Source: Lepidodermella squamata
Lineage: Eukaryota > Animalia > Gastrotricha
Direction: 5' to 3'
DNA: 64,000 nucleotides
Assembly (NCBI GenBank): GCA_047495785.1
Contig: JBLDXI010000066.1
Span: 248,001 to 312,000, forward strand
Part shown: one piece after another, positions 1 to 64,000 of the stretch
Layout: each line of letters opens with the position of its first letter
Numbering within the stretch: position 1 is the first letter of the stretch
Made by a program: the position numbers and the translations under genes
Notes under the pieces: model-generated
What the model was told of the DNA's origin: nothing
The model's input: only the letters and a program-made list of their open reading frames with translations
Databases searched by the model: none

Positions 1-886
1 TCTATCTGTCACTCGTATAAAGACCTAGGTTTGATTATTGATGAAGATCTCACGTTCCGCCCTCATTTTAATACTATTGTTACCAAAGCTTATAACTGTG
101 TCAACGCTATTCTTAGAGCCTTTCATGGGCAGTCGCCTTCCGTTCTCACATGGGCTTATCGAGTCTATTCTAGGCCTCTACTCGAATACCTTCCTTCGAT
201 TTGGTCTCCTTACAAAAAAGGCGATATTGAACTCATTGAAAATGTTCAAAAATATTTTACTCGCCGTGCTTTAGGCTTCTCTTCGCACGATCTCAACCGC
301 CCTTCTTATAAACAAAGGCTTCTAATTCTCAAACTAGATTCTCTGGAAAAACGTCGCATTCTTTTAGATCTCGCCCTTTTATACAAAGTTTACTACAAAG
401 CTATCGATTCGTCAATCTCCTTTTATATCGAGCCTCTTGAGACAATAACTCGCGGTCATACTCATCGCCTTAGATATCGACGACCTGATGGTCGATACCG
501 CAATGCTACCTCTCCTCTTTTTGCCAACTATTTTTTAAATCGTGTTTTACCCATTTGGAATGAATTGCCTGCCTATGTGTTTCCGTCCACGGACAATTTC
601 GATTCCAATCTTAAATTTTTTAAATCAAAAATATGTAAACTTGACTTTTCTAAACACTGCACTCTCGACAACTAAATTTAAATACATTTTCTACCTAATT
701 TCTCTATGATTTTGATATATGTTGACTCTCCTCTTGACTGTTCTATACGCTATCATATTGACTACCATACGGTTCAGAGTTAGTGGCCTGCGGGTCCTTC
801 TGTATCCTCGAATCTTTTTTACTGCTTAATTCCCCTGATGAATTTATTTTTCGAAATAAAATAATAATAATAATAATAATAATAAT
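1..886 (+). mobile_element. 3' part of a non-LTR retrotransposon (CR1/Jockey-like LINE): C-terminus of the RT ORF (to 675), 3' UTR and (TAA)n tail
   Basis: The ORF is open from the window edge and reads YKDLGLIIDEDLTF..H, Y.RPLLEY...WSPY....IE.VQK.FTRR, SY.QRL..L.L.SLE.RR...DL, TRGH, F.NRV...WN.LP, the typical CR1/Jockey RT C-terminus. AATAAA at about 855 is followed by an (ATA/TAA)n tail to about 886. Confidence 0.85.
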
Positions 887-1097
887 CGTTACTAAGCCCG
901 TTCAAGAGACACATTCTAATTACGATCAATAATTGTTTATTATTTTCAATAAAATTGTTTTTAAAATGTTGAATGGTAAATAAAACACGAGACGAGATAT
1001 AAATAGTAATCAACGTTTGTTTTCAGGCGCATGTTATTTTTTAAATAAAATTCCGAAATAAAATTAAAACATGTAAAATATGTGTGTGTAGAAAATT

Positions 1098-4000
1098 TCA
1101 AGTGTGATAGACAGCTTTGCTAGCGAACGGGCGGAATGGCAGGTCTTTGAATAGATCTTCCGGCGATTCAGCAGGGTTCTTCGACGTGTTCTCAGCGTAC
1201 TGATGTTTATGGCCAGTGTGTTCGCTCTTTTTCTGCTTGTTCTTGCCATTTTTTGTGTTGTAATCACGCCGGTACATGTGGCTGTTGTGCGCCATCGGGT
1301 AGGACGGGTGGCATTTCGGGAAGTCCTTCGGCGGCTTGACCCACTCGTGAACCTCGCCGACCTTCAAAGTGATCATCATGCCTTCCTCCATGTGGGCGTC
1401 GATGTGGCAGTGAAGCATCCACGGGCCGGGGTTGTAGGCCTTGAATCGAATGATGGCAAAGCCACCGGTCGGTAGAGCGATAACGTCCTTAAAATAAACA
1501 AAAATACGTCATTAATTAAAATATAAAATATTCAAATTAATAAAAATAAATTATCGAAAATTCAAAATATTGTGAAATTGAATTTAGGAAAATTAAAAAA
1601 TTAAATGATGACAAAGCCTAACCTTCTGTGGAGGTCGGTCGAAATTTCGCTTGATTAATCCTTTGCGCGACAGATCTTTGAACTGCGAGGAGTTGAAACC
1701 AGCTTTGACGTGATCCTTTGAAAATAATAACCGAATGATAAAGGGACGATTTTTCTAGAATCTCGAATTTCCCCAGAACATTTATTATTTTTCGACAGTA
1801 AAATTACCGAAAAAACCCGAAAACCCCGAATTCGGTAATTTTCGGTATTTTCCCAATAATTGCTCATTTTTTCGGGATTTTTCAATTATACCGATCAAAA
1901 GCAAAATTTTCCGACCCTTTTCAACTAGCCCATCAAGGATTTTACCCTTCATAATAGCCTACCATAGCGAGGACGTAGAAGTGGAAACCGTGAAGATGAA
2001 TCGGATGTGTAGCATCGACACCGAACGACGCGGATTTATCGATGAGGACAATTTCGACAAGCGAGTTAAGAGGAATGTCCTCAACGTGGATGCATTCGCA
2101 GTACTCTTCACGCGGGCATTTGCGGTTGTTGGCATTGCAGAACAGCTCAGGCGGAATCTCGTCCCATTGGCTATTTAAAGAAAAATAAGTTGAAATATTA
2201 AAAAATGTCAGACTGAAAATTTTATTGGGATGAAAAATCCACATAGAAAGTTTCGAAAAATTGTGAATATCACGAAAAATCTGCCAGAAAGTTTACCGAA
2301 TTCAATAATTGGGAAAATTCGATAATTCTACAGTTACTGATTGATCGAGCAATCAGGGTGATTTTCGAAGATTTAATGAGGGAAATAACTCACGTGAGCA
2401 TAGTTACAGGTGACATCATGTTGCTGATACCGTTCATGCGAGGCGTGACGAACCGGAAAATGTTCGCATACTTCTCAATGTCTTTAGCCGGCACACCCTT
2501 CGGCTTCAAGCGCGGATCCTCAACCATCTCAAAGTCCTGAAAAAATTGGTAATCAAAAAATGGACATCAAATATTTAAATTTCAATTTCAATTAAATTTT
2601 GAAATTTTGAAAATTAATTAAAAAATTAAAAGAACCAAAATTATCAACTCACAATTTCGACGATCAACTTCACATCAGGTTTTCCCATAATTTCCTCGAT
2701 TTCTTCGTCCTGTTTGAGGCTCCTCAGGTCGGAGATCTTAGCGCCAAGAGGCGGGTTCGGGCCCTGGTACTTGCTGAAAATTAGATAATTAACCTCCTCG
2801 TAAAGCAGTGAAGTCGCGCCATTCGTCGCCTGTTTAGGCGTTTTAATCGCCGGCAGCTCGTTGTTTTTATAGAACACCTTGCCAAAAGTAGTACCCTGCG
2901 TGAAAAACGTCGACAGCGCTCTGACTTCAATTAGAAAATAATTGCCAATCCGAGGCTTCTCGCATCCGACAAAGTAAGGCACGAAATCGAACCGTTCAGC
3001 CGGCATCATGTGGAACGATTTAGTCGCGACTGGTTTAATTGGCCGGCCATCGATGTTGACAATGACGAAATGGTGACACTGCATCGAAACAGCGATCGGT
3101 GTGAAGAAGAACGCGTTGTGGATGATCCTGAATCGATACCGATGGTGCGCCTTTAAATAGTACTCGAAGGCCGGGAGTTTGAATGGAATCGGCGGCAGTA
3201 GCACCTCGCCGGGTTTCTCCACGGCTTCCAGGGATGGTAGAATGCCGTTGAAGAGTAGATTAGCCGGGCTTCCGAATTCGATGGTGAACTGGGTCATGGC
3301 GAACCGGTTGAGGGCGGTGTCGGTGGGCAGCCAGTCTTGAATCATGATTGGGCGCAAATTGTCGCGGTCGTAGAGTTTGCGTTGCGGGTCTTTAGCCTGG
3401 CGGACGATGAAGGAACCGGCGACGCCATCGGCCCGTTGGAAGCCCATGTGCGAGTGATACCACCACGTGCCGGGCAGGTCGGCCGGGAAGTCGTAGGTGA
3501 AGTTCTCCATGGCCATAATTGGGCATTGAGCCACCATAGGCGCGCCATCCATCCAAGGCTAACAATTTTAAATTAAGGAAGAAATTTAAATTAATTACAC
3601 TCAATTTTGAATCATAATTGACGAATAAATCGTTATTTGATTAAACGGTATCAATTTTCGAAGCAGAATTAGCAGAATTGTTCAAATTTTTTCCAAAATT
3701 TTATGAAAATTTTCGAATTTTATGAAAATTTTCGAATCTTATGAAAATTTTTTGAAAAATGGATTTCACTTCCGGTCGAATTTGTTGAAAAACCTTTTCA
3801 ATTTTTTTCAATTTATTTGAAATTGGATTAACCAGTTTGACCAAATTTGAAAGCCATTTTTCAATTATTTTTCAAAATCCTGTAATTGCAGAAGAAAATA
3901 AAAAATTTAAAAAATTGTTGAAACAATTATGTGTGATAATATAGAGAAATTAGGATTGCCAATTTGAAGAAAACTAATTTGCACCTAAGTTATAACCAAC

Positions 4001-4855
4001 CACTCTATAAGGAGAATAAATGTCCCAAAATTAAAGTAAGGTGAGAACATTTTATGAAATCAAACAATGATAAATTAACTTCAATTTTTTACTGATCAGA
4101 GAAGATTTTAAGCGCAAATTCTCAACGTTGAAAATTGGAATTTTAAAATCAATCCATCTTAATTAAAATGTATTAGCACTAAACAACTAATTTAAGGAAG
4201 AATTTTAGGGTTACGGAATTTTTCAAGTTTAAAGAAGTTATAGGATAATTAATACCGTATCTCGCTGATGGAGGCCATGCCAGTGGATGCCGATCGATTC
4301 GCCGTTGGTCAGGCCGTTGATGACCTTGATACGAACTCGATCGCCCAGACAAACCTCAACGGACGGCCCAGGCATTTGAAGGTTGACAACCATGATCATG
4401 CGCCGGGTGCCGGCCGCCGGGATGCACCCTGGGGTTCGGCAGTCCTCGAACGAGTTCGGGCAGTTCATGCACTGGCGGCTCATCGAGGCGTACATGCCGA
4501 CGTGGAACTCGTAGTCGCAGACCATTGGCTTGCCGTGGGGTTCGCACTGCCGCCGGCACGGGTGGTTCGAGTAGTCGTGGTAGGGCGACAGCGAGTGGCG
4601 GCCCATCGGACTTCCGCTGTGGCCATCATGACCGCTGTGGTAGTGCATAGGTTTTTGATGGAAAAATCGCGGATCTTTCTCGTAGAAGCCATGCGAAAGG
4701 CCGATCAAAGTCAAAGCAAGAAAAGCTGAGACAAAAAATAAAAATAAAAGTTAATTCATCGATAAATAAATAATAATTTCAATTATTTAAATAAAATATT
4801 TTTTTTCAGAAATATTAGCTTGTAATAAAATTGACTAACCTGCTAGCGCTGCCAT
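1098..4855 (-). CDS. Secreted laccase-like multicopper oxidase 1 (7 exons, about 741 aa)
   Basis: Exons 4855-4840, 4725-4256, 3558-2653, 2536-2394, 2170-1963, 1715-1623, 1487-1098; all GT-AG and in frame. Signal peptide MAALAAFLALTLIGLSHG, Cys-rich N-terminal region, Cu motifs HWHG, WWYHSH, HPIHLHG, HCHIDAHMEEGM (Met axial ligand). Confidence 0.93.
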
Positions 4856-4917
4856 GTTATAATAAAATCGTCTGAAAATAAGCAGCAGTATAACCTAAAT
4901 TGTTTTATATGGCTGCT

Positions 4918-5000
4918 AGGTCAGCGCTTTATATGATAGGCGGAATGACCTGGCGGTGGCGCAGCAGTTTGACCTCGCGTGCCATCCTGATTACTGACCC
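4918..5000. promoter_or_regulatory. Putative laccase-1 proximal promoter with a TATA-like box and clustered nuclear-receptor half-sites
   Basis: AGGTCA at 4918-4923, TGACCT at 4946-4951 and 4970-4975, TGACCC at 4995-5000. ATATAAAG lies on the minus strand at about 4927-4934, roughly 70-80 bp upstream of the ATG at 4855. Motif match only. Confidence 0.3.
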
Positions 5001-6011
5001 TCACAGTCGGCACGCGTTCTCTTTCAAGTTTTCCAAGCTAAACATTCGCGCTTGAAGTTCTACTTATCATCGTCCGGGTTTGTCTGATTTTCGATATTTG
5101 TCTGTTTTTTCAATCTTGAGAATTTCCAAGAAAAATACAACATCTCCAATTAACAGGAAATTGGGAATTTTTCGGGAGCACTGTTCTTTGTTCATCCAAG
5201 TATAAAAGCCTTAAAAAAATTGGAAATAATGCAACAGGTTAATTTTAGAAAAATACACAATAAAAATACTGCAAAGGTTGGAAGATTTTAAATTGTGTGA
5301 CATATTAAAATGAGAGATCAAAATGTAAAATTCAGCTTCGAAATAGGATTGCTTAAACATGCTCATCTTAAGTAGCTCGAGTAATTTCTGATTTGAAAAG
5401 TTCAGTCGTTTTATCCAATATATCAGCTCGAAATATTCGAATTTATCGAAACTCATATATCTGACCCAACGCTGACCACGGATCCGTTGGCTCTATAGAA
5501 TAAATATTTCGATTCATGAGCTAATATCGAAAAATGGAAGCGTGGCTGGGTATTGAGCTTCGGAGTGGTCTAAAAATATTAGCATCCAAAGCAAATCGAA
5601 GCTCAAAAACTAAGTCAGACTTTAGTTTGGTTGTCCATGGATTCCAAGTCAGTTCCAAGCTTCGAATGTATCCAAGGTAGAAAGGTTCCACGAACTATTC
5701 AGTTCTTAAATTCTTGAATTCAGATATTTTCTTCAACTGGAACCTGTTTTATGCTTCAATTCCGAATCCAGAAATCAATTTCTTTCGATTAAACAAATTT
5801 TTGAGAGGCTTCAGTTCATTTTATTTCCGTTATATAGATCGAATCCCGAAAAATCACAAAAAATCAAGCAGAAAATACCATTTATTAGCCAGAAAATTTC
5901 AAAATTCTTTCAACATGCAGATAAATCATCTCATTCAAAGTCAATCTGAATTTAATAAATAATTTCCTTTTCATTCAATTAAAGGTCAGCTTATTCCCTC
6001 GCCGAATTCTT

Positions 6012-9000
6012 CTAATAAAGATGGACCGCCTTGAGCGAAAACGGGCGGAATGGGAAGTCTTCGATCAAATCCTTGAACGATTTGTTCTTTGAATAACCGC
6101 CCTTACCGCCGCGGTGATGTCCGCCATGCTGGCCGCTCTCCTCATCATCGCCGCTGTACTCCTGCCGCTTCTCATCCTCATAGGTATCACCCTCGCCATC
6201 ATCCTCATCCGTGTACTTGCTAGCCTTCTTACCGCCATCGTACTTCTTACTCTTGCCTTCGTTCGCTTCGCGGCGGTACATGTGGCTGTTGTGCGCCTTC
6301 GGGTAGGACGGGTGGCACATTGGGAAGTCCTTGGGTGGCTTGACCCACTCGTGAACCTCGCCGACCTTCAGCGTCACCATCATGCCCTCCTCCATGTGGG
6401 CATCAATGTGACAGTGGAGCATCCACGGGCCAGGGTTGTAAGCTCGGAATCGAATAATTGTGTAGCCACCGGTTGGCAGAGCGATAACATCCTTAAAAAT
6501 TAGTTAAATTTGAAAATAAATTCAATTAAAATTCAATTAAAATTGAAATTAAAAATTGAGAAATTTGAATTTTTAATTTTTTTTAAATTTTTTCGGAACT
6601 CACCTTAAGAGGAGGATTGTTGAAGTTACGCTTGACCTTGCCCTTCTTCGACAGGCGTTTGAAATCGGTGGCATTGAAACCTGGCTTGACTCGTTCCTGG
6701 GTGATAAAAAAACACGCAAAATTAATTAAAAATTTCAAATTTTCATCTTGTTTATATTTTACCTGGGCGAGAACGTTGAAGTGGAAACCGTGGAGATGGA
6801 TCGGGTGGTTGACATCAACTCCGCGGGCCTGGGCCTTGTCGATGAGAACGATTTCGACCAGCGAATTGAGAGGAATGTCCTCAACGTGGATGCACTCGCA
6901 GTACTCTTCACGCGGGCACTTGCGGTTCTTGGCATTGCAGAACAGCTCAGGTGGAATCTCGTCCCATTGGCTGAAAAAACCAATTTAGATTAATAAAACC
7001 AGAAAAATCCAGAAAAAATTGACGGGAAAATTGGAGGACAATTCTGAAAAAATGCTTAATTTTTCATGATTTTCCCGAAATTTGAGAAAATTTCTGAAAA
7101 ATCTAAAAAACCAGTAATTGCTAGGAAAAATAGAATGTAGGTCAACTAACGTGAGCATGGCGACAGGTGACATCATGTTACTGATTCCATTCATGCGAGG
7201 CGTGACGAAGCGGAAAAATTGCGAATATTTTTCGAGTTCCTTCTTGCTGGTAACATGCTTAGGCTTCAGACGCGGATCTTCGACAGTATCGAAATTCTAA
7301 AATAAAATGAAAAAATTCAAATTATTATTCGAAAATGATGCGTTTTGAAATTTCATAATTTAGAAAATTTTTGAAATTTTTGAAAATTGAATAATCATAA
7401 TTTTTCTTAATTAGGTCAAGACCTTCTTAAATTGCATAATAAATTTTAATTGTTTTGAAATTCAAAAGTATTAATTGAATAAATCAACGTACGATTTCAA
7501 TGATGAGCTTGACATCAGGCTTGCCTTCGATGTCCTTGTTGCGATGCAGGCTCCTCAAATCGGCAATCTTGGCGCCAAGCGGCGGATTCTTGACCTCGTA
7601 CTTGCTGATAATTAGGTAATTGACCTCCTCATACGTGTCATCCATCGCGCCATCAGTCGCCTCGTACGCGCTCGTAATTTCGGGCAACTCGTCGTTTTTA
7701 TAGAAAATCTTGGCAAACGCCTGACCGCCATCGCCGCGAGTACCCAACACCTGGGCCTTGAGCAGGAAAAAGTCGTCAGTCTGCGGCCGTTCACACCCGA
7801 CGTAGTACGGGATGAAATCGACGCGTTCCGCCGCCAACATGTGGAACGATTTAGTCGCGACTGGCTTGATCGGCCGGCCGTCGATGTTGATGATGACGAA
7901 ATGGTGGCAAGTCATCGAAATAGCGATGGGGGTTGCGAAAAACGCGTTGTGGATTTGACGGAATCGGTACCGGTATTTCGCGTTCAAATGGTACTCGAAG
8001 GCGGGCAGTTTAACCGGGAAGGGCGGGATGGAGGCATTGACGTTTTTGTTCTCAGCCGCGTCTATATCGGCTAAAATTCCGTTAAAGAGGAGCGACGAGC
8101 CTGTTCCGCGGTTTCCGGTGAACTGGGCCATGGCGAATCGGTTGAGGGCGGTGTCGAGCGGGAACCAGTCTTGCGTCATCATCGGGCGAATGTTGTCGCG
8201 GTCGTACAGGTGTTTCAGCGGGTCGTTGGCCTGGCGGATGATGAAGGGACCAGCGATGCCGTCGGCGCGTTGGAAGCCCATGTGCGAGTGCCACCACCAC
8301 GTTCCAGCGATATCGGCCGGGAAGTCGTAGGTGAAGTTCTCCATGGCCATAATCGGGCATTGGGACACCATGGGGGTGCCATCCATAAAAGGCTGAAAAA
8401 AATTACCAATTATTTATGGATTTAAAAAAAAATAAGCAAAACGTGAGATATTTATGCACGAAATCTTGTTTTTTTAAGAATGTGATTTTTTCATAATGTT
8501 ACAATGGAACAACTATCGATTATCGATTATCGATTATCAATTATTAGTGATTTTTTTTATGTGATTTTGTGAAATATTCGCATCACGCTAACATGATTAG
8601 ACGATTTTATATCGATTATTGATTATCGAATATGATAATGAAAAATCAATCGTTTTCCATTATTTACATTATTTCCATTATTTATTGCATAAACTTGATA
8701 TAATTTTAGCCTCATTTGCATATTCATACCTAAATGTAATACTGAAAAATTTCCCAAAATTTGTTAAAATTCCGATGTCTAGATGGGCTATTCGGGTTAC
8801 CCTAATTATTTCAACTGTTTAGAAAATTCCAGAAATTTCGAATTTTAATTTTCGAACAATTTAAATTCAAATTTTCAAACACTTTTCTCGCGATATTGCG
8901 AGGCCTTGTTTTCATAATTTTTGCCAAATTTTTTACCGTTTCAAACTGATGAAGACCGTGCCAGTGGATGCCGATCGATTCGCCGTTGGTCAGGCCGTTG

Positions 9001-9539
9001 ATGACCTTGACTCGAACGCGATCGCCCAAGCAGACCTCGATCGATGGGCCAGGCATTTGCAGGTTGACAGTCATAATCATGCGCTGGGTACCAGCCGCCG
9101 GGACGCAGCCCGGGGTTCGGCAGTCCTCGAACGAATTCGGGCACTTCTGGCACTGGCGGCTCATCGAGGCGTACATGCCAACGTGGAACTCGTAGTCGCA
9201 GATCATGGGCTTGCCGTGGGGTTCGCAGTGGCGCCGACACGGGTGGTTCGAGTAGTCGTGGTAGGGCGACAGCGAGTGGCGGCCCATCGGGCTGTTGTGC
9301 TGCTTCTTGCTGCCGTGGTAGTGGATCGAGTCAAGGTAGAAAAATCGCGGGTCATTGTGGTACCAGTGATCGCCGGCCAGGGTGGCCTCAGCGAAGCACA
9401 AAACCAGGATAGCTAAAAATATTAAAAATTTCAACAATTATTGAAAAAATTATTGGAAAATTAATACGAAATTAACCAATTTTACAATAATTTTGAGGGG
9501 CTAAGAGACATCGGATGGCTCACCTAGCGATAACTGCAT
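6012..9539 (-). CDS. Secreted laccase-like multicopper oxidase 2 (7 exons, about 772 aa)
   Basis: Exons 9539-9524, 9412-8937, 8392-7493, 7296-7151, 6970-6763, 6696-6604, 6491-6012; same intron positions as copy 1. Motifs HWHG, WWWHSH, HPIHLHG, HCHIDAHMEEGM. Long acidic, Gly/Lys/Tyr/His-rich C-terminal tail. Confidence 0.93.
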
Positions 9540-11329
9540 CCTGGAAGGCTGGAAGAATTGTTTGAAAAATATGAGGCTGACTTTTTAGAATGACTCGTTT
9601 TGACTGAAAAACCTCTCGGTTTTAATCGCCTTTTTTTACGCTGCAACGCGTGTTGTTTTTCTCACACACCGGCGCTATTACGCAACGCCACCAGCGCGTG
9701 TCGGGCGGAAGCGACCAATCTAGCGGAAAAAACAACAACTGGGAAAAATACAGGTCACAATCGGAAAATCGTATGTATTAGGAAAATAAATAATACCAAT
9801 AAATGGTTTTGGATGAAATCGAAATTATAATGATAAAATTGAATTTTCGAAAACTTCAACTAGTGATTTTTCCCCTTGGAATTTCTATTCATCCATGGAT
9901 TTTTCGTTTAGAATAAATAGGTGTATAATTCGAATAACATGATTAAAAGTTGGTGTGAATTATAATTTTTTGTTATTTACCGTAATTCCGCGTATTATCT
10001 GTCATGTCACTATACCTCGAATTTTACTGACATGTCATTAAAACCTATATTATAATGACAGTGTCACTAACTCCTCGAATTTACCAGAATTTTGGAGGCG
10101 GGAAAAGGCCAAATGTTGCTCTATAGTGACAAGTTGGAATTTGTGACAACCTTGGAGTAATGACTGACAACCGCCGAAAGTGAGCGTCTTTTAAGCTTGA
10201 CGCCGTTAAATCGCATTGCTCTAATTTCATCGGCGCGAGCAAACAAATAGAAAAAATGCGAATTTGACTTAGACATGCAATATTAAGCTTTGAGCGGTGA
10301 GAAATTTCAAGGAACAAATTCTGATCTGATTCAGCGGGATATGTTAGATGATTGTGCCGATTTGCACACGTTTATCTTTCAAAATGATGAGGAAGAAATG
10401 CGGACAAAAAGGTCAAGGGTGCGAGCGCGCGCGCTTGAAAACATCTCATGTGCAGCGCTCTGCGAGTCAGTAGGTTTTGGGCGAGAGGTAAACGCACGTG
10501 AGGTGTCAACACGCGCAACCCTAGACATGATTTAGGATAGACTGCTTACTCACGAGAAAAAGGGTGCTACGCCATGGGCGCCAGATAGCCAGCTGATTCA
10601 TCAGCGCTTGGAGGAAAAGTAAACAAAATATTTAATTGGTTTTTTTTACTGGTTCCGTGACGTTTTCGATTTTCCCAAGGGTTTCGTTGACGGATCCAGA
10701 CAGAGGATATCACGAGGAACACGCTGATTAAAAATTTTTGAAGGAATTTTAACTGGTTTCATAAACAAAAAGATGGTTTCGCAGTTCGATATTTTCACGG
10801 TCATTTGAATTGAAATTGAAGCAGTTTTTTAATGGCCCAGGTAGTGGTCCACATTTCGATACTTGGAGCGAACTTCGATGATTTGTTGCTGATTTTCCAG
10901 GAATTTTCTAAATATCACCAAAAGCGGAATTGGCATTATATTGAAAGAAAAGCCCAACTGCAATCTTTTTCCAGCTACGCCATGTGGGTGTGGCGCGCGT
11001 GCTGTCAACAAAGATTCCAACTCTCCAAACAAAGATTCCAAATCTCACCCTGTGCGCCCCGTTAAACGCGAGTGGATGAAATTTAGCGGTCGAACCTATC
11101 CGATTGAGTTTGACCTAATGAAATGTGTCAAGCGTCACTTCTGTATGATTCTACAAATAATACGAGGCGAAGCTGGAGTCCTGAATTGAACATCCTGTCT
11201 TGCAAAGAATATTAAGCTGTATTTAAAGAAAATTTGTTGGTCGACCTCGACATCCAAGAAATATCCGATACAAGTGGTTTTATGAAAATTTTGAACTTTT
11301 CCCAAAATTTGGTTCCGGTAAAACGAGAA

Positions 11330-11863
11330 TTAACTAAAGCCCAACGGCATCTTTTCCTGCCACCCTATTTTTTAAAAATCCTGTAGGGTGACTACAACCC
11401 CAGGGTGTCTAAATGGCATATCTCCGCGCTGGGAAATCGTATAAATTCGGGGAAAACGGATAAATGACCAGTGTCTCGTAGGCTTGGTGATGAGCTAGGA
11501 GCCGTTTTTGGGACGGTCATCAAACTGCACTAAAGTGTCATCAAAATCGATTTTGCACGAAGAATCACCTATAACCCAACTGAATGCATTTCTAGATAGA
11601 TCTCATCACGCTGATGAACTTTTTCTTTGAGAGCGGCTTCCCAGCTATCACCGTTCTTGAGCTTGAGATAATCGTCCAGGTGTGACAAAAGGTAAGGTCA
11701 CGTGACAACTTGACACTTGAATATCTCAATAACGGTAGACGATAAAAATATGCGGTTTGCAGATTCTTAATCCCCGAATTTTTCTCTTTCGGAAAAGCAC
11801 GTGTCAATAGGGAAAGAAAAATGAAAATATTTTCCGAAAACATTCTGGGCTTTAAAGGGTTAA
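11330..11863. mobile_element. Probable piggyBac-like MITE (TTAA-flanked, degenerate left TIR)
   Basis: The right end is TGGGCTTTAAAGGG|TTAA (11860-11863). The left end TTAA|C-TAAAGCCCA (11330-11343) is its inverted copy with a small deletion. The interior is non-coding. Confidence 0.45.
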
Positions 11864-12154
11864 GATGCAATTTTCGACATTTTCAACGGTGAAGTCGAAT
11901 TTTTGGAATTTTTTTTCTGTCGACATCCTTTAGCCGATAATAAAACGCTTTGATCAGAGTCAAAATTCTTTCTATTCACATGTTACCTGTGCATTTATTT
12001 GTATAGAGATAAACCGTATTATCGAATACTTCCTGATCACAGAAATAATTCAACTTCATATAATATCATAATTTCATAGAATAATCAATATAATTTAACC
12101 ACAGCATTTGCATGAATTAGGTCAAGTAGTGATGATAATAATGATGAGCATTTA

Positions 12155-15100
12155 TTACTCGCTCTCGCTCTTCGAGTAGGTCTTCTTTTTGAGCAGCTTC
12201 TTGAGCGATTTTTTGCCCTGCTCATCCGAGTGGTCGCGCAGATTCTCGCTCACACTCTCGTTCTCCGTCGTGTCGCTGTAGCTGCTCTCGTCATCCGACT
12301 GGCGGCGGCGGCTCTTGTCGCCCCGCCGGCGGTACTTGTTCTTCCTAGCCCTCGCGCTGTTGTAGTCGGCATCGTCGACCTGAAGCGAGGCGAGCGAGCC
12401 GTAGCATCGCGGGAAGTTGCGCGGCGGTTTCAGCCACTCTTTCGTCTCGCCGACCTTGAGCACCATCATCATACCCTCCTCCGTGTGGTAGTCGATATTG
12501 CAGTGCAGCATCCACGGGCCAGGGTTGTTGGCTACAAAGCGAATGACAACGTAGCCGCCAGATGGAACTCCGACAACGTCCTAGAAATTTATTCAGAAAA
12601 ATCAAAATTAATCGTCAAAAATTGAAAAAATTAATATCAAAATGTTGTGTTAAAATTTGAAAAATTGTCAGCTAAATTTTCATAAAAATATGACATTTAA
12701 TTTTCAATTTTTAATTTTTTTATTTTGTCCTGATTAATCTTTGATATCGAAAAAATCACCGATTTTCAAAATCAATAATCGATATTTGGAATCGATATCG
12801 GCTTTGAAAATTTAAAATTTGAGATTTTGAAAATCCTAATTGCGAAAACTTTAATGCTGAAACTTGAATTTAATGCTGGAACCCTATATTACCCTATAAT
12901 ATATTACTTTACCTTGAGAGGAGCTTTGTGAAGGGTTCGCTTGATCAAATCTTGCTTGTCCATCAACTCGAATTCCGTCGCATTGAATGGCTTCTTGACC
13001 GAATCCTATATTTTTTTAATTCAAATTAAATAAAAATTAAATATTTTTCGCTTGATTTGTCAATTTTACCATGGCAACAACGCGGAAGTGGTAGCCTTGC
13101 AAGTGGATAGGGTGATCGATTTCGTTGCGTGTCTTGCGCCCGTTGTCGATCAAGACGAGTTCGACAAGGGAGCCGAGCGGGATTTCCTCGACGTGAATGC
13201 ACTGGCAGTACTCTTCGGCCGGGCAGTGGCGCTTCTTCGAGTTGCAGAACAAATCCTTCGGAATTTCGTTATATTGGCTGAAAATTTCAAAAATTGAGAA
13301 AAGTTCAAAAATTTAGAGAAGCCACTTACGTGAGCATGTTAACTGGCGGCAATTTGCTGCTGATTCTGTTCAGCCTAGGAACGAGGACCCGATGGAAGGT
13401 ACCGTTAGTCTGAGACGTGTTGTTTTGCGGGTTCGATGCGCTAACTTTAACGGCATCGAAATCCTGGAATTTAGAAAACTTCGTGATTTGAAAAATAAAA
13501 AAAAACTGAAATTTCAAAAATATAAAATTAATTTGTTGAAAATGAGAGAAATTCATAAAATTTTAGAGTTAAAATTTCTAGTCTATTTTCAGACTTTTAA
13601 AATTTTGAATATAAATTTATTGAAATTTCAAAATTTAGAAATAGCAATTTTTTATTTTTTTTCGGAGTGAAGATTGAAATTGTTACCATTTCGATGATGA
13701 GTTTAACATCGGGTTTACCCGATACAACCGGGTCGGTGTAGGCGCTCTTCAGCTCCGAAACTTTGGCCACCTTCTTCGCAGCCGGTTTCGTCTCATTAAC
13801 ATCAACGCGGTACTTGGAATACAAGACATAGTTGAGCTTATCCAACACGTCGCGGCTGTAGCCATCAGTCGCTTCCTTCACGTCGATAATTTTCGGCAAC
13901 TCACCATTTTTATAGGTAATTTTTGCAAAAGCAAAACCGCCGCGATTCTCGCCGCGTTGATCAACGACTTGAACGTTGAGGTGGAAAATTTTCTCCTCAG
14001 GATTTTCCGCGCCAACGAAGAACGGCACGATGTCGAAGCGTTCGCTCGGCAGCAGGATGACGGACTTCGCCGCGATGGGTTGAACAGGCCGGCCGTCGGC
14101 TGCGATGACGACCAAATCGTGGCCGGTGATCCAGACCTTGACCGGGGTTAGGAAGGCAGCGTTGTTAATCACCCTGAACCGGTAGCGGTATTTCGCCTTT
14201 AATTGATACTCAACTGGCGGCAATTTGAGCGCGGCGGTTTTTGACCTACTCTCAGACAACGAATGGGCGCCAGTCTCATTCGAGGGTGAAACGCCGTTGA
14301 CGAGCAGCGTGGCGGGTGATGTGCGGCCATGCGTGAATTGCGTCATAATAGCCGTGTTCAGGGCTGTGTCGCTGGCGAACCAGTCTTGGATGAAGATGGG
14401 CCGGATGTTGTCGCGGTCGTACAGAGCTTCGTGAGGGTCGTTAGCCTGGCGGACGATGAAGGGACCAGCGAGGCCGTCGGCCCGCTGGGAACCCATGGCC
14501 GCGTGCCAGAAGTAGGTGCCGGTCTGATCGGCCAAAAAGTCGTACGTGAAGTTGTCGCCGGACATTATTGGGCACTGCGAGATCATTGGCGCGCCATTCA
14601 TGAAAGGCTGAATAAAGAAAAATCGATTAAATTCAATCTTGTAATTTAAAATATTTTAAAATTCGAAATTGGAGAATTTTATTATTATCAAAATATTTTT
14701 CGAGAGACGAGAGAAAGTTTAAATTTTTTTCAATTTTTTTTTAATTTTAAAAATTTAAAAATATCAAACAATTCAAATTTTCAATATTTTCAATCGCCTA
14801 GTTAATTCGAAAAATCACTTTAAATTATTTTAAATTTGTTCAAAATTTGCAAAATTTTAAATTTCAAATTTCAAAACTTTTCAAAAAATTGCGACTCACA
14901 GTTTTTGACATGTGAAGGCCGTGAATGTGAATGCTGGTCGATTCGCCATTGGGCAGGCCATTGATGACCTTGATGCGAACGCGATCTCCGCGGCAGACTT
15001 CAACCGACGGGCCCGGCATCATGCGATTGACCGCCATAACCGGGCGCTGGGTGCCGGCCGCCGGGATGCACCCAGGCGCCTGGCAGTCCTCGGCCGAGTA

Positions 15101-15503
15101 CGGGCAGTTTTTGCAGAATCGGCTCATCGAAACAAACATGCTGATGTGGAAGTCGTAGTCGCACGTTTTTGGCCGCTCGTCATGTTCACAGTGGCGGCGG
15201 CACGGGTGGTCGTAGTAGTCTTGGTAGACGGTGTTGGCTGGCCCGAAAAGGCCCTCGTGGCCCTGCTGAGGGTGACCGGAGCCGTGGTGAAAAAATCGAG
15301 GATCCTGCTCTTCAACCGAAGTCGTACTGATCGCTGTACGGATATTAAAATTGAGAAATTAAAATTAAAATTGAAAATAATTGAACTGGATGAAATATTT
15401 TGAAAAATTTTCGAATTTTCTTTTGAATCTAAGAAGAGCGAGCGTACTGAAAAATCAAATTACCTGTAAAACAGAGAGCCAACAGCAAATAAGCTGTTGT
15501 CAT
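12155..15503 (-). CDS. Secreted laccase-like protein 3 lacking three type-3 Cu histidines (7 exons, about 751 aa)
   Basis: Exons 15503-15464, 15333-14900, 14607-13687, 13463-13330, 13277-13070, 13005-12913, 12580-12155; intact frame and splice sites. Motifs read HIHG, YFWHAA (normally HSH), HPIHLQG (normally HLHG) and HCNIDYHTEEGM (normally HCH). Confidence 0.9.
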
Positions 15504-15824
15504 TTTGGAAAAGGTTGAAGAACTTGTTACTCAATGAATAAATTGTAAAAATTGAACAAAAGTTTCTTCGAAGGCGTTTCGAAATTTTATTTAAGGTCGC
15601 GCGAATCGTAGCCACGTGTTGAAAGGTGCCACGCGCCCCCGAAATTTTCGCGCCCATTGTTCTTAATTTTTTTGATCGTGAAACAGCTCTTTTCATGTCA
15701 AAATTGTCGCATTTCATCATCATGTTTTATTAGTTCCTCTCACAAAATAATAATTAAATTTTATTTTAATTAATAAATAAATTCAACCAGTAGTTATCTC
15801 ACAGTATTTTCGATTTTTCGAATA

Positions 15825-18800
15825 TTACAGCGTGAAAGCATTCGGGAATCCGTCGAATTCCGGATCCAAATCAGCTCTCAGGCCCATTTGCAGCAGGTTC
15901 CGATGGCCTCCACCGCCATGGTGCATGCTTCGTTGATTTCGCTTGTAAATATGCTTGTTATGCTTCATCGGCCATGACGGGTGGCATTTCGGGAAGTCAT
16001 GCGGTGCCTTGACCCACTCGTGGGGATCGCCGACCTTCAGCGTCAACATCATGCCCTCTTCCATGTGGAAATCGATATGGCAGTGAAGCATCCACGGGCC
16101 GGGGTTGTCGGCAATAAATCGAATAACGGCATAGCCACCTGAGGGTACACCGATCACATCCTAGAAAAACAATTTCAAATTTTTCAGAATTTTTTGAAAT
16201 TTTGAAAAATAAATAGGCATACCTTTAGAGGAGCATTTTTCACATTTCGCTCAACCAATCCTTTGCGGTCCATTCGATAGAACTCTTTAGCGGTAAAATT
16301 GGCATGAACTTTTTCCTAAAATAGAAAAAATTTCAAAATTAAGTAAAATTTAATTTTTAAAATTGTTGAAAAAATTTCAAAATTTTTAATTTCCAAAAAC
16401 TGACCATAGCAACGACTCGGAATTGGTAGCCATGCATGTGGATTGGGTGATTGACATCGGTTCTGACAATTTTGGCATTATCAAGCAGGACAATCTCGAC
16501 CAGGGCTCCAAGTGGGACTTCTTCAAGGTGGATACACTCGCAGTACTCCTCAGGTGGACATTTTCGATGCTTCGCATTGCAAAACAGCTCCTTCGGAATT
16601 TCATCAAAATCGCTGTAAACAAAATTTCGAAAATAGTTTTTGAAAATTATAAAATAACAAATTACGTTAGCATGGTGTATGGCGGCATCATGTTGCTGAT
16701 TTTGTTCAACCGGGGTGTGACAAATTTGAAAAATTGCTCGTATTTAGCCAACTCTTCTGGTGGGACATGTTTCGGCTTCAAACTAGGATCGATAACGGTC
16801 TCGAGATCCTAAAAATGAAAGAGAAAAGGCAATTCACGAAAACCACGAAAATAGCAATCGAATTTTCGATTTTTAATTCAATTCAAAAATTTAACTTCAA
16901 TTTTCAAATTTTTCAAGGTCAAATCAAAATTTCAAATTTGAATAAAATTATTTGACAATTCTCAAAATTTCAAAATTTCAAATTTTAATAATTTTCGAAA
17001 TTTTTTGAGAATTTTTTTTCAATTTTTACTCTTTATACAAACTAACCAGTTCAACCATGAGGCGATAGTCTGGCTTGCCCGAAACATCCGGGTCGCGATC
17101 GATACTCTCCAAATCAGCGATTTTCGCACCCTTCGACCTCACGCCAGGTTCGTCATTCAAATACTTGGCATAGATCAAATAATTGACCTCGTCATAAACA
17201 AACGACGTCGCCCCACCCGTCGCTTGTTTCGCAGTTAAAACCGGCGGAATTCGCCCGTCTTCATAGATAACCTTAGCGAAGGTCAACCCACCAGTCGCAT
17301 TGCCACGAGCGTCCAAAATTTGAACGAATAGGTTGTAGACACCGTCCCTTGATCGTTTCTCGCCATTGAAATACGGCACGAAATCGAAACGTTCAGCCGG
17401 CATCATGTGGAATGATTTAGTAGCGGTTGGCTTTATCGATTGGCCGTCGATTGCGATGAGGATCAAATCGTGGCCCTCGAGCCATACCTTAACCGGAGTT
17501 GCGAAGAACGCGTTATGAATCACCCTGAATCGATACCGGTGTTTCGCGTTCAAGCGATACTCAAATGCGGGTAGCTTCACCGGGAACGGCGGCAGGGTCG
17601 TATTTCCGCGGTTTTCTTTCGCGTCAAGTGACCCGGATATGCCGTTGATTAGCAAATTAGCCGGGGCTGATCGAACGCTTGTGAATTGAATGATTGCGAA
17701 CCGGTTGATTGTTGTATCGAGTGGGAACCAGTCAGAGGTCATGAGGGGCGCCAAATTGTCGCGGTTGTACAGCCGGTAGTGAGGGTCTTTCGGGTCTCGG
17801 ATGACGAAAGCGCCTGCGATTCCGTCGGCGCGTTGAAATCCAGTATGGCTGTGCCAAAAATAAGTACCTAGTCAAGTAATTTATTATTTGGATATATTTG
17901 TTGGGTTTTTGTTTAGGAAATTCACCTGGGATTTCAGCTTCAAAGTCGTAGGTGAAATTTTCGCCGGGCATGATGCCACACTGAGAGAACATCGGAGCAC
18001 CATCCATGAAAGGCTAGGTGAAAGATGGCAAATTGAAAATAAATTAAATGTTGAGTACAAAGAGTAAATTATTAATAAATTATGAATATATTCAATGAAT
18101 CATTTATTAAGGATTTTCAAAATATTTTTTTCAAAAAAATTAAAACAAATTTAGGCACTGGGCCGAATGAAAATCCCCCTGATGATTGTATAATATTCTT
18201 CCTAAATTGAATTTGATTTATTTTTGAAATTCGTTAGATATACCACAGCTCTTACGCTATGATCAAAATTGAATTGATTGTATTTGAAATTGGCTCACCA
18301 CCACAGCGTAACAGAAATAACCAAAGTGCAACACAAAATTTAATATTTTGCAGCACACATTTTTGCAACACACGACCTTGTTTTTGGCATTAGTGAAACA
18401 AGTAAAATTCAGGCATACCAATAGATGTTATCGGGGGCGCGGAATACGACCGTGGTAATTGTTTGAATGTCAGGGACGTTGGTACCGGGTAAACCGGGTG
18501 AAAACCGGGTAAAACCGGGTACTACCCGGGTAAAAATTGAAAATCGTCCCTTTCGGTTATCATATTCGGATTGAGCGTAAAAAACTGCCCCTATCCTATA
18601 TCTTCTTGTTATATCGAACTTACAAGTTACAAAAATAAGTTATGTGTTGCAATTTTATCCTGCTGCAAATTGGTGTTTTGTGTTGCGCTGTGGTTTTAAG
18701 TGTTTGTTTGAAATTTTGTATTCAAAACGACCCCACATTTATGGCATAAACTTATACACATTCACGGATGCAAATGTTCGCAGGTTTTTGGTAAAATTCC

Positions 18801-19933
18801 AAGGGATGTGTTTAATTTAATTTTTGGATTTATTTCTCATTTTTCTATAATCAATATCGATTCTTAGTATCGATTTTACACTGATTTTTCCGATGTCAGC
18901 AGTCTAGGAATTTGAAAAACATTCTACATAAGTATCTGCGAGGGTTATAATTGCCGATAGAAGATTTCGAGGTCACACGATCATCAGTATCGATCAGAAA
19001 AGGAAAAGGTCTAAATTACAAAAAATAAAAAAATGAAGTCCAGCCTAAATTTTAGTGGTACTTCATATTTAGTCTTTAGACCCTTCTCAACTCCCATTTT
19101 TAGTTTCATTTTGTGTAGTAATTTTCCCAATGTGAATTTTTGGTTTGTTTGAATGGGAAGAATTTCAAATTTCGCTAGATAAGAATAAAATCTGCATGCT
19201 CAGGAATAAACGTCGGAATTCGGATCATCGTTTTATCGATTCGATGTCGTAATTAAATTGAAAAATGAAGTTCATACTAATTTTAATTTTAATTTTCCAA
19301 AGAAATTTCGCTTAATAAAGGTAATTGTTGGATCTCATACCGTTTTACGCTGCGGCATGCCGTGCCAGTGAATCGAAGTTGTCTCGCCATTAGTCAGCAA
19401 ATTGACGACTTTTACGCGAACCCTATCACCCAAGCAGACTTCAACCGCCGGGCCAGGCATCTGCCGGTTAACAACCAACACCGCGCGTTGAGTCCCAGCG
19501 CCAGGGATGCAACCCGGCTGTTGGCAGTCGGCGAACGTATTCGGGCACGAGAAACACTGCCGGCTCATGGTTGCGTACAAGGCGATGTGAAACTCGTAGT
19601 CGCAAACCATGGGCTTGGCGCCAAGCTCGCAATTACGCCGGCACGGGTGGTTCGAGTAGTCGTGATAGATAGACAGCGAATGCCGGCCCATCGAGTGATG
19701 ATGGTGACCTCGTTTTTTATTGCTAGACGTGCGCCGTGGCTCGACGTGTTCTGGGTTCATGTGTGCCATTGTGAATTTATAAAAACGCAGGTCATCGTAG
19801 CGGCTAGCCGACGAGGTCGCTATCAATAAAATTGCCGCTATCGAACACGCTGGAAAAAAATTCAACAATTAAATCACAATTTTTGACGTAGAAATTAATT
19901 CTTACCGGCCAATGAAATTGCTGATAAATTCAT
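15825..19933 (-). CDS. Secreted laccase-like multicopper oxidase 4 (8 exons, about 741 aa)
   Basis: Exons 19933-19906, 19849-19341, 18013-17926, 17867-17047, 16808-16666, 16612-16405, 16315-16223, 16160-15825. Motifs HWHG, YFWHSH, HPIHMHG, HCHIDFHMEEGM. Has an extra 58-nt intron at 17925-17868. Confidence 0.92.
18300..18694. mobile_element. MITE-like inverted-repeat element inside laccase-4 intron 2
   Basis: The left arm ACCACAGCGTAACAGAAA...TTTGCAGCA...TTGCAACACA (18300-18372) is an imperfect inverted copy of TGTGTTGCAA...TGCTGCAAA...TTGTGTTGCGCTGTGGT (18643-18694). Internal CCGGGTAAA repeats at about 18485-18535. Confidence 0.5.
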
Positions 19934-21183
19934 CTTTGATTTCGAAAATGAATTTTCGATAAGATGGCTTCATCCGCGGGTGATCGATTTGATCTATCAT
20001 TAATTAGCTTCGCTGTTCGTCATAAAAATTATTGCTAATAATTGGAATTAAATGAAAAATATTCAAACGACGACAATTTTAAATTTTTTTTACCAGACTC
20101 ATTATCAAGCATCGAAAATTTATAAAAAATTAGAAATAATATTATTTTTACCTAAATTCGGCAACATTTTAAATAATGTCAATTAAAAAAGAATTTATTA
20201 TTAAGAATTTTTATGTTCTCAGTTCCGGTATTTTCAAGGTGGAGAATCTCGCTAGAAATTCTAAAATTACAAAGAAAAAAGCTAGCGTTCCAACATCAAC
20301 CTGACAAGTTAAGGCATAGTTGGGCCTTCTCTGATTTTAAGAAGGATGCTATGAAAATTCAGCTTGAACGCTTAAATCCTCCATTTTTTCGGGTTCGATT
20401 CGGTCTTAAACAGCGTGCCCCATAAGTAACGCTGGCAAAGGAAAAACAGCCTACAAATACTCTAAAATAAGAGACGAAGCACATCTTGTGGTCAGAATAA
20501 TTTTAGAAAAATTAAAAAATCACCAGAATAGTAATCAAGTATGTCACCTTTTAATGGGATCAATAAACTCCGGAGAAATTCGGTAAAATACCGAAAATAC
20601 CGAACCAGCTACCATTGGAGTTTTCCGGCCTTTCTCCGGTAAATTATTTAATTCTTCGGTGAAATCACGGATAAAAGATTGGAGTATTTTCTCAGTAGGT
20701 AATTTAAAAAAATAGGTAAAAGTTGAATTTCCTTGAAAAATTCACCAAATTAAAAAATTGTTGCGCAACCTCTATGACACGCTGTAGGCTTTCTCTAGGC
20801 CAAAGAACAATTTAAACCTTATTTAGAGTCCTTGGCATAGCACGCAATGTCCCTCGCATTGTGTTGTGCTGCGAAAACAAAACAGGTAATTTTGCAGGTA
20901 ATTTCATCTTTAAACTGTTTTATATATTGTTATGACCAAGAGTTATGACCCGTGATCCTTCAGCTGACAAAAGCGCGTGGCAAAATGCCAAATTAACACA
21001 CGCACGGAATAAACAATGGTGAACATTTGAATGGAATTTTTTGCAAAAACAATCACTACATTTTTGATTTTTCTGAGATTAGAATAATTTCATCATAAAA
21101 ATAATCAAATTATTACAGCTATTTCATTATTTATTTTTTCATTCAATTAAAATATTTATGCGTGAATTTTCAAGTGTCATGGT

Positions 21184-22136
21184 TCAGGCAGTTTGCGTGC
21201 ATTTCTCGAGAGTCAAGCCGTAAAGTGTGACTGTGTCGTAGGACATTTTCGCGAGGTTGGTCGTCGACGCTCCCATACAGCACGCTTGAAAGGATGCATA
21301 AAAGTAGGCCGTGACGCCGACGGTTCCAAACCCATTCGGTGACTTTAGGGGATAAAAATGAAAATGATTAGAAAATTTGAAGCAAAATAAAAAATAAAAT
21401 TTTGATTTGATTTAATAATAGAAAGATATAAATATAAATGGAATCATTAATTAAAAAAATCCACCCCAAATGGGAGGGTTAAACCTTAAACTAATGAAAT
21501 ATAGCAGATATTTATTACAGTTGAGGTGGCGAAAACATTGCTGCCGTCACAGGTCATCGGGAATCGAATGCAAGAACCCTTCTGGCCAGTGACTGCGGAA
21601 GCACAGGCTTTAAACGGATAAGTATCAGTCGTCGTGAAGCAGGCTTGCTGCGGCGGGCTGAGCGGGATCATGTCGAAAACATTTGCGCTTATCGCATTGC
21701 AACACTGCGCATAGCTTGCATACGACGTCGAGCTAAACGCCTTAGTTTAACAAACAAAACTAGTTTAAATCAAACTTTGATTGCTACACGCTTACTGTCG
21801 CCCCTGTAATCGACGAGCACGGGGTATTGACAGTTGATGTGCAGAATAGAACTGCTGATTTCGTGACAGAAAGTTGGCATGCCGTGAAGCCAGTCTTGGG
21901 ACAAAAAAATCGAAAAATTAAAAGAGCCAGCTTAATCGATGTGTTGAACATACTGTAGCGGCGCAAAATTGACCATCCGGGCAGGTTACGGTGCCGCAGC
22001 TTTGCCCTGATGGGCAGGACAAGCTCGGGCAGGGTGTTGCTGTTGTGGTTGAATCGGCACGGTAAGACGGAGGTGGGCAAGCCGAAGCGGTGTAGCTCAA
22101 CACCGCGATAACAAAGCTGTAATACAAAAAAGCCAT
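21184..22136 (-). CDS. Secreted 18-Cys protein A (4 exons, about 220 aa), family not recognised
   Basis: Exons 22136-21954, 21894-21796, 21740-21519, 21342-21184; all introns phase 0 and GT-AG. Signal peptide MAFLYYSFVIAVLSYTASA followed by CPPP. Cys per exon 6/3/6/3. Ends EKCTQTA*. Confidence 0.85.
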
Positions 22137-22423
22137 TTTGAAAAATGAAAATAATGACAACAAAACTGAGTACGATGCGTCATGTATTTCCGGCAGTAGA
22201 TTGTCCGATCTATTTCGAAGCTGTTTACATGCTGAAGTTCAAACCGTAAATACCGGAGTGAAAACGGGTTCAAATCCTTCGAAGAGCTGGATTTTCGCCG
22301 AAAATTAACCTATACCTGATTTCCTTTATCGAATATGTTCGATCGAAACTTTACGGCTAAAAAGGTCGGACAATGTGTTTATATGGTATAAAGCTTTTGT
22401 TGATCGTTTATTTTGCTGCAAAA

Positions 22424-23245
22424 ATGGTTTTTTTTCGTTTATTTTTAGTTGCCGCTGCTGTAGCCTTAGCAGCATCCTGCCCACCCTCTACAACGACAAC
22501 ACCATGCCCAACGAGTGCCTGTCCTAGTGGCCAGTCGTGTTCGGCCAACGCCTGCAAAACTGGCCAGTCTTGCTTCACTGGGGTTTGATGGGGCGAATGC
22601 AACTTTTCATACTACAACTTTGTTTTTTCTCAAGACTGGCTTCACGCTGTGCAGAGTCAAGACGAATTTGAAAATTCTCGTGAATTACTGCCATTCGGTT
22701 CCGACTCTCGGATGCTCGTTAATATCAGGTGGAAGCGTTAGTCAAGCTATTTATTAAACCGCTATGTATAAAAGCCTTTGCAGGCCGTAGTACCCTCGCA
22801 GCGGTACAACGACTGGGCATCGTGTTGCCTCGCAGCTGGTTCAAAAGTCTCGTACGAGATGACGTACCCTCCCGATACGTCTATATACGACGGCGTAAGA
22901 TCGTCGACTTGCTTCGGCACTTCCGACCCGTTGCCGTACAAAGTTTGCGCAGATCCGTCAGTCGCGAGGCAAGGCATGTGCTCACGATTTCCAGGCGGTT
23001 GTCCTGACGGCTTTGGAGCTATTCAAAGCACGGTATAAGATGATTTTACAATTCGCCAGCTCCTTCGCTATTGTTCCGACTTATTTCAGGCCACGCTGCC
23101 GGTACCGGCCAACTATTCGTTTGCCTCGTTCACTGAATGCTGTAAAGCCCTCGCTCAATCTGGCGCAAATGCTCAAATCTTTGTAGGCTTAGCGAGTTAT
23201 TACGTGCAAGGTTTAGGGCAAGAAGTGTGCAGGCAGACTGCCTAA
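22424..23245 (+). CDS. Secreted 18-Cys protein B (4 exons, about 221 aa)
   Basis: Exons 22424-22582, 22635-22736, 22784-23032, 23090-23245; phase 0 introns. MVFFRLFLVAAAVALAAS-CPP, contains PYKVCA...QGMCSRFPGGC, ends EVCRQTA*. AATAAA at about 23293. Confidence 0.85.
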
Positions 23246-23736
23246 TATTGTTCGCTTCAACTATTGTACTGCTTCAACGTGAAATAATACGCAATAAATG
23301 TTGTCATAATGGTTTCATGTCGACTTATCATTTTATCCATTCCCCTACGTACTCTACTGTACCGGGAAGACGTAGTCTTTTACGATCATGAACGGTTTCT
23401 ACCGCTTTTACCTGGTTTACCCAGTTAGGACGTCCCGAATGCCCGAATGAATGCCATAGCCAGATTCCGGGCCCCTGAAAGCATTTATTTTATTATGAAT
23501 TTTACCTACTATATTTTATTAATCCATAGAACAAGGTTGTTTGTTTTCCAAAAAGGTGTGCTGCCAAATATTAACTTTGTTTTGCACTTTGGCCTATTAC
23601 TATGACGCTAGGTTGCAAACCTCATTTATTAGCAGGTTGTACCCATTGTACAAACTTTTCGCTTTTAACCGCACTGATTGTCAACTCCAGTGCTTGCACC
23701 TTAGCTCAATATTATCAAAAATTTTGAAAGGTATTC

Positions 23737-24752
23737 CAAAACATGCACGGCAGTAGGAAATATGAATACTGTAAACTGCTTATAGCTGTTTTGAAATTTA
23801 AGCAGTTAATAAAAATGAGTTTTGACTTGAGCTCTAAGCAATAACAACAACAACAACATGGGCGAACTGGGCTAAAATTACACTTTTGAACTCGAGAACG
23901 TACACCACCTAGCACCTAGCGGAGAGCGTAATTTTTGTTCAGATCCGTCGATTTGTCTAGGGTCCAGGCGGAGTCGAGGTTCTAAAAAGATGTTCTGAAA
24001 GTTTGATTTCAACGAAATCGTGCAGTAAAAATATTAATTTAAAAAATCGTCAGATTTTCGGCAAAAACTTTCATCAGGGTTCATTTATTCAGTTTAGGAA
24101 ATTTCTCTGCAATGCTGAGCATATTTTCGGAATCGGAAACAGTGCTATGAAAAACGCAGGGAAGACTTCAATAATTTAGGCCTACAATCTCATGGTCAGC
24201 AACAAAATACCTGCCAGGAGATGATTTGAATCAACGTTCACAAGAAGCCCACTGCGAATTTGGATGACTTTGGAGATTACTGAGATGGCCAATTAAATCA
24301 TGTTCAAGGAGTCCATTCCTTATTACGCTCGCAATCGCCTAATATCCAATAAGCTTTAGATTTCCATCTTTTAAAGCTGAACATTTTCATGACTGCTAGT
24401 TCGTGCACTCGTTATACACTCATAGGAATCGTAATAGCTACCTAAACAACTCCGACCAAAGTCGTTGCACTTACTATATTTTAATTTTGTAAAATGTGGC
24501 TTGTTGACGCTGGAGGCTTGATCATCATAAGAGAGCCATCCTTTATTGTCAGTTAATTGACCTTGAAATAATTCTAAATTTAGAAAGTATAACAAAACAT
24601 GCACAACTATACTGGAAAATATGACTACAGCACTTGTTTTTATAAAATATTATGAATATGAAGCTAATAAATGAGTTTTGAGTTTGAGCTCTAAGCAATA
24701 ACAACAACAACGACGGACGGGGGCTAAATGACAATTTTTTGAACTCAAGAAC
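23737..24752 (+). repeat. Two diverged direct copies of a non-coding unit of about 160 bp (23737-23899 and 24593-24752) containing (CAA)n
   Basis: Shared CAAAACATGCAC ... ATGAGTTTTGA.TTGAGCTCTAAGCAATAACAACAACAACAAC ... GGGCTAAA ... TTTTGAACTC.AGAAC. Confidence 0.7.
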
Positions 24753-25050
24753 AAAGCGAACGCTTAAATGAGCATCACCGATTTGCTGACTTTGAAATAC
24801 GTGAAAACATTTTGCAGGGAAGAACTAAAAAAATGGCCCGACAGTTTGATTCCTATCGATCAATGTTGACGGGAAAAGTTTATCATACTTACTGTGGAAC
24901 ATTTTTGAATTCGCTTAAAAAACGCGAGAATGATATCTCAAATTAGATAGTTTTATTTTGTGTGCAACCACTATTTTTGTTTATGTAAATGTATGTATAC
25001 AACCATTTCACTGAACATTCCAACAAAGCCGCAGTGAGTTTATTTGCTAA

Positions 25051-25879
25051 TCATGTGCATTTGTCAATGGTCAAGCTGTAGAGGCTTATTGTTGAGTAAG
25101 ATATGGCGTTGTCGAAAGCGAATGATGAGCTCGCTGAGAGAGCAGAGCAACACTCCCGGAACGTCGCGTAAGCGTATTTAGCCGGCGTTATTGTCGGTGT
25201 CTAGAATGTTATATATTTTTTAAGAAATTCGTGTAAGAGAAACATAATGCATTGGCTTACAGGAAGAATCACTTGCACTTTGCCGGTTTCGCAAGTATTC
25301 GGGAAACGTACGCAGACACCTCTTTGGGCGGTCGTCGCGGTTGCGCAAACTTTGTAGGGCGCCGTCTCCCCGGTGCTAATGCAGGCAAGATTCGGGGTTG
25401 TTGTGCCTAGCACTTCATACATGACAGTATTTGCGAGTGTGTTGAACGAAGAGCAGCATTCGGCGAAAGAGTTGTACGAGGAAGCTGGCGAGACAGGCTG
25501 TAATTCCAAATTTTCAAGCATTTTTACGAAAATTATCCCTTAAATTCACCGCTCCACCACTGATGACGGTGCACAGCGAGTTGGGTATCGATAAGCAGTA
25601 GGTCGCTGTAACTTGCAAAACGTTGGTTTTCACTGAGCATACTGGAAAAGGGCCCTGTTAAAAGGTAAAAAGGTTTCTGTACTATTCTTCCAGAGAAAAA
25701 TCAGATTTCTTTACCGATGTCGCACACGTTCCGCCGGTACATGGAATAGTGGCACAACTCTGGCTAACTGGGCATGTAGTTCCAACGGTTGGGCACGGCG
25801 TCGGGGCGACAGTTACAGAAGCCGGGCAAGCCTCGGACGAAGCGATATAAAAAGCTACCAGTAGGAAGATGGGGAACAT
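25051..25879 (-). CDS. Secreted 18-Cys protein C (4 exons, about 218 aa)
   Basis: Exons 25879-25715, 25654-25550, 25497-25261, 25200-25051; phase 0 introns. MFPIFLLVAFYIASSEA-CPAS, contains PYKVCA..QRGVCVRFPNTC, ends IDKCT*. Confidence 0.85.
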
Positions 25880-26226
25880 TTTAGCTTGGACTGAGTTCAC
25901 TTTGTTTACAAACAATTTCAAACGAAAAATCATGGCATTGTCTGCTCTGTATTCAATTTAGGCGCCGATGTAGCCGATTCGCTATATGAAGCTGATGTTG
26001 GGCCAAATTTAACCTCCGATTTCCCCTCAGTGTACCTTTTACCATTTTCGGCGAAATTAATTGGGGAAATCTGGCTTAAACACAGTTATTTTCATGATTT
26101 TTTTAGGAGATCATGCGAATTTTTCCAGTATTTTCGACATTTTATCCAGTTCGGACATGAAACACTCAGTTCAAAACAAGCAAAGCTACACTAGGTCAAG
26201 TATTTGTTGTTATTTTTTTCGAGAAA

Positions 26227-27035
26227 ATGATTTATTTTCTTTTGCTCTCAAGTTCCCTAATCTGGATCAGTGAAGCGTGCCCGGCTAGTACGGATGCTTC
26301 AACACCGTGCCCAACTGTTGCGTCATGCCCATCCGGTCAAAGCTGCGGAACCCTTTCATGCTCATCGGGACAATACTGCCAGCTATCGGTTTGAAAATAT
26401 TCGATAGAAAAATATTTCAAGTTTTTATTTGATCAATTCAGAGCCAATTCACGCTGTGCAAGGTTACGACTTCCTTGTCTGTTTCGATCAATTTCTGCCT
26501 CAGCACACCTGGAGCAGCGTGTAGCACGATCAGTACCGCAACGGTAGGAGAAGACCTTAATCAACTCTATGCATCTATGAGAAAATTCCGCTTTTCAGAC
26601 ATCGGCCACCCCGGCGTTGACCTTCGATACCTTTGCCTTGTGTTGTGCTGCAACTTCAACAACGCCAGCTAACATTTTGTATGAGCTCGTCACTTCGGTG
26701 ACGGTTGGTTCACAGCTGATGTGCTACGCCGGCAGTGACGCTTCGCCTTACAAAGTCTGCGCTTCGGCCCCCACTTCGCAAAAAGGCCGCTGTGTTAGAT
26801 TTCCTTACACATGCGAGGATGGCTACGTCACGGCTACGTCAACGGTTTGTTGTCCTTCAACTCATGAAATTCGATTCATTTTCACGAATTTTCACAGACG
26901 CAAGCTGCAACCGCGTATACGTTCGCGTCATACTCCGCCTGCTGTGTTGGCATATCGAGCGCCCCCGCGAAAAATACGGGTAGCTCAACGAGTATCCTTG
27001 GCCAAATCGTCGAGGGATGCATCCAAACTGCATGA
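26227..27035 (+). CDS. Secreted 18-Cys protein D (4 exons, about 215 aa)
   Basis: Exons 26227-26388, 26442-26543, 26599-26844, 26898-27035; phase 0 introns. MIYFLLLSSSLIWISEA-CPAS, contains PYKVCA..QKGRCVRFPYTC, ends EGCIQTA*. Confidence 0.85.
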
Positions 27036-27473
27036 AAATATTACTTTTCAATTTTTGCTGTGCCACTCGATGTTAAATAAAATTAAACTTTTTGTTTGCC
27101 ACGCTTTTATAAATTGAAATTGAGTACATTATTGCGTTATTCAGCACCCGAGGATGAGTATATATAAATAAGAGTCAATTAATGCGGCTGGAAGACGTTG
27201 GCAATAATGCAATGCGCGCAACTCTCGTTACTAGAAACTCATCAACAACAACTACTATTTTGTATCAAGTTCCTAAATTACTCTCGCGCGACGTAAATAA
27301 CAGCATACGTGGAGTTTAACTCTAAAATGTATGCCTTGTGCCTGTGACTAACAATAGCCATAGGCCTACGTGGGTCCATAACAACTTCAGGCTTCATTGT
27401 TTTCTTTCGAGAGTACTTACTCAAGTCGAGTGTGGAGAGTACTTACGGTTAAAAGGATTGCTCATGTTCATCT

Positions 27474-27960
27474 TTAAATCTTGCAATTTAAACTCAATAA
27501 AGGAATGAATTTTAACCTAGTCAAATAGATTAAATGGTCGCAAAACCAAACCCTTATCCTGATCGGTGTTTTGTAGAATTCGAAAATGAATGTAACAGAA
27601 CAAAGCGATGCTACATAAAATGAAACAGCCCCGTCAATAATTCGAACCAGGCCGATATTGCCGTGGGGATAGCGCTGATAACGTCCCACTTTGACGTTAG
27701 GGTCAAAATACGACGCTGCTGCCACCCGCACAATTAATAGGATGTAAATCGCAGCTCCAATGCAAAGCCACGTAAAGCTCTGAACTAGCTTGCCGTTCAC
27801 ATTCAAAGACACATTCACATTCGGGACATTCCAAATCGCTGTCTGCTTAACACTCAATGTCAATGGGACAAAGCGCAGCACGGTCTGATGCATCCAGTTG
27901 CATCATGAATAGGAATAGCTGCACATAGGAAGAATTAGTGAATCTAACACTACATGCCAA
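27474..27960 (-). pseudogene. Degenerate fragment (M1-M4 region) of the Cys-loop channel family found at 45.8-64 kb
   Basis: The minus strand gives QLFLFMMQLDASDRAA, then after a frameshift GKLVQSFTWLCIGAAIYILLIVRVAAASYFDP..GNIGLVRIID. This matches NIFLFLMPPDAPDRAA and GKLVQSLTWFCIAATMYNLLILWLAASFFDP..GHVGLVRVID of the intact genes. The 5' boundary is approximate. Confidence 0.75.
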
Positions 27961-28511
27961 CTCGTAAATTGTTCGGGATTTTTGTCATTCGCAAAATGAA
28001 CTGTAAAAACACCGCACACTGGAAAATTAGACATCGTAGACATTTCGGCTCTTGTTTGACATATTTCATGTTGATGAGTTATGTCGTAGGCGAACTGCTC
28101 AACTTTGCTTTCAACTTTTTTAGGAGAACGAGCTAGATAGGCAGCGTGTTCCGCTCAAGTATGGTCGTAGGAGAATACGCTATTCAGAGGATACGCCCGC
28201 GATCAACGTAAAACTCGCGATGAAACGTGACCCGGCGGATACAGTCACATCGTGGCAATTAGAATATCGAATGTGGGATGGGATGTGATAAAATGGCAAA
28301 TGCCGTGAAAAGGATGGCTATCTCGCTCTCAATGGCGAAAAACTCGGACTCCTAAATCGCCGTTCTCACGAGTCAGGTTTCCTGCCTACATAAAGCTCGG
28401 ACAACATCGAAAACATTCGAATTTCAGGAGAGTCTTTATATAAAATGGATTCATGCCGGTGCCGAACTTCAGCCGAGCAGATTCATTTGAGAAAAACAGT
28501 TTACCAATAAA

Positions 28512-29774
28512 ATGAACAGTACAGCGTATGAAGCTGAATCGTTTGTTATGAATGATTGGCTAATTGCTGACATACCTAGCCGCGGATTCAATGCAGCAAA
28601 GCCCTACTTTCTCGGACAACATCACGACTTGAGTGCTACGAGCCTAACTGATCGGCTACCATTTGCAATCAGCCTTGTGATCATTGCAATCCTGACTGTT
28701 GCAGCTAGCTCGGCTAATTTGGCTTCTTACAGAAAACGCGGGGTTGGGCGAGACTACTTTCTGCTGAACGTGATCATCGCACTCTGCAACGTAGTGAGCC
28801 TCGTAATATATCCAGGCATGCTTTTGATCATTTTGCCGACCGGATTCTGGCCGCAAGGCTATGATGAACTCTGCTCCATGTCGCAGATGATTTCCAGCGG
28901 CTCTGGCTTGTTCGCTTACTTCAACATGCTGCTGGTCAGCTACGAACGCCGGCTGTGCGTCACTTCCAGCAGCCCTACGTCGAATTCTCACACAAAACGG
29001 GTAAGACTTGAAATGTTAACGCCCCTGGCAGTGACTTTCTCTATTTAGGTGTGCATTCTCGTCTCTGGTCTTTTCTGCTATGTCTAGCTTTGATAGGCTC
29101 CGTGACAATCTACCCATATACCAGCTTCAGTGCACAATTAGTAACGGTTCCAAGTTTAAATAACGGCACCCCTGTCGTTTTCTGCGCATTTTTTGGCGAG
29201 AAATTGACGGAAAATTTGGATACGACAGTCATTTTGCTGGGCTATATGTTAATTTGCCATTTTGTGGTTGTTACAGGGCTTTTCTACAATTATTGGTAAG
29301 ATTAATAAGATACGACAATCGCAGGCTTTTCCAACAATTTTTTCAAGGTTGATTTTCTCGAAATTACGGGCCGCGGGTAAAGTCTTCAGCAAAAACGTAT
29401 GTACAGGAAATTCGACCCCATCATCAAAAATGAGCATTCAAGCTGAAAGCTGGAGGAGACGTGAAATGTTCTTCGTCAAACAGTCAGTAGTATCCTTCCT
29501 CATTCTGATGGCGCTCAATGTTCCCTTTTCGATCGGTGTATTTCTTTGTGTTTTATGGTCAGGCCCTGGACTTTACCTGCTAACTGGCCGGGGCCATCGT
29601 TTATGTGTCCTTCTCTACCTGAGCCAGATGTTTATTTCACCGATGATTCTCAGCTTGCGACCTGGATTTGCTGATGATGTGATGGCACGGATGAGAAGAT
29701 TTGGGTTCAAACGCAAACGCATTTTACCTGTTACTTGGTCTCGAAGTTCAAAAAGGGCAACAGAACTGATGTGA
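28512..29774 (+). CDS. Divergent rhodopsin-like (class A) GPCR, 3 exons, with an apparent frameshift at about 29064 (pseudogene or sequence error)
   Basis: Seven hydrophobic segments, a Cys at the top of TM3 (DELC), a DRY-equivalent SYERR, a Cys in ECL2, TM6 LNVPF and TM7 ISPMI. Exons 28512-29000, 29049-29295, 29348-29774. The second intron splices in frame, but the first only gives TM4 (VCILVWSFLL) if two bases of CTCGTCTCTGG are removed. Confidence 0.7.
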
Positions 29775-29986
29775 TACCGGAATGATTAGAATCATGATTA
29801 TCACCTTGCTGGATTTCCTGTGCTGACAGGAGGAGAGGGGAGCCAGTGTGAAAGAAATGTTGTGTACGAAATAATTGATTCATGTCATGCTTTTACTACT
29901 TTTACTGTTTGTGGACCAAAACTGAAATAAAAGCAGTCAAGCTCTTTTCCCAATCCTGATTTTCAATCGGTGAATATTGACTAAAA

Positions 29987-32386
29987 CTAGCTATAGCTCG
30001 GTTTGATGGTACTTTGATCTATGGACCCGCGGCCATGTGGCACCAATTTGACCTTTCCGTATCCTAATATTGAGAGTATTTCCTCAATCGTACGCAGCTG
30101 CAAACAGAAGGTCATGGAAATCGACGTTCCGAGCGTGAATGCTGATAGCGTCCCAAATAGAACATTCGGCGAAAGATCCAACACTGCGTAAGAAAACGCG
30201 CAGAGAAGTAGAAAAGAAGACGTAATGTAGAGAGCTACCGAAGTATTCCTAATTTCCTCATTATTTCTGCAATCGGCAATCAGATCAGCCGAAAAAGCTG
30301 ATGAACTGACTCGCGGTCGAAAACCATAGGACCCAGCCCGAGTTCGAAACTGAGTGTTGAAATTTCGTCCACCTGTCGATACCAACCGGCCACGTTTTCG
30401 ATTCGAGCTAATCGCCATACTTAGAGCAGCGACTAGAATAAAGCCTTGAAATCCAAGAAGAACTTTAGGACTAACATCTTCACTGTTGAAAGAGCACAGA
30501 AAAACATGTTCTGTCCATAATGTATCTATTTCTGCTTCGTAGACACTTTTTGTAGAAATATACGCATTCGGCTTAGATTCTCCTGTGTACCAAATTAGGA
30601 CTAACATAACATCAAAAAGAACTGCAGCAGCTATACCCTTGAAATATATTTTCGTTTTCAATCCCTCTCCACTATGGCGTAACATCGATAGTTTGGCACC
30701 AATCGCGGCTGTTGTTAGACCAAATCCGATAACGACGAGAGGTCCTACAGCCGAGCAAAACAGACCAAGACTAGGTAGATTGGTACTATCGATTGGGTGA
30801 AAGAGCGCGGCCGATGCCAGTAAGGTGGAGCCGAGACAAATGAGAAAATCGAATGCGCTATTCGTTTTATGGATATGGCCAACCATTTGTAGCAACCATT
30901 TCAATGTGACAGTTAGTACTATTACTGCTATTACACAGATGACAGTGACTCTTTTAACTACAATCTCTCTATAGGCTGAGAGTGGCTCGGTTCTGAATGT
31001 ACCCCTTTGCCATCGAAGTGGAGAGATTTTCTCGAAATACTTGACAGGATCTGAAATGCTGCGATTTCTCGCGATCAAAACCGTATTTCGAGCTCCGCGA
31101 TACAGCTGCTCAGCAGTGATAGGTGGGTTTATCGATTCGTCCTCCCCGGGCAGAAACGCAGCTTTTCCGAACAGACCAGTTGCTACGACATTCATAGACT
31201 TATTGCGGATAAGTTCGGTCAAGTCTACTCTTCTCTTCTCATCACGAATTAGGTCTTTCAAAGTCTCATTTCTCATGTTCAGCTCGAGCTCAGTGTTATG
31301 GAGGATTCTAGCCCCGATAATTACGTCATCAAAACACATGATTCGCCAGGAAAAAGCGGGATGCATCTCATAATTCGGGATTTTCTTAGCTAGGTAATCA
31401 TCCAATTGCTTGAGGGATATGCCTATCTCAGATTTGAAGCTCTTAGACTGTGAGTTCGCGAGATAATCAGGCCCGATATACAGCGAGTATTCAGCGAATT
31501 CCTGGATCATCTTCTGACTGCAGCCATTAGGGAGAATCCCATTAAGGAGGTTGATCCATGAGTTGAAGATCCATACGACATTTGGCCCCCATAATCCTTG
31601 TTTATAGGCTTCACAGGCCAAAGCTGGGCAGAAGTTCACGTAGCAGTTAGAGTAGATAACTCTAACATCTGCTGATTTCAGCCTAGCCAAAGACTCAGCC
31701 ATACCAGTTTCGTCGATGTAGAACTCCTCGGCGGCAACTTTCTTCCCAGCTCCGAGAATTGCCTTGGCGAAGTAGATGGCATCGTCATACGTGGTTTGAA
31801 CAGCATCAGCCAGGTAACCCATGCGGTTCCAGCCGAGGTAGATCATCATTTTAGCTCGAAATTTCTCGACCTCGACGAAGCTGGGGGCGAATCGGTAGAA
31901 ATTCGGGTACAACTTTCGATTCGTAAATTGAGGCTCCGTGCATCCGACCAAAACATTGATGAATCCGTAGTGCTGCGGCAATCTGGCTGCTGTTTTGCAG
32001 GTAGGTGAGCAAAGACCACCCAGCATTAGGGGTGGAACATAAGCCTCTTCATTGCAAACTCCCCGAAGTGGCAATGTTAGATTGCCGTAAACTCGCGAGC
32101 TTTGAACGACAGGTTCGAGATTTTCGTAGAATTTCAGAGCAGTTTCCTGAGCTGCTGTAGCTAGGCATTGATCATCGCCCATATCGATTTGCAGGTTGTA
32201 GTCGGGTAAGATATCCGAATTCGAATTGATCGACTCCAGAGCCATGCTAACGGCCTCGGTGCACATCGGACCCATAGGATTGACGGGGCCACCAATCGGA
32301 GCACTCATCGGTACTTTCAAGGTGAAAGGCTTCGATGCGAAAGATAACACTGGAAAAGCTAACAATACAGCTGATATTTGGAACAT
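29987..32386 (-). CDS. Intronless class C GPCR, GABA-B-receptor-like (Venus flytrap domain plus 7TM), about 799 aa
   Basis: ATG at 32386 starts signal peptide MFQISAVLLAFPVLSFA. VFT motifs AVSMALESINSNSDILPDYNL..DDQC, GGLCSPTC, FTNRKLYPNFYRFAPS, LGWNRMG, CEAYKQGLWGPNVVWI. No cysteine-rich domain. TM3 C...GFGL....AK and TM4 D..L..W are GABA-B-like. Confidence 0.85.
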   Translation of the reverse strand: MFQISAVLLAFPVLSFASKPFTLKVPMSAPIGGPVNPMGPMCTEAVSMALESINSNSDILPDYNLQIDMGDDQCLATAAQETALKFYENLEPVVQSSRVYGNLTLPLRGVCNEEAYVPPLMLGGLCSPTCKTAARLPQHYGFINVLVGCTEPQFTNRKLYPNFYRFAPSFVEVEKFRAKMMIYLGWNRMGYLADAVQTTYDDAIYFAKAILGAGKKVAAEEFYIDETGMAESLARLKSADVRVIYSNCYVNFCPALACEAYKQGLWGPNVVWIFNSWINLLNGILPNGCSQKMIQEFAEYSLYIGPDYLANSQSKSFKSEIGISLKQLDDYLAKKIPNYEMHPAFSWRIMCFDDVIIGARILHNTELELNMRNETLKDLIRDEKRRVDLTELIRNKSMNVVATGLFGKAAFLPGEDESINPPITAEQLYRGARNTVLIARNRSISDPVKYFEKISPLRWQRGTFRTEPLSAYREIVVKRVTVICVIAVIVLTVTLKWLLQMVGHIHKTNSAFDFLICLGSTLLASAALFHPIDSTNLPSLGLFCSAVGPLVVIGFGLTTAAIGAKLSMLRHSGEGLKTKIYFKGIAAAVLFDVMLVLIWYTGESKPNAYISTKSVYEAEIDTLWTEHVFLCSFNSEDVSPKVLLGFQGFILVAALSMAISSNRKRGRLVSTGGRNFNTQFRTRAGSYGFRPRVSSSAFSADLIADCRNNEEIRNTSVALYITSSFLLLCAFSYAVLDLSPNVLFGTLSAFTLGTSISMTFCLQLRTIEEILSILGYGKVKLVPHGRGSIDQSTIKPSYS

Positions 32387-32850
32387 ATTCAAGATTGTCT
32401 TGAATTCTGAAGAATTAAGGGTTTATAAAGGACGATTCCGGACGTACTGTTTTTAAATTCGATATCATGCTGCGAGTCTAATGAGCCCATTGCACATCTA
32501 AAATAATGTCTCCATAATGTCTTGTTTTCGAAAAGTCACGTTTGCTGTTCGCACCAAAAACACGTGCGTCTGGGATTGTTCCAATGATGTGAGCATTAGG
32601 CTCACTGACGGCGAACAAATCAAGAACTTTGAGTACGTACCAGCAAGTAAACAAGTGGGTTGATTAGCCTTAAAAACAGACGTCATATTGGAGGTACTAT
32701 CGGCTACAACTGTATAATTAGATCTTATTTTCTTGAAGAGAGACGAACCCAATCTATCCTAACTCGTAGCAGCTCAAATAACACGCGAGCTAATTTACAA
32801 TCAAAAAAGTTCTGGAATAGGACAGTTTTTATTTTTTTTATAAGAAATGT

Positions 32851-33941
32851 CTAGTTATTAAGGAGGAGGTCTCGTCCAGGTCCATTTCGCCCGCACGGAT
32901 CTCTGACCAGTCGAAATTCATCGGGAGTCGGAAACATGAACGTCAACCTTTTCGGATAGACTTTTTTAGTATATTTCCATAATTATAGGAATGCAAGTCA
33001 ACCAAACCTTTCTGCTATCACGTTGGCCCATTGAGGATAATCTCTTGCCACGTCTAGCATGTTGTCGTTTGATACGATTATTCCGCCCTTATCAAACGCG
33101 TATTCCACAGTGAACAGGTCGTCGTACGGTCGCTTTATGCTTCCATCTGGAACTCTTTTGACTGGAATTTTGATAAGCAGCCCTTCATTGCTTAGCTCAT
33201 GTAGAATATGTTGACCAGCAATGGGTTTACGATGGCGGCGTGATGATGGGTCGCAATCCAGTTTTTCCTCGCTGATTACAGCTTTCACTTGGGTATGACC
33301 CTGACTTTGGAAATAGCGAATAGCTAGTTCCAAACCCCGGCAGGAATAGACTCTGTGATCCCCATGATACATACAGACATTATTAGCGTCGATGATAATC
33401 AATCTGATGTTTACAATAAGTTTCAAGACTCAAAATCAGGGGTAGGAAACCTGTTATTTGATGGTGAGGTTGGTTTCGTCAAGAGCTTTGCAGCAAGCTC
33501 ATCCAAGGCTATGCAGGCCTTATTCACGCGATCTGAACCATATCCTTTGATCGCGAAAACTGGTTCTGCTGTTGCATTAATTGGCCGGTCTATCGTTACG
33601 CCCCATTTGCTTTCGATCACAGCTAACTCCGAATTGTTCGAAGGATCAATAAGAGGACCAACAGCGGATTGAGGAACATTGAAGTTCACGGAATGAAATG
33701 GTTGCCTTCGCTCAAGGGTCTTACATTCTTCGTCCGATGAGAAGAATTGCTCCAATAGTTGAATAGCAACTCCCACTTGCATTTCGAGCCCTTCTACTCG
33801 CAGGACGATTTTTTCGGGCTCGAGGATTCGCTTGATCGAAGCGCCAGCTTGGCGTGAAATATTTGCGATGCGTTTGTTATGGTGGCCTATGTACAAATTA
33901 TTAGGCACCAGCACATCTGCTTGCACTATATTAGCAGTCAT
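32851..33941 (-). CDS. KH-like x2 plus Zc3h12a/Regnase-type NYN (PIN) ribonuclease (KHNYN/N4BP1-like), about 327 aa alone, or the 3' part of a fusion with the upstream GTPase
   Basis: Exons 33941 (or 33954)-33451, 33403-33008, 32947-32851; the last acceptor is weak but restores the frame. NYN motifs IIIDANNVCMYHG, AIRYFQSQGH, YDDLF, GGIIVSNDNMLD, DPCGRNGP, with the catalytic Asp positions present. Two KH-like units (VPNNLYIGHHNKRIANISRQAGASI and VPQSAVGPLIDPSNNSELAVIESKWGVTI) have degenerate GxxG loops. Confidence 0.8.
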
Positions 33942-34021
33942 AATAGAAAATAATCTATCTAAAAATAAACAAAAAAGTTGTCACTCGAACAGACTATAAT
34001 TTGATTCGCAAGCATCTACGT

Positions 34022-35984
34022 TCACTTGTCATGGGATCTTTGATAAATTCTAGTTCCACTCAGTCTAGGAGGATGTGTTGGCCGATCACTGGTACGTTTC
34101 AGGCGGGTAGTCGAGGAGTTTTCTGAGGTTCGAGAACCTAAAGCCGCTTGCAAGAATCGTTTCACCTCCCCACTCGATTTTGTCCAACTTCTACTGCAAG
34201 ACTCTAGCTCATCTTCGTCATCTAAAGGTAAATTGTTTTCCTTAGCAGCCAACAATCGGATCGCTTCGTTGTCGAAGCAGAAAATGTTGTCGATTGAGAG
34301 GGTAATGTCGCAGCGATCTGAACTCAACTGACTTCGAAGGGTTGCCAAGCTATCGCCGGGTTTGTATCCCGTGCTTCGGCAGTGAGTGAAGCCAAAGTAA
34401 ATCGAAGCTTTTCCTCGGTCATTGGCGATTCTTTTCACCTGGTCGATGCAGCGTGTGAAAAGAGGTGTTGCTCGAGCCTCGTTTGTTTTTAGAAGAAATA
34501 GAACAGTCAGATGCCTACGTTCATGCGATATTGCGTCCAATATCGAGTCGAAAGTTTCCTTCCGGAAACCAATGCTAGAAGGATCGCCCAAACCTGGGGT
34601 ATCAATGAAGTCAGTCTCGCCTAAAGAACCATCAATGCGATATTTCTGAATTGTTCGCGTAATTCCATCATCGTTGCACCCTCCTACTCGGATGTCAATC
34701 GTCTTCGAGAAATCGGAAGTGACGATCTCGTGTTTGCTAGGAGCATGCCATAAATTTTCGCCAGACTGCAGAGCCTCATCGAAAGACTTGAATCGCTCGT
34801 AGTTAGCTACTGCGTTAATGAAAGTTGTCTTGCCAACACCTCCCTCGCCAATAATCAAAATAACTGGGCCCTGCGTTGACTTTGAATCTGGATGGTGAGG
34901 CTTTCTTTCGAGACGGGTCGTTTGATGTCCTTTGTGCTCGCCAGCTGTGGGATTCTGAGAATCGTCCGATCTCTTCTGAGAATCGGCCGAACTACAAGGC
35001 TCGTCAAGTTTCTTTTTAGAAGGATCCTCCGTTTTTATGCGGCTGGTTTCAGAATTGACTTTGAGGTTTTCAGGTTTGACAGATGTCGGCTGCTTGATCG
35101 AAAACACGCTTTTCAATTCGATCCCTTTAACATTCGGGGAATCCTCCAATTTCTTCCCAGGTTGAACTAACGTACAACGAGGCTCTTCAACTAATCTCTC
35201 TTTCGAAAGATCCTCAATTTTTCTTTGATGACTGCTTCCTGAGTTGACTTCGTTTCCAAGTTGGACAGGTTTTGGCTGCTTGCTCGAAACCACGGTTTTC
35301 AATTCTATTTCTTCAAGACCAATAGCTGCCATGCTGAAGTTGTCGAAACTGTCGCATTTCGCTCCGAAGAAATCTTCAGGCGGCGAGTTGATGTCTAAAA
35401 ATCAGAATTGTTAAGCGAGTTTCATTCAATGATTCGTATCCTTACAGAAAACAAACATTTCCAACTTATCGATGCCACTTATTAATTCTTTAAACTTGGA
35501 TGGTTTACTACCAGAACCCTCATCGCCTCCGTCCGAGAAAATAATTATCATTTTTCGGTAACAATCGAGTCTGGATAACACATGCAGTTAATAAGAATCA
35601 CAAAGGGACTAGGACTCACTTGATCATAGCTGATGCAGCAAATTTCACAGCATCTCGCATCAGCCTTGGGATGACGCCCCTTTTCGGTCTCATCGCTTCG
35701 AAACCAGCAGCATGCCTCGACAGAACTAGCGCATCAGGTTTCGAGAGCGATGATACTTGCACCAGGGATTGGCGCGAATCTAGTGTTTGTCCAAAAACGG
35801 TGAAGCTGATGAAATCATTTGAACTTAAAACGACATGAATAATGAAAAAAAATATTCAATTATTCACTAGCATTTACCTCAGTTGAGCAGCGATTCGATC
35901 AATAATTTGCTTCACGCCTGCGTCGAGACAAGCTATGTGGCTGCACAAGATGCCATATGCCTTTGATTCGGGTTTATCGGCCAT
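34022..35984 (-). CDS. VWA-like domain, linker and septin/AIG1-like P-loop GTPase (about 602 aa alone, about 933 aa if spliced to KH-NYN)
   Basis: Exons 35984-35878, 35823-35620, 35570-35446, 35394-34022 (or donor after 34026); in frame. VWA-like elements LSSNDFISFTVFG, RLMRDAV, MIIIFSDGGDEGS, with no DxSxS. GTPase G1 GEGGVGKT, G3 DTPG, G4-like FTHCR, plus FCFDNEAIR and SWTKS. Confidence 0.75.
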
Positions 35985-36251
35985 TTGAACGTTGCTAAGC
36001 TCGAATACAAGTCAAGCTAATAAATGCTAAAAAGGAATTATTGCAAATTCAGAAATTCTCAGGCTATTTTTCACTCTTAATCCTAAAATTACAACAATTT
36101 CGTAGCTCAGCTACATTTATCAATGGAATTATTTCCATGTCATCAGCAACTGATAGACTAACGCAATCACAACTATATCAATCACCTACGCATATGGCAC
36201 TAGCCCTTAAACTGTTATCTAATCTTATCCAAAGTCACTCGGATTCCATAA

Positions 36252-38811
36252 TTAAGCCCTCCGCAGTCGACTGCCGCTTATCATTGCCACGTACACTTCC
36301 GCATTTTGCTGGGTTGATTTCTTCTCAGCTGCTTGTTTACTCTTCTGAAGAGTCGTAATCTTCTGGCCAACGATAGGATCCCGCTTCAGTTCTTCAATCA
36401 AAGCGTTAACATCCTCCAGAGTCATTAAGGCACTCGAAGCAGCTTGTGACGAAGCTTTATCGATAGTTTTGTTGGCCTCACGATACTGCTCCAAGGTTTT
36501 GTTTAGGGCAGCCAGTTTGCTATCAGGCTTGCCAAGCGCAACATCTCGTTTTTCCGCCTCGATTAAATAGGCGATGTAATTCTCCAACGCGTCGTTGTAC
36601 GGCATAATAGCATGTGATCGGACGAAGGCTGCTAGCTTAGCACAGGCTTCAGTTAGTCTTCGGTGGCAAAGCTGGTACTTGGCGAGGCTTTTCTCGATCT
36701 CAGCCAATACGTCTTGGATATTCCCAGAGCGCAGTTTCTCAGCGGCTAGCTTGTCCTCGACGTATCTCTGTTCGAGGATGTAGCAGATGTGCATATGATC
36801 GCGATACGAGCACGAACAAACTTTGCATTGGGCATTTAGGGGGTCGTTCATTGCCGAGCAGCGGCGAAGTCCTTCTTGGGGGTAGCAGCCAGTTTTTATG
36901 CCCTAAATAATTAGAAAATAAATTGATAATTTTGAGCTCAAATAAAGGTTCAGACTGAAGTGCAATGAAAATTTCGAATAAAATTAGTTTAATTAATTCA
37001 ATTAATAAATTCTAACCTGCAAGTAACAATGGTCATGACAAGTTGTCTTGTAAATCGGCTCCAAGTTTCCTTCCTGATAGCTAACACATTTCGCAGCCCG
37101 GCAAACCGTTTTCGGGTAGCTTATCTCTGTTTTCTTAAGCTCGATACGCATGATTTTTGGAATTGAACCAGCGATGCCTCCCGCACTGTGATTCATCAAC
37201 TTTTGCCTAGTTTCCTCCATCAAGTTGATGTTAAGTTGGACATTCTGGGCAACGTCCGCCAGTGGTTCCGTTAAATCGACAATCAAGTGCCGAGCCATGT
37301 TGACGGTCAGAGTTTCCTTGGTTTCGTGTCCAGAATTGAGCTCAAGTAGATGTTTAATCATCCGAGCCATTTCCTTCACAGATTTGTCCCAACTCGAGTA
37401 GAATCCCCGAATCTCCTCCGAATCTGTGATTGGAACTCCGCACTCTTTTGTAGCCAAGTAACGAACGGCTTCATTATCGAAAAAGAAAACATTATTCTCG
37501 CTTAAGGAAACTTGGGCGTCCTCCAATTCAACGTTCAAAAGCTGGACAGAAGCTCCTGGTTTGTAATGGGTCTCGCGGCAATACGTGAAACAAAAGCAAA
37601 TGTTCCTCCTAGCATTCTTATGAAGTTGGGTCAGAAGTTCGCGAATGCAGTAGCAAAACTCCGGGGTTCGGCGCTTTTCGTTGGGTTTAGACAAAATTAT
37701 GATACCATGAATTTCCGGGTACCGTTTCAAATGCTGCATTGTAGCTTCAAGATTCGCCTTATCCTGCTCGAAGCCACGGGTATCGCCGATTCCTGGCGTG
37801 TCGATCAACTTGATGCGAACTTTGTTGGATATAGGAATGGTATAAGTCACAGGTTGCTGAGTGACTGAATCTCCAGCTTTTCCGTACTGTTCATTCTTCA
37901 AAGTGGTTGAATTCGCGTTGGAAGTTCTATGGTAGCCAACTCTTATTTTGGTAGATTGCATTCTGGCATCGGTAATGTCGAACTCGAGTGGGATAACCCA
38001 TTGCTTTTCGCCGTTCAAAGCCCTGTCCAGCGACTCAAATTTCAAATAGTTTACGAAACCATTGACAAAAGTTGACTTTCCAACGCCAGTCCGGCCGAGG
38101 AGAAGGAGAACTATTTCCTTCCTGGAGAAATAAGTTGGAAATTAGAAAAAACCTAATCTAGCTGACTGTAAATTTTAGCAAAAGCGGCAAGTAATAGACT
38201 CAATTAGGCTTACTCTTGGGCCATCGATAGCGAATGAAGTTGTTGCGAAAGTTCGTCAACTTCCGTCGGGCGCTGTTGGTTTCGGGGCGAGGCTGCCGGA
38301 CGTTGTTGGTTTCGGGGGGAGGGCGTCGGACGTTGTTGGTTCAGGCCATTTCTCGGCCCTGAAAATAACGGGGGTGGTAAGTTGGATGCTCCAGCAGAAC
38401 TCGACCTGTCTAGCAAAGGCGGGGGTAATTGGGTTCTGGGTCTTGGGCCCTTCTGCTCCCAAGGGGCGACGTGCATAATTTTGTCTTTCAGTCTGTAGTT
38501 GTTGAATTTCTGAATCGCTCGCTCAGCTGCGGCCGCGAAACGGAACATTACCGTGCCGTAGCTTCAAATGATAGAAAATATGGCTGAACTTGAAATCAAT
38601 TAGAAGCTACTTACGCGAATCCCTTGTCGTAGAAGTAGGTGATGTTGGTGCTTTCCACAGGGCCGCATTGTGCGAACAACGCTTTGAGCTCATCTTGGCT
38701 GACATTCGCATCGATGTTTTTGACAAAAACTGTGGGGGTTTGGCGATTTTGATGCTGTTGACCATCTGCGGATTCAGCTGCTCGATGACTGGCAGGTCGA
38801 GTATTCTGCAT
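36252..38811 (-). CDS. RRM, Pro-rich linker, septin/AIG1-like GTPase, Cys/His-rich region and coiled coil (4 exons, about 766 aa)
   Basis: Exons 38811-38615, 38561-38214, 38121-37017, 36902-36252; in frame. RNP2 VFVKNI and RNP1 KGFAYGTVMF (split by an intron). G1 GRTGVGKST, G3 DTPGIGD, FTYCR, FFFDNEAVRYLA, SWDKS. Metal-binding-like region C..C...CHDHCYL...C...CKVCSCSYRDHMH. Confidence 0.85.
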
Positions 38812-40503
38812 TACTACACTCTAAAATGACCTCCGAAAATAAAATTTATCAAGCCGTTATGACGCAATACCGCAAAGCCTTTATAACAGCAAGTTAATGA
38901 TTAAAATTGAGTAAAAACGTAATATGAATAAGGCGAAAAAATGACCCCACTACTCTTGAAGATGAATAAAAAAGATGTAAATATCGCAAGGTTCTTAACG
39001 TGAGTGAAATTATCGCGCAGCTGTTTTTTATAACCTTTTTATCTATGGCCTTTTCAAGCCATTTTTAGGTATGAATGGAGGTCAGAACAAAAATGCACCA
39101 CGCTAGAACGATAAGAATGATAAGCCGTCGTGCTCATTTTTTCTATGCTGATAAACCACCAAGCATTTTTTGCGGTCTACTTGAATATCAGGCAGTTGTG
39201 GCGATTAAAATTTATGAGGAATATTGATCTCGCTTGGGTATCCCTTGAGGAGGACGACATGTTCGATCGAGTGTTTTGTATGCGCGATCGATAGTAAGAG
39301 ATGGAACACGCTAAACTGGATCTTGACTACTGTCGATAACTTTCGTTCTTTGCTTCAACAATTGGCGTGGTTTGTCTTTACAAAAAAGGCTCACAGAATT
39401 TTAAAAAGAGAGGAAGCGCGTGTTAATTCGAGGTACCTAATTATAACAACGTGCAAACTTTGGCCATTTTCAATTCAAACCTCAAAAAAGCTTTTTCAGG
39501 ATTTCTCTTATTGCGAAAATGTGTTATATGTGCAGACAATTATTTTGGGTAAGATTAACTCGATAGACGTGATTAAAATTGATACAGTTTAATATCAAAT
39601 GATGCCAAGCCTCCGTAATACAAGTGTATAATGTCGAATTTGAGAAAACGTATGTTGCTCGGTTGGCAAGCTATCCTTCACCTGACAGTCTCGATGGATG
39701 TATCTTTTTGTCCTTGGGAGCAAACTTATTCACACCTGTTGTGTGTTGCGCAACAATGAGCGTGCATCAGCTACGGCGAAGCTTTAAAAATGAGAGAACC
39801 CAAGTCGCTAGCCACATCTCATATGGACTCGACACTGGCAACTTTTTCCACTACACAGGAATAGGAATAGAAATTTATTGATCGAAAAAATCTGCTTTTT
39901 TTACTACACGTAATAGTAGAAATAGAAATGCTAATTTCCGGCATCTTTTTGCATTACAAAGCAAAAAGTGACGGAGCAAGTGAAGTTTCCATCACCTGGC
40001 GCTGTCAATAGCTCTTCAAGTTAAGAGAAGCAATTTGAAGCAAATCGAAGGGACATAATTGAATTGATAAAAATCACCAATTTTATGAAAAAGCAGAATC
40101 TTTAGCTGCGGGAGATCGTCATGTTCGCCTGCTTTCATGGAAATTTGAAATATCTGTATAAACCTCAACCCTGGATTCCAGGTTCCAAATTCACGCTTTT
40201 TCACTCGAGGTTGTAAATCATGGGCATTAATCTCATTCAAAGTAAATAATGTCGATAAATTCAAACAAGTTTCCACAAGTCCGCGGTTTATAACTGGCCC
40301 ATTTCGCCCAAAACCGAGCGGTCATGTAATGGGAACTTCGAAGCCGCCCCGTCCTATAGTACGTCTCATGAATAAAAGTGATAAATTTCCATTTTTCATA
40401 AGGCAAGTTTACTTTATTTGGCACTCATCGGAATAAATAAATAGAATTTTGAGGCCTTCACAGGGGAAAATAAACTTCATGATTCTTCAAATATTTTCAG
40501 TTT

Positions 40504-43500
40504 TCAGTAATAGGAATCGCGGTAATGACGATTTCGTCGTTTGTGCGCCGATTTCCGACCGCCGCGGTGATGTTTCCGCTTCATTCCATCAACGTATTTC
40601 AGCCATGACGGGTAACGGCTCTTCGATCGTTTCGATGATCGCCTATTCTCAAAACTTTCATCCGACGGCGACTCGTTTTCGATGCGATGCGATTTTTTAT
40701 GGCGATTATTTTTATTAGGATGTTCAGATTTCTTGAAAGAAAGTTCGTACTCGGGAGCTTCCCATGACGGCGAGCAGGTCGGAAAGTTCGGAGGAGGCGG
40801 CGGCAAATCACTCTGCTCACCAACTCGCAGAACCATAGCCATTCCGAGTTCCTATTACATTTGTTTCATAATTTCATAAAAAATAATATTTTAGAGCGCA
40901 TTATGGAAATTTTAAGATGGATTCAAGAAATTTGAATTTTTAATTTTCAAACACAAATTTTTTAAAAATTTCAATTTTTCGAATCAAGTTTAAATACTTT
41001 TTTAAATCTTAAATTTCCAATTTTTCAATTTTCAAATTGAAATTTAAAAAAAGAATTCCAATTATTTCCAACTTGATTCAAGAAAGTTTAATTTTGAAAT
41101 TTTGAATTGAAAGTTTTTGGAATTTTGAAATTTCAACAAAAAAATTGATTTCTTTCTAAATAAAATTACCATGTGAAAATCGATATGGCAATGAAGAAGC
41201 CACGGCCCTGGGTTGTTAGCTCGGAATCGAACGATGACGTAGCCGCCAGTTGGCACGCCAATGACATCTTTCAACGGCGCGTTCTTCAAGTTCCGCTTGA
41301 TTAAACCCTGCTGGTCGTAATCCAGCACCTCTTCACCGGTTAGATTCAAATGAATTTTATTCATCGCCACAACGCGGAAGGCGTAGCCATGGATGTGCAT
41401 TGGATGGTTCAGGTCGTGGACGTTGTCTGAAAATCCATTGTCAACCATGACCAGTTCAACGAGAGCGCCGAGTGGAATTTGTTCCAGGTGAATGCACTCG
41501 CAAAAGTCTTGCGGTTTGCATTTGCGATGCCGCGAGTTGCATAGCAGGTCTTTAGGCACGTCCTGCCATTGCGAGAGAAGCGGCACGGGCGGCATCATGT
41601 TCGTGATTTTGTTGATTCTAGGCGTTATGAACGTGTGCGGGAAATTGTCGGAAATGTACGGAGCATTTTCGCGCACAATGTTGATCGGCCGGAGGCGAGG
41701 ATCTTTAACTTTCTCGAAATCCTAAAAAAACGAAAAAAATGAGAAAAAATCCTTAGATAGATTAGGCGATAGAGCGGAAAGCGGACAGCGATTTCAGAAA
41801 TTTCAAAAATTTGGAAAAATACATAAAATTTTGTGAATTTTCAACAAAACTTCAAAAAATTAAAAAATTGTTAGAAAAATTTGGATAGGAAAATCTGGGT
41901 CTTTTAGAAGTTAATTTAAGAACTAATTAAAAATTTTAAAAATTTAAAAATTTCGAAGGTTGGAAGGTTTGAAAGTTCCAATATTTATTCCCTTACAAAT
42001 TGAACCAAAAGCTGAACATCAGGTTCGCCTTCAACGTTGTTCGGATGATTGTCCAGTGATCGAAGTTGCGAAATTTTCTTCGCATTTTTCCCATCATCTA
42101 AAAAAATTACAGAAAAATTAATAAATCAATATTTTAACAAAATTACGATTATGAGGGTATTTCGACCATTCCCAATAGTTGACCTCATCCAGGACTTGTT
42201 TAGTAGCTCCTCGACTAGCCTGCCACGCCGTGCTCGGTTTCGGACTCTTCCGGCCGTGGTAGATGATCTTCGCAAAGGCCTTGGCAGTTTCAATATCCAC
42301 CGAATCGCCCAAAGCCTGGGCCATTATGTAGTAGATGCCATGCATCGATTTGAGTTCGCCACTGAAAAACGGCACTACGTCGACACGCTCGGCTGGCATT
42401 AGCGTGACGGTCTTCGTCACGACTGGTTTAATCGCATGGCCGTCGAAGGCGAGGATGACGAGGTAGTGACCAGTGAAGCGGAACTTGATTGGCGTGTTCC
42501 AGAACGCGTTGTTGATGATGCGGAACCGGTAGCGTAGTTTAGGGTGAAGGCAGTAGACGTCGGAGGGAATTGCGACTGGGAAGTCGGGCAGGGTCATGTT
42601 GCTTGACCCGGTCACGCCGTGACTCGGCCAGCGACCGTTCAGGAGCACCTGGGGTGGTCGGAAGCCGGCATTTCCGAAATGGAAGGTGGCAAATCGATTG
42701 ATGGCCAATTCCTCGGGAAACCAATCCTGTAAGTTCGAATAATTTTCCAATAAATTATAAATTGAAAATATTGAAAAATTAATAAACTTAATATGTAAAA
42801 ATTGGAAAATTGGAATCAATGGAATTTAAAATTAAAAAAATTCAAAATTCGATGAAATTAAAATTCCGATTATTTTTCCAATTTTTAAATTTGAATTTTG
42901 AATTTTTTAAATTTTAAATTTCATTGATTTCTCAATTTTTAAATTCAAATTTTATTAATTTTTCAATATTTTCAAATTTCAGAATTCTCAGAATTCTTCA
43001 ACTTTTTTCTCAAATATTTTTTTTCCAACCTGAGTCATCAGTGGGCGTAAGTTGTCTCGGTCATACAGCTTCTTGTGAGGATCCTTTGGGTCGCGGATGA
43101 TCAGAGGCCCAGCGAGGCCATCGGCTCGTTGCACGCCAGTGTGAGAGTGCCAAAAGTACGTCCCAGTTTGGTCGGCTTCGAAATCGTACGTGAACGACTG
43201 GCCTGAATTTATGGGACACTGCGAATACATCGATGCTCCATCCATGTATGGATTTTTCTAAAAAAAAAATAAAAAAATTGTGATTCACCATCCGGGGATC
43301 CTAAAAGATTAGAAAATATTTTTTTCAGAATTTTGAAAATTCTTTAATTTTAAATTTTTTTTAATTTTAAATTTTAAATTTAACTTAAATTCTGAACCAA
43401 TTACAATTTCTAATTCAATTCAATAAATGATGCCGACTTTGGAAATATTTTGTTCGAACTACTTTGTGCGAAAAAATCAACATTGAAAAAAATTCAATTA

Positions 43501-44074
43501 ATTTTCAAAAAATTGAAAAAGTCTCCTTAAAATTAAAATTTAATTTCAATATGAAATTTTACTTTTTGGAAAAGCCCATGCCAGTGGATGCCTGTCGACT
43601 CGCCGTTCTGCATCATATTTTCGACAGTGACTCGAATCCGGTCACCCAGACACACTTCAATTGACGGACCCGGTAGAACCCGATTCGCAGTTAGAATGGC
43701 TCGCTGGGTGCCGCTGCCTAGGTTACACCCAGGTCGTTCGCAATCGCCTAAATCGTTCGGGCAGTACATGCAAGCTCGGCCCATAGTCGTGTACCACGTC
43801 AGGTCGAGTTTGTACTCGCAAATCCGCGGCTGGTCGCCCGGCGTGCACTTGCGCCGACACGCATGATCGGCGAAATCATCGACCATGACCGGCATGCCCA
43901 TCATTGAGCCGTAATTGTGGCTAGCATCGTTGTTACGCCGGCTTTCTTTGTTATGGCCATGCCCAGCTGATGCTACTGCCAACCAGCAGCAGATTAATAG
44001 ACCTGGACATTTGAAAAAATAGAGCAAAGTTTAGCCGTGAATCACTTCCCAAACTGACCATCGAACTTCTTCAT
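40504..44074 (-). CDS. Secreted laccase-like multicopper oxidase 5 (7 exons, about 754 aa) with a distinct intron layout
   Basis: Exons 44074-44059, 44002-43563, 43257-43030, 42726-42147, 42097-41997, 41721-41170, 40851-40504; in frame. Motifs HWHG, YFWHSH, HPMHIHG, HCHIDFHM|ELGM. Basic C-terminal tail. Confidence 0.92.
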
Positions 44075-45362
44075 CTGCGTCGCATAAAAATCGAAGAAAA
44101 ATCTTTCGAATTCGAAAAATGCCATTGAAGCTTATAATTGCAATTATCTATAGGATGACGCACTCGGCCAATTATTTCATCCAATTATTACTTTGTCTTT
44201 CTGTCTGTGTGATGAACAAAACCCGGCTAATTCGAAATAAATAAGTAAGCTGTACAAATTTTAGCGACAATTTTCCATTTTTTCAAATCCGGGTTAAAGT
44301 CTAAAAAATCGTTTAGTTTAGTTGATTAATGACGAATCATTTAAAATGAGGGAAACTCAAAACGTCGCGCATTTTAATTCAATAAGCGCACAAAGTAAAC
44401 AACGCGCGCAACATGATTTAAGGTGTCGTGCAGAAAAATTTAATCCGTGCGCACATCACTTCAAAAGCCGCGCATTTGTATTCACAACGTCGCGCAATAA
44501 AATAAATTTGTCGCAGAGCTAAAACACAACGAAGCGAACCCAATTTTGTCGAAATTTCGAAATTTGCTACAACTAAACCCAGATGGGGTTCGTCCCGCCG
44601 CCATACATAGACCCCATGATGGCGACGAATCGATATGTCTTTGGCGAGAAAAACTATGAGAAATCGCCTGTCTCGGAGCATTTATTGCTCAATCACGCGC
44701 AATCCACCCAATCCACAACACACGCACACATACGCTTGAGGCCCCAGTTCTCAAGCACATACGCACCCGCTGCGCACCTCGACGGCGCGGCGTCTGAGAC
44801 AGTTTGCCGTGTTTTAGAGTCCTCGATCAAGGGATTATCTGTATTCGAGTGTTTACTCGCCGGTTTAGCTACTAGCTGCGTGAAGAGCTACGGACCGTGT
44901 CCGGTCATTAAACTGGGTCGCCATAAACGCGCTACAACAACAAATCAACATCTGCAAACTTTTTTTTAAGAAATGACCAATATGCGATATTATTATAGGA
45001 CTAATTTCAAGTGATCTGAATTGAAAGATGCGTCGACCATCGGGCAGCTATCTTCCATTAAACTAGTCGCAAAATTCAGTAAAAAAGTGATCTAGCCGAG
45101 AAAACATTTTTACGCCGACGCACTCCCGTAGCACAGCCATAGTATTCGTAGGTAGCAACATCTTCTCTTCTCGCCGCCTCGTTGCCAAAAAAATGGGTTC
45201 CTATTACCAAGGAAAGCCTGGGCTCCCTCGTACCACCCGGAGAAAACAGGTTGCCAGTTGTTTTTCAACTGCCTTCAAAAATTCAAACGACATTTTTTAA
45301 TTTCGTGTTGCTAAGCCGATAATCGTTGACAAGAATTCGCAAACTGATTTCAGATATAAGAA

Positions 45363-45506
45363 AATGCCGGGGGAACCCCGATACTGTCGCCGTTTGTGTC
45401 GTGGACAACTTTGTTTGTTTCTTTGTTTCTTTGTATGCCGCCAGTGTGCGCCCACACTGGTTCCCCCGGCGCTACTGTAGCAGCTATGCTGCTGCTGTTG
45501 CCAATT
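45363..45506 (+). mobile_element. Minimal Helentron-associated (HINE/DINE-1-like) element, about 144 bp
   Basis: 5' subterminal repeat GCCGGGGGAACC (45366-45377), (TTTG)n microsatellite, its inverse GGTTCCCCCGGC (45459-45470), then hairpin GTAGCAGC-TAT-GCTGCTGC and TGTTGCCAATT. Both ends recur at 54133/60723 and, on the minus strand, at 58862/56587. Confidence 0.7.
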
Positions 45507-45706
45507 ACTCTGAGAGATGATCCCTTCACTTCCTCCTGAAAGTCGCACATTTCAGATTGTTTTCGAGAAGTCTTTTTACTCGAGATTAAATTCAAGTGGT
45601 CGCGAATGTTCGGTACTGTGGTTTCAGGAACACTGAAATAAAAACACGAAAACACGTATTGTTTATCTTACACGCTACATCATATTGCCTGCGCATTTCC
45701 TTGCAG

Positions 45707-45717
45707 CAGGAAATTAA
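45707..45717 (+). promoter_or_regulatory. Conserved upstream element CAGGAAATTAA shared by all three LamG-Cys-loop genes
   Basis: Exact 11-mer at 45707, 50087 and 60927, each 75-110 bp before the predicted start. Around the 45707 copy the flanking sequence is otherwise unalignable with the other two. Confidence 0.5.
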
Positions 45718-45816
45718 GCTGCAACTCAGTTATACGTGGCTGATTGATCGGTTCACTTCGAAGCAAAATCAAACGCTAAAAGCATTTTTGATTTTATTAA
45801 ACCACCGCAACATAAC

Positions 45817-48800
45817 ATGACTTGCAAAACTTGTTTGCTGGCTAGTTGTATCTTCGCCTTTGCTAACTGCTTGGATGTTTCGAAGATTGAACTGCCACGC
45901 TTGGATAAGCTCGTCGCATTCTGGCCGATGGACGCATATTCTGGTCTTACCGGATTCACGAAAACAAACAAAAAGCTGAACCCGCTGCCGACAAACAGTA
46001 CTTCGGTATTCCACAAGAACGACATATCTAACACAGGGTACTACAGACTGACTAGCGGTGACAGAATAGCTAGTTATTTGGTACCTGGGGCTCCAAGTTC
46101 CTTCACAGTTAGCGTTCATTACTATCGTGATTTCAAATTAGTTGAATTCGTAAACTTGTTCAAGGTTGAACTTAACAACTTATACATAAGAACAGGCCTG
46201 GATAGTTGGTATTTTGTCGGCAGGGATGACTGGGAGTTCGGAAGTTCCGCGGACAGCAACATGATGGCTTACTCATATGACAAGCCGTCGAACACGGCTG
46301 TTATCTATCGAATAAAAACTACTGATCAAAAGTTATCCTCGAAACGATTCGTGATCCCGGGGAAGCTATACGACAATGATACGAGGCGAGAATTTGTTAT
46401 CGGGAAGCGTGAGCAATGGCTGTACCAATTGTATGCCAACACTTTTGAGAATGCAGTTTCTTGTGTATCACTATACGGAACCGCCTTGACTGCGGATGAG
46501 GTTAATTCCCTGTTTCTTACGCCTTGCCGAAATGCCGCGAAGGCGATGATGGGCAAAGTTGAACGAATCGATATGACACTCATACCTCGACGGGAGAATC
46601 TCGTTGGATTTTGGCCGCTGTCATACGATTCGAATTTACTTGGCTGGGACGGGGCCGGTAACGTTATTGTACCCCGCCAGCCTAGCCTCTACAACGCAAA
46701 GCGCGTGAAATTCGAGGGGCCTTACGGTCTGGGTAGTTACTCATGGAATGAAACAGCTACAAATATAGAAGCCCTTGCGAACATGAATATATTTGGCGAG
46801 GTTGCGGCATATGACGGCTTGCCAAAGCCGAGGTCGAGCTTCACCCTCGCGTTCTACATCAAATCAACGTGCAATATCATCGGCGAGGATGGAAAAAGAG
46901 GAATCGTCACTATACTTGATTTCCTCTCCGCCTCGTGTCAAATCGATTATCTAAGGAATAACCGCAGCGTAGTCCGGTTCATGCCGATAAACAAGAAAGC
47001 GACATTTTTGGGCGATCTTGACATGGTTACTTGTGTCGCGAGGTATACTTACACAGGAACGTGGACATTCTTTGCCATAACCTTGAGCGACACTGAAAGA
47101 CTACCGACCCTTTACTCACAAGCTGTTAATTACGAGACGGAACTTACGTCAGGTGATGACCTCTCGAGGAAGAGTTTTTCTTAACTTATTGCAGCGTGTA
47201 CCCTTGATTGCGCAACGATTTTCCTAATATTTGCAAGCAATTTATCCACTTTATTAAATTTATATCTAATGGGGCCAATCGAGAATTTTGGGGCCATACA
47301 TTTGCGAATAATAAGGAGCCTTCTTTCGCAAGTTTTCGAAAGAATTCTGTATAACCATTGTTTAAGGACCCCTGGAGACAAATGTGTATTGCTTTTCTCG
47401 CAAACGGTCTCAATTGAAAATATTCATTAATAGCTCACAGCCGTAAAGACGGGACCACAGTTGCTAATACTGACGGTGGTACCAAATTTCATTAAATTCA
47501 ATAACAATTTTGTTCGGTTTTTACCTGGTTAAGGTTAGGATAGGGTTAGGGTTAGAGGCTGGGGCTTAAAATTGGGGATTTGGAACTGATTGGAATAATT
47601 TGGTACAGAATTCAATGATGTTTGGATCTGAATTCAATAATTCTCTATAATCCCAATACGCATTAATTTCAGATGCTTGCGTTCACGTCAATATTGATTT
47701 CTTGTCGAAAGTCGATGATGAAAGTTTCATGGACAATTTTTCGATGGAGATGGGTATCGATCATCGGTCGGATGCTCCCCGAGGTGATGACACACAATTC
47801 GCGTGCTTCTATTTCTACAACGCAGCGTTGAGTCGTGGGGAAGTGTTCAACCTAAGCAATGCTTGCGGTCGATTGGTTTCACAAGAGACAAAGTACGCAA
47901 GTGGCAACTCCATGGCAGAGCGAATGGTACCTTATTTCGAGCGACAGCAATTCGACTACATCGACAACATGACCTCGATACAAAGGAAATGCGGTCATTT
48001 CAACGCTTCAGTCAATGCCCCTCGAAATGTTGAAAATTTATCGAATTACGATGCCCCTCTGAAGGTGAAAGTGGGCTTCCAAGTGAATGGTCTGAATGAA
48101 ATCGATACTGTAAACGAAATCATAACAGTCAAAGCTTTGATGGTACTGTACTGGCGAGTGAATACATGCCCATGGCTGTCTTCGCTCACTCTACCAACGG
48201 GCAGAAATTTTGAGACCGTCTTTATCGACAATCTCGGCAATCTGTGGAAACCCAAGGTCCGCTTTCTCTCCGCAGCTAATTCTAACATTCAGATGCGGAA
48301 CATGGCTATCAATGACGATTATTTGATGATGATGTCGTCCAAAGTGCCCACTGTCAATAGAACCTTCGACTTTTATTGGCAAAAGGAAGGTTTGTTTGAG
48401 GCGAACTGTGAACTATCGCTTCAATTGTTCCCATTCGACACTCAAACGTGTCATTTCGAATTCTCCCTCGAACGAGACATCAACTTAGTTCGGGTGGATG
48501 ATAGGAGCCTTCTATTCGATTTCAATCAATCCCATTCCGGTGACAGTTGGACCTTAGTTCACAAGGAGAATTCAACAGGGCAGGTTTTTTACAAGGGCTA
48601 CTACGTCTCCACATTTAGACTCTCAGCTAAACTTGCAAGGAATCCACGGTATTACATAAACAACTTCGCAATACCGTCATCGACACTCGCCTCCCTGAAT
48701 ATATTCCTATTTTTGATGCCGCCTGATGCGCCAGACCGTGCTGCATTTTCCGTCACTGTCCTGCTAACTATGACTGTCATGCAAAGTGCTGTTTTAAATG

Positions 48801-49108
48801 AAGTTCCGAAAAAGCCTTACCACACTCTCTTGGGGAAACTGATTCAGAATTTGACTTGGTTTTGCATCGCAGCGACTATCTACAATCTCCTAATTCTGTG
48901 GGTCGCAGCTTCTTACTTTGATCCAACCGTCCCATCGCGACCTCACTTGCGTTTTTTCAACGGAAGAATCGGTTTGGTTCGCATGATTGATTTTTATGCA
49001 TTGCTTTTAGGAATTTCCTTATTTTTGTTTGTTCATTTTCATGTTCTCCGAAACAAGAATCTGGACTATCATTTAGTTATGAAATCATTCAGTCTTGTCG
49101 ATGAGTGA
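45817..49108 (+). CDS. LamG-LamG-Cys-loop pentameric ligand-gated ion channel subunit X (2 exons, about 923 aa)
   Basis: Exons 45817-47152 and 47673-49108, joined in frame by a phase-1 GT-AG intron. Signal peptide, then two LamG/pentraxin-like units (LVAFWPMD..SFTVSVH..CVSLYGTALTADEVNSL and LVGFWPLS..SFTLAFYIK..WTFFAIT..CFYFYNAALSRGEVFNL). Then the pLGIC ECD (LNEIDTVNE, WKP, Cys-loop CELSLQLFPFDTQTC), RNPRYY and M1-M4. Confidence 0.88.
47527..47560 (+). repeat. Short degenerate TTAGGG-like run in the intron of channel X
   Basis: GGTTAAGGTTAGGATAGGGTTAGGGTTAGAGG; probably part of a small mobile-element remnant. Confidence 0.4.
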
Positions 49109-49404
49109 TAGATCAAAGATATGTATATTAGGTATGTATGTTAAGCATATTGAACAATAAAAATTAAAATGATGATGAGTCTCTTGGCCGAGACGAAACG
49201 TATACGTATACGTCTAGCCAAACTACTACTAGCCAAAATGATGTTAGCATTGTTTTTCAACATACTATACACAACGCTAAGCAATATTTTGTTTTACGGG
49301 TGTTCCAGGTGCTGGAATCGTGTGCTATTCTCTATTATCGAACAAGAGGCCTGTTGAATTTCGCAGATTAATTCCGCAAGCATCAGAATATGAATACTCG
49401 GCTT

Positions 49405-49880
49405 TTCGATTTTAATTCATATTCCGGTGACAGTTGGACTTTGGTCCATAAGGTGAATTCTACTGGTCAGTATTCCAAAAAGGCCACATCAGGAATATTG
49501 TGATGCCATTGACGCTGGCCCCTCTAACTGAGAGTCTCCTTCTCATGCCCACGATGTACCAAATTGTACTGCTTTGTCTATCACAGTTCTTCTAACTGTG
49601 ACGGTTGTGCAAAGTGGGTTTTCGAATGAAGTTCGGCGAGAAGTCTTACGATACTCTTCTCGGCAAGCTGGTTCAAACTTTGAAGGGGTTTTCCATCGCA
49701 GTGGCAATCTACAATCTCTTATTTCAATGGGTGGAAGCGTCTTACTTCGATCCAAAAGTTCGAGCTTGCGTGCACCTTTTGAAAAAGGGGACTGGGTTGG
49801 CTCGTATTTTTGATTGATTCTTACTTTTGATTGATTTTTTTGCATTAGCCTTCTGCTTTTCCGCGCACAAAGAAAATCAT
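49405..49880 (+). pseudogene. Degenerate partial duplicate of the Cys-loop channel 3' region
   Basis: TTCCGGTGACAGTTGGAC..GT.CA.AAGG.GAATTC.AC.GG.CAG matches 48535-48583. Further on, SITVLLTVTVVQS and YDTLLGKLVQTL..IYNLL..WV.ASYFDP appear in different frames, with deletions. Confidence 0.8.
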
Positions 49881-50165
49881 AGGTAGAAAGCATTATCATT
49901 TCTGTTGAGGGGGAGCGAGTAGCCAGTTGGTCACATCGTCTCACTGGTCGCGAAGTGGTGCTCCCTGGAACTCGGACTCGTAAATTCTGCCGCAATCGAT
50001 TTTGCGCGCAAATAATTCCAACTTTTCTCATTTTGTCGAAGCGAGGATCCTACTACGATGGGAAAACAAAGCAAGGATCCTCTACACAGGAAATTAAACA
50101 TGATCACACCCATCTAGTCGGAGATACAAATTCACGCTTTGAAATGCAATTTTCGTATTATTCCT

Positions 50166-53100
50166 ATGTTACAGATTCACACACTGCCCATGCACTGTTA
50201 TCTCGTGGTGAGCTGTTTGGTTGCATGTACTAACGGCTTGGACGTTTCACAGATCGAGCTACCTCGCTTGGACCAGCTATTGGCCTTTTGGCCCATGGAC
50301 GCATACTCTGGCCTCACCGGCTTTACGAAAAATAACGAAGAGTTGCAACCGCTGCCGACAAACAGCACTTCAAAGTTTAGTAGCAATCATGTCACAAATT
50401 CTGGGTATTACACGCTGACGAGTGGGGACAGAATTGCTTCGTACTCTTTACCCGAAATTCCAAGTTCCTTCACGATTTCTGTTCACACTGGCGACGACCG
50501 CGGCTACGGCTTGATAGGATTCATCGGGCTATTCATGATTAAGCAAAACCGCCTTTCGCTGAGAACAGGGCCGAACAGTTGGTACGAAACACGTCATCCT
50601 GACATTTTGGTTTACACGGATTGCGAAATGAAGGCATTCACCTACGACGAGCCATCGGACACGGTTTATTTCTATGAAACAAGAAGTGGCGATCAGAGCT
50701 TGCATATTGAAAACTACACAGTCCCGAAAAAGCTTTACTACAGAAGCGAAATTCGCCCGCAAGTTGTCATTGGAAAACGGAAAGGATGGCGAATTGAATC
50801 CCCTGAATCGGAGTTCAAAGTATCATGTGTTTCACTGTACGCAGCCGCCTTAACAGCAGAAGAGGTGAAATCGCTGTTTCTCAAGCCATGCCGCAATGCA
50901 GTTAAAGCATCAATGGGTAAAATCGACCGAATCAATATGGCAGACATCCCGCGAACTGAGAATCTTCTTGGATTTTGGCCTATGTCTTACGGCTCGAATT
51001 TAATCGGCTGGGACGGAGCTGGTAACGTCATTATCCCCCGCCAGCCCAGCTCTAACTTAGTGAAACAGATCAAATTCGAAGGGCCGTATGGACAAGGCAG
51101 TTATAAAATGAATTTGAGCCAGGCGAATTTTTGGCCATCATTAGTTGCCTATGACCACTTGCCAAGGCCGCGCTCCGCCTTCACCCTAGCATTCTATATC
51201 AAATCGACGTGCGGTAACAGCGGGATTGTGACCATTCTCGGTTTTCTAACAGTTGAATGTCGTGTTGATATCAACGGCCCACACGTCTCGTTTGCTCCGT
51301 TAACGTCCAGTGGTTATGGGATGGAAACCTTTGCGTATGCAAATGGCACGTCAATGCGCTATAAGCACAACGGAACATGGGCGTTTTTCGCCATTACTTC
51401 AAATAGCGGCGCCCCTGACTGTTCAGTATACACACAAGCTGTGAACTTTGATATTGAACTTGCAGCTAACGGTAAGGAGATCACTTCGCTAAGTTGACAT
51501 CGTTGTTTAAGGCTAAATTAAAAAAAATAGGGATAACTGGTCGATGCATCGCGGGTTATATTTTATTCATGCATAATTAACATTTGAGATTAAAGGTTTG
51601 TTTACCCGCAAGCTAATGAATCCATAAATGAACAATATAGAAATTCAATAATATCTTCATGGTCTGCGGTCTTTGGTCTTGGCTTAAAGACCTAATTTCA
51701 ATTTCGGTCTGAGTCTTGGTCTTACTCTAAACCAAAAAGGTCTGGTCTGGTTAAGACCGAAAAAATGGCATACCGATATTCTGCAGGAAGGAGTCATTCT
51801 GCCTCAAATATGGGATTCTAGCCCTAAACCTGAAACAATTAATGGGAAGAAGTGTTACGCGCACTGAGCAATTAGGATGGGTGGCCTCACGCGGAATAGT
51901 TATAAGTTCAGCTCAAGTTCAAGTAGAGCTCAATTTCGTTTCTTTTCAACATAGATACTTGCATGGACTTCAACAAATATTTTATGACGCCGGTCTCAGG
52001 CATATCAAAGAATTACGTTTCTATAGAAATCGGACTCACAATGTCATTACCGGTCGAGGATACGCAGTTGGAGACGGAAATTGGAGACGGTGCTAAATGG
52101 CCAAACGAGATCTCTGATACTCAGTTCGCTTGCTTCTATTTCTACGACGCAGCCTTGCGAGTTGATGAAATTTACAATCTAAGCAACGCCTGCGGTCGAC
52201 TCATCTCTAAGCAAACAACTTTCTCCAGTGGCAACTCGATCGCCGAGCGAATGGTTCCGTTTTTCGAAAGCCAGCAATTTGACTACATTAACAACTTGAC
52301 TTCACTACAGCGAAATTGTGGTCATTTCAACGCTTCTGTCAATGCACCTCGAAATTATGAAAATGTATCAAACCCCGACGCCCCGCTGAAGGTCAACGTT
52401 GGATTCCAGGTGTCTGGTCTGAATGAAATCGATACAGTTAGAGAAATTATAACGGTAAAAGCATTAATGGTGCTCTACTGGCGGGTGAATACATGCCCTT
52501 GGCTCACATCACCTGCCCTTCCAACTGGCAGAAACTTCGAGACCATCTACATCGACAATCTCGACAATCTGTGGAGGCCTAAGATCCGCTTCCTCTCCGC
52601 AGCAAATTCCAACGTTCAGATGCGGAACATGGCTATCAATGACGATTATTTGATGATGATGTCGTCCAAAGTACCCACTGTCAATAGAACGTTTGATTTT
52701 TATTGGCAAAAAGAAGGTTTGTTTGTGGCGAAATGCGAACTTTCTCTGCAATTGTTCCCATTCGATACACAAATGTGCGATTTCGAATTCTCACTCGAGC
52801 GTAGCATCAACATTGTTCGAGTGGATGACGGAACACTGATGCTGGATTTCAAACCTTCTCATTCTGGAGATAGTTGGACCCTTGTTTCGAAACATAACTC
52901 GACCGGCCAAGTTTTCTACAAGGGATATAATGTGTCAACGTTCAAATTTACAGTCAGACTAGCCAGGATTCCTCGGTATTACGTCAGAAATTTTGTGATT
53001 CCGTCATCGACCCTCGCCTACTTGAATTTGCTTCTTTTCCTAATGCCACCTGATTTACCAGATCGTGCTGCTTTTTCTATCACAGTTCTTTTGACTATGA

Positions 53101-53432
53101 CTGTTGTGCAAAGTGCGGTTTTGAACGAAGTTCCAAAGAAGCCGTACGATACTCTTCTCGGCAAGCTGGTCCAGAGTTTGACGTGGTTTTGTATCGCAGC
53201 AACTATGTACAATTTATTGATTTTATGGCTTGCTGCATCTTTCTTTGACCCGCTGGCGAATTCAAGGCCTCAGCCACGTTTTATCAACGGACATGTAGGA
53301 TTGGTTCGCGTTATTGACAGCTGCTTCTTCATTTTCGGCATTTTCCTATTCCTTCTCGTACACTTTTGCGTTTTGCACATTCCAAATCTAGACCCTGGCC
53401 TGGTTTTCAGAGCATTCAATTTATTCGATTAG
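50166..53432 (+). CDS. LamG-LamG-Cys-loop channel subunit Y (2 exons, about 927 aa; alternative start at 50190)
   Basis: Exons 50166-51471 and 51955-53432, phase-1 intron at the same position as in X. Cys-loop CELSLQLFPFDTQMC; M2 PDRAAFSITVLLTMTV. Confidence 0.88.
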
Positions 53433-56400
53433 CTTTTAAAGAAAGAAAGTTTTTGTTATGATTGATGACTTTCTGAAACTGATTTATGATAACAAGTTAG
53501 AAAAAAATATTGCCCCAATGTCTCAAACCTTTGAAACCCTTGGAATATGACTCATTTTACTTCGATTGCTATTCACGAATCTTTGTATTGTTTCAGTTAG
53601 AGGGTGTGATCTCTGATAAATCTGAGAAATGATTCATTTCATCGCTTTTATCGCGAAGTCATTAAATGGCATAGTGGAATGGAAAACACACTACAAATGA
53701 TCGGTTTCTTTCTTGGTAGCACTCGGTAGCAATTACTTCTAGAGCTTCAACCAATAAAAACCAGAATAAAAAAAACAATATGATCAACTGGTTTCTGCCA
53801 ATGAATAGCAACCGAAAAAGTTCATAGTATATTTGTAGTCATCGTAGGGCAAAGAGACCGCGGTAGACCGCAAACCACTTGGAGGACTTCCATCATTTTA
53901 GCTGTTAGTCATTGCGCTTCCATTTCGATTGCTATTCGGCATTTTTGCAAATCACCTATTCGAAAGGTGACGACCTATCCGGAGACTCAAAACCCGCGTC
54001 TCTCCCACTGACTTTTTCTGCTGCAAACAAAATTAGGGGCCAGATATTGACTTTCCTCTACGCACCATTGCCTATTTTGCCTGCACTCGAAGGATGTTGC
54101 GAGACCTGCCACTTGCATGTCTGCATGCTGAGAAATGCCGGGGGAACCCCCGTACTGTCGCCGTTCGTGTCGTGGACATCTTTATTTCTTTGTTTGTTTG
54201 TTTGTATGCGCACATGTGCAATGCTTGACTACACGCCTACGTACACGCCTACATAACGCAATGTGCAAACCATGACTACCCGCCTACATCACTCCACAGC
54301 CAAAAAAGAAGTCATTCCAACCACTAGCCACTGGAACCTTAAATTGCCGGGTGAACCTTTGCGCACGGACGGAAAATAATTGCTTCTTGTTTCGCGATTT
54401 TCGCGAGTTTCGCGAGTTCACACTTCACACAGCGCTCACATCATACAAGAACATCATACAAGCCCACGTGATACGAACTAAACCGTAAACCGTAGCCAAA
54501 AAGTTCATGCCGTCGTGAATGTTCGAATTTCGAATAGTTTAAGCAATGAAGTGGTGCAGGACAGCTCGTTCAGAACCCGTGTGTTTTACTGTAACTTTTC
54601 TTGCCGCTTGCCGAAGTTTTACGAAGTCTAACGAACGTTTGCCGTGAAAGCCTCGTAAAACTGCGGTAAAATTTACATTACATACGTGCGGGACAGTAGC
54701 TCGTTCGAAACCGTGTACTTCGATGCTCCGGAGTCAATGATATCCACTCTCGTTGCTCTGAGGTAACCATGGCGTCGCTAGGAGACGTGTCTGCATTAGA
54801 CCTGGTCCCAATCAATGAGGCTTTACCGGTGTTTTCCTCGACAGTCGTCGCCGAAATTAGACGCGTGGAAGTCGGCTTGTTGCGTTGCTGCTGCCGTTTG
54901 AGCACGACGGCGCCATGGTTGTCTTAGAGCAATGTGTCAGGATCTAGAACCTTCTATGCTCTGGAACCTTCCATGTTCTGGAACCTTCCATGCTCTGGAA
55001 CCTTCCATGTTCCAGATTATTCAATAGACATTTATAAGGACATTTTGCTTTCTGTTAGCTTCAGATCGTACAGTGCGTTTCAGAATTATATGCCCAGTAC
55101 TTCCTTGTTTGTGTTGTTTTTTCTTATGTTAAGAATATTCACCATATTCACGTTGCTGTTGCTATTATTATTATGAGGTCAGCAATACGCATTTACGCAC
55201 AAAGTGAAGAATGGAGCGATATTTGCGATATCGTGGAAATTTACTCTCTTAACAAGCAAAAGCATTCATTTCAAAGCCGGAAACCACAATCTGAATAAGC
55301 AATTAATACCGTATTACCGCGCTTGATACGTCATGTCGATATGAATTTGCGTCAAAAGAAATCAATTCGAAAAAAAGTATCGCCATTTGACACTGTAGTC
55401 GTAACTGAAATTCGCCATTCCTATTACGCGCAAGGAATTATGCCGATATTCAGCAGTCAACGGTACGCCGTGGCAGGACTTGGCAAGCGACAGTAAGCGG
55501 CGCTAGCTTGGAGGAAGGAATCATTCCTCGAAGGGCGGCAGGGCGTCGCAGCTTATTTCAGCCTCAATTTTGCTATAATAAAATCGTAAAGCGCGCTTGT
55601 AAGTTAGAAACTGAAGCAGTATTACCCCATTCGTAATGAAACCTGCCGGCGGCCCGCCGCCTTGCAGCGCCAGTTCCGCTCCCCTCACAGCGCTAGTCCC
55701 GCTCTTTCTCGCGCGCACAATAGAATGACTACAACTACTACAAGTCACGATTTTATGGCGCCAAGCCGCACAAGAAGAGCTAGAAATTGATTGATAAAAT
55801 TTCTCATTTTGATCCGTTTCTGTGTGCCTGTATTTTTTCTGAATCTCCCCAAAATTTTCCGAATTTTTCAAAAATTGTCTAAAGCTTCCTAAATTATTGA
55901 TACCGAAAATGTGTTATCGACAAAGAAAGCCAGATCTACTCACATATTTGTTAATTTCTCGGGCGCGCTATTGATACCGCTATTATTGCAACCAATTGCT
56001 TCAGATTAGTGACAATAATTATCAAATGACCGCGCGCTCTCGCGCTCTTTATTTAATAACCAACTCGCTACAAGATTGTCTTCATTCTTCCTCGGCGACG
56101 AAAAAACCCTTACCTCTCGACAGTTTCGTTGTATCTGAAATACTACGAAATTTCGTTATATCAAAAAAATACATCTACATGTCGTATTAAGCGCCGTAAT
56201 ACGTTGTGTGGGTTTGACTAAGTTATTAAATATCTTATAAAATTTCGTTTTAATTGGAAATAAGAACTTTGATAGCTGAACAAGGAGGAAATCGCTTATG
56301 GTTCCTACATCTCCTCATTCACCTCTCAACATTTCAAGAACATTTAAATCTCAAGATAAAATATCGCAATAAAAATAAGTTGAATTTTCAAGCTCAATAA

Positions 56401-57018
56401 TTGTCTCATTCTCATCACTTACTTAATCTTAATGAAGAAGAAAAAAACGTTAATGAGCCCCCCGCTAAACATCCTTAAGAGATAGCAATTATGCCATTTT
56501 TATGAGGCTGCAATAAAAAAGCTATGTTCGTATTCCAATGCGCCCAAACATATAACTGTTGGGCATATAATTTTGAAACGCACTGTATTGGCAACAGCAG
56601 CAGCAAAGCTGCCGCAGTAGCGCCGGGGGAACCTTTGAGACTGACGACTGACGAGAACAATGATGGTAGTTCTACCTGTAAACTATCGGGTTAGGCCTGA
56701 ATCGAGCCTGCTGTAATCTCTATGCATGCCAAGACCAAGAATCACCGCAACCTTTCCATAACCTCACGCAACGGCACCACTTAGCGGAAGGCGTTACCTC
56801 CCAAGGTTACCTCATAGCAGCGTTGAATGCGCCACACAAACTCGCTTGGCAAGCGACAGCAGTGCTTGAGGGCGGAGACTCTGGCGTAGTAGTTGTAGGA
56901 CGGACTCTCAAGATGGCGTCCTGCGCCGTGCCAAAGGTGCTGGGCAAACGGAGGAGACCGCAGTTGTGCACATTATGTACAAAAGAGGTGACACCCCTAG
57001 CACCATGCATACCGTACA

Positions 57019-57175
57019 TACAGTACTTTTTGGCTTATTCGGACTTGCATAGGCCGGACTTCGCCTAATTCGGACGGATTCAGGTGGCTCGTGCCGGAAT
57101 TGTGGACTTTACATATAAAACGCATTGCTTTATCCGGACTTCGTAATCCGGACGTTTACATAAGTCGGACCATTT
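57019..57175 (+). mobile_element. Possible pogo/Tc1-like left end remnant
   Basis: TA|CAGTACTTTTTGGCTTATTCGGAC followed by reiterated (T/C)CGGAC motifs. No matching right end found. Confidence 0.3.
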
Positions 57176-57550
57176 TTGACCGGTTTTAAGGTTTAAAAGT
57201 TCGGATTATGGACAAAAATTAAGACTAAAACGCGCGCAAACGCGCCTAACAGCGGGCGCCACTTAGAGCATGCGGATGATGTGACTATGATTAGTCACTC
57301 ACAGACGCGGATACACACTCTCACTCGCTCACACACAAACACGTGGCTCGCGCAATAAATTTACGAACACGCACGAAATAAATTTCTTAACGCTGCTTCA
57401 AATATCTTGAAAAACTTCATAAGCGCAACTAAGCACTCATCTCTACATGCCACCTAAGAAAACCGTAACGACCAAGGCCACCTCCCGCCGCTGTCCAGGT
57501 ACCGATTCAAAAATCGTTGAGGTCATCCTAGCCGAGGCTAATCTTGAAAG

Positions 57551-57706
57551 CAGTGCGCGAAGTAGGATCCTCGAACTAGGAGGTATTTTCGGGCCCCAAT
57601 TTTATGACCAAAGGGTCCCCCCTGTGGTTTTTTGGCGGTTTTTCCACTTTGGCGTGCCGAACTGGGGGGTACGATACCCCTCATTCCCCCCGTACTTCAC
57701 GCCCTG
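57551..57706. mobile_element. hAT-like MITE, 156 bp, with a perfect 8-bp target-site duplication
   Basis: TIRs CAGTGCGCGAAGTA and TACTTCACGCCCTG (2 mismatches), flanked on both sides by CTTGAAAG (57543-57550 and 57707-57714). Confidence 0.8.
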
Positions 57707-58301
57707 CTTGAAAGTGAACAATCAATCTATGCGAAGAATTCAGGGTGATAGCAGCCCAAGAGCCTAAGAGCAACAGATTCGGTCAACGGCGTAATGAGTT
57801 TCAACAACTGATCGAGTAACCTATGAGCAACATCGACAGACAGCGCAAGGACGCCGCCATCCCCGAGCTTCATAGGGCAGGCCGAACGCTTCGGCCAGTA
57901 CCTTTAAAGACTCCTGAGTAGCTGCCACGCTTCATGTTGGCTGTTAGAGCGCCTACCTTCTACAAAAAGACGGTTAGTAATATCGCATCTCAAAATGGGG
58001 CGCCAGGATCGATGTAATGAAATGACCGCACGTGAGACGGTCTCCAATCTACCACCAACTTCGTCACGTAGCTTGCTCCCAGTACGATACGGCTGTAATG
58101 TAAAGGGTGGTTAACTAGTTTTAGATCAAAAAGCCAAAACTGAATAATTAATGGAGTGGACGACAGGCGTGCATAGACTGTGTGCAAACTGGCGGCACTG
58201 GTGGTGTCTTCTGCCAAATTGTCGCTCAAGGGTATGTTGGATTTTCACTGCCGTTTGCCGAGTTGTCGTTTTCGATCGAATAAAACAAATATTGTCGAAT
58301 T

Positions 58302-58388
58302 GGGCACACAGTAGTTCAGTGGATAGCTGTCTGCTGGGCATTGAGCGTCAAGATCGATGGGCATGAGTTCGATCCCCACCCGGGTCGA
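58302..58388 (+). other. tRNA-derived Pol III promoter (SINE head or tRNA pseudogene)
   Basis: A box TAGTTCAGTGG (58312-58322) and B box GTTCGATCC (58367-58375) with tRNA-like spacing. No clean cloverleaf. Confidence 0.45.
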
Positions 58389-59017
58389 CCACGATTATCA
58401 ATGACGCCCTGCCCCAACGGTGGCCGACGAATTCATCGTGTTACAAAAGTCAAAAGTGGTAGATTGGGAATGTCAGCAAGACTGCACCAATCGCTACCTA
58501 TCTGCCCTCAAGAGACCCCAACAAGCGACCCTAAGAGCGCTCATTCGGGACCCATGGCCTCGGCCCATCCATTCAACGAATGGGACGTCTCAAAAATCAC
58601 AAAGAACTTTCATTTCATTTTTTGTCGAATTGCCGAATTGTCGTTGCTCAATTGTCATATAACCACGCAAGAATATCAGCAATCGCATTTAGACCCAAAA
58701 GCCAAAACTATTTGATATAATTAACAGCGTGCGCGAATGGCGTGCATAGATTGTGCGCACACTGGCGGCATACAAACAAACAAACAAACAAACAAACAAA
58801 CAAACAAACAAACAACTTGTCAACTCACAAACGGTGACAGTATGGGGGTTCCCCCCGGCATTATTGTATTATTGTATAAATGTTACTTGCTCTTGTTCCA
58901 ATAAAGGCAATACCTAGCAAATAGCTTCTTGTTTTCACTCCGCTCCTTACATGATAATACGATCTCTCGCTATTGGCTAGCTACCTATTGCCTTACAAGT
59001 CCCGGAATCCCTCCACA

Positions 59018-59878
59018 ATGGAATCCACCGAACTCCAAGCTCAATTGGCTGAAATTCATGGTCAAGGCGAAGCTACCCTTGATCGGCTCGATTTCATTGG
59101 TGAACAAATCGCAAAGCTTCGAGATTCCGTGAATGCGTTGATAACCGCCTTCCCGTCGGCGTCAGTACCAACAGTTCCTGCTCCAGTTCCGCCTTCTGTT
59201 CCACTGGCGACGGGCCCAGCGAATGCATTCAGTCCCATTATCTCGAACCAAGCGATGTCTCGCGATCCTCGATTCTGTTTGCCTGCTATAACCCTTCGAG
59301 AAACGGTTTCGCAAAAGCAGACGTCTCAAGAAAATGTTTCCGAATCCGCGCAAGATTACTCTGATCAAATTCAGTCGTCCGGATCACAATACCAGGGATA
59401 TCCGACTTCCCAGACGCGTAACACCAACATGGCTCGAGAAGAAATTAGCGTCAAGGATAAGGAATCAAAACAATTTTCCGTCTCTATGAATGCTGGCGTG
59501 AAGTCGACGACCGACGACCTCGCGACAATAGCTGATTTCGACAAGGGTGTCAATAGTAACATCTCGGATGCTCAAATCGACGGAGACTACAGCACTCAGG
59601 TGATTGAGGCGGCGGAACCGACTCCGTGCAGAAGTGTGGATAACAAGCAGCCCGGTCCTCGTCCGATAATTCAACAAGCCGCTCGCCTTCAGTTTGATGA
59701 GGTTAAAGGTCTTCAGCTCATCGACAGTCCACACGGTGATCTGAATCTCCAAGATCCACGACATTGGTCATACGAGCGTCCAATCGATCTCGAGCCTGGA
59801 AAACCGCCGCCCATGCTCACCAAGGAAATAGGAATCGAGCATCGACGTCTGGCTTCCGTCGGCTTCGAGGGAGGGTAG
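59018..59878 (+). CDS. Single ORF of the LTR element (about 286 aa); N-terminal coiled coil, otherwise low complexity; possible gag-derived remnant
   Basis: ATG at 59018 gives MESTELQAQLAEIHGQGEATLDRLDFIGEQIAKLRDSVNALI. The stop TAG is the end of the PPT, directly abutting the 3' LTR. Confidence 0.45.
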   Translation: MESTELQAQLAEIHGQGEATLDRLDFIGEQIAKLRDSVNALITAFPSASVPTVPAPVPPSVPLATGPANAFSPIISNQAMSRDPRFCLPAITLRETVSQKQTSQENVSESAQDYSDQIQSSGSQYQGYPTSQTRNTNMAREEISVKDKESKQFSVSMNAGVKSTTDDLATIADFDKGVNSNISDAQIDGDYSTQVIEAAEPTPCRSVDNKQPGPRPIIQQAARLQFDEVKGLQLIDSPHGDLNLQDPRHWSYERPIDLEPGKPPPMLTKEIGIEHRRLASVGFEGG

Positions 59879-61002
59879 TGTAAGGATCTAGAACCTTCTA
59901 TGCTCTGGAACCTTCCATGTTCCAGATTATTCAATAGACATTTATAAGGACATTTTGCTTTCTGTTAGCTTCAGATCGTACAGTGCGTTTCAGAATTATA
60001 TGCCCGGTACTTCCTTGTTTGTGTTGTTTTTTAGCTGAATCCTGTTTGCCAAGGAACTCCTTCGGTCTCTGAAACTATTATGGAGCAACAACGAAAGCCG
60101 CGAATAGAGCTCTAGTTTATCAGCTCTGAAACAAAGGAACGATAATCTGGAAGTCGAGGGCCGTAAATCTTAAATCTTAGCGACATGTATTTCTCGCCGC
60201 ATTCTCAAATCAAATACGTCCTTGTTGATGCAATGCTCCTGGAACTCAATGACATTTTGTGATACGCTCAAATCGACGAACGAATTCGGTCCAGGAGGGC
60301 CCTGTGTGGAGAAAAACGAAAGTGCATCGTTGACTCTGGAGCATTGAAGCACACGGTTTCTGAACGACCTGCCCCGCACGACTTCATTGCCTACGATCTC
60401 AACGAGGGTGTTGCGGCGGCTTTTGCTCTTTTTCACCGTATATAACGAGTTTGCTAAAACAAAATTACTAGGTGATCGGAATAAGCAGTCGTCTGGTATG
60501 ACAATAGGGCGACATTTTTATGCGTGAAACAAGTCTCTAAAAACGTCGCCGCTGTTGGTTTGAAATGATGCAAGTTTCGGACTTCCACGCATCAAGTGCA
60601 TCGACGAAGTCTCATTTTTGGACCCGGGACCGAAATACGGACCCTAACTGGGAATTTGCGGAAAGGTGTAAAATGGGTTCCCCCGGCGCTACTGTAGCAG
60701 CTACGCTGCTGCTGTTGCCAATTCAATCCTTTCTGACAGCAACTGCCTTATAAACCATCGATTTTGCGTGTTATCTTTTTGAGTTTACCAAAGTTCGTAT
60801 CCCCCTCCCTTTGATATTTGACTGAGCTCACCGTATGGACCGATGGAACTGGTAGGGATGATCTCTATCAGCACTAGCGGTACTTCGCTCTCCGCTATAG
60901 GTAAATCGATGAGGGGTTCATCTGCACAGGAAATTAAACTCCATCACACTCAGCTAGTCGCAGTTACAAATTCATGCTTTCAAATGCAACGTTCGTATTC
61001 CT

Positions 61003-64000
61003 ATGCTAAATATTCACGTCCTGCCCATGTATTTTTATCTCGGGGTTAGCGTTTTGGTTGCGTGTACCAACGGCTTGGATGTTTCGGAAATGGAGCTACC
61101 TCGCTTGGACCAACTCATCGCCTTTTGGCCTATGGACGCATACTCGGGGCTCATTGGTTTCACGAGAACAAACGAAGAGTTGCAACCGCTGCCGACAAAA
61201 AACCCGCCCAAATTCCTGCTGAATAACGTGGTGAATACTGGATATTACGAAAGAACAAGGACTGCCTCTAGAATCGCAGGCTATACTATTCCCGAAATGC
61301 CAAATTCTTTCACAGTTTCGGTGCACACTGGTTGGAATTTAGGCACGATCGAATTCGATGGCATTTTCAAGCTTTTTGAAGCTGGCATTTCTTTGAGAAC
61401 AGGCGCTAACAGTTGGTACAATACAGGAAATATATCCGATGCAGATGATGGAACTAAAGTTGAAGGAGACGGTAATTTTGTAGCTTTCACGTATCGAAAG
61501 TCGTCCAACGCGGTTGTCTTCTACTGGATTCAAACAACTGATCAGATTTTGCATAGCAAACGCTACACTGTTTCGGCTAAATTATACAGCAGCGACACTA
61601 GCCAAGAATTCGTAATCGGGAACCCTGAAGACCCCCAGAATTTCAAAGTTTCATGTGTTGCTTTATACAAGGCTGCTTTAACTGCAAACGAAGTTAAATC
61701 CTTGTTCCTCAAACCGTGTCTCAACGCCGCGAGAGCAAACATGGGAACAATTGATGGAATGGATATGTCAAACATTCCTCGACGAGAGAATCTCATCGGA
61801 TTTTGGCCGCTGTCGTACGATTCGAAGCTAATAGGCTGGGACGGGGCCGGTAACCCTATTATACCTCGCCAGCCAAGCTCTTATAACGTAAAGCAGGTAC
61901 AATTTGAAGGCCCCTATGGACAGGGCAGCATTTCGTGGAATGACACAGACTGGAGTTCTGTAAACGGCGGACTGGTTGCCTACGACTTCCTGCCGAGGCC
62001 GCGTTCCGCCTTCACCCTTTCATTTTACATAAAATCGCCATGCAATGGGCGCGGACGAGGGGTCGTGACAATCATCGGTTTCATCGCAGTTGTTTGCAGA
62101 CACAATGCACGCGGTTATAGTGTTATATTCCGCCCAACAAATGACAACGATAAAAATCGCGGTCATTATATGGCTTATGAGCCCGATACTTGGTCGTTTT
62201 TTGCTATTACCTCGAACAAAAACAGTGCCAACTGCTCGTTTTACTCTCAATCGATACACTACGAGACTGAACTACATAAGGGTAAATTATTCAACTCGAC
62301 ACTACAGTGTGAAAAATAGTGGTATAATTACCCGGCTAAATAGCCTCCACTGTGCAAGGCATAGATATCACATTAACCAGAGAAGAAACTGATGCAGATA
62401 AAATTCTGTAAAAATTCATCTCACATTTTCTTCATTAAGGTGGAATTTTAATAATATTTGCCCTCTTCGAGCTTATGGGAAAAGGTACAATTTAGTCATC
62501 AGGTTTTTCTCGAATTCATGATGAAAAGGAATACTATAGAATTCCTCGTCTCGTGAACAACACACCGCAAAAAACCGCATGCTCAAATCAGCTTCCCTAT
62601 TTGTCAGGCTCTATCCCGAGAAAATTGCTAAATGGACCAACTTTTTATTAAAAGATTTATACATGGATTTTTCGTATTTCGGCAGGGCTCGATTGCATGT
62701 TGTTCAGTGAGTTACCGTCAAGTTCCCCAGGCGTGTCAATCGACTACGTTTCGATAGAAATGGGTGCTGGCATCGACTATGAATGGGTCAGCAAGGATTT
62801 CAAATCAGTTATTGAAGAGACAACGATGTATGGAGATCTAACAAGCCAGTACGCCTGTTTCTATTTCTACGACGCCGATTTGGGCCCCGATGAACTCTTT
62901 AGCCTCAGCAATGCTTGCCGTCGGGTCCCGCAGCAACCAATATTTTCAAATGGAAACTCGATCGCCGAGCTAATGGTTCCGTTCTTCGAGAGCGAGCGAT
63001 TCGACTACATCGACAACATGTCCTCTATACAGCGTAACTGCGGCCACTTCAACGTCTCGGTAAACGCGCCGCGGAACTATGAAAATCTATCGAATTACGA
63101 CGCCCCTCTGAAAATCAAAGTTGGTTTCGAGATAACAGGCTTGAATGAAATTGATACGGTTAGTGAAATCATAACTGTAAACGCACTGCTGCTGCTCTAC
63201 TGGCGAGTAAATACTTGCCCATGGCCGTGTTCACCCGCCATTTCAACTGGCAGAGAATTCGAGAACGTTTACATAGACAATCTCGATAATTTATGGCGTC
63301 CGAGAATTCGCTTTCTAAGCGCGGCTAATTCCAACGTTCAGATGAGGAACATGATAATCAATGACGATTACTTAATGATGATGTCTACTACATTTGGCTC
63401 AAAATTTAACAGAACTTTCGACTTTTACTGGCAAAAGGAAGGTTTGTTCGAGGCAAACTGTGAACTTTCGCTTCAGCTGTTCCCGTTCGACACTCAAATT
63501 TGCGATTTCGAATTCTCACTCGAAAAGAGCCTCAACATTGTTCAAGTGGATGATGAACATCTCATGTTCGATTTCAAGCCTTCTCACACAGGAGGCAGTT
63601 GGACTCTTGTTTCTACCGATAACTCGACCGGCCAGATTTTCTACAAGGGATATAATGTGTCAACATTCAAATTTACGGTGAGAGTAGCAAGGAACCCTAG
63701 GTATTACGTCAGAAACTTTGCGATTCCGTCATCGACCCTCGCCTCTCTGAATTTGTTTCTTTTTCTAATGCCACCTGACGCACCGGATCGAGCTGCCTTT
63801 TCAGTCACTGTCCTATTGACCATGACCGTTATGCAAAGTGCGATTTTGAATGAAGTTCCGAAGAAGCCTTATGAAACTCTTCTCGGCAAGCTGGTTCAAA
63901 GTTTAACATGGTTTTGTATTGCAGCGACTACTTACAATCTAGTGATTTTATGGTTGGCTGCATCTTTCTTTGATCCACTGGTGTATTCGAGGCCTCATCC
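61003..64000 (+). CDS. LamG-LamG-Cys-loop channel subunit Z (runs off the window end)
   Basis: Exon 61003-62281, phase-1 intron, then exon 62686 to beyond 64000. That exon is open throughout by my translation and is absent from the ORF track because it has no stop in the window. Cys-loop CELSLQLFPFDTQIC; M2 PDRAAFSVTVLLTMTV. Confidence 0.87.

Follow-up and report, generated by a model that had tools for sequence, protein, structure and literature searches.

A multicopper oxidase gene among its paralogues

The window, i.e., the whole stretch of 64,000 nucleotides of Lepidodermella squamata DNA that was analyzed, contains a gene on the minus strand (15503-12155), called the target below, and its paralogues A, B, D, and E (Table 1). 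The target comprises 7 exons with 2256 nt in 751 codons; its frame is free of internal stops, and each of its six introns is of the GT..AG type. This is in line with an earlier note on this DNA, which had claimed an intact frame and six intact introns. When the exon translations were compared with Pfam, the domains Cu-oxidase_3, Cu-oxidase, and Cu-oxidase_2 were found in this order, all above the gathering score (E values from 1e-7 to 1e-17). By fold and ancestry, the target is a three-domain multicopper oxidase (MCO). Its N-terminus, MTTAYLLLALCFTAIS, reaches an 11-residue hydropathy mean of up to 2.46; the signal peptide is only a prediction from these residues, and the mature protein would comprise about residues 17-751.

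Table 1. Positions of the target gene's features and of its paralogues in the window
Feature	Position	Strand	Remarks
Paralogue A	1098..4690	-	Canonical copper motifs; N-terminal exon outside the model
Paralogue B	6012..9374	-	Canonical copper motifs; 73% identical to A
3' UTR	11975..12154	-	AATAAA at 11999-11994; poly(A) junction at 11975
Exon 7	12155..12580	-	L4, then an 81-residue Ser/Lys/Arg/Asp-rich tail and the stop codon
L4 in exon 7	12505-12470	-	H636-C637-N638-IDY-H642-TEEG-M647
Asn638 codon AAT, exon 7	12499-12497	-	Stands at a T3 His position
Exon 6	12913..13005	-	Joints 13004/13069 and 12579/12912
Exon 5	13070..13277	-	Holds L3; in spliced contigs
L3 in exon 5	13114-13094	-	H565-P-I-H568-L-Q570-G; T1 His and T2 His retained
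Gln570 codon CAA, exon 5	13099-13097	-	Stands at a T3 His position
Exon 4	13330..13463	-	Linker of domains 2 and 3; joints 13462/13686 and 13277/13330 in X2 and X3
Exon 3	13687..14607	-	Remainder of domain 1, and domain 2
L2 in exon 3	14505-14497	-	W-H193-A194-A195
Asn162 in exon 3	14598-14596	-	In place of the invariant second-sphere Asp
Exon 2	14900..15333	-	Cys-rich N-terminal region (HPCRRHC...CDYDF) and first half of cupredoxin domain 1
L1 in exon 2	14929-14918	-	H149-I150-H151-G
Exon 1	15464..15503	-	Start codon and hydrophobic, signal peptide-like N-terminus MTTAYLLLALCFT; predicted; outside the transcript contigs shown
Paralogue D	15825..19805	-	Immediate upstream neighbor; canonical motifs; 50% identical to the target
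Paralogue E	40504..43964	-	Most divergent copy; canonical motifs; intron positions differ

The four paralogues carry the motifs HWHG, HSH, HPxHxHG, and HCHxxxH, and the identity between the target and its neighboring paralogues is 43-51%. In the tree, the target and A, B, and D form a clade with 100% support, which is nested in a second 100% clade together with E and four metagenome MCOs. No relative with more than 40% identity was detected by a word-index search with exon 3 or by an exhaustive HMMER search of 1.84 billion representative proteins, in collections that hold neither the target nor its paralogues. This makes the target a lineage-specific tandem duplicate. The same substitutions in orthologues of related species, which the earlier note had proposed to look for, were found in no clearly different species, the best match being 40% identical. 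The nearest full-length relative (P0012), when used as a query, retrieved no closer kin, but insect, mollusc, and echinoderm laccase-like proteins with 29-36% identity over most of the query; none of the relatives bore a rotifer name. On the contigs of the four nearest relatives, MCO genes stand alone and have canonical L3 and L4 motifs; neither a tandem array nor a degenerate copy was found there.

Copper ligands and near-invariant positions

For ligand mapping, the Fet3p ligand list printed in PMC4203857 was used as a reference. Ligand columns were read from the alignment; a regex motif scan of 158 matches, which gave many false flags, was dropped. The target motifs are HIHG (L1), HAA (L2), HPIHLQG (L3), and HCN-IDY-H-x4-M (L4). 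All changes described in the earlier note were found, namely HSH to HAA, HLHG to HLQG, and HCH to HCN in exons 3, 5, and 7, and HWH to HIH in exon 2. The equivalents of Fet3p H128, H418, and H485 are replaced by Ala195, Gln570, and Asn638, respectively. The first two belong to one T3 copper and the third to the other, in agreement with the T3 assignment in the earlier note; one of three T3 His is kept on one copper and two of three on the other. With 7 of the 10 ligand His, the target falls short of the laccase standard of ten His and one Cys, which ligate four coppers through four HxH motifs and the T1 set. Five of the eight His of the trinuclear cluster are retained (the two T2 His, H151, H193, and H636). 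The T1 set is complete (H565, C637, H642, and the axial M647), so the statement that the T1 ligands and both T2 His remain was correct.

The change to HAA took two base changes for His to Ala and is adjoined by a Ser-to-Ala change, as would be expected if the loss is old and not recent. Beyond the ligands, the Trp of HWHG is Ile150 in the target, and residues 243-245 differ as well (NRFA changed to NTAI). According to the alignment, the second-sphere Asp (D94 in Fet3p, D112 in CueO, D116 in CotA) is replaced by Asn162, a position at which all 160 other animal MCOs compared have Asp. In a PDB alignment, Asn162 stands opposite the Asp of the laccase (M)DG motif (chain residue 77). Replacement of this Asp by Ala or Asn drastically lowers the activity of Fet3p and CueO (PMC2944330), and D162N thus strengthens the expectation that four-electron O2 reduction is lost.

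Conservation across 162 relatives reaches 90% or more at 54 positions. Among these, the only changes specific to the target are W150I, D162N, H195A, and H570Q. All four fall in the shell of the trinuclear cluster, which lies where domains 1 and 3 meet (Fisher p = 2.4e-4), and the paralogues have no private changes at these positions. The remaining near-invariant positions checked are kept, save one change that is common to the whole paralogue group, and the conserved cysteines of the Cys-rich region are also kept.

The earlier note had taken the restriction of all losses to T3 as a sign of selection for a new role. This argument did not hold up: three random losses among 11 ligands all fall in T3 with a probability of 0.12, and we rejected the T3-only pattern as proof of selection for a new function. 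At positions conserved among the paralogues, the replacement rate in the target is 19.5%. At this rate, all four T1 ligands would be kept with a probability of 0.42, and the T1 and T2 ligands together with a probability of 0.27. Since these values are within chance, the sequence gives no proof of specific T1/T2 preservation.

Evidence for an intact, expressed gene under purifying selection

Spliced RNA contigs (X2 and X3, from two RNA-like runs of two studies) have joints exactly at introns 2 to 6; exon 1 and intron 1 lie outside all transcript contigs shown, and RNA backs five of the six introns. The spliced X2 contig covers 14900-15169 and is joined to 14607. In X3, 22 T form a loose end before 11975 (plus strand), which corresponds to a poly(A) end. 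Expression, the first check proposed in the earlier note, is documented by this spliced, polyadenylated transcript in two studies.

The DNA contig X1 spans 11900-16056 and is identical to the window. The HAA codons are covered by the RNA contig X2 (record 15) and the HCN codons by the RNA contig X3 (record 19), with no change listed in either. Over 12159-12579, the latter record has a single difference, at 12312. It also covers the HLQG motif in exon 5, and none of the eight differences listed, of nine, falls in codon 570. DNA and RNA contigs match the window at the codons covered, and reads with His codons, named in the earlier note as evidence against its reading, did not turn up there. The substituted codons are not assembly errors.

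Among the target variants listed for the RNA contigs, 21 are synonymous and 7 nonsynonymous (binomial p = 3.9e-9). When 14 further variants are added and all taken as nonsynonymous, the synonymous excess holds (p = 6.6e-5). Pairwise Nei-Gojobori dN/dS of the target against its paralogues is 0.26-0.33, with dS > 1.2 for every paralogue; because dS is near saturation, these values indicate only an omega well below 1, different from the value near 1 that the earlier note had linked to a young pseudogene. The terminal branch of the target is longer than those of its sisters (0.57 vs 0.23 for D), and Tajima's test against D gave 100:61 (p = 0.002). Relative rates do not differ between the target and A (79:79) or B (85:79). 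Together, these data show an intact gene under purifying selection whose transcript is spliced and polyadenylated.

A predicted pseudo-laccase and its relation to known systems

We propose, with a probability of roughly 0.6, that the target encodes a secreted MCO of the animal laccase-type family that is maintained but has lost the ability to reduce O2 to water, i.e., a "pseudo-laccase." Its cluster is specifically degraded in an intact, constrained gene, and four-electron O2 reduction should therefore be lost. The earlier note had expected this loss from the three missing T3 His, and D162N adds to it. In our model, the target would have arisen by tandem duplication within the lineage, and the oxygen-reducing trinuclear cluster would have been dismantled later (Ala195, Gln570, Asn638, Asn162, and Ile150). 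Substrate oxidation would then no longer be coupled to four-electron O2 reduction. Most likely, the fold resembles that of the neighbors, and the T1 (blue) copper site and the substrate pocket are still there. Instead of turning over oxygen, the protein may bind something (substrate, copper, or a partner) or exchange single electrons; it could, for instance, limit the active copies alongside, act as their decoy, or be their partner. More tentatively, it could be a naturally evolved three-domain laccase whose only copper site is T1, or T1 next to a remodeled site for one or two coppers. Selection would then preserve it as a secreted blue-copper protein that carries electrons, or that buffers or limits redox reactions together with its four active neighbors.

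That the target is instead a copper-independent scaffold or binding protein, comparable to MCORP, SKU5/SKS, or SufI/FtsP, in which all copper chemistry has fallen out of use and the T1 and T2 ligands have yet to be replaced, we consider unlikely. The chance probabilities for T1 and T2 retention given above are compatible with such a protein, and there are precedents: recombinant MCORP contains almost no copper and is devoid of oxidase activity, yet MCORP is essential (PMC4203857), and SKU5 and SKS1, which lack T1 and T3 ligands, are proposed limiters of a downstream ferroxidase (PMC10315306). However, the target has the complete T1 set, H636 and C637 of the His-Cys pathway, and the two T2 His. 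Its changes at near-invariant positions are restricted to the trinuclear-cluster shell, and in MCORP and SKU5, conversely, T1 was the first site to be lost.

Even less probable is an oxidase with a reshaped, smaller site, in which one or two coppers would sit on the surviving ligands, perhaps with O-donors from Gln570 and Asn638. At such a site, O2 might be reduced only in part, yielding peroxide or superoxide, or some other small molecule might be the substrate. Five of eight cluster His are left, Gln and Asn side chains are able to coordinate copper, and the expressed gene is under purifying selection. But one T3 position is down to a single His, and the invariant Asp is lost too, a position at which Asn nearly abolishes the activity of Fet3p and CueO (PMC2944330). 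Moreover, Gln and Asn are reached from a His codon by single-base changes, so that their chemistry need not reflect selection, and a natural precedent is absent from the literature searched. Finally, a duplicate decaying under relaxed selection (a young, intact-looking pseudogene) or an artefact at the His codons is largely refuted and very improbable. The long terminal branch and Tajima's test against D would fit decay. This is countered by a frame and splice sites that are all intact despite high dS from every paralogue, by the RNA from two studies, by the synonymous excess among the variants listed, by a rate equal to those of A and B, and by the near-invariant positions kept; the contig matches at the codons covered speak against an artefact.

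MCO relatives deficient in copper ligands are known, namely insect MCORP, plant SKU5/SKS, and bacterial SufI. The literature searched contained no natural MCO that retains T1 and has a deficient cluster, and nothing relevant on rotifer laccases; the target is probably a non-oxidase with a pattern of ligand loss that this literature does not describe. Copper nitrite reductase, a trimer of two-domain subunits, has a catalytic copper with three His and requires an acidic residue. It resembles the target in that T1 is connected through Cys-His to another copper site at the interface of cupredoxin domains. However, the ligands left in the target make a different set, and beside T2 the conserved acidic residue has been lost, which leaves the nitrite reductase-like site suggested in the earlier note without support.

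The target shares with active animal laccase-type MCOs (the insect MCO1/laccase-1 type, and A, B, D, and E) the domain order, the HPCRRxC...CxYxF region rich in Cys at the N-terminus, and most intron positions; it is 30-40% identical to insect, mollusc, and echinoderm laccase-like proteins. In contrast to the active enzymes, it alone has lost three of eight cluster His and carries other residues in place of the invariant Asp and the HWHG Trp. Standing beside four canonical paralogues of the same family in the same genome (50% identity), it offers a clean comparison for an O2-incapable laccase scaffold and illustrates how pseudoenzymes originate inside tandem arrays. It is also a warning for annotation, since a "laccase" from a domain search is not necessarily an oxidase.

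Like MCORP (Peng et al. 2014, PMC4203857), the target is a three-domain animal MCO homologue that has lost ligands and is expressed and maintained. MCORP, too, is predicted to lack oxidase activity, and for TcMCORP this lack has been shown. In MCORP, however, the T1 Cys and the entire His-Cys-His triad are missing and mainly the two T2 His are left (PMC4203857), whereas the target has T1, T2, half of T3, and, with H636 and C637, a triad that lacks only its last His. MCORP has a signal anchor, and its orthologues form an old group found throughout the insects; the target stems from a tandem duplication specific to its lineage and groups with its own active neighbors. Candidate MCORP-like sequences with an ..ESQ.. 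pattern (e.g., P0028, P0030, P0119, and P0130) differ in pattern from the target, which grouped with its own neighbors and apart from them, in a tree that held no sequence named MCORP. Plant SKU5/SKS and Bp10 (ascorbate oxidase-like proteins) are MCO-fold proteins that are secreted, have biological roles, and, as predicted for the target, do without a working copper set. Unlike the target, they lack T1 and T3 but have T2 His, are GPI-anchored, and belong to a plant lineage distant in sequence. Thus, MCORP and SKU5/SKS lost T1, and the target shows the opposite, with the T1 ligands and the fold kept and the O2-reducing cluster and its Asp gone. If it is indeed a laccase with T1 only, or with T1 and a reshaped site, it would mirror MCORP and SKU5, in which T2 was kept and T1 lost, and would serve as a natural experiment on the capabilities of an MCO fold that does not reduce oxygen.

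Copper ligands of copy C

Copy C, the third of five same-strand multicopper oxidase (MCO) genes in the window, was modelled as a seven-exon gene for a 751-residue product without internal stops; all five models are intact (see the table). Its exons have a G+C content of 55%, and its six introns (each 52-332 nt, 14-27% G+C) are all of the GT..AG type. The exon translations matched the Pfam domains Cu-oxidase_3, Cu-oxidase and Cu-oxidase_2 in this order. Hydropathy showed a hydrophobic, signal-peptide-like N-terminus, which is followed by a Cys-rich stretch (HPCRRHC...CDYDF) characteristic of animal laccase-type MCOs; the C-terminal end is an 81-residue tail rich in Ser, Lys, Arg and Asp. The AT-rich introns 2 and 6 contain short high-copy repeats (DNA contig word depth up to 882, background 44), and these places were left out of the contig comparison as repeats.

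Positions of the features in the window and of relatives compared with them
Feature	Position or members	Strand	Remark
Copy C, gene	15503-12155	minus	
Copy C, exons	15503-15464, 15333-14900, 14607-13687, 13463-13330, 13277-13070, 13005-12913, 12580-12155	minus	gene model
Repeats in introns 2 and 6 of copy C	14717-14762 and 12655-12805		
Divergent forms, exons 4-5 of copy C	13069-13462		
AATAAA of copy C	11999-11994		
Paralogue A	~1098-4690	minus	51% identity to copy C
Paralogue B	6012-9374	minus	50% identity to copy C
Paralogue D	15825-19805	minus	50% identity to copy C
Last exons of paralogue D	15826-16400		
Paralogue E	40504-43964	minus	43% identity to copy C
P0012	L001:675-2762		metagenome contig
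Hydrophobic tail of a relative	L002:7534-7722		metagenome contig
ESQ or ESR replacing His-Cys-His	P0028, P0030, P0119, P0130		alignment
L1 with H-x-R instead of H-x-H	P0008, P0097, P0098, P0120, P0149, P0157, P0158		alignment

The copper motifs of paralogues A, B, D and E read HWHG, HSH, HPxHxHG and HCHxxxH-x4-M; those of copy C read HIHG, WHAAM, HPIHLQG and HCNIDYH-TEEG-M. Ligands were assigned by mapping onto the Fet3p list, in which T1 is formed by H413, C484 and H489, T2 by H81 and H416, one T3 copper by H128, H418 and H483, and the other by H83, H126 and H485 (PMC4203857). In copy C, the equivalents of H128 and H418 are Ala195 and Gln570, and that of H485 is Asn638. The T1 set (H565, C637, H642 and axial M647) and the T2 set (H149 and H568) are complete. 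The earlier description of motifs and ligands, with T3 losses split two to one between the coppers, was thus correct in every particular checked.

A further change emerged when the five window copies were aligned with the 158 animal MCO relatives that had been retrieved. The (M)DG motif that follows L1 contains a second-sphere Asp, present in 160 of 160 other sequences; only in copy C is it replaced, by Asn162. This position aligns with the Asp at chain residue 77 in solved laccases and corresponds to Fet3p D94, CueO D112 and CotA D116; replacement of this Asp by Ala or Asn drastically decreases activity (PMC2944330). Thus, the cluster is hit in its first and second shells.

Clustering of the losses, expression and constraint

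At 54 alignment positions conserved in at least 90% of 162 relatives, copy C deviates five times. One deviation, Cys to Thr at 312, is common to all five copies; the remaining four (W150I, D162N, H195A and H570Q) all lie within the trinuclear-cluster shell, and A, B, D and E have no private changes at such positions. Four of eight shell positions are changed, compared with 0 of 45 others (Fisher p = 2.4e-4); fragmentary rows brought the H638N column below 90%. The losses are confined to the copper cluster and not spread over the protein. The earlier note had taken the confinement of all three losses to T3 as a hint of selection for a new role. The pattern does not show that T1 and T2 were specifically spared: three random changes among 11 ligands would all fall in T3 with a chance of 0.12, and five would all fall in the shell with a chance of 0.13. 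Copy C replaced 46 of 236 paralogue-conserved residues, and at that rate all four T1 ligands survive 42% of the time.

Contigs from two RNA-like runs of different studies, X2 (2015, labelled organism B) and X3 (2014, labelled organism A), whose RNA nature is inferred from splicing, lie on exons only. Their joints fall exactly at introns 2, 3, 4, 5 and 6 (plus-strand ends CT..AC); exon 1 and intron 1 are outside their coverage. At 11975, 19 nt downstream of AATAAA, an X3 contig runs on into a loose stretch of 22 T. Among 28 listed coding differences from the window, 21 are synonymous and seven non-synonymous (pN/pS ~0.1; binomial p = 3.9e-9 with 22% synonymous sites), and p would still be 6.6e-5 were all 14 further unlisted difference rows non-synonymous. 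None of the listed differences touches a copper-motif codon, and an X2 contig 1.9% divergent from the window retains HAA, MNG and HIHG. Against the paralogues, dN/dS is 0.26-0.33 at dS 1.3-2.0, indicating that the gene has long been kept open and constrained. Both checks proposed earlier, expression and dN/dS, thus show that the gene is alive. Its terminal branch is longer than those of its sisters (0.57 vs 0.23 for D); Tajima's test was significant against D (100:61, p = 0.002) and not against A (79:79) or B (85:79). The acceleration is modest and does not amount to free decay.

Transcript contigs are 4-5% divergent from the window over exons 4-5 and 0.2% over exon 7, and in X2 the two forms have similar depths, which points to the expression of both of two diverged haplotypes or nearly identical copies. 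X2 covers most exons of copy C and has no contigs on the last exons of D; copy C may be more expressed than this canonical neighbour in that sample, with the caveat that contigs cannot rank expression.

Local origin and relatives

The nearest relatives are P0001, P0002, P0012 and P0013, proteins on metagenome contigs of small eukaryotes, whose loci are single-copy with canonical motifs. Together with the five window genes they form one clade, within which A, B, C and D form an inner clade (100% support each). Therefore, the degenerate copy arose from local tandem expansion and probably not from an old family such as MCORP, the insect MCO-related protein. The relatives that carry names come from insects (MCO1/laccase-1 type), molluscs and echinoderms (~30-36% identity). 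For the orthologue check suggested earlier, one exhaustive search of 1.84 billion representative proteins with exon 3 returned nothing above 40% identity and no orthologue from a clearly different species.

A and B form a young pair (73% identity, dS 0.85). An additional 58-nt intron interrupts the exon-3 equivalent of D, and E lost the introns between its exon 4-7 equivalents and gained others. The tails of all five window copies are long, charged and of low complexity, whereas those of metagenome relatives (among them the P0013 C-terminus) are hydrophobic and GPI-anchor-like or transmembrane. P0012, the closest full-length relative, carries a ~90-residue His/Met/Glu-rich insert (MEMEGG...HHDMK) just before L3, reminiscent of Met-rich copper-binding inserts in bacterial CueO-type oxidases. 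Two other ligand-deficient patterns recur among the 158 relatives, neither being that of copy C; the ESQ/ESR group may be MCORP-like.

Possible function and comparison with known systems

In MCOs, electrons that enter at T1 reach the T3 pair along a Cys-His pathway, and O2 is reduced at the T2/T3 cluster (PMC4203857, PMC2944330). One T3 site of copy C retains a single His, the other retains two, and the organising Asp is missing, so four-electron O2 reduction should be lost, which we consider very probable. What remains is a well-conserved, predicted-secreted fold with all T1 ligands. We favor, at roughly 60%, a blue-copper or binding "pseudo-laccase", which could accept or donate single electrons, bind substrate or copper, or limit or partner its active neighbors. 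A scaffold that works without copper, as with MCORP, SKU5 or SufI, is unlikely. Still less likely is a reshaped low-nuclearity oxidase, and decay or an artefact is very improbable for this expressed, constrained gene. The loss of the ligands is solid as an observation.

The literature searched contained no description of a natural protein with T1 kept and the cluster lost. MCORP is without the T1 Cys and the His-Cys-His triad and keeps the T2 His; it has almost no copper and is inactive, yet essential in Tribolium (PMC4203857). Copy C lacks this defining pattern and probably lies outside the MCORP lineage. The plant SKU5/SKS proteins are without T1 and T3 ligands (PMC10315306). Ligand-deficient MCO homologues can therefore be functional. 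The pattern of copy C, with T1 kept and the cluster lost, is the reverse of both.

Follow-up and report, generated by a model that had tools for sequence, protein, structure and literature searches.

GIMAP/AIG1-type GTPases have been linked to immunity in plants and vertebrates, and AIG1-clade GTPases such as GIMAP and Toc34-Toc33 are activated by nucleotide-dependent dimerization, with Toc34 and GIMAP proteins pairing via their G faces when GTP is bound. KHNYN and N4BP1 are endoribonucleases of vertebrate antiviral and inflammatory control that combine a di-KH module with a NYN domain. To our knowledge, no member of the DUF8206 branch of AIG1-like GTPases has an experimentally established function; fungi, rotifers, arthropods, and protists commonly carry the family, which joins an AIG1-like G domain to DUF8206. 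In the nematode Halicephalobus mephisto, an AIG1-like family is reported to have expanded, and relatives of it have been noted in Rhizophagus, arthropods, and Giardia (PMC6872716). NTPase-centered conflict systems combine a septin/GIMAP-clade GTPase switch with swappable effectors, as does the locus described here, and in animal immune-type architectures the RNA-binding modules KH and RRM and the RNase module NYN are recurrent partners (PMC7159879, PMC8195603). These conflict-system papers by Kaur, Burroughs, Iyer, and Aravind concern prokaryotic systems and TRADD-N or Death-domain proteins (PMC7159879, PMC8195603).

Here, we analyzed a locus of the gastrotrich Lepidodermella squamata, at positions 32851-38811 of the window (the whole stretch of DNA analyzed, 64,000 nucleotides), where two sister GTPase genes, A and B, are followed head-to-tail by a KH-KH-NYN frame, all on the minus strand. 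The best overall explanation, to which we give a probability of roughly 45%, is that the sister GTPase pair and the KH-KH-NYN RNase form a GTP-controlled, RNA-directed module.

Layout of the locus

The features, in the direction of reading, are the following.

38615..38811, minus strand: gene A exon 1, with the ATG at 38811, RNP2 and the first half of the RRM; donor GT at 38614-38613
38214..38561, minus strand: gene A exon 2, the remaining half of the RRM, leading into a disordered linker rich in Pro and Gln
37017..38121, minus strand: gene A exon 3, the G domain with P-loop, switch I Thr, and DTPGIGD, a helical hairpin, and the first half of a Cys/His module
36252..36902, minus strand: gene A exon 4, the second half of the Cys/His module and a coiled coil; stop TAA at 36254-36252
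35985..36251, minus strand: A-B spacer, 267 nt from the gene A stop to the gene B ATG
35984-35878, 35823-35620, and 35570-35446, minus strand: gene B exons 1-3, the N-terminal region; open, phase-matched GT-AG exons
34022..35394, minus strand: gene B exon 4, two linker repeats of ~45 aa ahead of a divergent G domain, ending in TGA at 34024-34022
33955..34025, minus strand: intron or intercistronic spacer, 71 nt between gene B and the KH exon
33451..33954, minus strand: KH-KH exon, with an in-frame ATG at 33941
33008..33403, minus strand: NYN exon (Zc3h12a-type PIN endoribonuclease), all catalytic residues present
32851..32947, minus strand: last exon, a conserved post-NYN tail; stop TAG at 32853-32851

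Homology searches were run exon by exon. Local introns span 47-114 nt. A canonical AATAAA occurs solely after the last stop, beginning 21 nt in as counted from that stop; the A-B spacer has none, and the 71-nt stretch holds no poly(A) signal except AATCAA. The ATG of the KH-KH-NYN frame lies only 80 nt past the gene B stop. A TTTTAG acceptor stands 9, 42, and 17 nt upstream of the ATGs at 38811, 35984, and 33941, respectively, and the second and third ATGs also have an AG closer by, at 10 and 13 nt. In the A-B spacer, TTTTAG and other AG acceptors lie within the 10-42 nt that precede the gene B ATG.

Two other accounts of this arrangement were rejected. A and B do not form one read-through gene, as gene A ends where its homologues end and the acceptors read before the gene B ATG all give a stop or the wrong phase. 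A mobile element was discarded given that flanking inverted or direct repeats are absent and the genes are single-copy.

Two sister GTPases of an AIG1-like family

An earlier note on this DNA had placed two paralogous GTPase domains here, and the placement holds: they align over 260 residues with 34% identity (E 3e-42), every GTPase motif listed in that note occurs in both translations, and a 61-row tree groups the two G domains as sisters (SH-aLRT 97). We rejected an ancient, conserved pair of one A-type and one B-type gene, as A and B are mutual sisters and tandem pairs elsewhere are independent duplications. On the same tree, tandem G-G proteins originated independently in several taxa, and such repeated origin fits G domains acting in pairs.

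By sequence, both GTPases belong to the widespread eukaryotic family with an AIG1-like G domain and DUF8206 (PF26633). The gene A G domain returned more than 360 family matches (best E 1.3e-79, 41% identity, 100% coverage), nearly all annotated MMR_HSR1/AIG1 plus PF26633; P0001 and P0012 are among those annotated with PF26633. The gene B G domain matched residues 6-250 of family member P0001 (37% identity, E 3e-37), and a HMMER search with it recovered 1215 representatives at E<=1e-3, 855 of them at E<=1e-10. The resemblance to the family covers the G domain (~40% identity, E 1e-79), tandem G-domain duplication and, in gene A, the helical hairpin, Cys/His pattern, and coiled coil. The GTPases themselves are therefore not of an unknown kind, their family having already been noticed (PMC6872716), and the expanded family of Halicephalobus mephisto is probably the same one. 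This 121-Mb genome has three G-family members in total, two in tandem and one distant.

The predicted fold is nearest to Toc34/GIMAP, not septin. In searches with the AF2 model of the gene A G domain (pLDDT 84.6), the top 15 Foldseek matches were GIMAP or Toc34 throughout; structural Z scores reached 17.9 for Toc34 (rmsd 3.0 Å, 206 residues) and 15.2 for GIMAP7/GIMAP2, with Toc33 within this span, whereas other GTPases (EF-Tu, mitofusin, septin) scored lower, at 13-14 (Septin3, 13.1). From the initial description as "septin/AIG1-like," we accordingly retain AIG1-like and drop septin; the Pfam Septin profile gave 17-18 bits against a cut-off of 26.2. The Pfam AIG1 profile (PF04548) also remained below its gathering score (26.9 bits for gene A exon 3 against 27; 14.1 for gene B), and the tandem relative P0123 reaches 52 bits against it. 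GIMAP and Toc34-Toc33 share with A and B the P-loop, switch I Thr, and DTPG motifs and have C-terminal helices packed on the G domain, as predicted here, but sequence identity is merely 14-17% and the flanking domains differ; a PDB sequence search with the G exon gave no match at E<=1. The invariant columns G9, G12-K15, T17, T87, and D107-G110 are intact in A and B. An NKxD-like G4 motif was not seen in the A/B family alignment, the family conserving K-P-N..R and F-T-N-x-R in its place.

Gene A bears out the N-terminal RRM proposed for it: its exon 1 reaches 30.2 bits with RRM_1, above the cut-off of 20.7, and covers profile positions 1-32, and RNP1 and the remainder of the domain lie in exon 2, past a phase-matched intron. 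In the gene model the RRM exons splice to the GTPase through two GT-AG junctions with matching phases. None of the relatives compared has an N-terminal RRM, and the RRM exons might instead be a separate small gene, unspliced to the G-domain exon. We consider such an artifact very improbable, given the matched GT-AG junctions, the 115 open codons of exon 2, and a G-domain exon whose start, straight after an AG, falls on the first beta strand ahead of the P-loop and which carries no ATG before that loop (the open frame around it is 379 aa, against 368 aa for the exon, with no upstream in-frame ATG). The exon 2 linker contains a 30-nt tandem repeat (direct repeat D2, 38267-38326). When this genome's NYN paralogues were considered as the origin of the RRM, no similarity to it was found.

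The Cys/His region and coiled coil recognized at the gene A C-terminus are real and correspond by homology to DUF8206 in other members of the family. The A3/A4 intron interrupts the Cys/His module, and P0001 aligns unbroken over this junction (residues 365|366), exon 4 matching its residues 366-567 directly after the end of exon 3 at 365. Exon 4 was matched by 172 of 257 fetched relatives, and all consensus Cys/His positions are kept.

Gene B departs from the family in that the DUF8206 part, with the entire Cys/His and coiled-coil region, has been dropped and a KH-NYN RNase adjoins or is fused to it. The P-loop, switch I Thr, DTPG, and the conserved motifs that follow are still present in its G domain. 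Lost are T11, S85, G116, D120, N123, L163, and L166, seven residues with 100% conservation across 35 aligned relatives, of which three lie right after switch II; R115, conserved in 94%, is changed as well. Judged by these losses and by its branch length (1.35 versus 0.48 for A on the 61-row tree), the gene B G domain is a fast-evolving, degenerate copy. The "VWA-like" N-terminus suggested for gene B found no support from any tool in exon-by-exon tests: exons 1-3 had no match in Pfam (E<=1), NCBIfam, PADLOC, or the ESM Atlas, where exon 2 had no meaningful neighbor (top score 0.76), and no DxSxS of a VWA MIDAS motif is visible in exon 1. Across all exons of the locus, PADLOC and NCBIfam returned P-loop noise only. 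Gene B was not present in the public protein collection (best match 39% identity), and an exact-product look-up of its open reading frame gave no record in another contig.

The KH-KH-NYN frame and its relation to gene B

The NYN domain was described at the outset as having intact catalytic aspartates, and indeed the Asp/Asn/Asp-Asp/Ser-Asn-Asp..Asp positions are all kept; as far as these residues tell, it is catalytically complete. The exon scores 98.6 bits against RNase_Zc3h12a (PF11977) and matches the structures of ZC3H12C/A at E 1e-22 and of KHNYN at E 5e-17. Regnase-1/ZC3H12A-D are thus its closest sequences, with the same catalytic Asp/Asn/Ser set, though their CCCH zinc finger after NYN is missing here (the last exon has one Cys), as is their N-terminal UBA-like domain. 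This genome has four NYN genes; the other three stand alone, their flanks holding no GTPase over the ~1.5 kb examined, and one of these genes has the order KH-KH-RRM-NYN. In a paralogue on C54, a single open reading frame reads through the NYN/last-exon junction. A metagenome scan with the NYN exon yielded 140 pattern matches, 0 of which were confirmed.

Of the two KH domains reported, the first stands (KH_1 24.9 bits, cut-off 21.5) and the second is tentative, its beta-alpha-alpha-beta-beta-alpha topology (residues 88-159) appearing only in a low-confidence AF2 single-sequence model (pLDDT 48). The ESM Atlas neighbors of the KH exon are exclusively KH clusters; the exon gave no match, even at E<=10, in the PDB, solved di-KH chains included, and showed no similarity to this genome's NYN paralogues. 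The frame resembles KHNYN/N4BP1 in its KH-KH-NYN order, with the KH modules at its start. It differs in length (~330 aa here, 680-900 aa there), in the missing CUE-like/CUBAN ubiquitin/NEDD8-binding tail, as it stops 31 residues past the NYN exon, and in the GTPase, which is adjoining or fused only here. Both KH modules lack the GxxG loop, as does KH1 of KHNYN. Since the di-KH domain of KHNYN does not bind RNA (PMC11997328), the KH part here may not handle RNA either.

The earlier note had KH-KH-NYN following the second GTPase. The adjacency is real; membership in the gene B chain is ambiguous, owing to a stop that overlaps a donor and to the frame having its own ATG. The overlap is between the gene B TGA (34024-34022) and a GT at 34025-34024 that may serve as donor, and of the AGs in the 71-nt stretch the first gives an AAA-TAG stop and the second keeps the frame. 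We lean toward the KH-KH-NYN frame being a separate third cistron with its own ATG; that it is the C-terminus of gene B falls somewhat short of even odds. The single chain that the latter would produce (N-terminal domain-G domain-KH-KH-NYN, cis-spliced from GT 34025 to AG 33956-33955), in which a degenerate GTPase would gate its own RNase, is more tentative again. It is consistent with a reading frame preserved over the junction, with a length of 71 nt inside the local intron range and a strong pyrimidine tract, and with the lack of a recognizable poly(A) signal between the gene B stop and the acceptor; a stop right after a phase-2 GTRA donor is, moreover, automatic, and the same is found at gene A exons 1 and 2. 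Weighing against it, the in-frame fusion requires the less favored AG, four bases downstream of the one that gives a stop, an in-frame ATG lies five codons into the KH exon, all three ATGs of the locus follow a TTTTAG acceptor at 9-42 nt, and no such fusion occurs in any of the 257 relatives.

A candidate GTP-controlled RNase module

As far as sequence goes, the claimed link of these GTPases to RNA-handling modules holds, with an RRM fused to A and a KH-NYN frame adjoining B. The coupling is known from one genome only: none of the 257 fetched relatives matches the RRM, KH, or NYN exons, and 78 long relatives scanned against Pfam at strict cut-offs contained no RRM, KH, NYN, or VWA, so that the combination, initially called undescribed, remains so among the relatives tested. 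Nor did we find any text in the literature describing a GIMAP-clade GTPase joined to an RRM or NYN. In relatives, effector-type domains occupy a variable N-terminal slot, with MACPF_SNTX in at least 31 of the 78 and FYVE plus kinase, ankyrin, or galectin in single cases; where they carry MACPF_SNTX+DUF7656, kinase+FYVE, ankyrin, galectin, or nothing, gene A carries its RRM.

With only three G-family and four NYN genes in the genome, chance would rarely place a NYN gene 80 nt downstream from a G gene (~1e-3, assuming ~20,000 genes). This improbability of direct adjacency within 121 Mb speaks against A, B, and KH-NYN being independent genes packed together by chance or structure, the NYN being an ordinary N4BP1-like RNase, and so does the RRM of gene A, which places an RNA link within one gene, the neighbor aside. 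Such a chance neighborhood would account for a KH exon with its own ATG 14 nt past the acceptor, for the coupling being in no relative and for the stand-alone state of the other NYN genes, and it agrees with the start of the di-KH at residues 6-12 in KHNYN/N4BP1 (PMC11997328); on balance we regard it as unlikely. Under that reading the GTPases would act elsewhere, e.g., in membrane or cell-death control like their MACPF-bearing relatives.

Returning to the GTP-controlled module, we propose the following. (i) Genes A, B, and KH-NYN would be made from one transcription unit. (ii) When GTP is bound, A's canonical G domain and its degenerate counterpart in B would pair through their G faces. (iii) Pairing would join the RRM and scaffold of A to the NYN nuclease and tie RNA cleavage to nucleotide state. 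Co-transcription, the A-B heterodimer, RNase gating, and a defense role are all inferred, and the strongest form of the proposal, in which a GTP-dependent A-B heterodimer recruits or switches on NYN as a GTP-gated, RNA-directed animal immune effector, is doubtful. The likeliest role would be RNA-directed defense or conflict against viruses or retroelements, as relatives carry pore-forming or other effectors in the same variable position, and the sensor/effector RNA-defense reading of the earlier note is plausible as a candidate; the alternative would be regulated decay of host mRNA. A real module that controls the host's own mRNAs like Regnase-1 and N4BP1, not defense, would suit a genome with only two tandem copies and a distant one and no lineage-specific expansion, and Regnase-1 and N4BP1 degrade cellular transcripts too (PMC11997328). 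We nonetheless think this housekeeping role improbable, as gene B evolves fast and the family is patchy, repeatedly duplicated, and often MACPF-fused, which fits conflict genes better.

Should the genes be no more than neighbors, what is left is a single little-studied animal with an RRM fused to a GTPase. The position of the GTPases beside an RRM and a complete Regnase/KHNYN-type nuclease suggests an assayable output, nucleotide-state-controlled RNA cleavage. If true, the heterodimer/RNase reading would provide the first testable function for the family, on a scaffold that fungi couple to MACPF pore-formers, and it may point to a family rule in which the G domain and DUF8206 act as a switch with lineage-specific modules, MACPF pores in fungi and an RNase here.

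Gene models and the probable RRM-GTPase fusion

Gene A and gene B, two paralogous minus-strand GTPase genes, and the KH-KH-NYN reading frame downstream of gene B (the KH-NYN frame) lie on contig 66 of an assembly that comprises 151 contigs and 121 Mb, in a eukaryotic window of ~42% G+C with GT-AG introns of 47-114 nt. The ends of our models agree exactly with the coordinates of the earlier note. Searches and folding used single exons throughout.

Exon models of the locus (window coordinates)
38811-38615, 38561-38214, 38121-37017, 36902-36252, minus strand: gene A, exons A1-A4, stop TAA at 36254-36252
35984-35878, 35823-35620, 35570-35446, 35394-34026, minus strand: gene B, exons B1-B4, in-frame stop at 34024-34022
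33954-33451 (KH-KH), 33403-33008 (NYN), 32947-32851, minus strand: KH-NYN frame, ATG 33941, stop TAG 32853-32851

The N-terminal RRM claimed for gene A was recovered in exon A1 (30.2 bits against the RRM_1 threshold of 20.7). That the RRM exons are joined to the GTPase, a splice whose failure had been named as grounds for abandoning the proposal, is supported by exon A3, which carries the G domain and opens at the strand preceding the P-loop, immediately after an AG, in a frame without its own ATG, and by the two junctions upstream of it, both phase-matched. On these sequence features, the fusion is very likely real. P0001, a fetched relative from the family combining an AIG1-like G domain with DUF8206 (PF26633), aligns with exon A3 up to residue 365 and with exon A4 from residue 366, a continuity that confirms the A3/A4 splice and a complete family core in gene A. 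Short in-frame tandem repeats lie within the disordered linkers of both genes: in gene A the unit is 30 nt long and encodes a Pro/Gln-rich motif (window 38267-38326), and gene B has two units of ~45 residues (window 34953-35152).

The KH-NYN frame and its relation to gene B

The NYN domain had been described as having intact catalytic aspartates, and its sequence agrees (PF11977, 98.6 bits), with Asp, Asn, Asp-Asp and Ser-Asn-Asp..Asp all retained at the catalytic positions; E values for the exon against structures of ZC3H12C, ZC3H12A, and KHNYN run from 1e-22 to 5e-17. As for the proposed KH pair, the first domain passes Pfam, and the second is suggested by a beta-alpha-alpha-beta-beta-alpha order in a poor single-sequence model and by Atlas neighbours that are exclusively KH. 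Given that the KH loops lack GxxG and that the di-KH domain of KHNYN does not bind RNA (PMC11997328), the pair may be a protein-binding module instead of an RNA reader.

Gene B and the KH-NYN frame are 80 nt apart under either reading, and we put the probability that the frame is a separate cistron, not part of gene B, at roughly three in five. The rival reading, in which the frame is spliced onto gene B at 34026/33954 to give a single chain, gains from a junction that is in frame, a 71-nt stretch resembling local introns, a gap without visible poly(A) signal, and a stop that arises automatically after a phase-2 GTRA donor. Against it, the first AG (33960-33959) yields AAA-TAG, a stop, so that only the second AG permits fusion, and the KH exon has its own in-frame ATG five codons in. 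The separate cistron is further favoured by KHNYN and N4BP1, whose di-KH domain begins at residues 6-12 (PMC11997328), and by the other NYN genes of this genome, all three of which stand alone. T-rich TTTTAG acceptors on the minus strand (window 38820-38827, 36027-36034, and 33959-33966) lie 9, 42, and 17 nt upstream of the ATGs at 38811, 35984, and 33941, a pattern that also counts for a separate cistron, and are possible spliced-leader acceptors; a closer AG lies 10 nt ahead of ATG 35984 and 13 nt ahead of ATG 33941. The claimed coupling of GTPase to KH-KH-NYN holds insofar as the frames adjoin, and the single-chain fusion is uncertain. Since the sole canonical AATAAA follows the last stop, the two genes and the KH-NYN frame would fit one transcription unit.

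Additional NYN genes of the assembly
G000:C54:3259090-3262464: NYN gene L006
G000:C13:3747361-3752585: NYN genes L007 and L008

One of these is KH-KH-acidic linker-RRM-NYN and two are in tandem, with an unassigned N-terminal region; no GTPase was found within the ~1.5 kb flank examined. Downstream of our locus, ~460 nt past the stop of the NYN frame, begins a minus-strand single ORF (window 29987-32392, 801 aa) in which an ANF-receptor ligand-binding domain scores 93.5 bits and the C-terminal half is hydrophobic; it resembles a class C receptor and probably has no connection with the GTPase/NYN locus.

The GTPase family and its duplications

The two G domains are paralogous as first proposed (260 residues aligned, 34% identity, E 3e-42), all motifs quoted for them occur in both, and they are sisters in a tree of 61 G domains (SH-aLRT 97), with a long branch for B (1.35 versus 0.48 for A). 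Gene B retains the P-loop, the switch I Thr, DTPGxGD and later conserved residues, and deviates at T11, S85, G116, D120, N123, L163, and L166, all invariant in 35 aligned relatives, as well as at R115 (94% conserved). A search with exon A3 returned over 360 proteins (lowest E 1.3e-79, ~40% identity), nearly all annotated MMR_HSR1/AIG1 plus PF26633, from Glomeromycota, rotifers, beetles, a springtail, a tardigrade, a coral, a sea urchin, and Giardia. Gene B matches P0001 in the G domain only (residues 6-250), and its G domain drew 1215 representatives at E<=1e-3 in a full HMMER search. The closest of these reached only 39% identity, which places gene B itself outside the public collection.

The AlphaFold model of exon A3 (pLDDT 84.6) is nearest to Toc34 (Z 17.9, rmsd 3.0 A, 206 residues), also near Toc33, GIMAP7, and GIMAP2 (Z 15.2), with EF-Tu, mitofusin, and septin lower (Z 13-14). 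The predicted fold class is therefore that of the AIG1/GIMAP/Toc clade, not septin. The family is probably that of the AIG1-like GTPases reported in the nematode Halicephalobus mephisto, which are often multi-domain, have kin in fungi, arthropods, and Giardia, and were proposed to derive by transfer from Rhizophagus (PMC6872716). None of the papers searched uses the term DUF8206; the family is known, yet uncharacterised. The VWA-like domain claimed for the N-terminal region of gene B found no library match, and no MIDAS motif is visible; as this region was searched as three short exons, it may still be a degenerate VWA fold.

The rest of the genome holds only one more, distant family member.

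Further G-family member
G000:C9:4959813-4963601: L004 on contig 9, 400-aa ORF containing a P-loop and DTPGYGD, then a Cys-rich ORF with coiled coil

Nine relatives carry two G domains per chain, including P0123-P0127, P0129, P0141, and P0145 from the beetle Aethina tumida, the millipede Chamberlinius hualienensis, and metagenome contigs. Within each chain both domains are mutually nearest kin, indicating repeated, independent tandem duplications.

Partner domains and a proposed mechanism

In a Pfam scan of 78 long relatives at strict cut-offs, at least 31 carried a stonustoxin-type MACPF domain, most of those with DUF7656 too, and single proteins carried FYVE plus kinase, ankyrin, or galectin in variable position; RRM, KH, NYN, and VWA were found in none of the 78. 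The recurrent order is MACPF, DUF7656, Cys-rich stretch, G domain, DUF8206, seen in P0148, P0150, P0146, P0138, P0147, P0153, and in 25 of 52 proteins from one alignment, one such protein coming from the lichen fungus Pyrenula. This architecture, for which a literature search found no paper, points to a putative GTPase-controlled pore-former. The RRM, KH, NYN, and B1-B3 exons of our locus matched none of 257 fetched relatives, a result that can be trusted for NYN and carries less weight for RRM and KH. Among about 260 relatives, none showed the family coupled to RRM and KH-NYN; the features described from the sequence are real, with the exception of the VWA call and of the joining of gene B to KH-NYN, which is uncertain.

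Nucleotide-dependent dimerisation across the G face is the established means by which Toc34 and GIMAP proteins become active. By analogy, we propose that canonical A and degenerate B would pair GTP-dependently, with A contributing the RRM and a Cys/His and coiled-coil scaffold, and B or the cistron downstream of it the NYN nuclease, such that nucleotide state would then control RNA cleavage. This mechanism is a testable hypothesis. A role in conflict or defence would fit the family's MACPF fusions, its patchy spread, and its repeated duplication, and would agree with what has been proposed for GTPase-centred conflict systems (PMC8195603).
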